A stretch of DNA of 64,000 bases from Spirochaetota bacterium (lineage in GTDB: Bacteria; Spirochaetota; Brachyspiria; Brachyspirales; JACRPF01), in the NCBI GenBank assembly GCA_016214035.1, contig JACRPF010000017.1, positions 23,427 through 87,426 on the forward strand. Reading direction: 5' to 3'. This document shows positions 1 to 64,000 of this stretch, piece by piece. The notes below the pieces were generated by a model, which saw only the letters and a program-made list of their open reading frames with translations, did not search any database and was not told the origin of the DNA. Position 1 is the first letter of the stretch; the number at the start of each line of letters is the position of its first letter. The position numbers and the translations under genes were made by a program.

Positions 1-2
1 AT

Positions 3-341
3 CCAGCATCTGCAGCGGGCATAGATATACCGCAGCTAAAATCGCAGCTGCCGGAACGCCTCGCATCGACACACATCGTGTATCGCGGGGAAACCATCGT
101 GCTTGTTTCCCGCAGAAACGGCAAAGAGGTCACCGTTTATGCATCAGCGGATGACACACGTTTTCAGGAATACTGCGGCGTGTTCCGCACACTCGTTTCC
201 CGCGAGTTCGAACCGCTTTCCGTCGTCCGTATCGAAACGATAAACGACGCACCCGCCGTCACCAGCGACTACAGCCGGGCATTCACTGCAGCGGGTTTTC
301 AAAGCGACGGTAAATCGCTGGTGCTCGTGAAAAGATACTGA
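3..341 (+). CDS. C-terminal end of a probable Lhr-family DEAD/DEAH helicase (5' truncated by window)
   Basis: Frame is open from the window edge (PASAAGIDIPQLKSQLPERLASTHIVYRGETIVLVSRRNGK...IETIND...AGF), resembling Lhr C-termini. Confidence 0.55.
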   Translation, partial: PASAAGIDIPQLKSQLPERLASTHIVYRGETIVLVSRRNGKEVTVYASADDTRFQEYCGVFRTLVSREFEPLSVVRIETINDAPAVTSDYSRAFTAAGFQSDGKSLVLVKRY

Positions 342-518
342 GCGATGTATATACCCTTCCAGCGATCGCATACCATACCCGCCGTCACTGATGCTTTACA
401 TCTTCATGCATTTGGGTATACTATTGTTCAACACACGATATTTTCGTGCGGCATGGACTGAAGTACTAAGCGCGTTTCGAATAGGCGCATCGAAGATTCT
501 GATTACCGGAGGACGCTG

Positions 519-1973
519 ATGGCTGCACATGGATTTCACGTTGCAAAATCGAAAAATGAGATATCGCTTCTGCTGCCGATGGCAAATCGCCATGGGTTGA
601 TCGCAGGCGCAACCGGCACCGGCAAAACGGTATCGCTCAAGGTGCTTGCCGAATCGTTCAGCGCCGCGGGCGTTCCCGTGTTCATGGCCGATGTCAAGGG
701 CGATCTCGCCGGAATAGCGATGAGCGGAACGCCGTCGCCGAAAATGGATGAGCGCTGCAAGACGATCGGCACGCCGGTACCCGCATTCCGCGCATTCCCC
801 GTCATGCTCTGGGACGTGTTCGGCGCGAAGGGACACCCGGTACGCACCACCATATCGGATATGGGGCCGCTGCTGTTCTCACGGCTGCTCGATCTGAACG
901 AAGTACAGACGGGCGTTTTGAACATCGTCTTCAAAGTTGCCGACGATAACGGACTCCTGCTGCTCGACATGAAAGACCTCAGAGCGATGCTTGAATATGT
1001 TGGCAATAATGCGGGTCAGTTCACCACCGAATATGGAACCGTCTCGAAACAGACTATCGGCGCCATCCAGCGGCCGCTCCTCACACTCGACGGACAGGGC
1101 GCTGATAAATTCTTCGGCGAACCGGCGCTCAATATCACCGACTTCATGAAAACCGACGCCGCCGGAACCGGATATATCAACATACTCGCCGCCGATGCGC
1201 TGATACAATCACCCTCGCTGTATGCTACATTCCTCCTCTGGCTCATGTCGGAACTCTTCGAACACCTGCCCGAGGCGGGCGATCTTGACAAACCGAAGAT
1301 GGTTTTCTTTTTCGATGAAGCGCATCTTCTGTTCGACGGTGCGCCAAAGATACTCCTCGACAAAATTGAACAGGTGGTGCGCCTCATCCGTTCCAAGGGT
1401 GTCGGCATTTATTTCGTAACGCAGAACCCGCTCGATATACCCGATGATATCCTTGGTCAGCTCGGCAACCGCATTCAGCATGCGCTCCGTGCGTTCACAC
1501 CGCGCGACCAGAAAGCGGTGCGTGCGGCAGCGGAAACATTCCGCGCAAACCCCGGACTCGATGTGGCAGCCACCATAACCGAACTCGGCGTGGGCGAAGC
1601 GCTGGTATCATTCCTTGATGAAGCAGGACGCCCTGCGCCGGTGGAACGCGCGTTTATCCTCCCTCCGCAAAGCCGCATCGGTGTCATCACGCCGGAGGAA
1701 TCTGATCGTATTCTGAAAAGTTCACCGTGCACCGGTATATACGACCGGACCGTCGACCGTGAATCCGCGTATGAAGTACTTCAGAAACGCGCAACGGCTC
1801 CCGTGGAACAGCCCGCCGCGCAGCCCGTTGAACGGCAGTACCTGGACCCGTCATACCGGGGACGTCCGCGCCGTACCGTACTCGAAACGGTAGCACAATC
1901 AGCAGCGTCGTCCATCGGCCGAAGGGTTGGAACGGAAATAATACGGGGCATACTCGGATCGTTTTTGAGGTAG
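519..1973 (+). CDS. DUF853/YjgR-type HerA-like P-loop ATPase
   Basis: [15 protein letters not shown] Walker [11 protein letters not shown] Walker [22 protein letters not shown]; GGAGGA RBS. Confidence 0.92.
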
Positions 1974-3433
1974 TGAGTATGTTACAGATATCCCGTATCC
2001 TTCTCGTTCTGATTCTTCCGATTATCATCATCGCATGCTCCGGCATACCCGGCGACGGCTACAACTATGCCGGCGCCGATAAAAGTGCCGGCGGTCTTGC
2101 CGGCAGCTACGGCGGCACACTTAACGTTCTTATGGTTCAACGGCTCAAACTCGTGATGAATATCACCAACGACAACGGAAAATGGCGCGCAACGCTTGAT
2201 AGTCCCGACCAGGGGGCGATGAACATACCGGTGAACAGGGTAACCGTCAGCAACGACACCATCCGCCTCGATATAAAAATGCTGCAGGCGGTTTTCGAAG
2301 GCAAAATCTCCGGCAATCAGATCAAGGGCAAATTCACCCAGCGCGGTCTGGGGATGGATCTTACGCTCGGCCGCCTGAAAGCGCCGTATACAATCAAACG
2401 GCCGCAGGAACCTATCAAGCCATATCCCTATACCGATGCGGAAGTATTTATCACCAATTCGGTTGACGGTATCGTACTCGCCGGCACATTGACCAAACCA
2501 TCCGGCGGCGGCAGATACCCCGCCGTCGTATTGATAACCGGCTCCGGCGCACAGGACCGCGATGAATCACTCCTCGGACACAAACCGTTCCTGGTGCTGG
2601 CGGACTATCTTACACGGCATGGCTTTGCGGTACTCCGCATGGATGACCGCGGTTTCGGAAAATCCGGCGGCGTGTTCGCTACAGCCACGTCCGCCGACTT
2701 TACCCGCGACATCCTTGCCGCTGTCGATTTTCTGAAAATGAGAAACGATGTTCTTACCGCCAAAATCGGATTGATCGGCCACAGCGAAGGCGGTGAGATA
2801 GCACCGATGGCCGCCAACCGCTCCACCAACGTAGCGTTCATCGTGCTCCTGGCTGCACCCGGCATCACCGGCTCGGAGATAAACCTGCTTCAGAACCGCG
2901 CGGCGTTTGCGGGAAGCTTTGTTGACAAGCGATTTCTTCAGGATTATCTTGCCATGCTTAAAAGCATTCATACGATAATCATCAATGAACCGGACAATGA
3001 CGCTGCACGAAAAAAAGCGATAGCCGAATATGAGCAGTATGCGGCGAATAAGGATGCCGCCAAACTGAAGAAATACAATATCACTTCCGAGAACATGACG
3101 CGAAGCATCGCAACATTCACAACGCCATGGTTCCGCTACTTTCTCGAGCATGACCCCGCGCTTGAGCTTGAGAAGCTGAAATGTCCGGTATTGGTGCTTA
3201 ACGGATCGCTAGACACCCAGGTGGACCCGAAAGCCAATCTGTCGGCGATACGGACCGCTCTTGCAAAAGGTCAAAACGCCGACTACGAAGTCATTGAATT
3301 ACCGGGCTTGAATCACCTGTTCCAGAAAGCCAAAACCGGGAAGGCATATGAATACGGCATCATCGCCGAGACGATCAACCGGTCGGCGCTGGATGTAATG
3401 GGGACATGGCTTAAGAAGAAAACGGAAAAATAA
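1973..3433 (+). CDS. Exported alpha/beta hydrolase (probable lipoprotein)
   Basis: Signal/lipobox IIAC; GSGAQDRD, GHSEGG nucleophile elbow, D-x-QV, NHLFQ catalytic His. Confidence 0.9.
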   Translation: MSMLQISRILLVLILPIIIIACSGIPGDGYNYAGADKSAGGLAGSYGGTLNVLMVQRLKLVMNITNDNGKWRATLDSPDQGAMNIPVNRVTVSNDTIRLDIKMLQAVFEGKISGNQIKGKFTQRGLGMDLTLGRLKAPYTIKRPQEPIKPYPYTDAEVFITNSVDGIVLAGTLTKPSGGGRYPAVVLITGSGAQDRDESLLGHKPFLVLADYLTRHGFAVLRMDDRGFGKSGGVFATATSADFTRDILAAVDFLKMRNDVLTAKIGLIGHSEGGEIAPMAANRSTNVAFIVLLAAPGITGSEINLLQNRAAFAGSFVDKRFLQDYLAMLKSIHTIIINEPDNDAARKKAIAEYEQYAANKDAAKLKKYNITSENMTRSIATFTTPWFRYFLEHDPALELEKLKCPVLVLNGSLDTQVDPKANLSAIRTALAKGQNADYEVIELPGLNHLFQKAKTGKAYEYGIIAETINRSALDVMGTWLKKKTEK

Positions 3434-4003
3434 TCAGTGGTGATGATGTTCGTTACCTTCATCTTCGCCTTCTGCGAACTTGAAGAACTGCACATACGCC
3501 TCGATATACGCTCTTCCCGCCTTGACATTATTGACGTCATGTTTTTTCAACGATAACGCTTTATCAAATCGTTTCTGCACCTCGGCGGTTTTATCTTTTG
3601 GAACAAGCCCGTTCAATGGTGATAGATTTCCAATCGCTAGTGCTTTATCGGCGGCAAGTATCTTCCTGTCAATCGGCGTCCCCGACGGCTTCACGCCGGT
3701 GAACGGTACCCCTTCGCCATTCCGGTGTATCCTTACGAGCGTGTCGAAAAAATATCTGTCCGACAGCACTTTTGCGTCGGAATTCAATGTACGTACTTTC
3801 ATCGTCAGTGAAAACACCTGCTTGATATCCTTCTCGCTTTCAGGCGCCACCCATTTCAACACATAATTTACATTATTGCTTTCAATCGCCTTTTTGGCGT
3901 CGGCGATTAACGGCCCATCCATGGTGTCACAGTGAGCGAATACGGCCTGGCTGCACAACACTGAAAACAACACCGCAGCCGTGCATGAAAACTTTTTATT
4001 CAT
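3434..4003 (-). CDS. DUF6448-like exported protein with His-rich C-terminus
   Basis: Signal peptide then AHCDTMDGP; FFDTLVRIHRNGEG; ends EHHHH; ATG at 4003 with GGAGGA RBS. Confidence 0.75.
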   Translation of the reverse strand: MNKKFSCTAAVLFSVLCSQAVFAHCDTMDGPLIADAKKAIESNNVNYVLKWVAPESEKDIKQVFSLTMKVRTLNSDAKVLSDRYFFDTLVRIHRNGEGVPFTGVKPSGTPIDRKILAADKALAIGNLSPLNGLVPKDKTAEVQKRFDKALSLKKHDVNNVKAGRAYIEAYVQFFKFAEGEDEGNEHHHH

Positions 4004-4102
4004 AATTTCCTCCACAATAATGATACCTAAATAAGTTACCAACTTTATTATTATTGTCAACCGTAATACCGGTATATCCCGTTACGCCCATTGTCTGCGG
4101 CT

Positions 4103-4885
4103 TCACTTCCGAAAATGCACTTCGAGTGATGCAACAACTGTTTCATATCGCTGCACGATAAAGCTGTTCGCGTTATTCACTTCGGCAAATCGGGAATATA
4201 ATTCACCGATCTGATTCATGGATAGATTTCTGTCCATCCAGGGATAGAGTATCGTGTCTTCCCTGCGGATATGATCGATCAGCAGGTCGTGATACCCTTT
4301 CATATGGGCGACAGCCTGTGTTGTGTTTTTTGTTTTACCCGCCTCGACAATCTGCTGCACATGCGACCTCCCCGCCACATGGTCCTGCAGTATAACCTGA
4401 ATTACCGGATCTGTAGTGCTGAAATAGTGAAAAAGAATATCCTCTTCCTTCGCATGATGAAATCGATCGGCGAATGACCGGATGAAATCGGCACTGACAT
4501 CAAGCAGGTCGCGCTGTGACGGTATGCCCAAATCGATTTGATCCGCAAACACCGATACGACTGCGAGTACCCGCTTGATCAGATCATGTTCTTTCACCAG
4601 TTCCGCAAGCGGCGGCGAATACGTCAGCGGCTGAGCTGTCTTTTGTTTCTTTTCTGTAATCACCCGCATAACGACATCACGCTGCGGGTATATCGCTTTT
4701 TCAATGCGGTACATAAGCTCGGCTTCATCGTGCGGCGACAGATTATGAATGGATACGATATCCTTGAGAAGACATGTCCCGACCGCGCAGGGCACACACC
4801 CGATATTAAACTCGTTCAGTATCGCTGCCACGGCGGGAAATTGTTCGATTACGGATTTAATGCCCGTATTTAAATAGTGCTCCAT
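4103..4885 (-). CDS. Hemerythrin-domain protein with N-terminal CxxC-x3-C domain
   Basis: N-terminal GCVPCAVGTC; hemerythrin motifs EHDLI, HHAKEEDILF, DHVAGR, HIRREDTILYP. Confidence 0.88.
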   Translation of the reverse strand: MEHYLNTGIKSVIEQFPAVAAILNEFNIGCVPCAVGTCLLKDIVSIHNLSPHDEAELMYRIEKAIYPQRDVVMRVITEKKQKTAQPLTYSPPLAELVKEHDLIKRVLAVVSVFADQIDLGIPSQRDLLDVSADFIRSFADRFHHAKEEDILFHYFSTTDPVIQVILQDHVAGRSHVQQIVEAGKTKNTTQAVAHMKGYHDLLIDHIRREDTILYPWMDRNLSMNQIGELYSRFAEVNNANSFIVQRYETVVASLEVHFRK

Positions 4886-5250
4886 GTTGTCTCCATAGTC
4901 GATATGGTAGTAAACAGTTCCTTAATGTCAAGATACATTTTATAAACGTGCCACAATTTCAACTCCAGTGACGTGATAGTGCAATCCTTTGAAAACGACA
5001 TATCGCGCATGATAGGCATATTTTACCGGATTGCAGAAAGACGCACGGGTGGCGGCGGGAAACACATATTTTCGGCAGCAGAATATTCTGGAACGCTATC
5101 CCGGCGATTGCAGGCAAGGCAGCTTCGATACGCTCCTATACCTCCAAACAGCGTCCTAATTAATCCCATAACCCGATTCAGCCGACCAAAATGCTCGAAT
5201 CGATGTCCAAGTATCTAAACAACAACGATAATATTCCCGTGTACGCGCAA

Positions 5251-5577
5251 CGCACACCATCTCATGCAGTCCGTAAGGGGGTGTGGTAGGCTGGAAATAT
5301 CATGTTTTTATCTTGGGGAAAGTGCAGCGAACGAGAAAAACGCATACCACGCATAGGCAGGGCGTAGCGGGGATGTTTTCGGAGCGCGGCATCGCTGTGC
5401 GAACGAAACATCCTCAAATCAACGAACCGGCACGCCGGGCCGAAGGTCGATACATGGAAATAAAACAGCAGTGAGTTTGCGCGCCGCGAGAAGAATATAT
5501 TCCCGCTATGCCCGCGCCATCGGGGAATACTTATGCCGAGTGAGCGGAGCGGTTGGGGCGGGGCGCCCCCTCCCCTT
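5251..5577 (+). repeat. Hairpin-rich non-coding element (REP/MITE-like or structured RNA)
   Basis: Serial inverted repeats (cacacc/ggtgtg, gtggta/taccac, ggggatgtttt/aaacatcctc, tattcccg/cggggaata, ggggcg/cgcccc); no credible ORF. Confidence 0.45.
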
Positions 5578-5604
5578 GATTAATATCACCGGAATATATA
5601 TAGT
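5576..5604 (+). promoter_or_regulatory. sigma70-type promoter, probably leaderless
   Basis: TTGATT-17 nt-TATAGT, then 6 nt to ATG 5611; no Shine-Dalgarno. Confidence 0.6.
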
Positions 5605-5610
5605 TTTCCC

Positions 5611-6408
5611 ATGAACCAGGACCAAACAAAAACACTGCTGCTCAAACTTTCCGACCCCAAGGAAGCCTTCACCGTCATATTCTCCGGCAAGCAAAGCGAC
5701 AAGGTGCATGGCTTATACAAACCGGAAACGCGCGAGATCATCATCCATAACAGAAATTTCGATAACGACAATCAGCTTATGTATACGGCGATACACGAGT
5801 TCGCGCACCATGTGCAGTTCACCGAATCACCGGTGCCGACGTATTCACGCGCGCACACGGGAAATTTCTGGCGGATATTTCACGCGCTTCTTGAGAAAGC
5901 GGAATCTGAAGGCATATATCGCAACATCTTCAAGGACACTCCCGCATTCACCGAACTTTCGGCTACGATACGCTCTAAGTTCCTCACCGGCAATGCGTCG
6001 CTCATGCAGGAGTTCGGCGAGGTGCTCATCAAAGCGCATGCACTCTGCGAACAGTACCGCGTTGAGTTCGACGATTACATGGACCGCGAACTCGGATTCC
6101 ACCGGAGTACCGCGAAGACTATCATGAAAGTAAGCACCATCAAGGCCGATCCCGCCGTGGGTTTTGAGAACATGAAGATGCTCGCACGCATACGCGAACC
6201 GGAAGACCGCGAACGTGCGGAAAAGGCGCTCCTCTCGGGAAAAAGCCCGGACACCGTGCGCATGGAATATGTTGTGAAATCTTCATCCGACGACAAGCTT
6301 GAAAACCTCATCGCAGAAAAGCGCCGTGTGGCGACGACGATAGAACGCCTCCAGAGCCGCCTCACTACTCTGGAACGGGAAATAAACACCTTATCTGAGA
6401 AAGCATAG
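5611..6408 (+). CDS. Conserved hypothetical protein with HExxH zinc-metallopeptidase (SprT-like) motif and C-terminal coiled coil
   Basis: AIHEFAHH...RAHTGNFW; resembles a spirochaete-conserved family (recall). Confidence 0.75.
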   Translation: MNQDQTKTLLLKLSDPKEAFTVIFSGKQSDKVHGLYKPETREIIIHNRNFDNDNQLMYTAIHEFAHHVQFTESPVPTYSRAHTGNFWRIFHALLEKAESEGIYRNIFKDTPAFTELSATIRSKFLTGNASLMQEFGEVLIKAHALCEQYRVEFDDYMDRELGFHRSTAKTIMKVSTIKADPAVGFENMKMLARIREPEDRERAEKALLSGKSPDTVRMEYVVKSSSDDKLENLIAEKRRVATTIERLQSRLTTLEREINTLSEKA

Positions 6409-6423
6409 CCCGGGGATTACATC

Positions 6424-7245
6424 ATGAGTGCGTCAGAAAATAAAAGCGCGTCACCATTCAGGATATTGCCGGAACAGGTTATCTGCACCATCGCCGACGT
6501 GTACTATTACGATACGGTCAGCCCCGACTGGGTCATCGACAACCGCCTTTTCGCCGACTATGACATCTTCATCTGCACCGAGGGCGAGGCTCTCTTCATC
6601 ATCAACGGCAAAGAATATCAGATGTCCCGGGGAAAAGCGTTTCTCATGCGTAAAGGTCTCACGCTAACCGCACAGCACACTAAAAAAAGGCATTTCAGGA
6701 CATTCGCGCAGCACTTCGAGGCAAAGCTCTTCGGCGTCATCGACATTTTCAGCTTGCTGCGCTGCCCCACACTTGTCACGCTTACAAATCCCGATGCTAC
6801 GATACGTACGGTCGATGAATATACCGCGTTGAAAAAAAATGCCGCCGAGCCGTTCAGGCAGCACGGCCTCTTTCTGACAATGCTCTCTGATTATCTCCGC
6901 GACGGAAACGCATTGCCCGCCGAGCAGGCGGATGAGAACGGCTTCATCAATGAGATGGTGCAGCAGATAAACAGCGGTGCCGCCGATGAAACCGCGCTCG
7001 CAAAAGCCCTCGCCCGCTCTCCGTACGGCCCGCGGTACACGGCCGCGCTCTTCAAAAAGGTCGTAGGTCTTACGCCGAAGAAGTTCCTGCTGCACTCACG
7101 CATACGCATCGCCAAGGATATGCTCTATCGCGGCGCAAGCGTGAAGGAAGCCGCACATACCGCAGGTTATGATGATGAACTCTATTTCAGCCGCCTTTTC
7201 AAGCGCTATGAAGGGCTGTCACCGGAGCATTACCGGCAATTCTGA
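6424..7245 (+). CDS. AraC-family transcriptional regulator
   Basis: Cupin N-terminus; C-terminal VKEAAHTAGYDDELYFSRLFKRYEGLSPEHYR. Confidence 0.92.
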   Translation: MSASENKSASPFRILPEQVICTIADVYYYDTVSPDWVIDNRLFADYDIFICTEGEALFIINGKEYQMSRGKAFLMRKGLTLTAQHTKKRHFRTFAQHFEAKLFGVIDIFSLLRCPTLVTLTNPDATIRTVDEYTALKKNAAEPFRQHGLFLTMLSDYLRDGNALPAEQADENGFINEMVQQINSGAADETALAKALARSPYGPRYTAALFKKVVGLTPKKFLLHSRIRIAKDMLYRGASVKEAAHTAGYDDELYFSRLFKRYEGLSPEHYRQF

Positions 7246-7311
7246 CGCTATTTCATCTTTTCTTTTTCATAAAAAGCGTTATAATGGACATATAACCTCA
7301 AAGGAAGATAC

Positions 7312-8514
7312 ATGAGCATACTCATTACCGTCCTGTTCGTTATGAACTCAATTATCATCGCCGTGGCCTTTTCTCTCGTTTTTTTCACGGAAATGTATCC
7401 CGCCATCTATCGGAAATTCCGCCTTGCGAAGTACGATACGTCGTATACCCCGTCGATCGTGCTGTTTCTGCCGTGTAAAGGCGCCGATGACAGTTTCAAG
7501 CAGAACATCGAGGCTACGCTCACGCTGAAGTATCCGCGACACCGTATATTCTATCTTGTCGAAGACATCCATGACCCCGCGTATCCCATCATTAAAAAGA
7601 CGATAGCCGGTAAAAAGCATGTCAAACTGGTGATAACCGGACATGCGGTGAAATGCGGCCAGAAGAACCACAACCTCATCAAGGGCATCGAGGCCGCCGG
7701 AACAAAGGACGAAGTATTCGTGTTCATGGACAGCGACATTGAGATAACCGAACGCTGGCTCACCGACCTTGTGGCGCCTTTGTCAAACCCGAAAGTAACG
7801 CTTGCCACCGGATGCATGTGGCTTTCGCTCAAATATCACACCCTCGGCGAGCGCATACACACGTTCATGATAGCATTACAGCGCGCGCTCATCTACTTCA
7901 TGCCAATCGGCAGCGTCTGGGGCGGCTGCATGGCAATACGCCGCACCGATTTCTACCGGCTCGGACTGAAAAAGATCTGGGCCAACAACATCTCCGACGA
8001 CATGGGCATGATGGCTAAGCTCAATCAGGAAAAAGCGAAGGCGGTGCTCGTGCCCACCTGTGAGGGCAGCGCACGCGACCCCATATCGTCGCTGACCGGA
8101 TCGCTCAACTGGATAACACGCCAGGTGCTCATGATAAAATACTACCTGCGCCCGCTCTGGGTCTTTGCGATGATACTCATCGTCTATGCGGTATCGCAGT
8201 TCTTCCTGCTCCCGTTCGCGATACATAAATCCATCGTCAGCGGTGCACCCGAGTTCGAGAAAATAGCGGTTATCATCCTCTCAACGGTTTTCCTGCTCAT
8301 GTGTGCGCTCACATTGATGCGCCGTAAGGTAAAGGACAATCATCCGCTCTTGGTATGGTTCATCCTGTGTCCGGTCTATTTTCTGCTCACCGCTTTTGCG
8401 CTTCTCAGGTCACCGTTCACCTCGGTGGTTCACTGGAGCAATATCTCCTACTACATGGCGTTTGACGGCAGCGTGAAGAAAATAGTACGCCCCGAGCCCA
8501 ACCGTGGCCGCTAA
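7312..8514 (+). CDS. Membrane glycosyltransferase, GT2/GT21 (ceramide glucosyltransferase-like)
   Basis: N-terminal TM, LPCKG, CGQKNHNL, DSD, WGGCMAI, SDD, WITRQ; C-terminal TMs. Confidence 0.85.
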   Translation: MSILITVLFVMNSIIIAVAFSLVFFTEMYPAIYRKFRLAKYDTSYTPSIVLFLPCKGADDSFKQNIEATLTLKYPRHRIFYLVEDIHDPAYPIIKKTIAGKKHVKLVITGHAVKCGQKNHNLIKGIEAAGTKDEVFVFMDSDIEITERWLTDLVAPLSNPKVTLATGCMWLSLKYHTLGERIHTFMIALQRALIYFMPIGSVWGGCMAIRRTDFYRLGLKKIWANNISDDMGMMAKLNQEKAKAVLVPTCEGSARDPISSLTGSLNWITRQVLMIKYYLRPLWVFAMILIVYAVSQFFLLPFAIHKSIVSGAPEFEKIAVIILSTVFLLMCALTLMRRKVKDNHPLLVWFILCPVYFLLTAFALLRSPFTSVVHWSNISYYMAFDGSVKKIVRPEPNRGR

Positions 8515-10093
8515 AAAACCTGCCGCACCGAAAAAAAAGTCTGCGGCGGCACAGCCGAAGCCGACAATTGAGCGTGCGGTAAAACAGAAACCGGCTGTAA
8601 TCGCCACCAGGGAAACGAACCCGAGCGCGATGAACATACTCTTCGTCGCCGCTGAAATGGCGCCGTTCATAAAATCCGGCGGACTTGCCGACGTCGTTGG
8701 CGCGCTTCCGCATTATCTCCGCATGCGCGGCCATGACGTACGTGTTGTTATACCGAAATACCGCGACAATGATTACCATGGACTGCCGCTCACGCCGGTG
8801 GTATCACCGATGGGCGTGTGGATGGGAACGAACCAGGAATGGTGTTCGGTGCTTCAGACGGTCATCAACGGCGTCATCGTCTATTTCGTGGAACATGACG
8901 CATACTTCAACCGCTTCGGCATGTATCACGACGCTGGCATGCACGATTACCACGACAACCCGCACCGCTACGGTTTCCTCTGCCAGGCGGCGCTGCAATT
9001 ATGCCACGATGTTGCGTTCACACCGGACCTTGTCCATGCCCACGACTGGCAGACAGCTCCGGTGTGCGCGTATCTGAAAGTATGGCATCAGAACGATCCG
9101 TTGTTCGTCAACACGCGCTCCATGCTCACGATACACAACGCCGCGTATCAGGGCGTGTATCCCGCCGCACCGCATTACGATTATCTCGGGTTGAACTGGG
9201 AGAATTTCACGCCGGATAAATTCGAGGATCACGGCAGACTGAACCTCCTCAAAGGCGGCGTGCATTTCGCCGACATGGTGAACACGGTAAGCCGGACGTA
9301 TGCGCATGAGATATCACGTCCGTTCGGTGCATTCGGGCTTGCGCCGTATCTCTCGGCAAAAGCGGGCAGGTTCTTCGGCATCATCAACGGCGTCGATTAC
9401 CGGACCTGGTCGCCGGAGAACGATACCTTCATCGCATCAAAATTCTCCCGGAAAGACCGGTCCGGAAAGAAACAGTGCAAGCGCGATTTACAGAAGCGTT
9501 TTCTCCTCGCCGAGGATGATGATGTCGCAATCATCGGCGCCGTCGGCCGTTTTGTGCATCAGAAAGGATACGACCTTCTCGCGGAAAAAATAGCCGACAT
9601 CGTGAACAATATGCGCGTACAGGTTGTCATTCTCGGCACCGGGGATCCGGGACTCGAACGCTTCTTCGGCGATCTCCCGAAGTCGTTTCCCGGGCGCATA
9701 GGCTCCTATATCGGTTTCAGCAATGAGCTTGCACACGTCATCGAAGCGGGCTCCGACTTCTTCATCATGCCGTCGCTCTATGAACCGTGCGGATTGAACC
9801 AGATATACTCGCTTCGCTACGGTACGCTTCCCATAGTGCGCGCCACCGGCGGCCTTGACGATACTGTTAAAAACTATAATGAGGTGTCCGCTGAAGGCAA
9901 CGGATTCAAGTTCTGGGATGCCACCGGCACGGCGCTCTATTACACCGTCGGCTGGGCGATAAGCACCTATTACGACCGGCCGGCACATATGGCAACGCTT
10001 ATCGACAATGCCATGAGCGAGGACTTCTCCTGGGAAAAGACCGCCGCGGAATATGAAACGGCATACCGGCGTGTCCTTGAGCACCAGCACTGA
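8504..10093 (+). CDS. glgA: Glycogen synthase (alternative start at 8630)
   Basis: KSGGLADV, HAHDWQTA, TIHNAAYQG, PSLYEPCGLNQIYSLRYGT. Confidence 0.96.
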   Translation: MAAKKPAAPKKKSAAAQPKPTIERAVKQKPAVIATRETNPSAMNILFVAAEMAPFIKSGGLADVVGALPHYLRMRGHDVRVVIPKYRDNDYHGLPLTPVVSPMGVWMGTNQEWCSVLQTVINGVIVYFVEHDAYFNRFGMYHDAGMHDYHDNPHRYGFLCQAALQLCHDVAFTPDLVHAHDWQTAPVCAYLKVWHQNDPLFVNTRSMLTIHNAAYQGVYPAAPHYDYLGLNWENFTPDKFEDHGRLNLLKGGVHFADMVNTVSRTYAHEISRPFGAFGLAPYLSAKAGRFFGIINGVDYRTWSPENDTFIASKFSRKDRSGKKQCKRDLQKRFLLAEDDDVAIIGAVGRFVHQKGYDLLAEKIADIVNNMRVQVVILGTGDPGLERFFGDLPKSFPGRIGSYIGFSNELAHVIEAGSDFFIMPSLYEPCGLNQIYSLRYGTLPIVRATGGLDDTVKNYNEVSAEGNGFKFWDATGTALYYTVGWAISTYYDRPAHMATLIDNAMSEDFSWEKTAAEYETAYRRVLEHQH

Positions 10094-10156
10094 TTCGATT
10101 GATATTCTATTACCTGCGCATATAATAACATCAAACACGTTTATAAGGAGTCTGCC

Positions 10157-10846
10157 ATGAGAAAAAGCCTGTTTCTGCTGTCACTTATCGCCACCGCAAC
10201 CATCTATGCGCAATTCGACCTCGCCTTCCTTCCCGCGTTTGAACACCGGACGTACCAGCGCATCACCACTGACGGTACCACGGTCGCACATACATATCTC
10301 ACACGCACCGGCGATACCGTAAAGATAGCATATACCAACGGCAATGACAGCAGCGCCTATGGATTTACAGTAACGGGCAAACCGCTGGACTACCGGCATT
10401 ACCTCAACGGCAAACTCACGGAAACCGTTATCTACGACTGGAATATGAAAAAAATACATTTCGACGGCATTGTTGACGGAGCGCAGATCAAGGAAACACA
10501 TGATCTCAAAGACAATACCATATGCGCGTTCATGGTCTCCGAGGTATTCCGCGGATATCCCTGGGGCAAGGATAATTCAAAAGATTTCAATATTTTCAGC
10601 GTTGAAAAAGGCAGAAAATATTTTGACGCTGTGCTCAAAGTAAGCAGAAAAGATGTCGCCGTTCCGGGCACATCGTACAAGGCAAACATCGTAAAACTAT
10701 CAGCGGGCTTCGGATTCATCAAACTTGAACAGAAATACGACTTCTATTACAGCACCACCGGCACGCACGCACTTGTCTACTACGACGGCGTTGACGGCCT
10801 TGACCGCAAACTCACCTCCACGCTGAAGACCAACGAAACACGCTGA
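10157..10846 (+). CDS. Exported hypothetical beta-rich protein
   Basis: AAGGAG RBS, signal peptide MRKSLFLLSLIATATIYA, 229 aa. Confidence 0.7.
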   Translation: MRKSLFLLSLIATATIYAQFDLAFLPAFEHRTYQRITTDGTTVAHTYLTRTGDTVKIAYTNGNDSSAYGFTVTGKPLDYRHYLNGKLTETVIYDWNMKKIHFDGIVDGAQIKETHDLKDNTICAFMVSEVFRGYPWGKDNSKDFNIFSVEKGRKYFDAVLKVSRKDVAVPGTSYKANIVKLSAGFGFIKLEQKYDFYYSTTGTHALVYYDGVDGLDRKLTSTLKTNETR

Positions 10847-11404
10847 ATGGCGTCTGTCGTTGTCCACGCCTGCTGCGCTCCGTGCGCAATCTATCCGCAC
10901 AGGGTAATGAGCGGCATCTACAGGACCACCTTCTTCTTTTTCAACCCGAACATCGAACCGGACGATGAATATAACCGGCGCTTAAGCGAGTTGAAACGTT
11001 ATGCCACCGAAGACGGGATGACGCTTGTCGTCGACCGCGGCGGACGCGAGCAGTGGCTTGAGGCGGTCCGCGGGCTGGAAGACGAACCGGAAGGCGGAAA
11101 ACGCTGCGAACAGTGTTTCCGGTTCAGGCTTGCGAGGACCGTACAGTTCGCAAAAGCGAACAACGCCGATCTCTGCACTACGGTTATGAGCATCAGCCCC
11201 CACAAGAACAGCGATGTGATCAACAGGATCGGATTGGATCTTGTCAACGGCAGCGGCGTCACATGGCTTGAGGCCGATTTCAAAAAGGGCGGCGGTTTTC
11301 AGAAATCGCTGACGCTTTCGAAACAGGAGAACCTGTACCGCCAGAACTACTGCGGCTGTCTGGCTTCACTGCGGCGGCGAAGCGGCCGTCTTGACAAACA
11401 ATGA
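10847..11404 (+). CDS. queH: Epoxyqueuosine reductase QueH
   Basis: HACCAPC, FFNPNI, RCxxCFRFRL, YRQNYCGC. Confidence 0.93.
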   Translation: MASVVVHACCAPCAIYPHRVMSGIYRTTFFFFNPNIEPDDEYNRRLSELKRYATEDGMTLVVDRGGREQWLEAVRGLEDEPEGGKRCEQCFRFRLARTVQFAKANNADLCTTVMSISPHKNSDVINRIGLDLVNGSGVTWLEADFKKGGGFQKSLTLSKQENLYRQNYCGCLASLRRRSGRLDKQ

Positions 11405-11435
11405 AAATATAATACATTACCTTTTCCCCCGATTA

Positions 11436-11451
11436 ACATAATACATAGTAG
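11436..11451 (+). promoter_or_regulatory. Putative NrdR box
   Basis: ACATAATACATAGTAG matches 12/16 of acaCwAtATaTwGtgt, directly upstream of nrdJ; the core ATAATACAT recurs at 11409. Confidence 0.55.
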
Positions 11452-11462
11452 CAGGTCTGATA

Positions 11463-13748
11463 ATGAAAAAGAACATCGAGCTTTCGGCAAATGCGCGGCA
11501 TGTACTCAACAAACGATATCTCAAACGCGATGATGACGGTACCGCAACGGAAACACCGGAAGACATGTTCCGCCGTGTGGCGAAAAACATCGCCGAAGCC
11601 GATGCGCTCTACGGCTCGAAAGCCGATGTTGAGGCTGCAGCGGAGGCGTTCTATGACATCATGATAACGCGCGTGTTCATGCCGAACTCGCCTACGCTCA
11701 TGAACGCCGGACGCGAGCTTCAGCAGCTTGCAGCCTGCTTCGTACTTCCCGTCGAAGACTCGATGGAAAAAATATTTGAAAGCATCAAGAATTCCGCCCT
11801 CATCCATAAATCCGGCGGCGGCACCGGCTATTCATTCTCGCGTCTGCGCCCGAAAAACGACAGCGTAAAATCGACATCCGGGGTATCGAGCGGCCCTATG
11901 TCGTTCATGAAGGTTTTCAATGCCGCCACCGAGGTCATCAAACAGGGCGGCACACGCCGCGGCGCAAACATGGGAATTCTCCGCATCGACCATCCGGACA
12001 TCCTGGAATTCATCACGTCAAAATCCGACACGAAAGACCTTACCAACTTCAATATATCTGTTGCCGTCACGGATGCGTTCATGAAAGCCGTCGCGAACAA
12101 CACGATGTATGACCTCATCAACCCGCGGACAAAAAAAATCGCCCGTCAGGAGAACGCTGTCGATGTGTTCAACCTCATGACGCAGCTTGCATGGCAGAAC
12201 GGCGAGCCGGGCATCGTGTTCATCGACCGCATCAACGCGTATAATCCCACGCCGGCCGTCGGCGAAATTGAAAGCACCAACCCCTGCGGTGAACAGCCGC
12301 TGCTCCCGTATGAAGCGTGCAATCTCGGCTCGCTCAATGTGTCACTGTTCGTCAACGACAAAAAGATAGATTATGCCGGCATGAAAAAGGCGATACATAC
12401 CGCGGTTCATTTCCTCGACAACGTCATCGATATGAGCAAGTATCCGCTCCCCGAGATCGATGCGCTGGTGAAAGCAAACAGAAAGATCGGCCTCGGCCTC
12501 ATGGGTTTTGCCGACATGCTCTATTTGATGGAAGTCGCCTACGACAGTCCCGAGGCCGAGAAAATAGCCCGGGAAGTCATGGAATTCATACAGACGGAAA
12601 GTAAGATTAAGAGCGATGAACTCGCAGCTGTCCGCGGTACGTTTCCGAATTACGATAAAAGCATCTATAAAGGCAAACGGAAGATTCGCAATGCCACGAC
12701 AACGACCATCGCGCCCACCGGCACCATCAGCATCATAGCCGCGGCTTCCAGCGGTATCGAACCGGTGTTCGGCCTTGCATTCATCAGAAATGTTCTAGAC
12801 GGCACTGAAATGCTCGAAATAAACCCTGTTTTTGAGGCCATTGCAAAACGTGAAGGTTTCTATTCCGAAGATCTGATGAAAAAGGTGGCAAAAGCCGGAA
12901 CAGTGAAACATCTTGCCGAAGTTCCTGAAAAATGGCGCACGGTGTTCCGCACCTCGCACGATATCAGCCCCGAATGGCATATACGCCTGCAGGCGGCTTT
13001 CCAGGCATATACCGACAACGCCGTGTCAAAGACCATCAACTTCCCAAAAACAGCCACCGTAGACGACGTTAAAGAGACCTATATGATGGCCTATTCGCTC
13101 AACTGCAAAGGCGTCACCGTTTATCGCGACGGATCACGCGAGAATCAGGTATTGAACATCGGCGAAGTGAACAAGACCGGCACGAAAGCTGAGGATGTTC
13201 AGGTTGACCATGAGGTGGTAGTCCACGGTCACATCAAACCCCGCGAACGTCCGAAACGCACATTCGGTTCGACCCAGAAAATACCCACCGCCTGCGGAAA
13301 TCTGTATGTAACTATCAATGAGGACGACCATGGCCTCTGCGAACTATTCGCCACCATTGGAAAATCCGGCGGCTGCGCATCTTCGCAGGCCGAAGGCATC
13401 AGCCGCATGATATCGCTCACGCTCAGAAGCGGTATTGAAGTGGGTTCCGTCGTCAAGCAGCTTCGCGGTATACGCTGCACCTCTCCCATCTGGGAAGACG
13501 GTGAGATGATACTCTCCTGCCCGGACGCCATCGGGCGGGCGCTAGACATGTACATGCAGCATCGCGATGAGAATGCACCGGCGATTAGCGGCGTGAAAGT
13601 CTCAATTGAAGAGCGTGAAAACGAGCATGCGAAACCGTCATCGGCGGCAACAGTACAGACCGGCGGCTGCCCGGAATGCGGCGGAGTACTTGAACGTTCA
13701 GAAGGATGCATGAAATGCCGCACGTGCGGCTATTCCAAGTGTGATTAA
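11463..13748 (+). CDS. nrdJ: Class II (adenosylcobalamin-dependent) ribonucleotide reductase with C-terminal TSCPD-type domain and Zn ribbon
   Basis: PNSPTLMNAG, TNPCGEQPL, CNLGS, TIAPTGTIS, SCPDAIG, CPECG...CRTCGYSKC. Confidence 0.96.
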   Translation: MKKNIELSANARHVLNKRYLKRDDDGTATETPEDMFRRVAKNIAEADALYGSKADVEAAAEAFYDIMITRVFMPNSPTLMNAGRELQQLAACFVLPVEDSMEKIFESIKNSALIHKSGGGTGYSFSRLRPKNDSVKSTSGVSSGPMSFMKVFNAATEVIKQGGTRRGANMGILRIDHPDILEFITSKSDTKDLTNFNISVAVTDAFMKAVANNTMYDLINPRTKKIARQENAVDVFNLMTQLAWQNGEPGIVFIDRINAYNPTPAVGEIESTNPCGEQPLLPYEACNLGSLNVSLFVNDKKIDYAGMKKAIHTAVHFLDNVIDMSKYPLPEIDALVKANRKIGLGLMGFADMLYLMEVAYDSPEAEKIAREVMEFIQTESKIKSDELAAVRGTFPNYDKSIYKGKRKIRNATTTTIAPTGTISIIAAASSGIEPVFGLAFIRNVLDGTEMLEINPVFEAIAKREGFYSEDLMKKVAKAGTVKHLAEVPEKWRTVFRTSHDISPEWHIRLQAAFQAYTDNAVSKTINFPKTATVDDVKETYMMAYSLNCKGVTVYRDGSRENQVLNIGEVNKTGTKAEDVQVDHEVVVHGHIKPRERPKRTFGSTQKIPTACGNLYVTINEDDHGLCELFATIGKSGGCASSQAEGISRMISLTLRSGIEVGSVVKQLRGIRCTSPIWEDGEMILSCPDAIGRALDMYMQHRDENAPAISGVKVSIEERENEHAKPSSAATVQTGGCPECGGVLERSEGCMKCRTCGYSKCD

Positions 13749-13770
13749 AAAGACCTCAAATTATTCACAT

Positions 13771-13810
13771 AAAAAAAGAGCCGGCGGATAACCGCCGGCT
13801 CTTTCGTTTT
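13771..13810. terminator. Bidirectional intrinsic terminator between nrdJ and gdhA
   Basis: aaaaaaagagccggcgg-ataa-ccgccggctctttcgtttt. Confidence 0.85.
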
Positions 13811-13828
13811 CCAACGTTGAAAAGTGAC

Positions 13829-15187
13829 TCAGACAATACCGTACGCGTGCATCGCCTTTGCAACTTTGACGAATCCGGCGATATTTGCGCCCATAAGATA
13901 GTCGCCTTTCTTGCCGTACGCTTCCGCGGCACCGATACACTGCTTGTGAATGTCCTTCATGATCCGGCTGAGGTTCTGATCGACCTCTTCGCGGCTCCAG
14001 TAGAAACGTTGGCTCTGCTGAGCCATTTCAAGACCCGATGTGGCGACACCGCCCGCGTTCGCGGCCTTGGCCGGTCCGTAGAGGACGTTGCCGGACTGAT
14101 AGATCTTGATAGCGTCAAGATCGGACGGCATATTCGCGCCTTCAGAGACGCAGAAACAGCCGTTCTTGACCATCGCCTGCGCATTCGCGGCGTTGATCTC
14201 GTTCTGGGTTGCCGAGGGGAACGCGCAATCAAGTTTGATGCCCTGTTCGCGCACGACATCCCATACACCCTTGCCGTCGAAATATTTAGCCGATTTGTAT
14301 TCGGCTGCATATTCCTTGATGCGGCCGCGGCGTTTTTCCTTCAGGTCGATGATGAAAGCGAGCTTTTTCGCGTCTATGCCTTCCTCGTCGATGATGGTGC
14401 CGTTCGAATCTGAAACGCTGATGCATTTGCCGCCGAGGTGGTTTACTTTTTCTATCGTGTACTGGGCCACATTGCCCGAACCCGACACGATGCAGCGAAG
14501 ACCCTTCATCTCTTTAGTGCGCGTCGCAAGCATCTCTGCCGCGAAATACACGGCGCCGTATCCGGTTGCTTCCGGACGTATGAGACTTCCGCCGTACTCA
14601 AGGGCGCGGCCGGTCAGAACGCCGGTGTGCTCGTTACGCAGTTTCTTGTAATAGCCGTACATGTAGCCTATCTCGCGTCCGCCCACGCCGATATCTCCGG
14701 CGGGTACGTCGGTGTCCTGGCCGATATGGCGGAACAGCTCGCGCATGAAGGCCTGGCAGAAACGCATCACTTCATAGTCGGACTTCCCTTTCGGATCGAA
14801 ATCGCAGCCGCCCTTGGCGCCGCCCATCGGGAGCGTCGTAAGCGAGTTCTTGAAGATCTGTTCGAAACCGAGGAATTTGATGATGCCGAGATTTACCGAC
14901 GGATGGAAACGGAGTCCCCCTTTATAGGGTCCGATCGCATTGTTGAACTGCACGCGCATGCCGCGGTTGACCTGCACTTCGCCCTTGTCGTCCGTCCAGG
15001 GCACGCGGAACGTTATGGCACGATCCGGCTCGACGATACGCTCATAGATCTTCGACTTGACGAATTCAGGATGCTTCTGGACGGTGGGTTCCAGCGTCTC
15101 AAGCACTTCCTTGACCGCCTGGTGAAATTCCGCTTCACCGGGGTTCTTCGCCTTCACTTTTTCAATCACTTCTGAAATGACCGACAT
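13829..15187 (-). CDS. gdhA: NADP-specific glutamate dehydrogenase
   Basis: GPYKGGLRFHPSV, GGAKGG, DVPAGDIGVG, RPEATGYG, GSGNVA; start MSVISEV with AAGGAG RBS. Confidence 0.96.
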   Translation of the reverse strand: MSVISEVIEKVKAKNPGEAEFHQAVKEVLETLEPTVQKHPEFVKSKIYERIVEPDRAITFRVPWTDDKGEVQVNRGMRVQFNNAIGPYKGGLRFHPSVNLGIIKFLGFEQIFKNSLTTLPMGGAKGGCDFDPKGKSDYEVMRFCQAFMRELFRHIGQDTDVPAGDIGVGGREIGYMYGYYKKLRNEHTGVLTGRALEYGGSLIRPEATGYGAVYFAAEMLATRTKEMKGLRCIVSGSGNVAQYTIEKVNHLGGKCISVSDSNGTIIDEEGIDAKKLAFIIDLKEKRRGRIKEYAAEYKSAKYFDGKGVWDVVREQGIKLDCAFPSATQNEINAANAQAMVKNGCFCVSEGANMPSDLDAIKIYQSGNVLYGPAKAANAGGVATSGLEMAQQSQRFYWSREEVDQNLSRIMKDIHKQCIGAAEAYGKKGDYLMGANIAGFVKVAKAMHAYGIV

Positions 15188-15206
15188 AGTGGGTCTCCTT
15201 ATTGTT

Positions 15207-15282
15207 AATATAGGCAATGCCTTGCCTATATTGATACTACCACACCTGCCAATATTGTCAAGATACGGCAATACATTGCCTA
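15207..15282. promoter_or_regulatory. Two GGCAA-N4-TTGCC palindromic operator candidates upstream of gdhA
   Basis: aatataGGCAAtgccTTGCCtatatt (15207-15232) and GGCAAtacaTTGCC (15267-15280). Confidence 0.6.
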
Positions 15283-15340
15283 TGTATTTCGGCAGGTGCA
15301 GTCAATTGATTTTCCGATGGAATTAGATATTATATGATAT

Positions 15341-16162
15341 ATGAACGATGAAAAACAAAAGAACAAGCTTCCGGCCGGCACAAAACTCGGCGACCAGTGG
15401 AGCGGATGGGACGGAAACCTCAAACGCGAACATGTGGATGCGCGCACTACCCCGCTCCTGTTCGGACTCCTGTTCCTCTTCGCGGTACTGCTCAGCAGCA
15501 TCGGCATCGCCTTCATCCTGTACATGATATCTCCGCGCGTCTCCGGCTGGGGAAGCGCCGTCAACGCCGCGGTCACCAACAGTTTTCTCGCCGTTATCAC
15601 CATCGTCATCATCGCACATGCAATCGTTCAGATCGCGGCGATATTCAAAATATCGCTGTTCTCATATTTCATATACCGCTTTTTCCCGCGGCTTATCACG
15701 CTGAACATCCCCATGCTTGCCGCCCGGCTCTTGGGCATACCCAAAGACCGCATGAGCAATTCATATGTGCGGTTTCATAACAATATCGTGCGCGGCATGC
15801 GGAAAAAAATACCTCCGGAACGTCTGCTGGTGCTTCTGCCGCGCTGTCTTACCAAGGAGACACGTGAACGGATTTTATCACTCTGCGCATCACGGGGCTG
15901 TCCGGTAATCGTCGCGGCCGGCGGTGAGATGGCGCGGGATAAAGTGCGCGATGTAAACCCGGCGGCGGTCATCGCGGTCGCCTGTGAGCGCGATCTGCAC
16001 AGCGGCATTCTCGAGGTTATGCGCAAAGTAACTGTTGTCGGTGTCGCCAATACACGCCCCAAGGGTCCCTGTGCGCTCACCGAAGTCGATATCGCCGAAA
16101 TCGAAGCATGGATGCGCCATTTTCTCGGCGATGCTGCAGCTGTCGTTCAGCCGAAAGCCTAG
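15341..16162 (+). CDS. DUF116-family membrane protein
   Basis: Two TMs, LLPRCL, GGEMAR, AVACERDLHSG, GPC. Confidence 0.85.
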   Translation: MNDEKQKNKLPAGTKLGDQWSGWDGNLKREHVDARTTPLLFGLLFLFAVLLSSIGIAFILYMISPRVSGWGSAVNAAVTNSFLAVITIVIIAHAIVQIAAIFKISLFSYFIYRFFPRLITLNIPMLAARLLGIPKDRMSNSYVRFHNNIVRGMRKKIPPERLLVLLPRCLTKETRERILSLCASRGCPVIVAAGGEMARDKVRDVNPAAVIAVACERDLHSGILEVMRKVTVVGVANTRPKGPCALTEVDIAEIEAWMRHFLGDAAAVVQPKA

Positions 16163-17448
16163 TAAAACTCTTTCAGCAACTCGGCAATCGTCACCGATCG
16201 TTTTTCCTTCACCGACTTCCATACGGCTTCGCCGGTACAAACAGCCATAGCTCCCACATTCGCATTTGACATAATTTCATAGCCGCGTTTCGGATCCGGG
16301 CCGAGGAAGAGATCCTCCTGCAGAATCGGATCGGCACCGCCGTGCCCGCCTTCACGCTCAAGCACGTCTATCATATCGCGCGCGCCGCCGAACAGCGGCA
16401 TATAGGAAAGCGTATATTCTTTTGCAGGGAACGGCGTACGTGACACCGCGTGATTGACATTCAGTTCTATGCGCCCTTTCGTGCCGTTGATGACCGCAAG
16501 AAATCCCTCGTACGGCGCCGAGAAATTGACGCTGTAACTGAAAAGCGCCCCTTTATCGTACTTTATGGCCGCCGTGTAGGTGTCTTCGATGTTTATCGCA
16601 CTGTCGAATATGCACATATCGGGACGATAATTCGTATATGCCGCTTTCACCGTTCCGAGATGATCATCCTTCGGCCCCTGTGTTGCCGACCGGGCTGCCC
16701 AGCGCATGTAATATGCGCAATCATTACGTACCGCACAGGTGCCGCAATGGCGCCCGTCACCCTTCAGCGGATTCGTCTCGCCGTTAGCACCGAAGTAGTT
16801 GAGCGCCCCGAATGCAAATACCTCCACCGGTTTCTGATCAAGCCACCATGACACCAGATCGAAATGATGCGTGGATTTGTGTATTGACAATCCGCCGGAA
16901 TTTTCGCGCATGCGGTTCCATCGCTTGAAATAGCTCGCGCCGTGATAGGTGTCGATATACCAGTTCAAATCGACCGACGTTATTCGGCCCACTTTGCCTT
17001 CAAGAATAAGCTCCTTAACCTTGCGGCAATGCGCTGCATAGCGGTAATTGAACGTAACCGTCACCCTGCCTTTGCTTTGCTTTTCCGCTTCAAGTACACG
17101 ACGGCAGTCCTCGGATGTGGTGACCATCGGCTTTTCACAGATAACGTTCAGGTTCTTTGCAAGCGCCTTCAGTATATAGATGACATGCGTACGGTCCATA
17201 CTGGTCACGATGACGGTGTCCGGATTCGTCTTTGCCACCATGTCGTCGAACGAATCCTCACCGATGAATGTGGGTATCTGTTTCATATCGGGGAACTGTT
17301 CACAGCACACCTCGAACCTGCGTGCGTCGATATCGAGCATCGCCACGATTTCGCCCTGTTCGCGGAATTTCTTCTGCAGCGCTCCGATGAACATATGTAT
17401 CCCTCTGCCGCTCACACCGCATACCGCATAGCGTTTTTTCGCCGTCAT
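16159..17448 (-). CDS. Gfo/Idh/MocA-family oxidoreductase
   Basis: CEKPM, FNYRY, HGASYFKRW, HKSTHHFDL, GHGGAD. Confidence 0.92.
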   Translation of the reverse strand: MTAKKRYAVCGVSGRGIHMFIGALQKKFREQGEIVAMLDIDARRFEVCCEQFPDMKQIPTFIGEDSFDDMVAKTNPDTVIVTSMDRTHVIYILKALAKNLNVICEKPMVTTSEDCRRVLEAEKQSKGRVTVTFNYRYAAHCRKVKELILEGKVGRITSVDLNWYIDTYHGASYFKRWNRMRENSGGLSIHKSTHHFDLVSWWLDQKPVEVFAFGALNYFGANGETNPLKGDGRHCGTCAVRNDCAYYMRWAARSATQGPKDDHLGTVKAAYTNYRPDMCIFDSAINIEDTYTAAIKYDKGALFSYSVNFSAPYEGFLAVINGTKGRIELNVNHAVSRTPFPAKEYTLSYMPLFGGARDMIDVLEREGGHGGADPILQEDLFLGPDPKRGYEIMSNANVGAMAVCTGEAVWKSVKEKRSVTIAELLKEFY

Positions 17449-17463
17449 GATCTGCTCCTGTTT

Positions 17464-18435
17464 TTATAGTACTGGTATTGATACGCCTGTCGAGGCGCGT
17501 TCAACGAATGTCGTCGGGACAGTCATCCCCGAAACCTCTTTGCCGTCAATGCGTGCGGCTATCATCTCAGCCGCGCGTAATGCCACCGTGTCGACGGATT
17601 GGCTTACAGTGGATAATGATACATACATATGCCGTGCATAATCGTCGTCGTCAAACCCCACGACACCGATGGTCCCGGGGATTTTTATATTCAGCTCATA
17701 GAGCCGCTTCATGAGCCCCACGGCAGTTTTGTCGCTGTAGCAGAATACCAGAGCGCTGCCGAGCGCCGCGGCTGCTACCGCATCACCGGCTGCATAGCCG
17801 CCGCTCGCGCCTTCGGCCGGAGCCGTTATTATAGTCCCGTCCTTTTTCAACGCCTTCATGCTGCCGGTAAACGCCATACGCCGCTCTTCATCCGGCTGAA
17901 CGGACGGGGTCAGAAAAACATACCGGTCATACCGCGAGGCCAGTTTTGTAAATGCTTCACGAATACCCGCGGACCGGTCTATCATCACCGACGGCACTTT
18001 TGCATTGCCGCAGTCAACAGAAATATACGGGATACTAATCCTGTCTGCACACACCTGGCTCAAATCATATTGCACGGCGATGATACCGTCGCAAACCTGA
18101 TTAAAGTCACTTATGAACTGCTGTACGCGCTCATCCTGCCAATAGGTGATGCCGAGTACCGGGCGATACCCGCGGGCATTGAGCGCAACGCACAGCGACG
18201 CTATTTTTTTCGATGTCACCTCGGTTGACAAATTACCGGCAAGAATACCAATCATATTCGTTTTTTTCGTTCGCAGAGCCTGTGCCAGCAGATTGGGCGT
18301 ATATCCGAGTTCGGCAATCGCCCGTTTTACCTCATCGCGTTTTGTCTGCGCAACATGCGGATGATTGTTCAAAACGCGCGCAACTGTGCGTATCGATACA
18401 TTCGCTTTTTTTGCAATGTCTTTTAAATTTGCCAT
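17464..18435 (-). CDS. LacI-family transcriptional regulator
   Basis: LKDIAKKANVSIRTVARVLN HTH, YTPNLLAQAL hinge, VVGFDD. Confidence 0.93.
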   Translation of the reverse strand: MANLKDIAKKANVSIRTVARVLNNHPHVAQTKRDEVKRAIAELGYTPNLLAQALRTKKTNMIGILAGNLSTEVTSKKIASLCVALNARGYRPVLGITYWQDERVQQFISDFNQVCDGIIAVQYDLSQVCADRISIPYISVDCGNAKVPSVMIDRSAGIREAFTKLASRYDRYVFLTPSVQPDEERRMAFTGSMKALKKDGTIITAPAEGASGGYAAGDAVAAAALGSALVFCYSDKTAVGLMKRLYELNIKIPGTIGVVGFDDDDYARHMYVSLSTVSQSVDTVALRAAEMIAARIDGKEVSGMTVPTTFVERASTGVSIPVL

Positions 18436-18446
18436 AAATTAACCAT

Positions 18447-18460
18447 TGCCATCGTTGGCA
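18447..18460. promoter_or_regulatory. Putative LacI-type autoregulatory operator
   Basis: TGCCATCGTTGGCA near-palindrome with central CG, lying between the promoter (TTGACT/TAAATT on minus strand) and the lacI-family start. Confidence 0.65.
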
Positions 18461-18506
18461 TGCATTGATAACAATTTAATACATAATCAGTAAAAGTCAA
18501 GTAATA

Positions 18507-19694
18507 TTACGCCGTCTCGCCGCCAAGTACTTCTTTTACGAAAATATTGCGCGTTTCCTTGAGATCGACAATTACGAGATCCTGCATCGCTATGCCCTGT
18601 GCGTCTTTCAAGACCTGAACGATTGGATATATCAGCACCGTCGGATTCTGGTCTATAACACGTGTAATACGACCATCAGAGAGCCTGACAATACTACCAT
18701 TGGGATATATGCCCATAACCTGCTGAAACGCCTTTGCAATGTTCATATCGAAATGGCTTCCCGCCTCACCCATGATAACCTGCATGGCCTTGTATGGCTG
18801 AAACGGCGGCCTGTAGAGCGATTGCGTCACCAACGCGCTGTATACGTCGCATACCGCCAATATTTTGCCATAGTACGTAATACCTCGGTCCTGCAGCTGA
18901 GCCGGATAACCCTTTCCGTTCACCCATTCATGGTGATGAAGCACCGCCTGCGAAATACGCGATTCGATCTGCTGCTTTATAAGCTTGTCATATCCTTCAA
19001 CCACATGACGTTGAACCTGCTGCCGTTCGGCATCGGTCAAGCGCCCGGCTTTATTGGTAATAGAGGATGCTACCGTCAGTATACCGATATCATGCAAAAG
19101 GCCCGCCAGACCAATTTCAACAATCTCAATTTCCTTCATATTCAGCGCTTTCGCGAGTATTACCGACAGCGCCGACACATCAACACTGTGCTGATAGGTG
19201 TACATATCCCGTGAGCGAAGTCCTCGCAGACTGGAAAATGCCTGGGTGTTTGCAAGGATGGCCTGTACGAGCGCGTTCGCATTATCCTTAACCTGCTTTA
19301 CATCGATCGATCCGCTTTTCCTGACAGCATCGAATATTTTTGCCGTCTGCTGCACCGATGCCGCATGAAATTCCTGCGCGCGGACACTGTCGATCTTTAT
19401 GATCGTTTTCCCGCCTTCCTGCATCGTATTTCTGTCAATTATCTCCTTCTTAGCCAGGGGCACCGGTGCTGTCGGTATCGGTTTCGGAAGCGGCGCGGCA
19501 GCCGGCTTATCAGTCTCCTCACCCGCTTTCCGTATGAAAACAAACCATACTTCGTGCTTCTTCAGTGTATCGATCAATTTATCTGTCAGTATCGTATTCG
19601 CCTCAATCAATGTGGCATTATTCCGGTCGCTGGTCACCGCAGCTCCCACCACCATCCCCGGGCGAAGATCATTTGCATCACAACGTTCAAGCAT
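18507..19694 (-). CDS. HD-GYP cyclic-di-nucleotide phosphodiesterase
   Basis: YTYQHSVDV, LLHDIG, HHEWVNGKGYP, AVCDVYSAL. Confidence 0.9.
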   Translation of the reverse strand: MLERCDANDLRPGMVVGAAVTSDRNNATLIEANTILTDKLIDTLKKHEVWFVFIRKAGEETDKPAAAPLPKPIPTAPVPLAKKEIIDRNTMQEGGKTIIKIDSVRAQEFHAASVQQTAKIFDAVRKSGSIDVKQVKDNANALVQAILANTQAFSSLRGLRSRDMYTYQHSVDVSALSVILAKALNMKEIEIVEIGLAGLLHDIGILTVASSITNKAGRLTDAERQQVQRHVVEGYDKLIKQQIESRISQAVLHHHEWVNGKGYPAQLQDRGITYYGKILAVCDVYSALVTQSLYRPPFQPYKAMQVIMGEAGSHFDMNIAKAFQQVMGIYPNGSIVRLSDGRITRVIDQNPTVLIYPIVQVLKDAQGIAMQDLVIVDLKETRNIFVKEVLGGETA

Positions 19695-19716
19695 GTGCGT
19701 GCTCCTTACTCATCGG

Positions 19717-20640
19717 TCAACTCCTGCATTCTTCTTCACGCGGCCGTGTGCTCCAGCGTCCGTGAGCCCAAAGCCACTGTTCCGGATGCTGGCGGATAAT
19801 ATCTTCATACATCTTCGTATATTTAGCGGTATTATACCTGATGGTTTCCTCGTCATTCTCTTTGTGCTCAAGCACCATCTCCCGCACGAAATATGCGGTA
19901 TGCGTCACATCATCGCTGTTGCGCACATCATAGGTTATAAGAACCTTTGCGCCGGTCTTCATGGCGAACTGAATCGGGCCTTTCGCGGTTGCCGCAAGCC
20001 GGCCGAAAAACGGCACGAACACACCGCCCGCCGCCCAGTTCTGATCTACCAGGAATGCCACCGGATGATTCTCCTTCAATGCTTCGAATATTTTTCGAAG
20101 CGCATTATCACGCGGGATAACATTGATACCTTTTTTCGCGCGCGCCGATGCTGTCACCGTCTGGAAAAACGGATTATCCATACGCCGCGACACCGCATGT
20201 ACCGGATTTCCTGAAATGCCGATGTAGGCGCCGGGAAATTCCGGATTTCCCATATGTATTGAAAGCGCTACTATTCCTTTCCCCTCCGCAAGCAATTTTT
20301 CTACAATTTCATGATTTACCGGACGGATAAGCCGCTTCAGGATATACCGGTTCGACAACTTGGGAAAAAGCACGACCTCGAGAAAATACATGCCCATATG
20401 TTCGAATGAACGAAGCGCGGTTTCACGCACACGCTCCGGACTCCAGTCAGGGAACGATGCGGTCAGACCGGCAATCGCGTCATTCCGTGCGCTTGCCGCA
20501 TATTTGAAACCGATACGCCCGAGCACTTTACCGAATTGAACGCCCCAGCGGTACGGGAAGAGCCACAGTATCCCCAGAATAACGAGTGCGGGAATGAATT
20601 CCAGCAATGCGATGAAGATACTTTTCCCGTTACGCGCCAC
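19717..20640 (-). CDS. HtrB/LpxL-family (lyso)lipid acyltransferase
   Basis: HMGNPE, LVDQN, VPFFG, PEQWLWAHGRW; GTG start with AAGGAG RBS. Confidence 0.88.
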   Translation of the reverse strand: MARNGKSIFIALLEFIPALVILGILWLFPYRWGVQFGKVLGRIGFKYAASARNDAIAGLTASFPDWSPERVRETALRSFEHMGMYFLEVVLFPKLSNRYILKRLIRPVNHEIVEKLLAEGKGIVALSIHMGNPEFPGAYIGISGNPVHAVSRRMDNPFFQTVTASARAKKGINVIPRDNALRKIFEALKENHPVAFLVDQNWAAGGVFVPFFGRLAATAKGPIQFAMKTGAKVLITYDVRNSDDVTHTAYFVREMVLEHKENDEETIRYNTAKYTKMYEDIIRQHPEQWLWAHGRWSTRPREEECRS

Positions 20641-21097
20641 AGCCAAGCTCCTTGAATTCAATCACATACGATCCGTTCTCGAATGTGGCTATAATATACT
20701 CGCCCTTGGTCACCGTTCCGGGATTATACAGTTCAACACCGTCCTTTTTTTTGCAGACCGGCGCATGCGTGTGTCCGAAAAAACCGATAGCGGCATCATG
20801 TTCTTTCACGTGGGAATGCAGGAGATCGAGCGAACTCTTAACACCGTACAGATCACCATGCGTTGCATACACACGGACATCGTGAACCGTAAGCGTGATC
20901 TTCTTTTCACCGGTGGACGCATCGCAATTCCCGTGGACGCAATGAATATCAATTCCGGAGGGTATCGACGCGGCGTGAAGATCTTCAACCGTATCCCCGA
21001 GATGAAGAATGCCGTGAATATCCTGCTCGCGCCCGACGATGCGTTCTACAGCCTCAATATCGTTATGTGTATCGGAGATGACGAGCAGTTTATACAT
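20630..21097 (-). CDS. YfcE-family metallophosphoesterase
   Basis: SDTH, HLGD, VHGNCD, THGD, FGHTH, NPG. Confidence 0.92.
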   Translation of the reverse strand: MYKLLVISDTHNDIEAVERIVGREQDIHGILHLGDTVEDLHAASIPSGIDIHCVHGNCDASTGEKKITLTVHDVRVYATHGDLYGVKSSLDLLHSHVKEHDAAIGFFGHTHAPVCKKKDGVELYNPGTVTKGEYIIATFENGSYVIEFKELGCGA

Positions 21098-21974
21098 GCG
21101 TCCTCCGTTTGAGCGCGGCGGTAAGCGCTTTTCTGGCGACACCAAGCGGCATCGCCTGTTTTGTCCAGAGTTCAAACTGCACGGCTGCCTGATGCAGGAG
21201 CATTTCATACCCGAAAACGACAGCCGCGCGTTTCTCGCGCGCATACTTCAGAAGCTTAGTGTACTGCGGCGTGTAGACAATATCGAACACCGTATGGCGC
21301 GATTCAATAATATCACGCGACAGCGGCGACGCGTCTATTTCGGGATGCATCCCCACGGGAGTCGTATTGATAATAATATCCGCTTCGTGTACCCGGGATG
21401 AAAAATCGCTGCCGTCAAAACTGCAATGCTCTACCGGTTTGCCGGAACGTTTCGTGAGCATACCGGCAAATGCAGCACTTTTTTCAGGAGTTCTTCCCAC
21501 CACAACAAGCCGTACGGGTTTCTCAGTCATCAGCATCGTCATGGCGATGCCGCATGCGCTGCCGCCCGTTCCGAGCACCAAGACCGATGCGTTCTCGACC
21601 GCCGCTTTTTGCTTCAGCGCCCGCAGCGCACCGTATCCGTCGGTATTGTATCCGGTCAGTCTGCCATTATCATTCACGACCGTATTCACCGCCCCCACCG
21701 CTTCCGCCGCGGCATCAATCGCGTCAAGATGCTTCATGACATCCTGCTTGAACGGTATGGTGACTGAAACGCCGCGTATTCCGAGTGCGCGCACGCCTGC
21801 GACAGCATCCTCTATATCGTTTACAAGGAACGGGACATATACGGCGTTGCAGCCGCACGCGGCGAAAGCGCTGTTATGGATGATCGGCGACAGTGAATGC
21901 GAGACCGGATTGCCGATCACTCCGACAACGGCAGTTGCTCCGTTTATGGATTTTTTTTTATCAAGTGCAGACAT
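21090..21974 (-). CDS. aroE: Shikimate dehydrogenase
   Basis: HSLSPIIHN, SVTIPFK, GAVNT, NTDGYG, NTTPVGM, MLLHQA. Confidence 0.95.
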   Translation of the reverse strand: MSALDKKKSINGATAVVGVIGNPVSHSLSPIIHNSAFAACGCNAVYVPFLVNDIEDAVAGVRALGIRGVSVTIPFKQDVMKHLDAIDAAAEAVGAVNTVVNDNGRLTGYNTDGYGALRALKQKAAVENASVLVLGTGGSACGIAMTMLMTEKPVRLVVVGRTPEKSAAFAGMLTKRSGKPVEHCSFDGSDFSSRVHEADIIINTTPVGMHPEIDASPLSRDIIESRHTVFDIVYTPQYTKLLKYAREKRAAVVFGYEMLLHQAAVQFELWTKQAMPLGVARKALTAALKRRTHV

Positions 21975-22054
21975 GGGCTTATTGCTATTGTACGAAAACA
22001 AGGGTAAAATGTCAATGAGCTAAAAAAAGCGTGTAATCGACACGGATATCTGAA

Positions 22055-23005
22055 ATGCAATTACATAAAACGTTCCTGTTACTTCTGCTTGTGATGAACG
22101 CCGCCGCATCACTCACCGCCCGTACCGTATTCGTTCTGCCGTTCGAGAACAAAGAACGCAGCGCAGAGCGGTATAAACTGCCCGAGGCGCTGGCGGTAAC
22201 GTTCGGCGACATGCTCCGCGAGAACGGACGATTCACCGTTTACGACCGCGAACGCATCAAAGCCGCTCTTTTTGAAAAGAAAATACCCCTCAAGTCCGGA
22301 CGCCAGCTCTTTGACCTGCTCTCCGATTCATTCACCGTGGATTATATCTTTTCGGGAGAAGTACGATCGTTTCGCGTTTCGGAACGCATCACCGGCAGAC
22401 AGACAAATACCGTTGCTTCCGTCGAAATAAGCATCAGGGTTATCGATGCGGATTCCGGGCGAACCGTGCAGCAGCTTTCAGCCCGCGCGGAGACGAACGG
22501 CTCCGGTATATTTCATACCGCTGAGGACAGCATGTTCACGTCATCGGCTCCGGGAGTTGCGGTTCGCGAAACATTCCTCAAACTCATCGCCGGTACGGTT
22601 GAAGCGCTTCGATTCCCGCCGCTTGCCGGCACGGTTATCAAGGTTGACGGCAGAAGGATGTATCTCAATATCGGCAAAGACAGCGCCGCGGTCATCGGCG
22701 ATATGTTTGAGTTATTCCGTTATGAAACGAACACCGTGCAGGAAGACAGTACGGTGTCAACGAATGCCCCGATAATTGAAAAAAACAGGCTTTCCACCAA
22801 TACGAATGCGGCATTACTTGAGGCGAAAAAAGAGACGCTGCGCCGTATGCTTAAACCGCCGGCGATGAAAGCGGCGATACTCGGAACGGTTCGTATCGTT
22901 GATATCTACTCGCGTTTTTCCATAGCAGAAACGGTAACGCTCACCGCTCCGCTTCCGGCATCAGGAATGATCTTTGTCAGAGAGCTTCCGCTATCCGCTT
23001 ATTGA
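22055..23005 (+). CDS. Exported CsgG/FlgT-like protein
   Basis: Signal peptide, VFVLPFEN, F-x-V-x-DRE, IRVIDADSG; C-terminal YLNIGKDS...GDMFE (FlgT-C-like). Confidence 0.65.
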   Translation: MQLHKTFLLLLLVMNAAASLTARTVFVLPFENKERSAERYKLPEALAVTFGDMLRENGRFTVYDRERIKAALFEKKIPLKSGRQLFDLLSDSFTVDYIFSGEVRSFRVSERITGRQTNTVASVEISIRVIDADSGRTVQQLSARAETNGSGIFHTAEDSMFTSSAPGVAVRETFLKLIAGTVEALRFPPLAGTVIKVDGRRMYLNIGKDSAAVIGDMFELFRYETNTVQEDSTVSTNAPIIEKNRLSTNTNAALLEAKKETLRRMLKPPAMKAAILGTVRIVDIYSRFSIAETVTLTAPLPASGMIFVRELPLSAY

Positions 23006-23066
23006 ACACCGCAAACAGTGCGTATGCTATATCGAGTATAGTAAAAACGTGTAACGGATAATGTAA

Positions 23067-25754
23067 TCAGAACTGCTGGCTCATGCTCACGACAAACTGC
23101 CAGCCGCGTCCCAGCGGTTCCCAGTTCATCCAGTTGCCGACCATATCACCCAGAAACGCCTTGCCGCCCTTGTCTCCGTCAAAGTCCTTGAACCGGTACC
23201 CGTCGAACACAAAGCGTTTGGCGAGAAAAAATCGTATCGGCAGCATGGGTATCAGCACACGAATGCCGAGGCCCGTGGAATAGATATAATTGCGTGCATC
23301 GAGGATATACCCCGGATTAAAACCGATATCGTTCTGCCAGCCGCTCGCTTTCGCATAGGCGGGATTGAACTCCGGGTGCCAGCCCTTGGGATTATACCAT
23401 GTCTGGCCCATATCAAGGAACGCAACACCGCTGAGCACATTGGGAACGAAGGTATACCGGTATTCAGCGGACAGCCGCAGGCGGCTTCTGCCGAAACTGT
23501 AATAATTCGTGGATGAGTTGGTATTTGTCCCGTCATAGGATGAAGATAGTGTCGTATATCGCTGCAGTCCGTGTTGTGTCTTGAACGCGGTATAGACATC
23601 ACCCGACCAGCCGCGCACATCCTCGAGATAATTGATGAAGAAAAGCGTGCTGCCTTCATTACTCATTGAGCTCGAAAACGGATTATCGAGCAATGCTCCG
23701 TATTCACCGTAAACGACGAATGCACTACCCAACGGCAGCGGCTGTACATATGAGGCGTTCAGCGTTACTTTCGTCAGCGTAGTCTCACCGAAATAGATAT
23801 CGGCGTTGAAACCGGCCATCCATCCGCGTGTTGGATTCAGCGTATTATTCCTGCTGTCTCGCGTTAAATTAAACGTAAGAATAAACGTATTGTACCAGTA
23901 TTTCGAATACCACTCAGTGAACGTCTCCGAATAGTTCGTACCGCCGTCATAACGTTTATACAGATTCCGTTCCGTCAATTTATTGGCGATGTCGATCGGC
24001 AGATACCGCGGCGCGATGCTGTTTGCCCCCATATTTGTTGACTGATAATACGTGGCAATGGAATAACGCCCTGATATCGACGTGAGGAAATAATCCCAGA
24101 AATAGTATCCGAATCTCAGATAAAAATCGAAGCTTCTGGTACCATACTTCGCATAATTAGTGCCGTCATCCAAAAGTGTATCCAACTGCGTCTGATAGTC
24201 GTTATATGATATTTCGCTGGCAAAATAGAACGGCAAGCCGAGCACATACGGCTCAACGAATCCGCCCGACACTCTGCGCGTGAACTGCCCGAATTCGATC
24301 TTGCCGTTCACCGTCTGCCCGTTGCCGAAGAAATTGATCTCGCGAATCTCGAAATTAAGTCCGAAGCCGCTTGCCGTCCCCCAGCTGCCGCCGCCGGACA
24401 CCATACCGGTCTGGCCTTCCTCGATCTTGAAAATGAGCGTCATGAGCCCTTCGGTTGTTCCCGGTTTCGCGTCGAGTGCCACATCCTTGAAAAACTGCGT
24501 ATTGAAAACTTTTTCACGGCTCGCCTGAATTTTCAGCGCATTGAATATTTCGCCTTCCTGAACATCGAGATACCGCCGGATGATGTTTTCTTTCGTCTTG
24601 GTCATACCCTCGATGCGTATGTTCTCGATGTGAGCCTTGTCACCTTCATAAATGTCATATTTGATATTGACAATACGGTTCGAATCATCAACGTCGGTGA
24701 CCGGACGGACACGGCTGAAAATATATCCGCGCTCCGAATATTTCATCTGCAGGAACTGCTGATCCATCGTGGCGATCTCGAAATTGTATGTATCGCCTTT
24801 TTTGGCCTTGAAATCCGAGACGATGGTGTCAAGCGTGATGAGCCTGTTACCCTCCACCGTGATGTCGCCGAACAGATACCTATCACCCTCATAGACATCG
24901 ATATCGATAATCATGTCTTTTGCGGTCTTTTCCTGCGGATTGCGCCAGCGGTAATCGATTCGCACATTGCGGATGCGCGCCTTGTAATACCCGCGCGTCT
25001 TGTACAGCTTGACTATCTTTTCCTTATCGAGTTCAAAACTTGCCTGCTTGAATTTACCCTCGCTGATGAAAAAGAAATCCTCTTTCGTCTCCATCGCGCC
25101 TTTCAGGTCGCCTTCATTGATCTCTTTATTGCCATGAAAGCGTATCGAACGCACCCGGATATCGCGTCCTTCTTCGATGAAAAAGGTGATGCTCACCGAG
25201 CCGGATTTTTCGTCCATGGAAACGTCCGGCCGCACCGTCGCCGAAAGATAGCCGTCATCGTGATAGAGCGCGACAAGCGCATCAACCGCCTCATCAACCC
25301 TGCGCCTGCTGTAGGTTGCGCCGGCTTTGATGCTGTATGTCTCCACCAGCTCTTTGAACTGCTCCGGTGTTTTTTTGTTGTACCCGGAATATTCCACCTT
25401 GACGATAATAGGCCGTTCCTCGACGTTCACCGTGAGCGCAACACCGCCGCTTGAGGTCTGCGCCTCGACGGAAACATTGTCAAAATTACCGGTGGAAAAA
25501 AGATTCTTTATATCATTATCGAGCACGCTGAGCTCAAGTTTCCTGCCCTTGCCGGTGACCATGAGTCCCGTCACGAACGATGTCGATTGCCGTATGTTGC
25601 CTTTAACGGTCACCGATGTTACGGTCAGACCCTCATAAACGGCAGTGTTTTCCGCATCTTTGACGCGATCAGCTGCAAAACTGAACGATGCTGCAAGCGC
25701 ACCGAGCAAAATAAAAAGCGCGCTCACTCGTCGAAGACACATCAGAATCTCCAT
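23067..25754 (-). CDS. bamA: Outer-membrane protein assembly factor BamA
   Basis: Five POTRA-like repeats, EINFFGNGQ, DSRNNTLNPTRG, VRGW motif, terminal Phe. Confidence 0.93.
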   Translation of the reverse strand: MEILMCLRRVSALFILLGALAASFSFAADRVKDAENTAVYEGLTVTSVTVKGNIRQSTSFVTGLMVTGKGRKLELSVLDNDIKNLFSTGNFDNVSVEAQTSSGGVALTVNVEERPIIVKVEYSGYNKKTPEQFKELVETYSIKAGATYSRRRVDEAVDALVALYHDDGYLSATVRPDVSMDEKSGSVSITFFIEEGRDIRVRSIRFHGNKEINEGDLKGAMETKEDFFFISEGKFKQASFELDKEKIVKLYKTRGYYKARIRNVRIDYRWRNPQEKTAKDMIIDIDVYEGDRYLFGDITVEGNRLITLDTIVSDFKAKKGDTYNFEIATMDQQFLQMKYSERGYIFSRVRPVTDVDDSNRIVNIKYDIYEGDKAHIENIRIEGMTKTKENIIRRYLDVQEGEIFNALKIQASREKVFNTQFFKDVALDAKPGTTEGLMTLIFKIEEGQTGMVSGGGSWGTASGFGLNFEIREINFFGNGQTVNGKIEFGQFTRRVSGGFVEPYVLGLPFYFASEISYNDYQTQLDTLLDDGTNYAKYGTRSFDFYLRFGYYFWDYFLTSISGRYSIATYYQSTNMGANSIAPRYLPIDIANKLTERNLYKRYDGGTNYSETFTEWYSKYWYNTFILTFNLTRDSRNNTLNPTRGWMAGFNADIYFGETTLTKVTLNASYVQPLPLGSAFVVYGEYGALLDNPFSSSMSNEGSTLFFINYLEDVRGWSGDVYTAFKTQHGLQRYTTLSSSYDGTNTNSSTNYYSFGRSRLRLSAEYRYTFVPNVLSGVAFLDMGQTWYNPKGWHPEFNPAYAKASGWQNDIGFNPGYILDARNYIYSTGLGIRVLIPMLPIRFFLAKRFVFDGYRFKDFDGDKGGKAFLGDMVGNWMNWEPLGRGWQFVVSMSQQF

Positions 25755-28700
25755 TTCGTGCTTAAATTAACACTGACATTGGTCATATTGAAGGGGTCCA
25801 TTGTATATTCGAAAATCAAATTTGCAAGGTCGGAGAACTGAGCAAGATCGAGTTCCACCGCGAGTTCATGCTGGAATAGTCTGTCATATGTGGTAGAACC
25901 GGGACTTCCCGCAATGGTTAAATTATATTTGATGAAAAAGTCGGGCATGAAATCGACATATTTATTCATGGAAAAATATTTTCCGAGAGAAAACCGTGTA
26001 TCCTGTATGTAATACCCCGGATTTTCCGCAATCATCATCAGATTGGTGGCGCCGAGCAGTGACAGCGACATTTTATTGAATGCACCGGTCTCAATGCCGA
26101 AATAATCCAGCCCCGTGAACCGCCGCAGATTCCGTTCGATGGGCCTGAGGACGCCTTCACGCAGCAGGAGGTCAGCCGGAAGGACATTCGCGAGCGCACC
26201 CATCACCTGGCCGGTCTCACTGCCCGCCGCAATCTCGCTCTTCACCGCCGGAAGGCCCACCAGTTCCCTGACATATTCGTCCTTAAGCGACGGTATCGTA
26301 TAGAACCGTATCGGGAGCGAATCACCTGACACCTGATTTTTTATGATCGCCGACAACCTCGATGAGACCTCGAGATACAGCGTCACATCGAGCGTTTCAT
26401 TCCCCGCTTTGTATTTTTTTCTCGTCCGTCCGCGTCCGGTGATTATCGGATCGAGGCTGTTGACTTCGGGAAACGTCACCGATAGCGTCTCAACCTGGTA
26501 ATTATTATTGAGATAATACGCGACTCCACGCTGCGCCTCAAGGGTGCCGCGGAGCGCGAGCGTGGAATCGATGGAACGGCCGAGGATGCGGAGCGCCGCG
26601 CCGTCTTTCACATACACGTCGCCGGCATACATCGACGAGAAGTGAACGGCGTTACCGCCCTGTACGTTGATATTCCATGCGGCATTTCTGAAAAAATCGC
26701 CGTACCGCGGACGATAATTCTCTTTTGTCTTTTCGAACATGATATCGCTGTTGCGCGTAAGCACATTCCCGCTGATGCGCGGATAGTTGAAGCTGTCATT
26801 GAATTCAAGATCAAAACTCACCGGGCCTTCCACCCGTACAAACCCGAGCTGAGCCAGCGCCGGTAGCGCATAGCGGCCCGCGGTGCTTTCGAGTTTGAGC
26901 TGAAGCCTGTCGATGAAGTTACGCGCGAGAAAAACGGCGCCGGAAACCGTTATTGCACGATCGCCCTCGCGAAGTTCAAACTCGTTGATAAATATCTTTT
27001 TCTTTTCGAAATACACATCAAAGACAGAACCGTTGAAATCCATATTGAACAGATTCAGCCGTATTTTGCCTTTGCTTCGGAACCTGCCGTTGAACTCAAG
27101 ATCGTTGACCGGACCTGTGGCCGTAAGAAACAGCGTATATTTTTCACCCTTCCGTTCGAAGGGATATGCCTCGCCGTCAATGCGCGCGAATAGGACGCGG
27201 TTGACGAACTGCAGGAAGGTGGCGTCAAGCTCATCGGACGTCAGAAGCAGATCGGCATTCCCCGCGCGTATTGTCCCTTTTGCAGCAACATAATCGATGC
27301 CGTCATAAAAATAAGTCACGTTGACGAGCGACCGATCCGGAACATTTGCGTCGCGTTTTACCACACCGCGTAATCCGTGCTTGGTCTCGGAGACGATGGT
27401 CGTAACGCCGCGTTCCTCTTCGATGAATGCGGAGAACGGCGTTATTTTTTTCTTATTGAGCATGATATCGCTGGTAAGCACCGAGGTAATCCGCCGTTTG
27501 CCGCGCTGCTGCGAGGTATATGACAGCTTGCCGTCGATGATACTGAACAGCTCGAAATTCCTGAACTCCGCTTTCAGCTCCTGTTTCTGCGGCGACAGAA
27601 TGGCCCGGTATATCTGTATTATCTGCTCGTTGGGAACAAAGTATCCGCGAGCGCCTGTTTTTTTCACGAGCGCGTCGCTTATCTCAAGCTGCTGCCCGCG
27701 CCATTGGGCACGCCCGGTGATATCATACCGCTCGGCATAAAAATCCGTTCCGAGCAGAGAACATTTCTGAACCAGAACCAGCGGATCCTGCAGCGTTCCG
27801 GAGATGCTAACCTTTGCCTGTACCAAACCTTCAAAATACGGCAGATGAAAGAACTGCCGCGTTGAGATATTATTAATATTCAATTCACCGAGAATATTGT
27901 CCTTATTGAAATCAAGAAAAAAAACCAGCATTCCGTTGGATGATGTATTTGCAAGCGTACCCTCAATTCGCAGCGCCTCGTCCGCATATATCCTGCCCGT
28001 TCCGGTCAACGTATCACCGCCCCAGGCATAGGAGAGCCGATCGATGATAAGACCGTCAGCATAATGGAACCGCGCGAGCACATCGATGGGAGTCTGCCCT
28101 TTGCGGCGCAGATGCGCATCACCGGTGAAGCGCGCCTCGGGTTTTGCCCTGGTGGCAAGCGTGCATGATGCCGACGCCTCGAAATCTTTTGCCAGTGAAA
28201 TAAATCCGGTACGAAGCGCGAGATACACGCCTTCAGGATCCGCTGTGCCGCGGATCGTAATGCTCCCGTTCTGTGCAGACACGAGCACCGTGCGCTGCCT
28301 GCCGCCGGAAACATTCCCCGTGACCGCGGTGCGCATACCGGGCGCATCGATCATGCCGCGTATCGCATAGCCACCGTCCGCGGTGCGCTCAGCCGAACCG
28401 TTCACGCCGATGGACCCTCCGGGAAGTTTCACAGAAAGATACGGCACGGCAATCGTGTTCTTCGAAGCGCTGAACGCGAGCGTCGCATTGGTTACGCCGG
28501 TATATGATTCTCTCACAAATGCCTTCAAGCCGTGCTGCTGTCCAGAACGAAGTGTGTAATCCGCATCAATGAAAAGATCCGAGGCAAATGAACCGGCGCC
28601 GATGTAGGAGGAGAGTAATACCAGCGGCAGACTTCTGAGTGATATCGAAAGTATATTGGTTGATGCCGTGCCGAGATCAAGCACGGCGTCAACACGCATG

Positions 28701-30046
28701 ACATTGCCGTTCGTATCATGGAAGGAAAAAAGCTTCCGCTGTGCATCGTACAGGAAACCGAAATCAGACCGGGCGCTGTAATACGTCCCGTACCGGAGAT
28801 CGAGCACCGACAGGAGATACCCGTCACGCTCCGCGTCGGCATACGGCATGAACAGCACCGAGGCATCAAGACTCGACCCGCCGAGGCGCACACCGTGCAC
28901 CGTAACCGATGCGCGACCGGGAACGAGTCCTTTTGACAGCCGCCATGCGGCCGATGCCCGAAGCCATGCCGCATCATAGGATACGAACAGACGCCCGTCG
29001 ACGGCATCACCATCACCGCCGAGTGCCGCCTGCACGACACTGCGCCTGCTGCGCATATCGAACGAACCTGAAAACCGGGTTACGCCGTTGCTTCGCGATG
29101 CGGTCAGCGACAAAGCGTTGGTCGTGATCGCGTTGATCTCAGTGTCAAACGCCGATGCTATGATATTCACCGCATTCGTATGGAATAACCAGGGCAGCGC
29201 CGCAACTGATATTTTTTTCACCATGGTCGGATTCAGGCGCGTCGACTGGAATGCCGCTGCGCCGGTCTGTGAGCCTAAATCATACGAGAATGATCCGAGA
29301 GTTTCACCGAACTCCGTCATTCCGCCCGAAACCAAGGTGCCGCTGCGCTGTATGGAAAGATACCAGGAAAACATACTGTTACCCGCATCATAGCCGGTGA
29401 ACATGCCGTTGAACGCGGTAAGTGCTGCATCGGCGGCAACGCGAAACGTCAGGCGTGTCTTTTCATCGGGCGAAAAAAATACCGCCGCCAGAAAACCATG
29501 CATCGCCACATGCATATCGATATCGATGTTTGAGACGATGGTCAGCGGAGCACTGCGCCCCGGCACACCAACCGCAATGCTCACATCATGCACCGCAACA
29601 GCTGTACCGAAATAGCGCGCCGCCACATCGGTCATCGACGGAACGGTGAAGTTGCTCACCGCGGAGTTTCCCCCGCCGTAGGATATGACCTGCACGCCGT
29701 ATGCGTCGATCGAGCCGATGATGTATCGGGCATTGAATGTAGTGACCAGTTTCGCATAATCCGGCATGACGCGCAGTTCATTGACGGTGACGAACCGCTC
29801 ATCGCGTTTCTCGGCACGCGCCGCCGACAATCTGCCGATACGCACGCCGTCCCAGAACGAAAAAGTCACCCATGATTTTTTGAGGAGATAACCGGAGCGT
29901 TTTGCCTCGGCCATAAGCGAGCGCACCTGAACATCCACTATCGCGGCCATGACCAGCTGAAAACAGAACAGCAGCATCGCCGCAGTGACCAATGCCGCCA
30001 CGAGTTTGTGTTTGCCGATAAATGTCAGGAATGCCTTCATGATCAC
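25742..30046 (-). CDS. TamB/AsmA-like large periplasm-bridging beta protein
   Basis: 1434 aa, single N-terminal TM, beta-rich; C-terminal G-x-L-x-A-x-RG-x-x-YYLNNNY and DP motifs; immediately upstream of bamA. Confidence 0.75.
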   Translation of the reverse strand: MIMKAFLTFIGKHKLVAALVTAAMLLFCFQLVMAAIVDVQVRSLMAEAKRSGYLLKKSWVTFSFWDGVRIGRLSAARAEKRDERFVTVNELRVMPDYAKLVTTFNARYIIGSIDAYGVQVISYGGGNSAVSNFTVPSMTDVAARYFGTAVAVHDVSIAVGVPGRSAPLTIVSNIDIDMHVAMHGFLAAVFFSPDEKTRLTFRVAADAALTAFNGMFTGYDAGNSMFSWYLSIQRSGTLVSGGMTEFGETLGSFSYDLGSQTGAAAFQSTRLNPTMVKKISVAALPWLFHTNAVNIIASAFDTEINAITTNALSLTASRSNGVTRFSGSFDMRSRRSVVQAALGGDGDAVDGRLFVSYDAAWLRASAAWRLSKGLVPGRASVTVHGVRLGGSSLDASVLFMPYADAERDGYLLSVLDLRYGTYYSARSDFGFLYDAQRKLFSFHDTNGNVMRVDAVLDLGTASTNILSISLRSLPLVLLSSYIGAGSFASDLFIDADYTLRSGQQHGLKAFVRESYTGVTNATLAFSASKNTIAVPYLSVKLPGGSIGVNGSAERTADGGYAIRGMIDAPGMRTAVTGNVSGGRQRTVLVSAQNGSITIRGTADPEGVYLALRTGFISLAKDFEASASCTLATRAKPEARFTGDAHLRRKGQTPIDVLARFHYADGLIIDRLSYAWGGDTLTGTGRIYADEALRIEGTLANTSSNGMLVFFLDFNKDNILGELNINNISTRQFFHLPYFEGLVQAKVSISGTLQDPLVLVQKCSLLGTDFYAERYDITGRAQWRGQQLEISDALVKKTGARGYFVPNEQIIQIYRAILSPQKQELKAEFRNFELFSIIDGKLSYTSQQRGKRRITSVLTSDIMLNKKKITPFSAFIEEERGVTTIVSETKHGLRGVVKRDANVPDRSLVNVTYFYDGIDYVAAKGTIRAGNADLLLTSDELDATFLQFVNRVLFARIDGEAYPFERKGEKYTLFLTATGPVNDLEFNGRFRSKGKIRLNLFNMDFNGSVFDVYFEKKKIFINEFELREGDRAITVSGAVFLARNFIDRLQLKLESTAGRYALPALAQLGFVRVEGPVSFDLEFNDSFNYPRISGNVLTRNSDIMFEKTKENYRPRYGDFFRNAAWNINVQGGNAVHFSSMYAGDVYVKDGAALRILGRSIDSTLALRGTLEAQRGVAYYLNNNYQVETLSVTFPEVNSLDPIITGRGRTRKKYKAGNETLDVTLYLEVSSRLSAIIKNQVSGDSLPIRFYTIPSLKDEYVRELVGLPAVKSEIAAGSETGQVMGALANVLPADLLLREGVLRPIERNLRRFTGLDYFGIETGAFNKMSLSLLGATNLMMIAENPGYYIQDTRFSLGKYFSMNKYVDFMPDFFIKYNLTIAGSPGSTTYDRLFQHELAVELDLAQFSDLANLIFEYTMDPFNMTNVSVNLSTKWRF

Positions 30047-30957
30047 TTCGGCGAAAAGGTAATGGTGATAGTTCCCGTATCGATGCGTTCGGAGCTTATT
30101 GCCGCGAATCGATAGCGGCGCAGCGCCTCAACCGCACTGCGGTCGAATTCATTATACCCGGAACTTTTTACTACTATCGGTGCGTATACCTTGCCGTCGG
30201 GGGATACTTTTATCGAAACAACAACCGTTCCGCCGATGCCGTTCTGCTTGAGCCGTGCGGGATATTCCGGCATCTGCGATGCAACCGGCTTGCCGCGCGA
30301 GGTACCGTCCCATTGTATTGCGGAATCATTTTTATCATCTTTGACGCCGGACTTGCCGCGTCCGTCATCTTTCCCCGGCGCAAAGAGTGACTTATCATCG
30401 CCGCCTCCCCGGAGGAATTCACCGAGCCTGTCCTTCGTTTTTTTTCCCGTACTGCCCGCCGTCCCCGTTCCTGAGCCTGCAGCCGTTCCCGATGCGGTGC
30501 TGCCGCTTTGCCCATCGCCTTCCGAAGCTGTTTTGTCATGCGGTGTGGTCTTCATGACGATATCATCAGGGTTTATCCGCTCAGGTTTACCCGAACCGGC
30601 GGCCGCGGCGTTTCCCGATGATGCGGGGGTCAGCGTCTCGGGAGTAAGTGTTTCCGGCTCAAGCGTCTCGGGCGACGGAATGGCCGGCGTACCGGTTGAT
30701 CGCGCGGTGCTCCGGACCGGAACTGTTGCGCTTCCGCTTCGAGCTGTCACCGGTGATGTATCGGAACGCGGTTTGTAATCGGGGTTTGCGTAGAATTTCA
30801 CATCATCGGCAACGACAATACTTGTCTGTCTGCCGATGGCCGAGGATATATCGTTCCGATAGAAGAGCCCTATCAGTGCGAGAAGTATGACATGAAAAAC
30901 AAACGATACTCCGAACGCAAACGGCAGCGTATCGTCATGCAGAAATAGTTTTCTCAT
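30043..30957 (-). CDS. tonB: TonB-family energy transducer
   Basis: TM with SFVFH motif, Pro/Ser/Gly-rich linker, C-terminal PEYPARLK...GTVVV...SSGYNEFDRSAVEA. Confidence 0.88.
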   Translation of the reverse strand: MRKLFLHDDTLPFAFGVSFVFHVILLALIGLFYRNDISSAIGRQTSIVVADDVKFYANPDYKPRSDTSPVTARSGSATVPVRSTARSTGTPAIPSPETLEPETLTPETLTPASSGNAAAAGSGKPERINPDDIVMKTTPHDKTASEGDGQSGSTASGTAAGSGTGTAGSTGKKTKDRLGEFLRGGGDDKSLFAPGKDDGRGKSGVKDDKNDSAIQWDGTSRGKPVASQMPEYPARLKQNGIGGTVVVSIKVSPDGKVYAPIVVKSSGYNEFDRSAVEALRRYRFAAISSERIDTGTITITFSPK

Positions 30958-31385
30958 CGCCCTCGCTCTTTAGCTTTTGTCGCAAGACTGAGCTTGACGA
31001 ATCCGGCATTCTTCGCCATATCCATAACATCCATAAGCCGGCCATAGGGAATTTTCTCGTCGCCGCGTATGATGATGGGACTTTCCACCCCGCGCTCACC
31101 GGCAAGTGCCCGCATCTTCGCCGCAAGTTCCGAAGGAGTCACGCGCTCCTGATTCAGGTGATATATGCCCTCTTCGCTGATCGTGACGATGATGCCTTCG
31201 TTCTTCACTTTTTCAGCGGTGCCCGTTTTCGGAAGCTGTATCTTTATCTGCGGCGTATTGAGCATCGTGGTGCTCACAAGCAGGAACAGGACCAGATTAA
31301 AAAGGATATCGATCATGTTGGTCATATTGATAAGTGAACCGATGTCGCCGTCGGAACTACTTGAATAACTGCGTTTGAATTTCAT
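30954..31385 (-). CDS. exbD: ExbD/TolR biopolymer transporter
   Basis: INMTNMIDILFNLVLFLLV, IQLP, IIRGD, VMD...AG. Confidence 0.92.
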   Translation of the reverse strand: MKFKRSYSSSSDGDIGSLINMTNMIDILFNLVLFLLVSTTMLNTPQIKIQLPKTGTAEKVKNEGIIVTISEEGIYHLNQERVTPSELAAKMRALAGERGVESPIIIRGDEKIPYGRLMDVMDMAKNAGFVKLSLATKAKERGR

Positions 31386-31507
31386 AATGCCGACCTCAAA
31401 AGAGTGATGTATTCATTATAATTGCCGATTGGAAACTGTCAACCTTGACAATTCGCTTTTTTCGCATACGATACGCCTCACGTCACTTTGAGACAGGAGA
31501 CTATCGT

Positions 31508-32320
31508 ATGAGCGTGCTTTTTCCGGTACTTCTCGCAAGCGGCGGTGTTCTTGCCGCGCTTATCATTTTTTTCGTCATCATTAAACTCCGCTATTACCGC
31601 ATAAAACCCAACGAAATCATCATCGTGTACGGACGCCGTCAGCATCCGGACGATATGTCCTCGGGTGACACCGCAGGTTTCCGCATCGTCGAGAACGGCG
31701 GCACTTTTGTGATCCCGCTCATCGAACGCGTAACCTCGCTCTCGCTTGCAACGATGACGATATCGTTCTCGCTCAAAGGCGTGCTCACCAAGCTCGGCGT
31801 ACCGGTAAACCTCATGGGCATTGCCGAGATTAAACTGCGCGCCGATGCAAAAGCCATCGCCAAAGCGGCACCGCTCATCCTCGACAAACCGCTTGACGAG
31901 ATCAAACGCATGGCGGTTAATATCCTCGAAGGACATCTCATCGAAGCGCTCGGCACTATCGATCCCGAGATGCTTTTCCTCAGACTGCCGGAAGTAAATA
32001 AAAAGTTCATTGAAGCATCACGCGACGATCTGCTTAAGATCGGCTATGAAACAGTAACACTCACCGTGGAAAAAGCGTGGGACGACAACGGCTACTTCGA
32101 AGCGCTCGGCAGATCGCAGCTTGCCGACGTGAAAGCGGAAGCGTCCATCGGCGAGGCGAAAGCGAATGTGAAACGGCTCAAAGCCGAACGCGATCTTGCC
32201 GAAGCCACCAAGGGCTACGAAGCCGAGATTGCGCAGTATCAGCGCATCATCAATGAGAACAGGGCAAAATCAGAACTCGCATATGAAATAGAGAAGACTA
32301 AGGCCGAACGCGGCAGATAG
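31508..32320 (+). CDS. SPFH/flotillin-family membrane protein
   Basis: N-terminal TM, PNEIIIVYGR, GGTFVIPLIE, DDNGYFEALG, EA-rich coil; AGGAG RBS. Confidence 0.88.
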   Translation: MSVLFPVLLASGGVLAALIIFFVIIKLRYYRIKPNEIIIVYGRRQHPDDMSSGDTAGFRIVENGGTFVIPLIERVTSLSLATMTISFSLKGVLTKLGVPVNLMGIAEIKLRADAKAIAKAAPLILDKPLDEIKRMAVNILEGHLIEALGTIDPEMLFLRLPEVNKKFIEASRDDLLKIGYETVTLTVEKAWDDNGYFEALGRSQLADVKAEASIGEAKANVKRLKAERDLAEATKGYEAEIAQYQRIINENRAKSELAYEIEKTKAERGR

Positions 32321-32346
32321 ACGCAGACGCGGGCTGTTTCCGGCAA

Positions 32347-33456
32347 CTACTTCTTCCGTGCGTGCAGAAGCGCATTATCCCCAATACGCTCGATATCGAA
32401 CGATGAGAAACGTATGGCATCCTTGACGACGGACGCCCCTTTCCCTTCATACGGCGACACCGCATCCTTACCGCCGATAAGCACCGGCGCAACGATCGCA
32501 AACACTTCATCAACCGCATCCGCTTCGAAAAACCGCGCTATCGTCCCGCCGCCGCCTTCAACAAGTATACTGAGGACACCGAGCCCGTAAAGCTTCAGTT
32601 TCATATCGTCAATATCCAGAGCGCCGTGTCGCTCTTTCACCGCTACGACCTTCGTGTTGGTACGTTTCTGAATAATTTTTGCGGCCCGTGCCGTCGTCAT
32701 TATCACCGCAGGACCGCCGTCATTGAACATCTCGCCGTTAAGCTTAAGTAACGCGTCCGAGCAGACAACTATACGCACCGGCATATGCCCTTTCTTTGCG
32801 CCGTAGCGTACATTCAGTTTCGGATTATCGCTGCGATACGTAGACGCGCCCACAAGCACCGCGTCCGCATAGCCGCGAAGCTCATGCGCGAACTGACGCG
32901 CCGGCAGCGAGCTTATCCATTTGGAATCGCCGGTACGCGTGGCAATTTTTCCGTCCATGCTCATCGCATATTTTACGATAACATACGGACGCTTCGTGAT
33001 GATGGCGTTGAAAAAATCGCGGTAGAAATAATCGGTCTCATCGACGAGTACACCGGCAAACGCCTTCACGCCGTTCGCCCTGAGCTTTTTTACACCAGCG
33101 CCGTTCACTTTGGGATTCCTGTCGATACTGCCGATATACACCTGCCGTAAACCTGCGGCTATTATTGCGTCACAGCACGGCGGTGTTTTCTTGCCGGGAT
33201 ACATCTTCGCGCACGGCTCAAGCGTTACGAACATATCCGCACCGCGCAGTTTCTTTCTGTCGCGCACGCTTTTCAGCGCCATCACTTCCGCGTGGTCGCT
33301 CCCGTATTTCTGCGTTGCGCCGCTTCCGATGATGCGGCCGTTACGTACGATGACGGCTCCGACTGCCGGGTTCGGCGATGTGGTTCCTTTCACGCGGTAG
33401 GCAAACGCGAATGCCTTGCGCATGAATGATTGTTGCTGGTCTTTGGTATAGCTCAT
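32347..33456 (-). CDS. ribD: Bifunctional riboflavin deaminase/reductase
   Basis: PNPAVGAV, HAE, TLEPC...PPC, SMDGKIA, SKWIS, VEGGG. Confidence 0.96.
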   Translation of the reverse strand: MSYTKDQQQSFMRKAFAFAYRVKGTTSPNPAVGAVIVRNGRIIGSGATQKYGSDHAEVMALKSVRDRKKLRGADMFVTLEPCAKMYPGKKTPPCCDAIIAAGLRQVYIGSIDRNPKVNGAGVKKLRANGVKAFAGVLVDETDYFYRDFFNAIITKRPYVIVKYAMSMDGKIATRTGDSKWISSLPARQFAHELRGYADAVLVGASTYRSDNPKLNVRYGAKKGHMPVRIVVCSDALLKLNGEMFNDGGPAVIMTTARAAKIIQKRTNTKVVAVKERHGALDIDDMKLKLYGLGVLSILVEGGGGTIARFFEADAVDEVFAIVAPVLIGGKDAVSPYEGKGASVVKDAIRFSSFDIERIGDNALLHARKK

Positions 33457-33514
33457 AATGTATGAATTATAGTATTGGTTTTTTGGGTAAAATGCAAATC
33501 ATACACTTACCACA

Positions 33515-33625
33515 GTCGTTGTCGTTGTCGGATGGAAAATATAGATTCGACTACGACATTGCTGAAACGGATATGATATCGCCCCTATCCTCCAGCTCCT
33601 TTCCCCGCCGTGCAGGGAAAGGAGC
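33515..33625. repeat. Two REP-like palindromes
   Basis: gtcgttgtcg...cgactacgac, and gctcctttccc-9 nt-gggaaaggagc preceded by cccctatcc. Confidence 0.5.
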
Positions 33626-33760
33626 GCGCCTGTTGAATGATGAAAGCCGATGCTCTTTTTATTAATTCACATTCAGGCAGGTGTAAACCAGAAGACACAA
33701 CAGCGTTCGAGCGTAAGAAGAACAATAACATAGAATTTCAATACCACCATCACTAACAAC

Positions 33761-33969
33761 AGCGCGTAATGCGAGGGAGAAATGTGTTTCTGAGCACCGC
33801 GTTTATTTGCGATATGACATCGCATTACATTACCTATAATTTGCGATAAATAAAAACGAGCGCCACGATGGCGCGATCGCGGCGAATCTGTCCACGGAAG
33901 GACAGCTGAGCCGCACACGCGGTGCGAAGAAATACATTTCCCCCGAGCTCAACCGCGCTCCCTCCCCTT
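33761..33969 (+). other. Multi-branch structured non-coding element
   Basis: ~27-bp closing stem (33775-33802 with 33917-33943) enclosing three hairpins. Confidence 0.55.
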
Positions 33970-34056
33970 ACCACCACAGATATTCATCTTGCAGAAACGG
34001 ACATTTACGTATAAACCGTATCCTGTTATTATTCTGTATCACTGCAAGGAGCTTTT

Positions 34057-36192
34057 ATGATAACCCTCGGCACCCAATATTACCGCGCACCGTTCCCCGA
34101 AAATCGCTACTGGGAACAGGACCTCAAACAGATGAAGGAATCGGGTCTTAACACCGTGCAGTTGTGGGTGCTCTGGGGATGGGTGGAAGCAAAACAGGGA
34201 ACGTATAACTTCAGCGATTATGACCGCCTTGTGGATATCGCCCAGAAATACGGCCTCGGTGTGGTGTTGAGCACCATCGCCGAGATTCATCCATACTGGA
34301 TACACGACGCCGTACCCGGCAGCGAAATGGTCACCAACATGGGCGTGAAAGTGGTGTCATCAAATCGCGGCGAATGTCATTACGGAATCACTCCCGGAGG
34401 ATGCTTCGACCATCCCGGCGTCTGGGAGCGGATGCAGTCGTTCATACGCGCAACTGCTGAGCGTTTCGGCAAAGCACCGCACCTTCGCGGCTGGGACGCA
34501 TGGAACGAACTGCGCTGGAATGTGAATGCGGACGGTCTTGTCTGTTATTGCGACAACACGCTCGCAACGTTCCGCGCGTGGCTTGAGATGCAATACGGCA
34601 CGCTCGACGGACTTAACAAAGCATGGCGCAGACGCTATAGCAGCTTCAAGGAAGTGATGCCGGGTAAGATGGTAGGACGTCCCTATACGGAGATGATGGC
34701 ATTCAACCATTTCATCACGGCGCGGGCGAACGCTCATGCCAAACTCAGATACGACACCATCAAAACTATCGATAAAATACATCCGGTCACCGTCCACGGC
34801 GCACAGCCGTCACCATATTACGCCGGCGATATGAACGCACCGCATTATGTCATGCCGCTCGACCGCGGCAACGACTGGTCGTTCGTCGAGAACACCGACG
34901 GCATGGGTTTCTCAAGCTTCCCGAAATGGGGCAATCAGGACGACACCACATTCGCCGTACGCGTTTCCATCGGCGCTTCGGCGGCGACGAGCAACAATAA
35001 ACGCATGTGGCTTTCAGAACTTCAGGGCGGTCGCTCGTCGATAGGTTTTGTGGAGCCGCATCTTGTCGTCGATGCTAAATCACAGCAGCGCTGGCTCTGG
35101 AACGGCATCGCCGGCGGAGCTGACACCGTGCTCTTCTGGTGCTGGCGCGACGAGGTCTTCGGCTGTGAGTCGAACGGTTTCGGCATCATCGGCAATGACG
35201 GCCGTCGTGACGAACGGGTTGTTGCACTCAAACGCACCGGTAAAATGCTCGTAGACCATGAAGCGCTGCTCGCTGCGTATAAACCGCTGAAAGGTTCGGT
35301 GGGTGTGCTCTTCAGTCCGCAGACGTACTATCTCTACGGCGCACAGGACGGCAAAGCGGGCAGAGTGTTCAACGCGATGGAAGGATATTGCCGCGCGCTT
35401 TCACGGCTCAACATCCCCTACACGGTGGTCGAGGAAGAGCATCTCGCCGTACTCGACGGCATCAAACTGCTCTTCATCCCGAAGACGATGGTCATCGCCG
35501 AAAAAACCGAAAAGGTCATCGAAGCGTTCATCAACAATGGCGGCACGGTTGTCTGTGAATCCGAGTTCGGCGCATTCGACACCGCCGGAGTCTATCGCTA
35601 TCCGGAAGACCGTTTTATCACCAGACTTACCGGCATCCGCGAGATTGGACGCCGTAATCTGCCGAAAGGAAACACAAAAAATAAAGACCTGCCGGCACCG
35701 GCAGCATATACGATAAACGGTATCAAAGCATCGCTCTTCCCTGCCCAGTGGATAACACCGCTCACCGGCAGCGGCACCGTGCTTGCGCGGCATGACGAAG
35801 GCGCGCTGGCGCTCGAAACACAATGCGGTAATGGCCGCGTGATAATGATCGGCACCTATCTCGGCGAGAACAATCGCGATTCGCTAGAAATGGAACGTTT
35901 TATCGGAGCAATAGTCGCAGGAGCAAAGATAGCCGCACCCGTGAGCGTCCAGTCACCCGTACCCTCCGGAAGAAATTTCGTGCAGATCATCGCCGGAAAA
36001 TCGAGCGATAAGCGTGTGGTCTTTGTGTTTTTCCCGCGAGAATGCGAATGCAAAAGCGCCGCATTATCCATGACGGACGGCTTCACCGGCGTTCTTGCCG
36101 ATGCCGTTTCGGGAGAAAATATCCGGGTCACAAATGGCCGCTGTACGGTAAAAAACACCGACCTCGCGTTTGCGATGCTGATCGAAAGCTAA
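34057..36192 (+). CDS. GH42-family beta-galactosidase
   Basis: WEQDLKQMKESGLNTV, WNE acid/base, SELQGG nucleophile, trimerisation domain; AAGGAG RBS. Confidence 0.88.
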   Translation: MITLGTQYYRAPFPENRYWEQDLKQMKESGLNTVQLWVLWGWVEAKQGTYNFSDYDRLVDIAQKYGLGVVLSTIAEIHPYWIHDAVPGSEMVTNMGVKVVSSNRGECHYGITPGGCFDHPGVWERMQSFIRATAERFGKAPHLRGWDAWNELRWNVNADGLVCYCDNTLATFRAWLEMQYGTLDGLNKAWRRRYSSFKEVMPGKMVGRPYTEMMAFNHFITARANAHAKLRYDTIKTIDKIHPVTVHGAQPSPYYAGDMNAPHYVMPLDRGNDWSFVENTDGMGFSSFPKWGNQDDTTFAVRVSIGASAATSNNKRMWLSELQGGRSSIGFVEPHLVVDAKSQQRWLWNGIAGGADTVLFWCWRDEVFGCESNGFGIIGNDGRRDERVVALKRTGKMLVDHEALLAAYKPLKGSVGVLFSPQTYYLYGAQDGKAGRVFNAMEGYCRALSRLNIPYTVVEEEHLAVLDGIKLLFIPKTMVIAEKTEKVIEAFINNGGTVVCESEFGAFDTAGVYRYPEDRFITRLTGIREIGRRNLPKGNTKNKDLPAPAAYTINGIKASLFPAQWITPLTGSGTVLARHDEGALALETQCGNGRVIMIGTYLGENNRDSLEMERFIGAIVAGAKIAAPVSVQSPVPSGRNFVQIIAGKSSDKRVVFVFFPRECECKSAALSMTDGFTGVLADAVSGENIRVTNGRCTVKNTDLAFAMLIES

Positions 36193-37313
36193 TATCGCGC
36201 TGTCATCCGCAGGCCGAGATACTCTTCCTGAATACCGAGCGCATACCGTGTGCCAGTATGTATGTTGTAGTCGAACACAAGCGGTATACCGAGCGACTTC
36301 GACATGGCGTCGTTGAACGACAACGTATAGACAATAGGCCGTACTATCTGATACACTTTATTCCCGAAGAAAAGCACAAAGAACGATGTCAGTATAAATC
36401 CGCGCTGTCTATCAAGGTCCTGGTACGTCTTATAATCCTGACTATTGCTGTAAACCGAGCCGTTTGTATATTTATAATACATAGTTGATCCGCTGCTAGA
36501 GTAAAACAGCGATGAGGTCGGGGGTATCCATTTATACTCGTCTTCCTTTGCGGATATCCCCAATTGCGTAAAGAATGCCGCCCACGCAACTACATCGACG
36601 CCGAGGCCGACAAGTCCGCCCCAGCCGTCACCCTGCGTGAATGAACCGATACCGAAACCGGGAGCTATACCGAGCCATAACGGACTCCAGAAATCCTTTT
36701 TGAATTCGCGTACCAGCTGAACCTTTTCAGCGTCAGTGATATACGGCGCTTCTTTGACTATCGTGTTGGTATTCGCAAAGATGTCATCCGCAATCAATTT
36801 TCTTACTTTCAGAAACGGCGACACACCGGACTGTACGATACGTTTACCGCCGACAAGCTGATCGACCACGCGTTTGATGGCCTTGGCAAGATCATCGAGA
36901 CCTTCTGTGGAATCGCTCACCGATTTCTCAACCTTGGACGTCTCAATATCCACCACGGTGATAATAAGATAATATTTTGCCCCGAGCTTGCTCATCGTGC
37001 CGTACATCATCTTCTGCATGTTGAGCATTTTTCCTATTTGTACCGCGCACTCGGTTGATGTGCAGCCGGACTGCTGAAACGACTGCTCCTTGAGTATCTC
37101 GTCCATCTTCCCGCGCTCGAGCACGGTATACACGTTCGCATTCACGAGTTCATTGCGAAATATCTCCGACACGGTTTTAACATCCGCAGGAGCTATGCCC
37201 GCACCGCCCTGAAATTCGATGATACCTATGTTTACCGGCTTTGCTGCGGGAGTCTGCGCCCCGAGCATTATTGACAACAACAGAAACAACGGGATGATAT
37301 GATGTGATCTCAT
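36189..37313 (-). CDS. CsgG-like domain fused to P13-like porin domain
   Basis: VLERGKMDEILKEQSFQQSGCTSTECAVQIGK (CsgG/HfaB-like); LGIAPGFGIGSFTQGD (Borrelia P13-like). Confidence 0.7.
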   Translation of the reverse strand: MRSHHIIPLFLLLSIMLGAQTPAAKPVNIGIIEFQGGAGIAPADVKTVSEIFRNELVNANVYTVLERGKMDEILKEQSFQQSGCTSTECAVQIGKMLNMQKMMYGTMSKLGAKYYLIITVVDIETSKVEKSVSDSTEGLDDLAKAIKRVVDQLVGGKRIVQSGVSPFLKVRKLIADDIFANTNTIVKEAPYITDAEKVQLVREFKKDFWSPLWLGIAPGFGIGSFTQGDGWGGLVGLGVDVVAWAAFFTQLGISAKEDEYKWIPPTSSLFYSSSGSTMYYKYTNGSVYSNSQDYKTYQDLDRQRGFILTSFFVLFFGNKVYQIVRPIVYTLSFNDAMSKSLGIPLVFDYNIHTGTRYALGIQEEYLGLRMTARY

Positions 37314-37450
37314 ACGACACTCCTTGCAATCCTGCTTCATCTGGCCTTCTTAAAGCGGATGAACGGATACAGAATCACCTGATACACACTTTACCAAATC
37401 AAAGCAGGATGTCAATAGTGCACCCCGCATCGTAAGCGTAATCGCCACTA

Positions 37451-38017
37451 TCATTTTCCCAGCAGATGTTCAACCAGTATCTTTATACCGATGCCGATGA
37501 GGATTACTCCCCCGGCAAACTCAATCTTGTTCTCAAAAAGCTTTCCGAACGCTTTGCCCGCATAGACCCCGGCGAACGACAACAGCGCTGTTGTTGCTCC
37601 GATGATGAGAACCGGCAATGCGATGCTCACTTTGAGCACGCCGAATGTCACGCCGACGGCAAGCGCATCGATACTGGTGGCTATCGCGAGTACGAACAAC
37701 GTGCGCAGCCGCATTTCGCACTTCGTATCCTTCTCCGCCTCGTCAATGACAAATGATTCGTATATCATCTTGCCGCCGATGAACGCGAGCAGTCCGAACG
37801 CCACCCAATGATCGAACGAAGTGATATAGCTTTTCAGCGTCATGCCGGCCAGCCAGCCGAGGAACGGCATAAGCGCCTGAAATCCGCCGAAAAACAGCGC
37901 CATACGGAATGCATGCCGGAAACGCATACCGCGCATGGTTACGCCGCTTGCAATTGATACCGCGAGCGCATCCATGGAAAGGCCTATCGCAATTAGAAAA
38001 AAAGTCAGTATGCCCAT
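37451..38017 (-). CDS. mntP: Manganese efflux pump MntP
   Basis: GLSMDALAVS, FQALMP, DHWVAF, ATSIDALAVG. Confidence 0.93.
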   Translation of the reverse strand: MGILTFFLIAIGLSMDALAVSIASGVTMRGMRFRHAFRMALFFGGFQALMPFLGWLAGMTLKSYITSFDHWVAFGLLAFIGGKMIYESFVIDEAEKDTKCEMRLRTLFVLAIATSIDALAVGVTFGVLKVSIALPVLIIGATTALLSFAGVYAGKAFGKLFENKIEFAGGVILIGIGIKILVEHLLGK

Positions 38018-38072
38018 TGAAAATCCTTGCGTAACGTGACGTCAGTATACAATAAGACAATGCTTTGTCCAG

Positions 38073-38912
38073 TTATTCTTTCTCCGCGGCAGTCCGATTG
38101 CCGCGCTTGGGAAGAGTTCCGTATTCCCGTTTATAGTTCGCGAGGAATGTTGCATAATTTGAAAAACCGGACAGATGCGCTGCTTCATTCGCGCTCATGT
38201 TTTTTTCGGTGATCAGTATATATGCATTCTTCAGTCTGCGTTCGGCGATATAATCAAGCGGACTTTTGCCGGTGTATTCCCTGAATCGTTTTCTGAAATG
38301 GGATTCACTCATACGGGTGATATCGGCAAGATCGCGGACCGCCATCTTTTTTTCAAAATGCCGGTTAATGTAGTCGTAAACGGACAGCAATGATTCGGCA
38401 AATGCATCCGGAGTTGCGCCTACATCAAACTGCTTTTCAAAACGCCGCACCAGGAGCACCATCACATCGGCCATCACGGCCCGTATCCTGGGCTTCCACT
38501 GAGATGCCTGCCGCTCATTTTCCCGGAACACCTCGATGATACGTGCCCCGATGACATCATCCCTGAACAGATTGGTGAACTGCGAACCGCCGAGCGTGAC
38601 AAGCCGGTAATAGCCGATATTGCCGGTAAGCGATATAAGATCGGCAAGAAAGGTATCACTCACATAAATAAAAACGGCGCGCGCTTTTGCCGTACCCGTC
38701 GACTTCGCCCGATGCGATTCATGGCGGTTGATGAGCACCATATCGCCCTTCGTAAATCCGAACACTTTGCGGTCCACATGGAATTCGCCTGTCCCGCTTT
38801 CCACCAGACCTATCTCCATGCAGTCATGAAGATGCAGGTCTTTCAATGTTCCGGGTATATCATACGAAAATATGATAAACGGGAAATCAGCGGGAAACGT
38901 CAATTCTTGCAT
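38073..38912 (-). CDS. AraC-family transcriptional regulator
   Basis: HLHDCMEI cupin; MSESHFRKRF, SGFSNYATF. Confidence 0.92.
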   Translation of the reverse strand: MQELTFPADFPFIIFSYDIPGTLKDLHLHDCMEIGLVESGTGEFHVDRKVFGFTKGDMVLINRHESHRAKSTGTAKARAVFIYVSDTFLADLISLTGNIGYYRLVTLGGSQFTNLFRDDVIGARIIEVFRENERQASQWKPRIRAVMADVMVLLVRRFEKQFDVGATPDAFAESLLSVYDYINRHFEKKMAVRDLADITRMSESHFRKRFREYTGKSPLDYIAERRLKNAYILITEKNMSANEAAHLSGFSNYATFLANYKREYGTLPKRGNRTAAEKE

Positions 38913-39014
38913 GTTTTCAGTATACCCTCAGCCGTATCTTTGTAAAGTCCATGATATTCTCAGATAATTGCATAAAATCACAGAAATAATATAGAATAAA
39001 AGGCTTCATTTTCC

Positions 39015-39044
39015 TTGACAAATTTGCCCGATTTTTCGTATACT
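39015..39044 (+). promoter_or_regulatory. sigma70 promoter for the PorV-like gene
   Basis: TTGACA-18 nt-TATACT. Confidence 0.6.
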
Positions 39045-39104
39045 GAATTCATAGTTCATTGATTGTCAATCTGGTTTACTGCCCGTGAAAACAGGCAGGA
39101 GGAT

Positions 39105-40316
39105 ATGGTTATGCGTAACATGAAAACGCTTACCGCTCTTACACTTGTACTTACATTGACCGTTGGCACTTCACTTCATCCCGCCACAAGTGATTCTTTT
39201 GACTTCCTCAATATCGGCATGGGCGGCATCTCCGCATCCATGGGGCGCGCATCGGCAGCAGATGTAAAAACAATTGAAGGTATTTATAACAATCCGGCAT
39301 CGCTTGGTTCACTCGAAGGCATGACATTCGCCGGAGCATACAACCCGTACCTGTCGATGTCGCTCTGGAACGTTGCCGGTGCCGTTGCTCTCGCAAAAGG
39401 ATTGAACGTCGCCGCCGCCGTCTACGGCCTTGCATATGATGACATCATCGGCGACATACAGTATAACGGCGATGTCGGCCGCAAGCTTCCCGCCGGGGAC
39501 ATGATAGCCAGCGTCAGCGCCGCCGCAAACCTCGGCGCACTCCTCGGTCTCCCGCTCAATATCGACATCGGGGCCAATGGAAAATACGCCTCGGAAACGC
39601 TCGATGATCTTTCACTTTCAGGCGTCATGTTCGACATCGGCGCCATCATCCGTTTTGATAATGTCTTCGGCAAGGATACGCTCTCGTTCGGCGCAACCGC
39701 AAAAAACATCGGCGTTGCCTTCTCATCGTCTCCCTCGGAGCTCGCGCTTCCCTCAACGATTGTCGCCGGAGCCGCATACGATTTCGCGGTAGGCAATTCG
39801 TTCAGCCTCAAAATGCTCACCGATATTGAAGCAAGCCTGAACAGCAATCCGCTGCGCGGCGCCATCGGCGCGGAAGCGGGACTCTTCAACCTTATATTCA
39901 TACGCGCAGGATATCTTATCGGCGGTGACGCGCGCGGCTTCACCATGGGTACCGGCATACATGTGACGCTCGGCGGCATGGCGGCACGCTTCGACTACGC
40001 ATTTATCCCGCTCGGCGATCTCGGCGCACAGCACAATATGCAGTTCGGTGTATCGTTCGGCGACAATGCGCCTGCCGCAGCGACGGCTGAGAAAAAAGCG
40101 GAAACGGCAAGGGCTTCCGCACCTGAAGCCGCAACATCGGATATGAGTGACGAAGACCTGCTGAAAGCCGGTGTTGAATATGCAAAAAATAAGGACTTGG
40201 AAAAGGCGATAAAATCGTGGAAAAAGATCGGTCCGGATTCGGAATATTACGAAAAAGCACAGCGGAACATAAAGAAGGCAAATCAGAAACTCCGCGAGGT
40301 CGAGGACGATCTCTAA
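39105..40316 (+). CDS. PorV/PorQ (UPF0164)-like outer-membrane beta-barrel with C-terminal TPR-like tail
   Basis: DFLNIGMGGISASMG, YNNPASL, FDIG...NIG, FIRAGY, FDYAF-x-PLGDLG-x-x-H; then Ala-rich linker and a helical repeat; AGGAGG RBS. Confidence 0.8.
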   Translation: MVMRNMKTLTALTLVLTLTVGTSLHPATSDSFDFLNIGMGGISASMGRASAADVKTIEGIYNNPASLGSLEGMTFAGAYNPYLSMSLWNVAGAVALAKGLNVAAAVYGLAYDDIIGDIQYNGDVGRKLPAGDMIASVSAAANLGALLGLPLNIDIGANGKYASETLDDLSLSGVMFDIGAIIRFDNVFGKDTLSFGATAKNIGVAFSSSPSELALPSTIVAGAAYDFAVGNSFSLKMLTDIEASLNSNPLRGAIGAEAGLFNLIFIRAGYLIGGDARGFTMGTGIHVTLGGMAARFDYAFIPLGDLGAQHNMQFGVSFGDNAPAAATAEKKAETARASAPEAATSDMSDEDLLKAGVEYAKNKDLEKAIKSWKKIGPDSEYYEKAQRNIKKANQKLREVEDDL

Positions 40317-41521
40317 ACGGACCGTCGTCCCGTTTCATAAACGCATTATCAGTAACCTGGGCGATAAACACGTTTGCCTATTCGATAGTTTTTCCGTTTC
40401 TGCCCATCTATCTTCATTCGATCCGCGGCATTCCGCTTGAACTGGTCGGTCTCGTATTCCCCGTCATGGGCATTGCCGCCATCATCGGTTCACCGCTGGC
40501 CGGCTTTACCGCGGACCGCTTGGACCGCAAGCAGCTTCTGATCGGCGCACCGTTCGCGCGCGGCATCACATTCATCGGCCTTGCGGTGATGGCCGCCGTA
40601 AACGCGCCGTTCTGGACATTCGTCGTACTGCTGTTCATCAATTCGTTTCTCGGCGTATTTTTTCAGAACGCGTCCGATGCGCTCATCACCGATATCGTGC
40701 CGCCAGAGCTGCGCGTCCATGCATTCAGCACGGTACGCGTCGGCCTTAATATCGGATGGATGTCCGGACCGGCTATCGGCGCTTTTCTGGCGCGCACACC
40801 GTTCTCACTCCTGTTCTTCATCACCGCGGTCTTCTGCTTCGCCGCATCGGCCATCGCACTCCGGAGCACGCGCGGTATCGTCATCCGCAAACGCCGCAAT
40901 GATATGCAGCACGTATCCCGGTCATTTTCAGCTGCCATCATGCGCGACAGGAACATGTTATTGCTGCTCGCGCTGAGCTTCGTGCTGTTTCTCACCGTAT
41001 CACAGTTCGTATCCACGCTGTCGCTCTACGCCACTGCGGTGAAGCATCTCGATAAGACACCGCTCGGATTACTTTACACGATCAACGGCGCCATGGTCAT
41101 CCTGTTCCTGGTCCCTATCAACAGACTGTTCAGACAGGTGAACATGTACCTGCGCATCGGCATCGGGGCGTTCCTGTACCTCATCGCGTACATCGGCTTC
41201 GGCCTGTCGGGGATGTGGATGCATTTCGCCGCGGCGATGATGCTCATGACCGTCGGCGAGATGCTGTCCGTCTCATGCATCGTCACCGCCGCAAGTTACT
41301 GCGCACCCGACGGCATGGTGGGGCGTTATATGGGGACGATGAACCTCGTACGGAATGTGGGCTATGCCGTGGGACCGTATATCGGCTCGCTGCTGCTCGC
41401 GCATTATACCGGAAAACCGCTCACACTCTGGATCATACTCGGTTCGTTTGCGTTCATAGCGGGCCTGGGATTTCTGGTATTCAGTCAGCATGCCCCGTCG
41501 GCGCAAACCCGCCGGATGTGA
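40217..41521 (+). CDS. MFS transporter (start uncertain)
   Basis: About 12 TMs, GFTADRLDRK motif A, NIGWMSGPAIG, GRYMG. Confidence 0.88.
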   Translation: MEKDRSGFGILRKSTAEHKEGKSETPRGRGRSLNGPSSRFINALSVTWAINTFAYSIVFPFLPIYLHSIRGIPLELVGLVFPVMGIAAIIGSPLAGFTADRLDRKQLLIGAPFARGITFIGLAVMAAVNAPFWTFVVLLFINSFLGVFFQNASDALITDIVPPELRVHAFSTVRVGLNIGWMSGPAIGAFLARTPFSLLFFITAVFCFAASAIALRSTRGIVIRKRRNDMQHVSRSFSAAIMRDRNMLLLLALSFVLFLTVSQFVSTLSLYATAVKHLDKTPLGLLYTINGAMVILFLVPINRLFRQVNMYLRIGIGAFLYLIAYIGFGLSGMWMHFAAAMMLMTVGEMLSVSCIVTAASYCAPDGMVGRYMGTMNLVRNVGYAVGPYIGSLLLAHYTGKPLTLWIILGSFAFIAGLGFLVFSQHAPSAQTRRM

Positions 41522-41535
41522 CCGCGTTCCGGCAA

Positions 41536-42444
41536 TCAATTGCCGCCGATATCATCCGCGCGAAAACGTTTCACCGTGCTGCAATAGGCATGCGGTGTCG
41601 TATGCATCACGCTCTTGAATACACGAATGAAATGTGACGCATCGAAAAAACCGAACATATGCGCTGTTTCAGTCACCGGAACACCTTCCAGAAGCGCCGG
41701 ACAGCTTCGCATGATCTTCCGGCGTAAAAGATAATCTGAAAGCGTTGTACCTGTCTTTTCATGAAAGTATGCCGACGCATACGCCGGGGTGAACCCGAGC
41801 GCACTGTTCACCGCCCGTACGATAACACCCGACGCCGCGGTACAATTCTTTTCCACCGCATCGAGCGAATTGAAAAGCCGGCGATCCGCGGTTATTTCCT
41901 CAAAATCAGGAAGCACCTGTTTATGCGCCGATGCGAGCGCAAGCATAAGCGCAAGAAATGCGTGTTTCACGAACGATTCCGCGTAGATATCCCTCGGGGC
42001 ATGTTCGATTACGGCAAGGAGGGACCGCACCGTACGCTGATGGTCCGCCGGCAGCCTGAAACACAATGGGTCTGCCCGGTTAAATAGAAAATGATGAAAG
42101 AACATGCCGGTGACACGAGGCAACGCGAACAGCGACCGCATATCGTCGGTAAATAGCTCGGGCAGATAATAGATATTGCAGACATCCCATCTGCCGGCGG
42201 AATCGATATCATGCGTTTCACCCGGCGCTATCACATAGACGCTGCCGGGACGTATGACCTCACGTACGCCATTCGTCCGGTGAACGGCTGATCCGCGAAG
42301 CGTAATACCGATCTCATAAAAGGTATGTGCGTGTGCGGCAACGTTTTTTTTTCCGGTGAATGACAGCCGCTCTATACGAAGGGGTATATACGCGCTTACG
42401 CGAACATGCTCATTGCCGATGGTGTTGCCCTTTACGGAACTCAT
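41536..42444 (-). CDS. AraC-family transcriptional regulator
   Basis: HAHTFYEI cupin; FGFFDASHFIRVFKSVMHTTP. Confidence 0.9.
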   Translation of the reverse strand: MSSVKGNTIGNEHVRVSAYIPLRIERLSFTGKKNVAAHAHTFYEIGITLRGSAVHRTNGVREVIRPGSVYVIAPGETHDIDSAGRWDVCNIYYLPELFTDDMRSLFALPRVTGMFFHHFLFNRADPLCFRLPADHQRTVRSLLAVIEHAPRDIYAESFVKHAFLALMLALASAHKQVLPDFEEITADRRLFNSLDAVEKNCTAASGVIVRAVNSALGFTPAYASAYFHEKTGTTLSDYLLRRKIMRSCPALLEGVPVTETAHMFGFFDASHFIRVFKSVMHTTPHAYCSTVKRFRADDIGGN

Positions 42445-42555
42445 CATCCCATTGTACCAGCTCCGTAATAAAATACAATTATTTCCCAAGGAGATGCAAG
42501 CTATTGGGCACCTTCATGTATATATTTATAGCATCTTGAGCTTAGGAGCATTCAC

Positions 42556-43692
42556 ATGTTTACCAGAGCGGCAATGAACGGACGAGAGCGTTTTCTGAAC
42601 GTCATGGAATATAAGCCCGCCGATAGGGTTCCGAATTATGAAGCAGGCGTCTGGGGACAGACCATAGACCGCTGGGAAGCGGAAGGTCTTTCCCGCCTTG
42701 ACGTTCACTGGGACTGGTTTACCGGCGATGAGCAGTTCGGCATGGATGCGCGCGAATTCATTCCCGTCCACTTCGATATGATGCCGGGATTCGAGTCAAA
42801 GATAATTGAACGCACCGAACGATATGAGATATTCCGTGACGGCAAAGGCATCACCCGTAAAGCGCTCATCGAAGGCGCCGCAGGCGGCACACGAGCCTCA
42901 ATGGACGAATTCATCGATTTCCCGGTAAAAAGCCATGATGACTTTCGCGCACTCAAATACCGTTACGAGATGCACGCCACGCGATATCCGGCACAATGGG
43001 AATCAATAATGCTCCCGCGTTGGAAAAACCGGGATATACCGCTGATACTCGGCAGGAACTGTCAGATGCTCGGTTTCTACTGGCGCGCCCGTGAATGGCT
43101 CGGTACCGAGAACCTCTGCTATGCGTGGTACGACATGCCCGAGCTCATGCATGAGATGATGGCATTCATCGCCGATTTCACCATGATGATTGCCGCTCCC
43201 GTGCTCGCGAAAACCGACGTCGATTATGTGATGATCAACGAAGACATGTCGATGAAGGGCGGCCCCCTTCTCTCTCCCGACACCTACCGCGAGTTCATCT
43301 TCCCGCACATGAAGCGGCTCGTCGACTGGCTCAAGAAAAACGGCGTGCGCTATGTCGCCGTTGACACCGACGGCAACTGCGAGGCGCTTATACCGCTGCT
43401 TCTTGAGGCCGGCGTCGAGGCGATATGGCCGCTCGAACGGGCATCCGACATGGACCCGGTACGCATCCGAAAGAAATTCGGCAAAGAGATGCGGCTCTGG
43501 GGCGGTGTTGACAAACGGGAACTTGCAAAGGACAAAAAAGCCATCGACGACCATCTTGCCGCCATGCTTCCGCTCATCGATGAAGGCGGCTTCTTCCCCA
43601 CGGTCGACCATACCGTACCGCCGGACGTATCACTGGAGAATTTCCGCTACTACATGAAGCGCAAGAATGATATGCTGACGGGCAAGTTCTAA
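42556..43692 (+). CDS. Uroporphyrinogen decarboxylase/MtaA-CmuA-like family protein
   Basis: RERFLNVM, EDMSMKGGPLLSP, DTDGN, WGGVDK, DHTVPPDVS. Confidence 0.85.
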   Translation: MFTRAAMNGRERFLNVMEYKPADRVPNYEAGVWGQTIDRWEAEGLSRLDVHWDWFTGDEQFGMDAREFIPVHFDMMPGFESKIIERTERYEIFRDGKGITRKALIEGAAGGTRASMDEFIDFPVKSHDDFRALKYRYEMHATRYPAQWESIMLPRWKNRDIPLILGRNCQMLGFYWRAREWLGTENLCYAWYDMPELMHEMMAFIADFTMMIAAPVLAKTDVDYVMINEDMSMKGGPLLSPDTYREFIFPHMKRLVDWLKKNGVRYVAVDTDGNCEALIPLLLEAGVEAIWPLERASDMDPVRIRKKFGKEMRLWGGVDKRELAKDKKAIDDHLAAMLPLIDEGGFFPTVDHTVPPDVSLENFRYYMKRKNDMLTGKF

Positions 43693-43795
43693 CCGTCACT
43701 ATACGCTCCTCTATTCGAGCCTTACGAACGTTGCTATTTTTCTGAAATATGCTATTATCCGTCTCCGTAACCGCGACCGAGTATTGATCTTTCAC

Positions 43796-43869
43796 GTGCC
43801 TGTAGCTCAGCTGGATAGAGCATCAGATTGCGGTTCTGAGGGTCGGAGGTTCAAATCCTCTTAGGCACG
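43796..43869 (+). tRNA. tRNA-Arg(GCG)
   Basis: Cloverleaf: acceptor gtgcctg/taggcac, anticodon arm tcaga-TTGCGGT-tctga, T-loop ggttcaaatcc; CCA not encoded. Confidence 0.93.
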
Positions 43870-43882
43870 CAGCGTATCGGAA

Positions 43883-43967
43883 GGAGAGTTGTCCGAGTGG
43901 TTTAAGGAGCACGCTTGGAAAGCGTGTGCGCGTAACAGCGCCGTGGGTTCGAATCCCACATTCTCCG
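43883..43967 (+). tRNA. tRNA-Ser(GGA)
   Basis: ggagagt/attctcc acceptor, cacgc-TTGGAAA-gcgtg, long variable arm, ggttcgaatcc. Confidence 0.95.
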
Positions 43968-43969
43968 GA

Positions 43970-44088
43970 ACCCTTATTAACGGTAGGACGTTCACGACGG
44001 ACACCGGTTAATCCGCCAGGGCCGGAAGGCAGCAACGGTACGTCGGCTATGGACGGGCGCTGAGCTCATCTTGCTGTTAGTAAGGGGT
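43970..44088 (+). ncRNA. ffs: Signal recognition particle RNA (4.5S)
   Basis: Domain IV core ccaggGCCGGAAGGCagc; closing stem cccttattaac/gttagtaaggg; typical tRNA-Ser-ffs-dnaX order. Confidence 0.88.
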
Positions 44089-44115
44089 ATTTTTTATCCC
44101 GCCACTGGATACAAC

Positions 44116-45672
44116 ATGTCCTACAAAGTCATCGCACGTAAATACCGCCCCTCAACCTTCGCCGAGGTCATCGGCCAGGAACATATCACCGAAACAATCA
44201 GCAGAAGCATCGCGTCTGGCAAACAGGCGCATGCATATCTTTTCTCAGGACCTCACGGCGTTGGTAAGACATCGCTCGCGCGCATCATCGCCAAGGCGCT
44301 CAACTGCGTCACCGGACCCACCGCCACTCCCTGCGGCACCTGCGATTCGTGCAAACAGATAGCCGACGGAAACCCGCTTGATGTCATCGAGATAGACGGC
44401 GCATCGAACCGCGGCATCGACAATATCCGGGAGATCATCGAAAGCGTGCGCATATCGCCGGCGGCCGGACGTTTCAAGATTTACATCATCGATGAAGTAC
44501 ACCAGATCACCGTTGAGGCGTTCAACGCGCTTCTGAAAACGCTTGAAGAACCGCCCTCGCATGTGGTTTTCATCCTTGCGACAACAGAAGCCGAAAAAGT
44601 GCTCCCGACGATACGAAGCCGCTGTCAGCAGTACCGCTTCAAAACGCTCTCCATAGACGACATTGAACGGATATTGAAAAAGATCCTCGAGAACGAGAAA
44701 GTGACCTACGAAGAAGAGGCGCTCTTTCTCATCGCACGTCATTCACGCGGGTCGGTACGCGACAGTGAAACGATACTCGAAAAAATGATAGCATACACCG
44801 GCGGAAAGATAACGGCGGCCGATGTCACCGCTGTCGTGGGCAGCAATAATTTCGGACTCGTTCGAAAACTCCTGACCGCCATGCAGGCCGGAGACAATGC
44901 TGCGTATTTCGCGCTCATCGCCGAGATACGCGAAAACGGCATTGATGTGCGCACCTACCTCGCCAATGTCATCGCCTATCTTCGCGTTGCCATGCTCATG
45001 AAAGCGGGCATCAACGACGTACGCGTACTTGAAGTCCCGGCTGCTGAACGTGACGAACTCGCGGCATTCGTCGACTCGTATGATGAACGCGAACTTGAAA
45101 ACATCGTTGATTATACACTTGATCTTGATTATAAAGTACGTAACGCCACAGACCCGCTCCTGATATTCGAACTTCGCGGCCTGAAACTCCTCGATGTTAC
45201 CGACCTTATACGGCCTGCGGATCTCCTGAGAACGGCACCGGTACGTACCGCGGCACCCGCACAATCTCCGGCAGCCGAGCATGCAGCAGCATCGGCACCC
45301 TCGGCAGCACGCCCTGCAGAAACACAGCGCGCAAGTGTTTCCGGCGACGACAGTAAGGCCATATTCTTTAAAAAAGTGCTTGCCTCGGTAAATCGCATCA
45401 GCCCCGCGGTATTCAGTTATATATCGCAGGGAAACCCCATAGGCAAGGAAGGCGCAACGCTTATCGTGGCGCTGCCGTCAAATATCATCAATCTCACGGA
45501 AGAGGATAAACGCACGAAAGACGTTATCCGAGAGGCGATTGCCGAGAATACGACGCGCAAGGACATAACCATCAAATTCGTTCCGGCGGAGAATGCGCAC
45601 ACTGACCAATTCCAGAAAGTAAAGGAATTCTTCGACGGAAAGGCTATTGATTCAGGTACTAATAACGCATAG
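44116..45672 (+). CDS. dnaX: DNA polymerase III gamma/tau subunit
   Basis: ARKYRP, GPHGVGKTS, PCGTCDSC, EIDGAS, IIDEVH, SRCQ. Confidence 0.96.
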   Translation: MSYKVIARKYRPSTFAEVIGQEHITETISRSIASGKQAHAYLFSGPHGVGKTSLARIIAKALNCVTGPTATPCGTCDSCKQIADGNPLDVIEIDGASNRGIDNIREIIESVRISPAAGRFKIYIIDEVHQITVEAFNALLKTLEEPPSHVVFILATTEAEKVLPTIRSRCQQYRFKTLSIDDIERILKKILENEKVTYEEEALFLIARHSRGSVRDSETILEKMIAYTGGKITAADVTAVVGSNNFGLVRKLLTAMQAGDNAAYFALIAEIRENGIDVRTYLANVIAYLRVAMLMKAGINDVRVLEVPAAERDELAAFVDSYDERELENIVDYTLDLDYKVRNATDPLLIFELRGLKLLDVTDLIRPADLLRTAPVRTAAPAQSPAAEHAAASAPSAARPAETQRASVSGDDSKAIFFKKVLASVNRISPAVFSYISQGNPIGKEGATLIVALPSNIINLTEEDKRTKDVIREAIAENTTRKDITIKFVPAENAHTDQFQKVKEFFDGKAIDSGTNNA

Positions 45673-45765
45673 CGCGGGACCGTTATTTATCACTCAAGTT
45701 ATTCCCGATTGTGCCGATAATAGAAAATGATTTGTAACTCCCTTCCAAAGTATGTTATCAGTCGA

Positions 45766-45797
45766 GACAAGCGCCCCTATCGGGGCGTTTGTCTTTT
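45766..45797. terminator. Intrinsic terminator downstream of dnaX
   Basis: gacaagcgcccc-tatc-ggggcgtttgtc-tttt. Confidence 0.65.
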
Positions 45798-46454
45798 GTT
45801 GGGATATAAGCACAACGCTGACCGCAGAGGACATTCGACGCATTTCGGCACCGTGCGGCAGAACGCTTTACAATGCACGACAATCTGGGCATGAAAATCG
45901 TTATACACCGCCCGCGACACCGGCACGCGTTCAATACAAAAACGCTGCAGCGTATCGTATGAAGCATCTTCCGCAGTCAGTCCCAGCCGGAACAAAAGTC
46001 GGCGCGTATAGGCGTCGATAACGAACGCCGGTTTATCAAGCGCGTAACAGAGTATCGAATCCGCCGTTTCCGGACCTATGCCCCAGACCCCGAGCAATTC
46101 CCCGCGCAGTTCAGGCATCGACCGTTTCCGAAGCGATTTAATGGAGTATCGATAGGTTTTGAAATATGCGAGGAACGATTTAATCTTCTTCGCTTTCTGC
46201 TTGTAATATCCGGTGGGCCGAACGAGTTTTCCGAGGGCGGCAAGCGGCATCCGCTCAAGAACCAGCGGAGACAGCGCATCGGCGCGTTTGATATTCCCTA
46301 TCGCCGTCTCGACATTGGTCCACGAACAGGATTGTGTAAGAATTGCCCCGATGATTACCTCAAAAGGCGTTTCTCCCGGCCACCAGTGCTGATGCCCGTT
46401 GCGTTTACGCAGAATAGCATAGAACTTTGTCAGCTTATTTTCCGGCATTGTCAA
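45777..46454 (-). CDS. Endonuclease III-domain (HhH-GPD) protein
   Basis: WWPGETPFEVIIGAILTQ, GIGPETADSI, DAYTRR, C-x6-C-x2-C-x5-C. Confidence 0.9.
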   Translation of the reverse strand: MTMPENKLTKFYAILRKRNGHQHWWPGETPFEVIIGAILTQSCSWTNVETAIGNIKRADALSPLVLERMPLAALGKLVRPTGYYKQKAKKIKSFLAYFKTYRYSIKSLRKRSMPELRGELLGVWGIGPETADSILCYALDKPAFVIDAYTRRLLFRLGLTAEDASYDTLQRFCIERVPVSRAVYNDFHAQIVVHCKAFCRTVPKCVECPLRSALCLYPNKRQTPR

Positions 46455-48604
46455 TGAAGCACATACTCTTTAATGTGCAGGCGCGGTTCGATGCTCCCCG
46501 CATACCGGTTTACCCGGAGCGTATAGATGATATCGACAGTCTCGGCTTTTTTCACGGCGTCGATGGTCTCCTCACTGGTGCGCCATATCATGGCGATATG
46601 CGTGACATCGTTCTGCGTGAGCGTAAGCGACAGATGTTTTTTCTCCGTCTTCCCGATGACGGTGACTTCGTCGATGCGAACACGGTCGGTGGCGAAGAGC
46701 GGCTCTTCGTTCTTCTGCCCGTACGGCGCCATCAACTCGACGGTTTCCGCAAGCGACATATCGATATCGGCGAATGACAATGTCATCTCATATGCCGGAA
46801 GCACGCTGCCGGAACCGAAATTGAGCGTTTCGGCGGCTTTCATGCAGAGCTCGCGAAACGCGGTGAAGTTATCGGTTTTGAGCGAGAAACCCGATGCGTT
46901 CGGATGTCCGCCGAATTTAAGCAGTATATCCTGTGCGGATTCTATCATCATGCGGACATTGTCTCCGTTCCTGCTTCGCGAGGAACCGATGCATTCTCCT
47001 GTTGCGGCATTCTCGTAGACAACAACAGACGGGCGGTTATAATCGCTGACCATGCGGCCGGCGATGAGACCGGTAAGCCCCTGCTCGATGCGGTCGCTTT
47101 TCACGATGAGCACCCTGTCGTTCTTCGCATCGGCCTGTACGGCAACCAATTCCTTGACAATACCCAAATCGCGTTCAGTGAGTTCCTTGCGTTTGATATT
47201 AAGCTCATCAACAAGACCCGCGTGCCGCTCGATGTGTTCATCCTCTTCAGCCGTGAGCAAATCGAACGAATGAGACGGTTTTCCCATCCGGCCGGCGGCA
47301 TTGATGAACGGCGCTACCTTCCAGGCGATATTGAGCGCACTTACCGTGGCAGTATCTATGCCGGAACGTTTCAGTATCGCATCGATGCTCCGGTGTTTGT
47401 TCTGCCCCATGCCGGTAAGCCCCGCCTTTACAATGGCCCGATTTTCACCGAGCAGGGGCACCACATCGGCAACGGTCCCCACCGCGATGACCGGAAGATG
47501 TTTTTCAAGATAGGACATCAGGCTCGATTGACTCATGAGAAACAGACGGTTGAAAAGGTCCTTGCGAAGCAAGAGATCGGCATGCGGTCCTTCATAGGGA
47601 GTGAACACATTGGTACCGCAGGCAAGCGCGAATGCACCGAGCGTTGTGAGTTTTTTCACATCGGCCTTAGCATATCGTTTTCCGAGCTCTACGAGGTCAT
47701 AGACGCCTTTCACGGGCGGCGGGTGCACGCCGAACTTATGAAAAACGGCAAGCAGCTTTTTGTATTTCGTCTCGCCGCCGGTAAGCACCGCGTAGGTCTG
47801 CTCGCTGTCAAACATGAACGAGGCAAGTTCTTCGAGCACATCGACAACGGTAAACTCGTCCTCCGCATCGCCCGACCGGTAGCGGCCTTCCGCCGTCCGC
47901 TCGGCTGAAAAAACATCGCCGGCGGTAAAATTACGGACGCGCATGGCGCGTAGTTTCGCCGGAGTCTCGTCATCGGCATACGATGCATCGAGGATGATAA
48001 AGTCGTTGTTATAATAACTTGAGTAAGAGAATACGAGCGCCTGCAGGAGTTTGAATATCACCCCGCAGCCGGAAAGATTCTCAGGAATGCCGCTCCCGGC
48101 GATCTTCGGATTGAATACGGCATACGCAGCCGGAAGCACCGGCGGAACATCATGATGGTCGGTTACGATGATATCCACGCCGCGCTCACGCATGAGGGCG
48201 ACCTCGTCCACATTCGAGATACCGCAGTCGACGGTGATGATGAGCGACACGCCCTGTGCAACATAACCGTCAAGGACGTCGCGGGAAAGTCCATACCCCG
48301 TTTCATGTGTAGGAATGTAGCAGTCGATGTTTTTTGTAATCTTCTTAAGCGTACTGTATGCCGTAGCCGCTGCGGTAATACCATCGGCATCCTTGTCGCC
48401 GTAGATGAGTATCCGTTCATTATGAGCCACTGCCTCGCGTATGCGCTCGATGAACGTTGCAATACCCTTCACCGCGAACGGATTCGAAAGGCTGCAGATA
48501 TCCTGATTGAAAAAATCAAAAATATCTTTATCGGAAGAGATGCCGCGATTCGCCAGAAGCTTTCTCGCTGCGGTGCTGATCGACTCGGGGAGAATGATGG
48601 ACAT
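46451..48604 (-). CDS. recJ: Single-stranded DNA exonuclease RecJ with internal insertion
   Basis: GDKDADG, TVDCG, TDHH, GTVADVVPL, INAAGRM, GGHPNASG. Confidence 0.93.
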   Translation of the reverse strand: MSIILPESISTAARKLLANRGISSDKDIFDFFNQDICSLSNPFAVKGIATFIERIREAVAHNERILIYGDKDADGITAAATAYSTLKKITKNIDCYIPTHETGYGLSRDVLDGYVAQGVSLIITVDCGISNVDEVALMRERGVDIIVTDHHDVPPVLPAAYAVFNPKIAGSGIPENLSGCGVIFKLLQALVFSYSSYYNNDFIILDASYADDETPAKLRAMRVRNFTAGDVFSAERTAEGRYRSGDAEDEFTVVDVLEELASFMFDSEQTYAVLTGGETKYKKLLAVFHKFGVHPPPVKGVYDLVELGKRYAKADVKKLTTLGAFALACGTNVFTPYEGPHADLLLRKDLFNRLFLMSQSSLMSYLEKHLPVIAVGTVADVVPLLGENRAIVKAGLTGMGQNKHRSIDAILKRSGIDTATVSALNIAWKVAPFINAAGRMGKPSHSFDLLTAEEDEHIERHAGLVDELNIKRKELTERDLGIVKELVAVQADAKNDRVLIVKSDRIEQGLTGLIAGRMVSDYNRPSVVVYENAATGECIGSSRSRNGDNVRMMIESAQDILLKFGGHPNASGFSLKTDNFTAFRELCMKAAETLNFGSGSVLPAYEMTLSFADIDMSLAETVELMAPYGQKNEEPLFATDRVRIDEVTVIGKTEKKHLSLTLTQNDVTHIAMIWRTSEETIDAVKKAETVDIIYTLRVNRYAGSIEPRLHIKEYVLH

Positions 48605-48753
48605 GGCTCCTGCCTGTTATGTTAACTGTAAAGCTGCGCGATTATACCACGCAGCGGTGCGGCTGTCAAACTCATCATCGCGCATGAACCGTTTCGGTCT
48701 TTACTTTTTCACCATACATTCATATTATGTGTACGAACAACTGGAGGTGCACT

Positions 48754-49161
48754 ATGTCTCTCATCGACTGGTCCGAAACACTCAGCGTCAGTGTGCGTAC
48801 ATTTGACGAACAGCACAAACGGCTTATCGCCATTGTGAACGAGCTTGCAGACGGCATGCGCGCGCGCAAGGGCAAGGAAACACTTGCCGGCGTCCTGAAA
48901 AACCTTATCGAATACACAAGCGTGCATTTTGCCGCGGAAGAAAAGCTTATGAGCGAACACGGCTACCCGGACTATGCCGCGCACAAACACGAACACGATG
49001 ATCTCGTGGCGAAAGTCCTTGATTTTGAAAAAAAGTATAAGGCAGACACCATACTTCTTTCGGTTGAGCTTATGAATTTCCTCCGCGACTGGCTTACCGG
49101 GCATATTATGAAGACCGATAAAGCATACGCCCCATTTATGAATTCAAAAGGTGTTCAATAG
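48754..49161 (+). CDS. Bacteriohemerythrin
   Basis: W-x4-SV, DEQHKRL, HFAAEE, HKHEH, WLTGHIMKTD. Confidence 0.94.
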   Translation: MSLIDWSETLSVSVRTFDEQHKRLIAIVNELADGMRARKGKETLAGVLKNLIEYTSVHFAAEEKLMSEHGYPDYAAHKHEHDDLVAKVLDFEKKYKADTILLSVELMNFLRDWLTGHIMKTDKAYAPFMNSKGVQ

Positions 49162-49173
49162 AACAACAACCGC

Positions 49174-50010
49174 ATGCCGACATACCAGGAACTCATCACG
49201 CATGCGGCAGAGCGCTTTTCTGAAGGTACGTTCTCGAACATCCGCCTTGAGATCGACATTCTTCTTGCGCATGCCGCGGGAATAACCCGTGAACGGCTCT
49301 ATGCTTCATTACGCGACAGCGCCGGTGATGACGATGCAGCCCGATTCAACACGCTCTGTGAACGACGCCTGAACGGAGAACCGTCGGCATATATCACCGG
49401 CAAAAAAGAGTTCTACGGCGAGACCTATGCCGTCGATCCGAATGTCCTGATACCGCGGCCGGAAACCGAGGAGCTCATCGAACTCTCACTGCCGCGCATT
49501 CCCGCCGGCGCATCCGTACTTGATATCGGCACTGGTTCCGGCTGCATCGCTATTACGCTGAAAAAAATTCTTCCTTCAATAAAAATGAACTCGATTGACA
49601 TAAGCGCCGGGGCTATTGCAGTGGCGAAGCGCAATGCACAATCAATTCTCGGAGCGGACCACGGCATTTCATTCATTATCGGCGATATCTTTACGGTAAC
49701 ACCGGAACCGTTCGACTATATCATTTCCAATCCGCCGTATGTAGCCGACGGCGATATTAACGAGCTGGAAATATCGGTACAGCGGGAACCGCATTCCGCG
49801 CTCCGCGGCGGTCCGACGGGAGTGGAATTTATCGCCCGATTAGCCGATAATATGAATAACATCCTGGCGAAAAACGGCAGTTTTTCTCTTGAAATCGGCG
49901 ATGGGCAGATGCAGCGAATCGTTGCATTATTCACCGCAAAGGGATATACTGTCAGCCAGCATGCCGACTTGAGCGGAAAGTTGCGTTTTGTGACGGGACG
50001 GACACTGTGA
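49174..50010 (+). CDS. prmC: Release factor glutamine methyltransferase
   Basis: GEP-x-AYI, VLIPRPETE, DIGTGSGCI, SNPPY. Confidence 0.95.
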   Translation: MPTYQELITHAAERFSEGTFSNIRLEIDILLAHAAGITRERLYASLRDSAGDDDAARFNTLCERRLNGEPSAYITGKKEFYGETYAVDPNVLIPRPETEELIELSLPRIPAGASVLDIGTGSGCIAITLKKILPSIKMNSIDISAGAIAVAKRNAQSILGADHGISFIIGDIFTVTPEPFDYIISNPPYVADGDINELEISVQREPHSALRGGPTGVEFIARLADNMNNILAKNGSFSLEIGDGQMQRIVALFTAKGYTVSQHADLSGKLRFVTGRTL

Positions 50011-51059
50011 AAATCGATATCGATGACATTAAAAAGATAGAAGGCATTGAGGACTATAAACTCCAGCTGGACATCAAAGACTATACACTTGCCCAGATGT
50101 ATTCACTGAAAGACGGCAAGATACAGAGCAACCGCATACTTACCGTGGCGTATCTGAACGAACTGCTTGAACGGAAATTGCGCTACATCAATGTCATAAT
50201 CCCCAAGGCCATATTGAAGGAACTTCGCGCAAAATATCCTGCGATTTTTCCCAAAGCGCAATATACCGAGACCTTCAGTTCGCTCAAGGCGAAATTCGAC
50301 GTATTCCAGATAATGAACAAGACAAGCAAAAAACAGCGCAGGATGTTTCTTGCTGAAGATATCTATACCTACGAACCCGGTGTTGACAAGTATAATGTCG
50401 TGGCTCCGAACGGCGAAGAAGTCACCGCGGGGCTCATACGGACGCTGGAACAGTTCGGCATCAAAAACGATTTCGCCATCGACTACAACGAGAATGAAAA
50501 GGGCGTTCTTGTGTTCGTCCCGAGCACCAAGAATTTCAAACTCCGCGTCGATATCCTTGCCATCCTGGCGAACGCAGAATACGAGATACTTGACGGCGAA
50601 ACTCCCGCCGAGGCCTATAAGCTCTATCAGGAAAAAGTACCGAAGCTGGTTATTCTCGGCAGTCTTGCCAGCGAATCGCAGGCGAAAGAGATGTTCCTGT
50701 ATCTCGGCGAATACGACCCGTTTGCCAAGGTCCTCAAATACGACGAAAGTCCCTCGGGCAACCGCATCGAGGAATTGCGCAAAATCAAACTGGCGTACGA
50801 GAAGGATTACCGCCTCATCGTTCAGGAACGCGAAGTTGAGGACACACGCCTCAAACAGGTTGAGCGGAAGGAACTCACGCAGGAACAGATGAAACTGCTG
50901 CTCGGCAAAATCAAAAGCATACAGGCGCATGTATCCGTTCCCGAATATGTCGACACGTGGTTTCTGGTCAATCAGCTGAGCAAAACATACGACCTTAAAG
51001 GCATGGAGATCATGCTCAAGCGCATCCGCAAAACCCTGCCGATGTATCAGAACGACTGA
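50007..51059 (+). CDS. Hypothetical protein with pseudo-receiver-like domain
   Basis: 350-aa ORF coupled to prmC (GTGA overlap); receiver-like segment ...AEAYKLYQEKVPKLVILG. Confidence 0.7.
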   Translation: MKIDIDDIKKIEGIEDYKLQLDIKDYTLAQMYSLKDGKIQSNRILTVAYLNELLERKLRYINVIIPKAILKELRAKYPAIFPKAQYTETFSSLKAKFDVFQIMNKTSKKQRRMFLAEDIYTYEPGVDKYNVVAPNGEEVTAGLIRTLEQFGIKNDFAIDYNENEKGVLVFVPSTKNFKLRVDILAILANAEYEILDGETPAEAYKLYQEKVPKLVILGSLASESQAKEMFLYLGEYDPFAKVLKYDESPSGNRIEELRKIKLAYEKDYRLIVQEREVEDTRLKQVERKELTQEQMKLLLGKIKSIQAHVSVPEYVDTWFLVNQLSKTYDLKGMEIMLKRIRKTLPMYQND

Positions 51060-51073
51060 ACGATACGCCCTGC

Positions 51074-51952
51074 CTACTCCACGTGCTCCGGTTTCCCGCT
51101 GACAAATGAACGTTCAGCCGCGTCGAGAATAGCCATGGCCTCAAGAGAATCCGTTATGCTTACCGGTGTACTCTTACCGGCGAAAAAATCGGCTATCACT
51201 TTTAAAAGATCGGTATACATATTCTTCGTATCCGCCGTGTATGACACCGCCTGCTTCTTGTCACGCAGGGTGCCGCCATACGTCCAGACACCGTCTACAA
51301 GCTCCGCTATCGCTCTCCTGCCGTCATTATAGGCGATATGCAGCACCACGCCCTGCCCGTCTTTCAGCGTTTGAACCGATGCCGCACCCGTCCCCATGAC
51401 TGCGGTTATACGCTCGACCGTATGGACACCGTACCATACTATTGAACTCCCGGCGGGCGCTTTCCCGAGCGGACCGTACACATAGGTGTTTGTCGGCGAT
51501 GCTATCGCCCGCGATGCGGCAAGAACATCGGGAACGAATCTGAGCGAGGTTGCGGTAAAATACCGTATGTTGTTTACGCGTGCTATGGCATCAATCTCTC
51601 TCGCGTTCGCGAGCGTATCCGCCATCGGCTTGTCGAGAAACACCGGTTTACCGAGCGCGGCGCATTTTTTAAAGTACGGCAGATGAAACGCCGGATCGTT
51701 TATCTCAAGCATTATGGCGTCACTCACGGCAACCGCCGTATCAAAATCATCGGTGACATTCACGCCCCATGCCTCAAGCTGTTTCTGCCGGGCGTCGAGC
51801 CCTTCCTTGTTCTGAAACGGCGTGTCAAATCGCAGACAGCTTACCGCATGCAATCCAGCGACCTTCTGCTCCGGCGGACATGACGTATCGTTCATCCGTT
51901 TCGGAAATTCAACCGAATGGCTCGTATCAAGGCCGATGATGGCAATATTCAT
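51074..51952 (-). CDS. Gfo/Idh/MocA-family oxidoreductase
   Basis: IAIIGLDTSH, FLDKP, TSLRF, WYGVH; GGAG RBS. Confidence 0.88.
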   Translation of the reverse strand: MNIAIIGLDTSHSVEFPKRMNDTSCPPEQKVAGLHAVSCLRFDTPFQNKEGLDARQKQLEAWGVNVTDDFDTAVAVSDAIMLEINDPAFHLPYFKKCAALGKPVFLDKPMADTLANAREIDAIARVNNIRYFTATSLRFVPDVLAASRAIASPTNTYVYGPLGKAPAGSSIVWYGVHTVERITAVMGTGAASVQTLKDGQGVVLHIAYNDGRRAIAELVDGVWTYGGTLRDKKQAVSYTADTKNMYTDLLKVIADFFAGKSTPVSITDSLEAMAILDAAERSFVSGKPEHVE

Positions 51953-52110
51953 TTTATTACTCCGCATTGTATTTGTCCATAACAGTAGCGCCTGTGGAAT
52001 GTATCGAAAATGGACGAATACCCAAAACGGCATGGACAATCACGGAATCATCGCTTGGGGAACTGCAGCGGATGCTTGACTTTTACGGCTGCATATAGCA
52101 TTATACCGCC

Positions 52111-52977
52111 ATGCGTAACAAGCTCATCAGCTATCCGCTCAAGGACGGACATCACCCGCATTTTCATTTTACGATTGGAAAAACCCGCGTAGCAAAGGAA
52201 TTTCACGACCACACACACTCATACTCGGAACTGGTGATCACACTCGGCGGCACGGCCGCGCACCGCATCAACGACAATGTGCATATGATCAAAGCGGGCG
52301 ATGTGTTTGTCATGCAGGGCACGGTCAGCCACGGGTTCACCGATTGCCGTGATCTCGTGCTGTGCAATATCGGCTACTACCCCGCCATGCTTGCGCCCAT
52401 CGAACATTATGTCAGACGATCACCGGGATATCAGGCGGTATTCCTCATCGGCCCCGCGCAGCATGAGCATGCCATCTGTACGATGAAACTGCCGCTCCCC
52501 GACATACGTGAGCTCGAACCGATGATTGACCGCATGATAGCCGAATATCTGGCAAAAAAAATCGGATATGAAGCGGTGCTCACCGGTATGTTCCACGGCT
52601 TTGTCGTTGAGCTCATCCGCCGCTATACACCGCACGCCACCGACGCGCCGGAAAGCATACTCAAACTGGCCGCCATGATCAGCCATATGGAAGCGCATTT
52701 TCTTGAACCGCTGCGTCTTCATGAACTTGCCCGCATGGCGGGGCTTTCCGAGCGTCAGCTCCTGCGAGTATTCCGGGCGAACTACCATACCACGCCGATA
52801 GACTATATGCTGAGGCTCCGCATCATGCACGCGTCGCGTCTTCTGCGTGATACGGATACACCGATAGCCGACATCGCTTTCGCAAGCGGTTTTTCAGACA
52901 GCAATTATTTCACACGCCAATTCAAACGCATCATCGGACAGACGCCGTCAGCCTATCGCACGTTCGTTATCCGCTGA
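52111..52977 (+). CDS. AraC-family regulator (RhaS/RhaR-like)
   Basis: HTHSYSELV, GDVFV, IAFASGFSDSNYFTRQFK. Confidence 0.93.
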   Translation: MRNKLISYPLKDGHHPHFHFTIGKTRVAKEFHDHTHSYSELVITLGGTAAHRINDNVHMIKAGDVFVMQGTVSHGFTDCRDLVLCNIGYYPAMLAPIEHYVRRSPGYQAVFLIGPAQHEHAICTMKLPLPDIRELEPMIDRMIAEYLAKKIGYEAVLTGMFHGFVVELIRRYTPHATDAPESILKLAAMISHMEAHFLEPLRLHELARMAGLSERQLLRVFRANYHTTPIDYMLRLRIMHASRLLRDTDTPIADIAFASGFSDSNYFTRQFKRIIGQTPSAYRTFVIR

Positions 52978-53010
52978 CACGGCAACAGCAATCGGGACAA
53001 AGTACACGGC

Positions 53011-54366
53011 CTACCCTTCCGCTTCATCCGAGACCATTTCTCCCATTTTGCGGTACAACGTTGCCCGTTCTATACCAAGAACCTTAGCCGCCTTCACTTT
53101 GTTAAATTTATGCGCGGCAAGCACATGGCTGATATACTGTTTTTCCACTTCTTCAAGAAGCGGCATTCCCTCGACGGTGAATCCGCCCGCTGCCGGCTCC
53201 GACGACAGTTCGCCGGGTATATTATTCTCCGTCAACGCAGACCCTGACGACATTACAACCATATTCTCTATGGTATTTCTCAGTTGACGTATATTCCCGT
53301 CCCAGCGCATCGACGACAGCGTCTTATATACCTTCGGCGCAATTTCCTGTATTTCCTTGCGGTGCTCCCGAGAAAATTCCTTGATGAAATTATTAATAAG
53401 GAGCGGTATATCCTCACGGCGTTCACGAAGCGGCGGCAGTTCTATTTTCACCACATTCAGACGATAGAAGAGATCTTCACGGAACCGTTTTTCCCTGACC
53501 TCATCAAGGAGATGCTTGTTCGTTGCGGTGATGATGCGTATATCAACCGGAATGGGCTCATTCGACCCCACGCGCTCAATGACATGCTGCTCAAGCACGC
53601 GCAGGAGTTTCACCTGAAGCGCCGGCGTAAGTTCACCAATCTCATCGATGAATATCGTCCCCGTGTTCGCCGCCTCAAAACGGCCTATCTTTCTCGCCAT
53701 GGCGCCGGTAAATGAACCTTTCTCATGACCGAAAAGTTCGCTTTCAAGCACGCCTTCGGAAAGCGCGGCGCAATTCACCTTAATGAGCGGTGCTTTCACG
53801 CGGTCTGAAAGCGCATGTATGGCGTTTGCCACGAGCTCTTTACCCGTCCCGCTCTCGCCCTCGATGAGCACGGTGGCTTTGGTGGGCGCAACACTTTTTA
53901 TCTGATCGTATATCTTCTGCATGGAACGCGACTTCCCAATCATCCCCTGAAAGCTTTCGTCATACACTACGCGGCTTTCAAGCACATCCTTCTCACGTTT
54001 GATGCGTTTCGTCTCAAGCGCGCGCGCCACGATGAGCGAAAGTTTGTCTATATTCAGGGGCTTGGTGAGAAAATCGTACGCGCCAAGCCGCATCATCTCG
54101 ACCGCCTTACCCACATCCCCATGACCGGTGATGATGATCACGGGTATATAGCGGTCGAATTCGAGCATCTCGGCGAGCATTTCCTCTCCGGACATCTCGG
54201 GCATTTTCAAATCAGCGATGACGAGATCGATACCGCCTTTATAAACGCGCGCAATACCCTCTTTGCCGTTCTCGGCGGTATGCACCGCGTAGCCGTCATA
54301 TTCCAGCGACTTGCACAAACCGTCACGTATGTTCTTTTCATCATCAACGATTAATATAGTTGCCAT
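53011..54366 (-). CDS. sigma54-dependent NtrC-family response regulator
   Basis: Receiver (DD, DLKMP), [31 protein letters not shown], Fis-type HTH. Confidence 0.95.
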
Positions 54367-55547
54367 CAGTTCGTTCCCCCGAGCAGTTTTCTATCCGATG
54401 AATTGACCGGCAAGGTCAGCGTCACTTCGGTCCATTTATTGACTTCACTCGTCACCGTAACATCGCCGTTATGCGCCTTGATGATACGATACACATTGGT
54501 CAGCCCCAATCCCGTGCCCGATTTCTTTGTCGTAAAATACGGCTCAAAGAGCTTGCCGATATTCTTCTTTGCAATGCCGACGCCGCTGTCGCGCACCTTG
54601 ATGACCACAGAACTCCGCGCATGATCATGCGTCACCCTCACCTGTATCTTTTTTACGCGGCAGTTCGCGAGCGCGTCAACGGAATTCTGGATGATGTTGA
54701 TCATCGCCTGCTTGATATACCTGACGTCCACATCGATCTCGGGGATGTCGTCACCGAGACTCACATCAACGGTAATCGTCTGACGTTCAATCTCATATTT
54801 CAGGAAGCTGATAGTTTCGGTGATGATGCTGCCGATGGACGCGCGGCTGATGTCAAGATTTATCTTCCGTACCGCAAAAAGAAAACTGTTGACGATATCC
54901 TCGAGACGGTTCGTCTCTTCCTTGATAATCGTCAGATATTCTTTTATCTCCTGTGTCTCTTTCCGCGTGCCGTCGAGCCGCTGCACTATCTTACCGATGA
55001 GCTGGATATAGATATCAAGTGAACCGAGCGGATTCTTGATCTCGTGGGCGACACCGGCGGCAAGCGTGGTGAGACTTGCCAGATACTCCATGCGCTTCAT
55101 CTCCTGCTCTTTCTCGTAACGTTCCGTGATATCGGCGATCATCACCAGCGAACCCTTTATCACGCCCGCCTTGGCAAGCGAGAGCACATGCACCGAGCTT
55201 ATCGAGGCTACACCGTCACGTTCGCCGCTCACAATCTGCTGATAGTTCTCGGCACTCGCGAGCCCTTCGAGAATCGGGTCCTTGAGATGACTTCCCGCAA
55301 GCAGTTCCGCTATGTCGCTGCCGCGCGCGGACGCCTTCACATTGAAAAGAAATGCGGCCTGCTTATTGAGCGCGAGCACGCGCCGGTCCTTATCGATGGC
55401 GACGATGCCTTCATTCAGGTTATCAAGCATGAGCGTATAGACACTGGTATCCCGGGCAAGCTGTGTGAGAATGCGCTTAAGCTCATCACCGGAGAGTTTC
55501 TCAAAATGGCTGAGAACGTTATCTATGAAAGCGGTTGTGTCGGTCAT
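54366..55547 (-). CDS. Cytoplasmic PAS sensor histidine kinase
   Basis: PAS (NLNEGIVAID), AHEIKNPL, N-box, DSGVGI, FTTK, GTGLGL; no TM. Confidence 0.93.
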   Translation of the reverse strand: MTDTTAFIDNVLSHFEKLSGDELKRILTQLARDTSVYTLMLDNLNEGIVAIDKDRRVLALNKQAAFLFNVKASARGSDIAELLAGSHLKDPILEGLASAENYQQIVSGERDGVASISSVHVLSLAKAGVIKGSLVMIADITERYEKEQEMKRMEYLASLTTLAAGVAHEIKNPLGSLDIYIQLIGKIVQRLDGTRKETQEIKEYLTIIKEETNRLEDIVNSFLFAVRKINLDISRASIGSIITETISFLKYEIERQTITVDVSLGDDIPEIDVDVRYIKQAMINIIQNSVDALANCRVKKIQVRVTHDHARSSVVIKVRDSGVGIAKKNIGKLFEPYFTTKKSGTGLGLTNVYRIIKAHNGDVTVTSEVNKWTEVTLTLPVNSSDRKLLGGTN

Positions 55548-55693
55548 TGCTGTTCCGGAACTTACGTATGATTTGTGAGCGGATACATCATAAAACGGCG
55601 TCACGTATTTGTCAAGATTTTCTCCGGGCAATGGTTGACAATTTCCATCATTAAACTTATGATTATAGTATCGTATTTCGCAAGGAGCCTCCC

Positions 55694-56041
55694 ATGAGTG
55701 AAAAGAACGACACATTCGCTTTCCTTTCCGGCGTGGTCATCGGCGCGGTGCTTGCGCTCCTGTTCGCCCCGAAGTCCGGCCGCGAAACACGTGAAGACCT
55801 GAAGAAAAAAGCCGGCGATGTGCTGGAAAAAGGCAAAGAAAAAGCTCACGACCTTTATGAACACGGAAAAGAAAAAGCCCATGAGATATATGAACACGGC
55901 AAAGTAAAGGCCGGCGAAGTGTATGCAGAGGGAAAAGTGAAGGCTCATGAGCTCTATGAAAAAGGCAGACACGCGGTCGAGGACGGCATTGACAACGTAA
56001 GCCGGAAGTTCAAAAAAGGCTCCGCCGCGGAAAACGAATGA
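55694..56041 (+). CDS. YtxH-domain protein with 11-aa tandem repeats
   Basis: FLSGVVIGAVLALLFAPKSGRETR; AAGGAG RBS. Confidence 0.9.
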   Translation: MSEKNDTFAFLSGVVIGAVLALLFAPKSGRETREDLKKKAGDVLEKGKEKAHDLYEHGKEKAHEIYEHGKVKAGEVYAEGKVKAHELYEKGRHAVEDGIDNVSRKFKKGSAAENE

Positions 56042-56424
56042 CGAACGACATCGCAACGCAGCTTACCGTAATAGCCGTTTCAACCGCGGCTACAACGGCT
56101 ATTCTTGTACTGCTCCTTATCGTCCTTATTTTTGTACTACTTTCGGGATATCTCAGGATAAAACGTTCGCTCAGCGAGACAATGGATTCAGTGCGTACTA
56201 TCGCCAAAAATGTCGAGGACATATCGTCCATGGTCCGTGACGAGACATCCGGCATCAAAGAGAGCATCGACAAGATTCGCGGCAATATCGATGATGTTAC
56301 CGATACGGTGCATATAGCCACCAGCACGATAAAGAGCACGGTGGCTCGGGCCGCAGAAGAAGCGGAAACCGCCAAAGGCGGCATTTTTTCAGCTATCAGG
56401 AAGCTTTTCTCGCGCGATAAATAG
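56038..56424 (+). CDS. DUF948/YtxG-like membrane-anchored coiled-coil protein
   Basis: One TM then helical domain; ATGA overlap with the ytxH-like gene. Confidence 0.7.
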   Translation: MTNDIATQLTVIAVSTAATTAILVLLLIVLIFVLLSGYLRIKRSLSETMDSVRTIAKNVEDISSMVRDETSGIKESIDKIRGNIDDVTDTVHIATSTIKSTVARAAEEAETAKGGIFSAIRKLFSRDK

Positions 56425-56454
56425 ATATCGCGCATTTGTTCTTTGTACATCTTT

Positions 56455-56532
56455 CGGTTGGGGTGCCGGTGAAAGCCGGCTGAGATCATACCCATTGAAC
56501 CTGAACCGGGTAATACCGGCGGGAGGGAACTG
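56455..56532 (+). promoter_or_regulatory. TPP riboswitch
   Basis: GGGGTGC...GCTGAGA...ACCC...GAACCTGA...GGTAATACC...GGAGGGA upstream of thiM. Confidence 0.95.
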
Positions 56533-56551
56533 AGATGCGATGCACTGTATC

Positions 56552-56583
56552 ACGGCGGCTCCCTCAAGCCGCCGTTTTTTTTT
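56552..56583 (+). terminator. Riboswitch-controlled attenuator
   Basis: acggcggct-ccctca-agccgccgt followed by a T-run; ctccct can alternatively pair with the aptamer 3' strand agggaa/gggag. Confidence 0.85.
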
Positions 56584-56612
56584 ATTACTTATTTTTTATA
56601 AAGGAGTTCCTT

Positions 56613-57407
56613 ATGGACACCGCATCACTGCTCTCGAAAGTCAGAAACGAGAAACCGCTCGTACATCACATCACCAACTGGGTGACGATATACGACTGCG
56701 CCGCGCTCACCAGGGCATTCGGCGCACTGCCCGTCATGGCGCACGCAAAAGAGGAAGCCGCCGATATGACGAACATCGCCGGAGCGCTTGTTCTTAACAT
56801 GGGCACGCTCACGCTTGATCTTGTCGACGCCATGCTGCTGGCCGGCAAGCGTGCCAATATGAACAACATCCCGGTAGTATTCGATGCCGTCGGCGCCGGA
56901 GCCACACCGATGCGCACCGCGGTTGCCGGCAACCTGATGAAAGAAATGCGTATCGACATAATCAAAGGAAATGTATCTGAAATAGCGGTTATGGCGGGCA
57001 TTCAGGCGAAAACGAATGGCGTTGAAGCCGGAGCAGTCAACGAAAATCATGTAGACATTGCCCGGCGTTTGAGTATTATGACGAACTCCGTTGTTGTCAT
57101 CACCGGAAAGCGCGACATCATTGTCCGCGGCAAGGACAGCTACGGCATCGACAACGGACATGAACTTATGGGCGCCGTCGTTGGTACCGGTTGCACGGCG
57201 ACATCGGCCATCGGCTGTTTCGCCGCCGTTGAGAAAGATTACGCGAAAGCCGCCGCATGCGCGCTCTCCTGCTACGGCATCGCCGGTGAACTTGCCGCCC
57301 TCAACGCAAAAGGGCCGGCCAGTTTCAAAACGGCATTTTATGACGCGGTATATAATCTATCGGCGGATGATGTTACCAAGCGGGTTCGTATTGTTTCAGG
57401 GCTGTAG
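56613..57407 (+). CDS. thiM: Hydroxyethylthiazole kinase
   Basis: PLVHHITNWV, LNMGT, IKGNVSEI, GTGC; AAGGAG RBS. Confidence 0.95.
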   Translation: MDTASLLSKVRNEKPLVHHITNWVTIYDCAALTRAFGALPVMAHAKEEAADMTNIAGALVLNMGTLTLDLVDAMLLAGKRANMNNIPVVFDAVGAGATPMRTAVAGNLMKEMRIDIIKGNVSEIAVMAGIQAKTNGVEAGAVNENHVDIARRLSIMTNSVVVITGKRDIIVRGKDSYGIDNGHELMGAVVGTGCTATSAIGCFAAVEKDYAKAAACALSCYGIAGELAALNAKGPASFKTAFYDAVYNLSADDVTKRVRIVSGL

Positions 57408-57441
57408 TGTTTTCCATTTTCAATAAGACAAACAACAGTAC

Positions 57442-57472
57442 GCGCAGGCGCGGTTATTAACCGCGCCTGCGC
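57442..57472. repeat. Perfect palindrome between convergent thiM and cbiR (terminator or REP-like)
   Basis: gcgcaggcgcggtta-t-taaccgcgcctgcgc; no U-tract. Confidence 0.6.
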
Positions 57473-57506
57473 TCATCGTCCGTCAACCCGCATATGTTAA
57501 TGAATA

Positions 57507-58295
57507 TCAAAAATACTTTGCAAGGCATTCACACGAATTACAAAAATCGTCCTTATCGAAGACCTCGATAATCGCCGTACCTCGAAAGTCTTTGAGAAAC
57601 GGCAGTACATCGTTTTGAAACCGCGGGTCGGTATCAACGACTGCTTTATGGTCACGTTCACCCAGAAATCCGTGTATATGCGCGGTCTTCACGTTCGGTC
57701 CGAACACATCCATGAAACCGCTCACCGTCTTTCCCGTACGATGCAGATGACCCGCGTCCATACATATGGTACAGTCTGCCGCACTGAGAATATCGGAAAA
57801 ATAAGTGAAATCGTACCCCGTATTTTCAATATGCAGCTTATCCCACGGCAGTGAAGGCCGCAGACAATCGAGCACGAATTTTAAGCGCTCGCGGCTTTCA
57901 TTGCCCAGTACAACCGCGGGATATTTAAAATCCACACAGCGGTCTATATGCAGAATATACGACACAACGTCGATTTCAGCCGTCGCGGTAATTATGGACT
58001 CGATGCTGCTGAGCACAGTGCCGGGAGAAACCGCATTATTCATGAGGTCGTAATCGATAGGCAGATGCACCACGTAGTTGATGCCGCTTTCGGCGCGAAT
58101 TTCCTTAAGCCGCAGCACAATCTCACGGGACATCACATCGGCAAGATAATCTTTTCCGAAAAATAAAAGCTGAACAACATCAACGGCATCTTTCAGCAGA
58201 CGTACATTCTCGATGAGATTGTCTTTTTCCACCGGGACAATATAGGAAGTCGTCCCTACTGCGAACGGGAATCTGCGCCTGACTGCCGGTATCAT
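57507..58295 (-). CDS. cbiR: Cobamide remodelling phosphodiesterase CbiR-like (AP endonuclease 2 fold)
   Basis: PFAVGTTSYIVP, VHLP, IEN, CMDAGH, HIHG...DH, IEVF; coupled to cobS. Confidence 0.8.
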   Translation of the reverse strand: MIPAVRRRFPFAVGTTSYIVPVEKDNLIENVRLLKDAVDVVQLLFFGKDYLADVMSREIVLRLKEIRAESGINYVVHLPIDYDLMNNAVSPGTVLSSIESIITATAEIDVVSYILHIDRCVDFKYPAVVLGNESRERLKFVLDCLRPSLPWDKLHIENTGYDFTYFSDILSAADCTICMDAGHLHRTGKTVSGFMDVFGPNVKTAHIHGFLGERDHKAVVDTDPRFQNDVLPFLKDFRGTAIIEVFDKDDFCNSCECLAKYF

Positions 58296-59071
58296 GATAT
58301 CCCGAAGCGATACGCGGTGATAAACAAAAGCAGTACGGCAAGCTCGGTCAACTCATTCATTGCGCCAAGCACATCGCCGGTCACTCCGCCTATCCTGGCA
58401 TTCGCGTAGGCACGGACGAGAAATGCCGCCGCGACTGTAAAAACCATTGCCAGAGCAACCGTCAACGGGACATGCATAAGGAACGCATAACCGCCCAGCA
58501 CGGCAAGACAGACGGCCGTTGACAGCACAAGCGATAAAACCGGTATCACACCGATGAACGCCTTCGCCGTCCCTTTCTCGCGGGGATAGCGGCCCATATA
58601 CGCAAGTAAGACCATGCCATAACGCCCGAACACGGGGATGATCGCGAGTACCGCCCACGACACCGTTGCGGCTGTCATGCCGAGCAGCACATACTTGGCA
58701 AGCAGATAGAGTACACCGCCGCCGAGCGCGAAGCTGCCGACACGGCTGTCCTTCATGATGGCAAGTCGCTCCGTGGGTGTGCGGTTCGCAAGAAAGCCGT
58801 CGAACATATCGCACAAGCCGTCGAAATGCAGAAACTTGTTCAACGCATACCAGAGCACCATCACGAGAACGGGGATAAGGGGGATTGCATTGCACGCGAC
58901 ACCGGCCAAAGCAGCACCATATCCGGCAAAGCCGAAAAGAAGACCGACGAGGGGGAAAAAAAGCACCGAGCCTGCAAGCATTTTTTCACTGAACGGCATC
59001 CGTTTCGGGAACGGCACCGGGATCGCGGTGAGCGTTGAGAATGCCAGCAGAAACGACGACACCAAACGCAT
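58292..59071 (-). CDS. cobS: Adenosylcobinamide-GDP ribazoletransferase
   Basis: LHFDGLCDMFDG, IMKDSRVGSF, GGVTGDVLGA. Confidence 0.95.
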   Translation of the reverse strand: MRLVSSFLLAFSTLTAIPVPFPKRMPFSEKMLAGSVLFFPLVGLLFGFAGYGAALAGVACNAIPLIPVLVMVLWYALNKFLHFDGLCDMFDGFLANRTPTERLAIMKDSRVGSFALGGGVLYLLAKYVLLGMTAATVSWAVLAIIPVFGRYGMVLLAYMGRYPREKGTAKAFIGVIPVLSLVLSTAVCLAVLGGYAFLMHVPLTVALAMVFTVAAAFLVRAYANARIGGVTGDVLGAMNELTELAVLLLFITAYRFGIS

Positions 59072-59727
59072 TATTTCAACCGTATCGGTACACCGGCCAC
59101 GAGATAGAACACATAGTCGGCGATATCGGCAAGCTTCTGGACGATACGGCCGTGAATATCACGGTAATTACGCGTCATCGCATCCGCAGGAACGATTCCC
59201 TGCCCGAGCTCATTGGCGACTGCGATGAGGAACTTATCCTGTTCGCTGTGATTCTTTAAAAGTTCTTTGATGGGATAGGTATAATCGCCCCGTTCCGCGA
59301 TGAGCAGCCGTTCAAAAAAGCCGTCATCCTCTTTATTCACCGATGCGGGATCTTTCCCCCAACGGACGGCAATGTCATCTATCATGGTGGCGGCCACCTG
59401 TTCGATAGGATCGTCCTTTCGCTGAAAGAACAGGTTCCCGAGCCATGTGGTGATGCATTCAAGGAGGAATACGCCGTGCGAGCTGAAAGCCCCGCCGAGA
59501 GCCGCGGCAATACCGATGGGCTCCTCTATGGTCTGATATATGCCCGACCGCCGCTCACGATGTACATCGATACGCCGCCTGAATTCGTCGTCCGTGGCTG
59601 TTGCTGTGGCGATATACGCTATATCACGAAGCGGCTTGAATCGCGAGTTCATCTCGCGTGCCAGGCGTTCGGCGAACATACTTTTACCGGACCGCGCGCC
59701 GCCGAGCACCAGAATTATACGCTCCAT
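59071..59727 (-). CDS. cobU: Adenosylcobinamide kinase/phosphate guanylyltransferase
   Basis: GGARSGKS, YIATA, RIDVHRERR, NELGQGIVP, VAGVP. Confidence 0.93.
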   Translation of the reverse strand: MERIILVLGGARSGKSMFAERLAREMNSRFKPLRDIAYIATATATDDEFRRRIDVHRERRSGIYQTIEEPIGIAAALGGAFSSHGVFLLECITTWLGNLFFQRKDDPIEQVAATMIDDIAVRWGKDPASVNKEDDGFFERLLIAERGDYTYPIKELLKNHSEQDKFLIAVANELGQGIVPADAMTRNYRDIHGRIVQKLADIADYVFYLVAGVPIRLK

Positions 59728-59777
59728 TAAGGATCTCCTCGCCCGCAACGGGCGGGGAATATCGTATCACGAATCCG

Positions 59778-62309
59778 CTAGAATGCAACGCTCAAACCGG
59801 CGGTGAATGACAGGCCGTACACGGCCTCATACACCCCGGCGATATCGATGCGGTACTTCATAAGCCCGAGGTCGGACATCCAGCCGATGCCGCCGGTGCC
59901 GGCAAGCGTCATCGCACCTGCGGTCTGTATCGCATTGATGCGCAAGCCGCCGCGGAACTCAAGTGATTCAAAAATGCGGTACATAGCTCCCCCGCCGACC
60001 GCAACGCCCTCAAGCTCCGAATATCCCGTATGCAGATATCCGGTGACGCTGTTGTTCTCCATACGCAGAAAATTGTAGGTAACATCGAACGATGCGGCCA
60101 CCGGCAGCATCTCGCTTGTCGTGCCGTATTTTACCGGTATACCGAGGTTCCGTGCATTGCCGCCGAACGCAAGCGTATACGGGCGTTCTTCCGAGCTCAG
60201 ATAGATGAGCTGGGTAAGATACAGCTGCCACTTGTATTCGTTGATTACCGCTTCAAACCGTTCCACAAGCATTGCACCGTCCTTCGCGCGCTGGTCCTGG
60301 AGCGCTCCGCGTTCCTGTGTCTGCTTTTCACGGATTGACTTCACTTTAGCCTCGTCTTTTCCGGCATCAACAGCCGCCACATCGGCACTCTCGTCAACCA
60401 CCTCGAACTTACGCGCATAGACATCGTTGACGGCGCTCACCTCAACATCCTGTTTCGCCCGTTCTTCGCGTATGAACTCCTCGATGAGGCCGCGCTTTGA
60501 TTTATACAGCTGCAGCAGAAGTCCTTTGAACAGGTCAGTCTCGTCTTTTTTATAGAGTGCAACGGCTTCATCAGCGGCATCCTTACCCGCCGCATTCAGC
60601 AGATCAAGTTCTTTCTTGAGTTTTATTTTTTTCAGGTCCTTGAGCATGGCATCTACAGGGACGGTAAGCGCACCAACCTCGCGGTTGTACGTTTCATCTA
60701 GGCGGACGAGTTTCGTTTTCACCTGCGTGATCAGTTTTTCCTTCTCCGCCAGCAGCGTGAGATATTTACCGTAGCTCTTGAGCGCACCGTTGAAGTACAG
60801 CTGCTGCGGAACGGTGAACTGACGTTTGTTGTCGCCGAGATATTTCTGTATCTCCTGGCGCATCGTCTCGCCGCGCGCAATGACCGTCTTATATGTCTTC
60901 TCGTCGACGTCTGCCGTTTTCTGTTCCACCGGAATCTTCACCACACTGCCCGCCTTCGGCACCGGGAGTTCCTTCACCCCTACTTTCATGGCTACGCCGT
61001 TGTATACCGCAATATCCTCACCGCGCTTCGCGTCTCCCATGAAATTGGATGCAATCGTGCCCCAGGTGTCCCCTTTTGCGATCGTATATTCCTTATATCC
61101 GCGCTCACGGTCCTGCGCTGTTATTGTTGTGGCAGTCACTTTCTGCGTCGCGACACGTTTTATCGCCGCAAACTGCTCCTCCGCAAACGCCTCATAAATA
61201 TCAAAGAGCGCATTCGCCTTGTCCACCAGCTCAGGGATATCGGTGTTTTTCTTGAACTGATCCCGGTATTTCGTCGCGTCTTTATATAATGTTTCAATAT
61301 CCTCATTAATTCGCTTATTCAGCGCCTTACCGTTATCATTGACGCCTTTGGCCGCCGTGTCAATGAGTGTCTTCATTTCAACGTTGGCGTTACTGATGAA
61401 ATTAGAAACGTATTCTCCGCTGATCTCCTGATTAAGCGCATACGTCATCGTGTAGATATTCGACCGTGTACGGTGCACATCGCGTATCTCCACCTGCCGT
61501 TTGCCGTAGACATCGCCGATGCGTTTGGTGTATGCTTCGAATTGCGCGTCATATTCCGCCTTCTTCGAAGCCGCGTTTGAAATTGCCTTCTGATCATCGA
61601 GCTCTTTCTTCTTCCCGTCAATCATCGCCTTGTACTGACCGATCACACGCTGCCGCTCAAGCTGCACATCAGACTCATTGATAAGCTGTTCGGGCATGCC
61701 GATGAACGGAACGCTCAGCTTATAACTCAAATTCACATCGGCCAGCACCGAGAACGTGCTGTAACTCGCAAGTGTGGACTGATAATAGGTGAGATTTACC
61801 GCGGCGTTCAGCGGTGCGAGCAGCGGATAGAGCGCGTTGGGCTCGTACTTGTTATTCGACGGATTGAGCACCTGCCGCTGCAGTTTGAGGCTTTTCTGAT
61901 CGAACACGAACGCGGCGCCCGCAAGGAGGTCGCCGGACGTGAACTTTTCCACAAGCCGTCCGCGAGAATCGAGCTGATCGAGGTTACCGAGGTTCAGGTA
62001 GTTCAAAAAGCCCGCAACGCGAAGACCTTTGGTGAACAGATTATCCTTCACCGACACATACACCGTTTCAAACCCGATGTCGTTGATGAGCATCGAACCG
62101 TTATGGTAGAATGCTATCTCAAGCTTGTCCTTATTCGCCGAAAGACCGCTGTAGGCGCGCGTAATGGGTACCGAGACATCAAGCAGATCGGCACCGCCGC
62201 CGACGGCCATGGAATACGGCGAGGGTTCATACACGAGCATGCTCGGAGTCGCAAATGCCATACACGCGCCGAGGAGCGCTGTTGTTACAACAGGTATTAT
62301 GTTTCTCAT
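59778..62309 (-). CDS. PorV-like beta-barrel with inserted coiled-coil and LysM domain
   Basis: Signal peptide; barrel half aa ~20-200; helical region aa ~200-710 with LysM YTIAKGDTWGTIA...YN...KIP (aa ~406-460); barrel half ending GLSVAF. Confidence 0.7.
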   Translation of the reverse strand: MRNIIPVVTTALLGACMAFATPSMLVYEPSPYSMAVGGGADLLDVSVPITRAYSGLSANKDKLEIAFYHNGSMLINDIGFETVYVSVKDNLFTKGLRVAGFLNYLNLGNLDQLDSRGRLVEKFTSGDLLAGAAFVFDQKSLKLQRQVLNPSNNKYEPNALYPLLAPLNAAVNLTYYQSTLASYSTFSVLADVNLSYKLSVPFIGMPEQLINESDVQLERQRVIGQYKAMIDGKKKELDDQKAISNAASKKAEYDAQFEAYTKRIGDVYGKRQVEIRDVHRTRSNIYTMTYALNQEISGEYVSNFISNANVEMKTLIDTAAKGVNDNGKALNKRINEDIETLYKDATKYRDQFKKNTDIPELVDKANALFDIYEAFAEEQFAAIKRVATQKVTATTITAQDRERGYKEYTIAKGDTWGTIASNFMGDAKRGEDIAVYNGVAMKVGVKELPVPKAGSVVKIPVEQKTADVDEKTYKTVIARGETMRQEIQKYLGDNKRQFTVPQQLYFNGALKSYGKYLTLLAEKEKLITQVKTKLVRLDETYNREVGALTVPVDAMLKDLKKIKLKKELDLLNAAGKDAADEAVALYKKDETDLFKGLLLQLYKSKRGLIEEFIREERAKQDVEVSAVNDVYARKFEVVDESADVAAVDAGKDEAKVKSIREKQTQERGALQDQRAKDGAMLVERFEAVINEYKWQLYLTQLIYLSSEERPYTLAFGGNARNLGIPVKYGTTSEMLPVAASFDVTYNFLRMENNSVTGYLHTGYSELEGVAVGGGAMYRIFESLEFRGGLRINAIQTAGAMTLAGTGGIGWMSDLGLMKYRIDIAGVYEAVYGLSFTAGLSVAF

Positions 62310-62318
62310 ATGCCGCTC

Positions 62319-64000
62319 CTATTTTGTCACGAGTATCTTGAAATACTTCTGGAAATTGTTCGGACCGCGCACAATGATCACATACAGACCAGCCCGCACC
62401 TTTTCGCCGCCCGCTTTCTCACCGCCCCAGTCTGCGCGATTGGCGCTGAACGCAAGCTCGGTTATCTTGTAGCCCATCGCGTCATACACATACGCCCGGT
62501 ACAATGCCGCGTCGCCGTTGTTCACGACATACACGCTCGCCTTCTCGCCCTTGGCGATGTTGATGAACGTGTTCGCCGCGGCTATCTTGTCCTCGGCTTT
62601 CACCTCGAGGCTCGGCAGCACCGTGCAGTAGCCGGTGGTATCGGGGCTGTAATTATTGAGCACCACCGGATACGACGTTCCAGCCACATTGATGCCGGTG
62701 AATCCGGCCTGGTCTGCACGCGGCATGGAGATGCGGAACCTGCTGTTGGCCTTGGCATCGCCGCCGATCTGCACAACCAGATAGAACACCCGTGTGTTGC
62801 TGGTGATACTTATGGTATTATTAAACGTAAGCTTCATCTTGCCGCCGATGAAAAAGCCCGTTGCGCCGTCAACCGGCGTGTCCCCGCCGTCAAACTCGCC
62901 GACTTTCGTACCCGTATCGCTGTAGAGCGCCGCGTTGCCGATACTGTTTGTAGCGCCGTCAATCTCTTCAATGCTGAACGACAGGCTGTTGAGGCTGTAG
63001 CTCGCATCGTCATCCGCTGCCGCTATCATTACACGCATCGCCGCGATGCCGTTGCTGCCCTGAAGCGCTTCCGTCGCCAGCAGATTGCTAACCGAAACCG
63101 TTACCGCTGCGTTATCGAGTGCAATCGGCGTCATCGTCAAATTCGTCAGCCAGTATTGGTCGGCCGTTGTCCCGGCGTTCGGCCCGCCGCTCAGAAGCGA
63201 CGTTACCCTGAACATGTTCGTTGCCGTCGACGCAAAACTCAACGGCGTATACGTGATGAAGTACCGGTCAGGATTATCCCAGTCGTACGAACCGCTGTTC
63301 GAAAACGATATCGCCACAGCACTGTTCATATTCGAAATGAAGTTATTCGAAGATATGCACACGCCGCTCGTGAACGTATCGTCGTTCTTCGTGTTCGTGT
63401 ATATGTTGAAGTAGCCGTAGAACGCCGCATTCGTATACACATTCGAAAGTACAAGACCGGCAATGTATTCCGGTTCCGCAAGACTTTGATTCTCACGGTA
63501 TGCATCGAAATACATAATCGGTATCTCAACGTTCGAAAGCGCCGTTGCCGGCGTCTTGTTACGCGAGAACACCGCCTTTACATCCCAATACTGTGCGCCG
63601 AGTTTCTGTATCTTTACATTCGTCGCCGGAGCCGGTCCGCTCATAACACCCGTTAGGAACGATTTTAGCACAAAGCTCGCGTTCGACACTACCGGTGAAA
63701 GACCGATAGCGCCATTCGTTATCGTCAGACCCAGGCGATTATCAATCACATTGCTCGCGCTGTCGACGTTGTAACCCACATAGAATGTGTTCACATTCGT
63801 GCCCACCAGCGCCAGCGGCACCGGGAAATCAAGCCGTACGCTCGTTCCGTTGAACGCGCGCGACGGAGTAGCCGGAGTACCGAGCTGCAGAGCGTTTATC
63901 TTATTCGTATACAGCGCCATATACGGTATCATGCCCGACGCAACCGTGGACTGACCGTTCGCGGACACGTCAATGTACGACAGATAATTCGTCGCATTCA
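62319..64000 (-). CDS. Large beta-rich secreted/surface protein with T9SS-CTD/FlgD-like C-terminal domain (5' truncated by window)
   Basis: Frame is open to the window edge; N/T/S-rich; ends VYDAMGYKITEL...WGGEKAGGEKVRAGLYVIIV...FKILVTK. Confidence 0.75.
   Translation of the reverse strand, partial: NATNYLSYIDVSANGQSTVASGMIPYMALYTNKINALQLGTPATPSRAFNGTSVRLDFPVPLALVGTNVNTFYVGYNVDSASNVIDNRLGLTITNGAIGLSPVVSNASFVLKSFLTGVMSGPAPATNVKIQKLGAQYWDVKAVFSRNKTPATALSNVEIPIMYFDAYRENQSLAEPEYIAGLVLSNVYTNAAFYGYFNIYTNTKNDDTFTSGVCISSNNFISNMNSAVAISFSNSGSYDWDNPDRYFITYTPLSFASTATNMFRVTSLLSGGPNAGTTADQYWLTNLTMTPIALDNAAVTVSVSNLLATEALQGSNGIAAMRVMIAAADDDASYSLNSLSFSIEEIDGATNSIGNAALYSDTGTKVGEFDGGDTPVDGATGFFIGGKMKLTFNNTISITSNTRVFYLVVQIGGDAKANSRFRISMPRADQAGFTGINVAGTSYPVVLNNYSPDTTGYCTVLPSLEVKAEDKIAAANTFINIAKGEKASVYVVNNGDAALYRAYVYDAMGYKITELAFSANRADWGGEKAGGEKVRAGLYVIIVRGPNNFQKYFKILVTK

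Follow-up and report, generated by a model that had tools for sequence, protein, structure and literature searches.

Does the end of this stretch of DNA encode a T9SS-like cargo together with an outer-membrane carrier of its own, and does it do so in an organism outside the FCB group? An earlier examination of the letters alone (hereafter, the sequence-only reading) proposed a CTD/PorV-based secretion or surface-anchoring pathway outside FCB, and we find this proposal supported by the homology of the C-terminal domain (CTD), a putative interface between CTD and barrel, the adjacency of the two genes in 11/11 loci, and a spirochaete host. The window analysed here is the whole stretch of 64,000 nucleotides, in which the following features bear on the question:

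62319..64000, minus strand: 3' end of the cargo gene, its last 559 codons and the stop (ORF listing, extended on the contig).
62319..62606, minus strand: candidate sorting-type domain at the C terminus of the cargo, 95 aa plus the stop codon (motifs, conservation, hhalign, AF2, Foldseek).
62310..62320, minus strand: junction, with an AGGAG at 62320-62316 overlapping the stop and a 9-nt spacer (sequence read).
59778..62309, minus strand: predicted PorV-like outer-membrane barrel of 843 aa and 14 strands, interrupted by a periplasmic insert and here called p843 (AF2, structure alignment, HMMs).
60201..61676, minus strand: insert of p843, residues ~212-703, a predicted coiled-coil arm (DSSP of the AF2 model).
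60930..61118, minus strand: LysM-like module midway along the arm, residues ~398-460, of beta-alpha-alpha-beta build (model elements and family matches).
39105..40316 (TTG ORF start at 39063), plus strand: second PorV-like paralogue (NF033709 match).

The cargo ORF leaves the window, starting beyond 64000, and only its C-terminal 559 aa lie inside. The full gene, read on the contig (G000:C15 85745-96512, where G000 is this genome), encodes 3,588 aa, with a signal peptide at the N-terminus, about eight tandem repeats of ~336 aa each (21-43% identity among repeats), and a composition in which N, T and S together make up 29%. Scans of five cargos of the p843-associated subfamily found no Pfam family in any of them (0/5). 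The cargo C-terminus reads ...YRAYVYDAMGYKITELAFSANRADWGGEKAGGEKVRAGLYVIIVRGPNNFQKYFKILVTK and includes YD-x-x-G, W-G-G, GLY-x-I and a terminal KILVTK; the earlier description of a large protein ending in a motif-bearing domain thus holds, the domain being a 95-aa predicted beta-sandwich that carries these motifs.

The ORF listing places the two genes on the minus strand, very closely joined. The cargo stop, a TAG at 62321-62319, is followed by the spacer gagcggcat (9 nt) and the barrel ATG at 62309, and the AGGAG that overlaps the TAG stands 6 nt before this ATG, just as had been claimed for a PorV-like gene 9 bp downstream on the same strand with an AGGAG ribosome-binding site. The arrangement recurs elsewhere. 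There are three p843 paralogues in G000, each directly after one of three divergent-CTD cargos, and at the related loci in seven other genomes the directly upstream gene ends in the same CTD (8/8), which gives adjacency in 11/11 loci of the p843 subfamily. Genome-wide, a PorV-like barrel is encoded directly downstream, on the same strand, of 10 of the 36 CTD-terminal ORFs of G000, from a total of 15 barrel ORFs; by our own estimate, which assumes ~4,500 genes, ~0.1 such pairs are expected by chance. The identity matrices of barrels and CTDs correlate (r=0.93, equally high in 0/5,000 permutations), which shows inheritance of the pairs as units. We found no paper describing such an arrangement of a cargo and a private PorV-like barrel in a spirochaete.

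Is the tail really a sorting domain? The sequence-only reading had proposed to score it against CTD HMMs, and the outcome is divided: a direct TIGR04183 match is absent, and profile homology to the typical CTDs of the genome is present. C-terminal pieces of 559, 159 and 109 aa gave no match to TIGR04183 (cut-off 23 bits), the tail is not among the 32 TIGR04183 matches of the genome, and direct HMM scans place it closest to FlgD_ig (E 0.03) and CHU_C (E 0.027). However, when the tail and nine cognates were compared by hhalign with nine typical tails of G000, of which 7/9 exceed the TIGR04183 cut-off, the probability was 97.9% (E 4e-13, 77 columns), and an in-genome HMM likewise connects the tail to the typical CTDs (E 1.3e-16). 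In 10/10 cognate tails, drawn from eight genomes, residues G45, W60, G73 and Y75 do not vary. The AF2 model is a beta-sandwich of eight strands (pLDDT 90.7), for which the top Foldseek match is the T9SS component PorZ (5m11, whichever PorZ region; E 4.7e-5, TMq 0.72); the bound substrate CTDs of NucA and RemA (8glk_D, 8gl6_D), RgpB and PorU stand lower in the list, among generic Ig folds. Further CTD proteins, which had been suggested as something to count, are plentiful in G000: 25 ORFs lie above the TIGR04183 cut-off, 32 at E<=0.01, and 36 by the in-genome profile, the domain being at the extreme C terminus in all 36. The cargo also has the type-A layout, namely a beta-sandwich of ~80-100 aa at the extreme C terminus and a Sec-type signal peptide. 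On this evidence, the tail is homologous to T9SS type-A CTDs, from which it has diverged.

The partner p843 is modelled (pLDDT 74) as a barrel of 6 + 8 strands split by the insert. In VIA-align, the two PorV chains score Z 19.1 and 19.0 (8gl6_F: Z 19.1, 272 aligned, 15% identity), values that tie with those of other 14-strand barrels (CymA, OmpG and FadL at Z 17-19), and Foldseek returns 8gl6_F with TMt 0.51 over an alignment spanning the insert. The PorV_fam model NF033709 gives only split matches on p843 itself, at 14.3 and 18 bits (E 0.022 and 0.0018), below its 90-bit cut-off; among the ten family members, 5/10 match it at E<=0.01 (best 1.8e-40), and members also match NF033710 and NF033711. 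An in-genome PorV-like HMM matches two paralogues (E 6.4e-5 and 6.6e-5). NCBIfam scans of the barrel do not list TIGR03519 (PorP/SprF), which also has no match in G000 or in another genome, G244, with a weak positive control (1/3 FCB genomes). By its model, p843 is a PorV-like, FadL-type 14-strand barrel.

The second PorV-like paralogue that had been noticed at 39105 also stands, at 85.8 bits to NF033709 (E 3.9e-24), near the 90-bit cut-off. It is a plain barrel of 403 aa from the ATG (417 aa from the TTG) with a helical C-terminal tail, no CTD gene adjoins it, and close relatives occur in only 3/301 genomes at E<=1e-25. Judged by eye from the translations, it appears beside a transporter-like gene, and the ORF upstream of it on the opposite strand resembles an AraC-type regulator.

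What distinguishes p843 from a plain barrel is the arm of ~490 aa between strands 6 and 7 of 14, with long helices of up to ~74 residues in the model DSSP. In the complex model described below, it leaves from a periplasm-facing turn, on the barrel face opposite all the CTD-contacting loops. The LysM-like module in its middle is built from E405-409, H416-424, H427-436 and E456-460, and D414-T415-W416, I419-A420 and Y436-N437 are invariant across the three paralogues. Pfam LysM (PF01476) aligns to p843 below its cut-off, at E 0.03 and over positions 1-16 of 43, and NF008399 LysM is matched by 3/10 family members (best 8.8e-8). This predicted helical insert, with its module on the side away from the CTD, fits the earlier idea that the cargo may dock on a wall-anchored barrel. 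Peptidoglycan-tethered proteins of the OmpA type, and PorE of the T9SS, similarly link the outer membrane to the wall through a periplasmic binding module, and PorE is reported to bind a peptidoglycan fragment (PMC7192894). Theirs is a separate domain or protein, whereas that of p843 is LysM-like and sits midway in a coiled coil inserted between two barrel strands.

A CTD-barrel interface had been named as something to look for in predicted complexes, and one is predicted for the CTD with p843: the model has an ipSAE of 0.80 (runs 0.79-0.81), with 0.00 for the best of three controls, a score that may reflect memory of a solved structure because the PorV-CTD complex 8GL6 already exists. This ipSAE mark is attained by 116/157 solved complexes and by 2/215 mismatched pairs; at least 84% of the contacts are common to the runs, and the partner pLDDT is at least 82. 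The modelled contacts all fall on the outer loops of the barrel (strands 1-2, 3-4, 5-6, 7-8, 9-10, 11-12 and 13-14) and involve, among other parts of the CTD, its YD-x-x-G stretch and its final strand. The N-terminal segment of the barrel touches the bound CTD, which is a folded sandwich with no strand inside the pore.

The genome-wide search for a translocon that the sequence-only reading had recommended yielded, outside the window, a distant SprA-like outer-membrane protein of 2,205 aa (TIGR04189, 73.5 bits, E 5.7e-21; cut-off 200 bits). It has no PDB sequence match, profile search included; among 22 sampled relatives, 19 match TIGR04189 and five exceed the 200-bit cut-off. The PorU model is matched over its full length in 3/3 FCB control genomes (724-977 bits), but in G000, G244 and G057 solely over its CTD part. 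PorL, PorM and PorN (GldL, GldM, GldN) have no match in G000 with models that also failed in FCB genomes having SprA and PorU, and for GldK, whose model likewise failed in FCB genomes, only FGE-sulfatase-type partial matches below the cut-off were found. Across 301 sampled genomes of the phylum, PorV_fam is matched in 149 (75 above cut-off), and the SprA-like protein is present in 56/72 genomes with CTDs versus 48/229 without, in 21/23 with at least three CTD matches and in 9/9 carrying the p843 family, and is missing from 16/72 CTD-bearing and 57/149 PorV_fam genomes, counts that overstate the support because related genomes are not independent.

The best reading, which we hold with moderate confidence, is that the pair forms a T9SS-like two-gene module displaying a giant surface protein, with p843 as cargo-specific carrier and anchor. 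An alternative that we consider unlikely dispenses with the SprA-like protein: the barrel alone, perhaps with BAM, would export and hold its neighbour in the two-partner or split-autotransporter manner, and the SprA-like protein would have another role. Several observations are in its favor: (i) the SprA-like gene never adjoins the pair, as no giant ORF lies downstream in the three loci examined and, at ten loci, the SprA-like gene is without a PorV or CTD gene at a distance of 1.5 kb or less; (ii) the kinship to SprA is distant, at 60-73 bits versus 698-982 bits in FCB genomes; (iii) the protein occurs in 48 of the 229 genomes without CTD matches and is missing from 16 of the 72 with them; (iv) motor genes were not found in G000, by the models that failed in FCB genomes too; and (v) the strict 1:1 pairing of genes recalls two-partner systems. 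Against it, a 3,588-aa passenger would find no obvious way through a 14-strand barrel whose N-terminal segment touches the modelled CTD, and this CTD rests folded on the outer loops, not in the pore. Moreover, the triad co-occurs, in 21/23 multi-CTD and 9/9 p843 genomes, and some shared route must exist because 26/36 CTD proteins are without a private barrel.

It is still less probable that p843 serves as an outer-membrane anchor tethered to the wall and the "CTD" as an Ig-like docking domain of FlgD_ig type, in which case the likeness to the T9SS would reflect no more than shared ancestry of parts, and the cargo could be oriented towards the periplasm or belong to the outer sheath. The direct matches of the tail to FlgD_ig and CHU_C rather than TIGR04183, the mostly Ig-like folds in its Foldseek list, the failure to find PorU in G000, and an arm with a LysM-like module that suggests a structural tether all agree with such a role. 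Against it are the profile homology of the tail to the TIGR04183-positive tails, PorZ as top structural match, the docking modelled on the extracellular face, and the extreme C-terminal position of the domain in 36 ORFs.

We regard as very improbable a third possibility, in which p843 would take up hydrophobic compounds as a FadL-type channel and would stand next to a big gene without functional significance. FadL, TodX and TbuX do reach Z 16.4-17.9, the orphan paralogue at 39105 seems by eye to have its transporter-like neighbour, and in Brachyspira pilosicoli, of the same phylum, the annotated PorV/PorQ-family barrel BP951000_RS08455, of the same family as p843, is read in the available part of a preprint as a lone FadL-like channel, without a link there to a cargo, a CTD or a SprA-like protein (10.1101/2025.01.03.631275). 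Nevertheless, the invariable adjacency in the subfamily, the 9-nt junction at this locus, the ten pairs among 36 CTD genes and the complex score of 0.80 versus 0.00 for controls all argue against this reading, and the sequence identity of p843 is 15% to PorV versus 7-13% to the FadL, TodX and TbuX chains.

The host is a spirochaete and not a member of FCB, as had been supposed: G000 has two copies of FlaA, which is found in 101/101 sampled genomes of the phylum and 0/14 control genomes and which, to our knowledge, is specific to spirochaetes. Contamination of a spirochaete bin by an FCB contig with an ordinary T9SS is hardly credible, despite a contamination estimate of 4.65%, given CTD/barrel pairs on at least nine contigs that are uniformly 51-55% GC, a SprA-like gene together with rpoB and rpoC on contig C22, a P13-porin-like domain encoded in the window itself, the recurrence of the CTD, barrel and SprA-like families in many phylum genomes, and the lack here of PorU and of a strong SprA, which FCB controls possess.

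How does this carrier-and-anchor module compare with known systems? The nearest is PorV (LptO) with SprA/Sov of F. johnsoniae (6H3I, 8GL6), which shares the 14-strand barrel; in the solved translocon, as far as the available text describes it, PorV holds substrate CTDs by its extracellular loops inside SprA, and the CTD of the p843 cargo is modelled on the corresponding loops (PMC10994853). In the Bacteroidota, according to the accessible part of a recent paper, a single PorV serves all type-A cargos (PMC12618676), whereas p843 has its place in a set of at least 15 paralogues, shares a locus with its cargo, carries the periplasmic arm, and belongs to a spirochaete in which no PorU was found for release or re-attachment. 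The same source describes, for type-B CTD cargos of F. johnsoniae (SprB/SprF), large adhesin genes linked to a dedicated outer-membrane shuttle of the PorP/SprF-like kind that is required for secretion and sets the final location (PMC12618676), the same logic as in our pair; here, however, the tail is type-A-like (CHU_C only at E 0.027), and the partner is PorV-like.

Under the best reading, the route would be as follows. The cargo would be exported by its Sec-type signal peptide and then sorted in a type-IX-like way through its CTD, crossing the outer membrane through the distant SprA/Sov-like barrel, after which its own PorV-like carrier would take it over, with the CTD resting on the extracellular loops. 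As no PorU sortase was found, the CTD probably escapes cleavage, so that the carrier would stay as a permanent non-covalent anchor. The coiled-coil arm with its LysM-like module may reach the peptidoglycan and so fix the fibre to the wall, and tight translational coupling would yield one anchor per cargo.

The cargo, a giant secreted repeat protein, is followed directly by the gene for p843, an 843-aa PorV-like barrel after which its subfamily is named here. The sequence-only reading had placed a PorV-like gene 9 bp past the cargo, on the same strand and behind an AGGAG ribosome-binding site, and the junction bears this out:

62319 to beyond 64000, minus strand: cargo ORF, open at the window end, with its TAG stop at 62321-62319
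62320-62316, minus strand: AGGAG, overlapping the cargo stop and 6 nt ahead of the p843 ATG
59778-62309, minus strand: p843 ORF, 843 aa, with its ATG at 62309, nine bases after the cargo stop (read from the sequence)

The window corresponds to G000:C15:23427-87426, and when the cargo ORF is extended on this contig, the full-length cargo has 3,588 aa with an N-terminal signal peptide, and Asn, Thr and Ser together make up 29% of it. Residues ~780-3450 consist of about eight tandem repeats of ~336 aa with 21-43% identity, which were detected by windowed BLAST; self-BLAST of the whole protein gave no off-diagonal rows. Pfam families were found in 0/5 proteins, the cargo and four relatives. The sorting-type motifs that had been claimed for the C terminus all lie in the last 60 residues.

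The 95-aa tail had been read as a type-A C-terminal sorting domain (CTD), and this reading holds at the level of profile homology, although not by the curated model. In direct Pfam and NCBIfam scans, the tail gave sub-threshold matches only and none to TIGR04183, its best matches being DUF6385 (E 0.019), CHU_C (E 0.027) and FlgD_ig (E 0.03). However, when a profile of the cargo tail and nine cognates was aligned with a profile of nine typical CTD tails of the source genome, homology was found over 77 columns (probability 97.9%, E 4e-13). The AF2 model of the tail is an eight-strand sandwich (pLDDT 90.7), and its top Foldseek match is PorZ of the Porphyromonas gingivalis T9SS (5m11, E 4.7e-5, TMq 0.72); the lower matches, mixed with generic Ig-like folds, include the T9SS proteins RgpB and PorU and the CTDs of NucA and RemA as bound substrates. 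We therefore place the cargo tail within the type-A CTD superfamily, as a divergent member that falls below the curated threshold. It is not alone in its genome: TIGR04183 has 32 matches there, 25 of them above the curated cut-off, and an HMM seeded with the cargo tail and iterated within the genome finds 36 ORFs that end in the tail domain.

The assignment of p843 to the PorV family comes from sequence evidence. Direct Pfam and NCBIfam scans gave sub-threshold matches only; the NCBIfam model PorV_fam matches p843 weakly, in two separate but collinear parts (N-terminal half, E 0.022; C-terminal half, E 0.0018). The source genome has two paralogues of p843 (E 1.5e-134 and 1.2e-131, 34-35% identity), and when six plain PorV-like paralogues from that genome were built into an HMM and searched against 38,851 ORFs, the C-terminal half was matched in two p843 paralogues (E 6.4e-5 and 6.6e-5). 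Among ten members of the p843 subfamily from eight genomes, five are matched by PorV_fam (best 1.8e-40), three by PorQ, three by PorV and three by a LysM model. The AF2 model of p843 (pLDDT 74, pTM 0.62; residues 11-47 poorly predicted) has 6 + 8 long strands, split by residues ~212-703. In a Foldseek search, only one target, the PorV chain of the translocon with bound substrate (8gl6_F, TMt 0.51), spans the whole barrel across this insert, and VIA-align gives Z 19.1 for 8gl6_F and 19.0 for 6h3i_F, at 15% identity. Because other 14-strand barrels (CymA, OmpG and FadL; Z 17-19, 6-9% identity) are statistically tied with these, the predicted fold by itself is that of a 14-strand barrel, and it is the sequence that points to PorV.

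Since the insert comes after an even number of strands (six), it is predicted to lie on the same side as the chain termini. In barrels of the FadL/PorV class, this side is the periplasm. In the model, this insert (residues ~212-703) is made of long helices that flank a beta-alpha-alpha-beta unit at 405-460. The longest helices of this arm have ~74 residues, or roughly 11 nm by estimate, a length that would suit a periplasm that also houses flagella.

The pairing of tail and barrel extends beyond the window. Each of the two p843 paralogues directly follows one of two other cargos with the same divergent tail, and at 8/8 related loci, drawn from a further seven genomes of the phylum, the p843 homologue is immediately preceded by a gene with this tail at its end. 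Together with the three loci of the source genome, a tail gene adjoins the p843-subfamily gene in 11/11. At locus L047 (G003:C6), in a small genome of 1.7 Mb, what lies upstream of the p843 homologue is an ORF of only 252 aa (3021-3779, minus strand) whose tail stops early, the final strand being missing; this could be a cargo that has decayed or been shortened. Across the whole source genome, a PorV-like barrel gene immediately follows 10 of the 36 CTD ORFs on the same strand, and the gaps, measured from stop to stop, range from -174 to +93 nt. The other 26 lack an adjacent downstream barrel, the genome holds only 15 barrel ORFs, and no cargo lies next to several of these, the window paralogue at 39105 among them. 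Across the ten pairs, barrel identities and tail identities are correlated (r=0.93), a value reached in 0/5,000 permutations. This shows that barrel/tail pairs duplicate and descend as units; covariation alone does not show co-evolution.

An interface between the CTD and the barrel is also predicted. The complex model of the CTD with p843 has an ipSAE of 0.80 (runs 0.79, 0.80 and 0.81) against 0.00 for the best of three controls, at least 84% of the contacts are common to the runs, and the partner pLDDT does not fall below 82. The same ipSAE mark is reached by 116/157 solved complexes and by 2/215 mismatched pairs, counts that hold only roughly here because our own alignments were supplied. 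The CTD contacts p843 at residues 72-80, 105-117, 178-180, 726-736, 765-767, 792-801 and 828-834, all in odd-numbered connections, that is, on the modelled extracellular face opposite the insert. Because a PorV-CTD complex has already been solved, the result may reflect likeness to 8GL6, and the model is a sign that the pair resembles PorV with a CTD rather than of actual binding.

Several other PorV-like genes were observed. The orphan paralogue at 39105 was considered as a conserved general carrier and rejected, close relatives being present in only 3/301 genomes. Two plain PorV-like paralogues, at 39063-40316 of the window (plus strand) and at G000:C1:541483-542973 in the source genome, carry a helical C-terminal tail of ~60 aa with a weak BamD/TPR-like match (TIGR03302, E 0.049); this tail occurs three times in the latter paralogue and also in three ORFs that are unrelated in other respects. 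A further cargo/barrel locus of the source genome was seen on contig C10, with the cargo at 313518-327329 and the barrel at 330217-331605. On the same contig, and likewise outside the window, an ORF of 1,446 aa (G000:C10:48098-52435, plus strand) matches the start of the PorV-like barrel at its N terminus (HMM positions 7-74) and has about seven internal CTD/FlgD_ig-like copies in its middle; it is possibly a fusion of a barrel with CTD-like repeats. A separate observation in the window is a 383-aa protein (36189-37340, minus strand), an unusual fusion of a lipoprotein-type domain and a porin segment: its N-terminal part resembles CsgG (PF03783, 29.1 bits against a cut-off of 20.8), and it also has a segment like the Borrelia P13 porin (PF05628, 30.1 bits, cut-off 25; NF033724, E 4.9e-9).

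A pathway of this kind raises the matter of a translocon and a sortase, and the search of the genome for sprA and porU returned a distant relative of the former and, of the latter, only the CTD part. TIGR04189 (SprA/Sov) matches a 2,205-aa signal-peptide ORF on the contig that also holds rpoB and rpoC:

G000:C22:126881-133498 (L026:5882-12499), outside the window: SprA-like gene

The match (73.5 bits, E 5.7e-21) is below the cut-off of 200, and since FCB control genomes score 698-982 bits, this protein is a distant relative of SprA. An exhaustive search with its residues 150-1300 gave 357 representatives at E<=1e-3, mostly of 1,700-2,300 aa; among 22 sampled across them, 19 match TIGR04189 at E<=1e-5 and five are above the cut-off. 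A word-index search also found a 2,010-aa protein with Pfam SprA_N, and PDB sequence searches with the protein and its profile gave no match. The gene starts 12 nt past an ABC ATPase gene, itself after a MacB/FtsX-type permease (LolCDE-like), and is followed by an MptE-like/PseD-like gene. No cargo gene lies beside it in the source genome, no SprA-like gene lies downstream of the cargo/barrel pair in three loci examined, and in ten loci the SprA-like gene has no PorV or CTD gene within 1.5 kb.

PorU is full-length in 3/3 FCB controls, whereas in the three spirochaete genomes searched its model matches only by the CTD portion. GldL, GldM and GldN have no match in the source genome and GldK has only partial matches of FGE-sulfatase type below the cut-off, but these models also failed to reach the cut-off in the FCB controls. 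The gliding-type models TIGR03517, TIGR03513, TIGR03525 and PF12081 missed the motor/ring genes of the FCB genomes G302-G304, where SprA and PorU score strongly, so negatives with them outside gliding Bacteroidota mean little. The PorP search, which gave no match in the source genome, likewise says little, its positive control being weak.

The host had been called a probable spirochaete, and the marker check agrees. FlaA is the outer-layer protein of spirochaetal periplasmic flagella. It is present in two copies in the source genome and in 101/101 sampled genomes of the phylum, against 0/14 control genomes. The P13-porin-like segment described above is a further feature of the window. An RpoB scan (80 loci from many phyla, 44-61% identity) was uninformative for taxonomy.

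Distribution and co-occurrence in 301 sampled genomes of the phylum
PorV_fam, E<=1e-8: 149/301
PorV_fam, above cut-off: 75/301
TIGR04183, above cut-off (CTD genomes): 72/301
SprA-like profile, E<=1e-20: 104/301, about a third
p843 subfamily, E<=1e-5: 14/301, nine with strong full-length matches
CTD genomes also with PorV_fam: 65/72
CTD genomes with SprA-like protein: 56/72
Genomes without CTD matches but with SprA-like protein: 48/229
Genomes with at least three CTD matches that have SprA-like protein: 21/23
p843-holding genomes with SprA-like protein: 9/9

For the SprA-like protein, the profile search was used because a search with a single protein gave an under-count (70/301). Co-occurrence is given as counts without a statistical test, since related genomes are not independent. 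The two multi-CTD genomes without a SprA-like match are 73% and 78% complete, and the match is absent from three large groups (g3, 0/35; f10, 0/45; f16, 0/28). Beyond this sample, a scan of named genomes with a three-paralogue p843 alignment gave 261 pattern matches, none confirmed, and a metagenome scan gave one weak locus. Some genomes are greatly expanded: G004, G020, G034, G046, G058 and G079 have 38-90 first-look PorV_fam and 33-83 TIGR04183 candidates per 2.3-3.4-Mb genome, and in several cases both kinds of match lie a few hundred bases apart on one contig, e.g., G034:C2 3913-4785 and 4969-5217.

Taken as a whole, what the sequence-only reading observed is confirmed, and its interpretation, a CTD/PorV-based pathway outside the FCB group, is supported. 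In the mechanism that we propose, Sec export would deliver the cargo to the periplasm, and the cargo would then cross the SprA-like pore; we infer the sequence of steps as well as the part played by the SprA-like protein. The CTD would be captured by the cognate PorV-like barrel, at its extracellular loops, and would remain on that barrel because no PorU sortase was found that could cut it. The long periplasmic arm of the barrel, via its LysM-like module, would tie the assembly to peptidoglycan. The most far-reaching reading, to which we give slightly less than an even chance, is of a system without the PorU sortase, built from a divergent SprA-like pore, carriers of the PorV-like kind and cargos with type-A-like CTDs, in which the carriers have multiplied into cargo-specific anchors and one subfamily spans the flagella-containing periplasm by a coiled-coil arm with a LysM-like module, fixing giant surface fibres to the cell wall.

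The T9SS is regarded as a hallmark of the Bacteroidota/FCB group, also in recent abstracts. In the excerpted text of one survey, 60 of the 97 Bacteroidetes genomes carry it and it is reported from no other group (PMC4793230). As described in part of a study of Flavobacterium johnsoniae, all type-A cargos are served by one PorV, while PorP/SprF shuttles are the cognate partners linked with type-B cargos; private carriers have so far been shown there for type-B tags only, whereas the tags here are type-A-like (PMC12618676). According to an extract of a further paper, it is the loops of PorV that substrate CTDs bind within SprA, and the carrier is released by energy input (PMC10994853). A Brachyspira barrel of the PorV/PorQ family is read as FadL-like in a passage of a recent preprint (10.1101/2025.01.03.631275). 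Among open-access papers and bioRxiv, we found no literature on a spirochaete CTD/PorV/SprA-like module, and the system appears to be a variant not previously described, with a predicted function.

Surface-protein export in spirochaetes is poorly understood. If the triad works as a unit, the core of pore, carrier and tag would be older or more mobile than thought, the system could operate without a sortase, and type-A tags could have private carriers. It would also provide a candidate export route for the largest adhesin-like proteins of spirochaetes and a new kind of link between the outer membrane and the cell wall.
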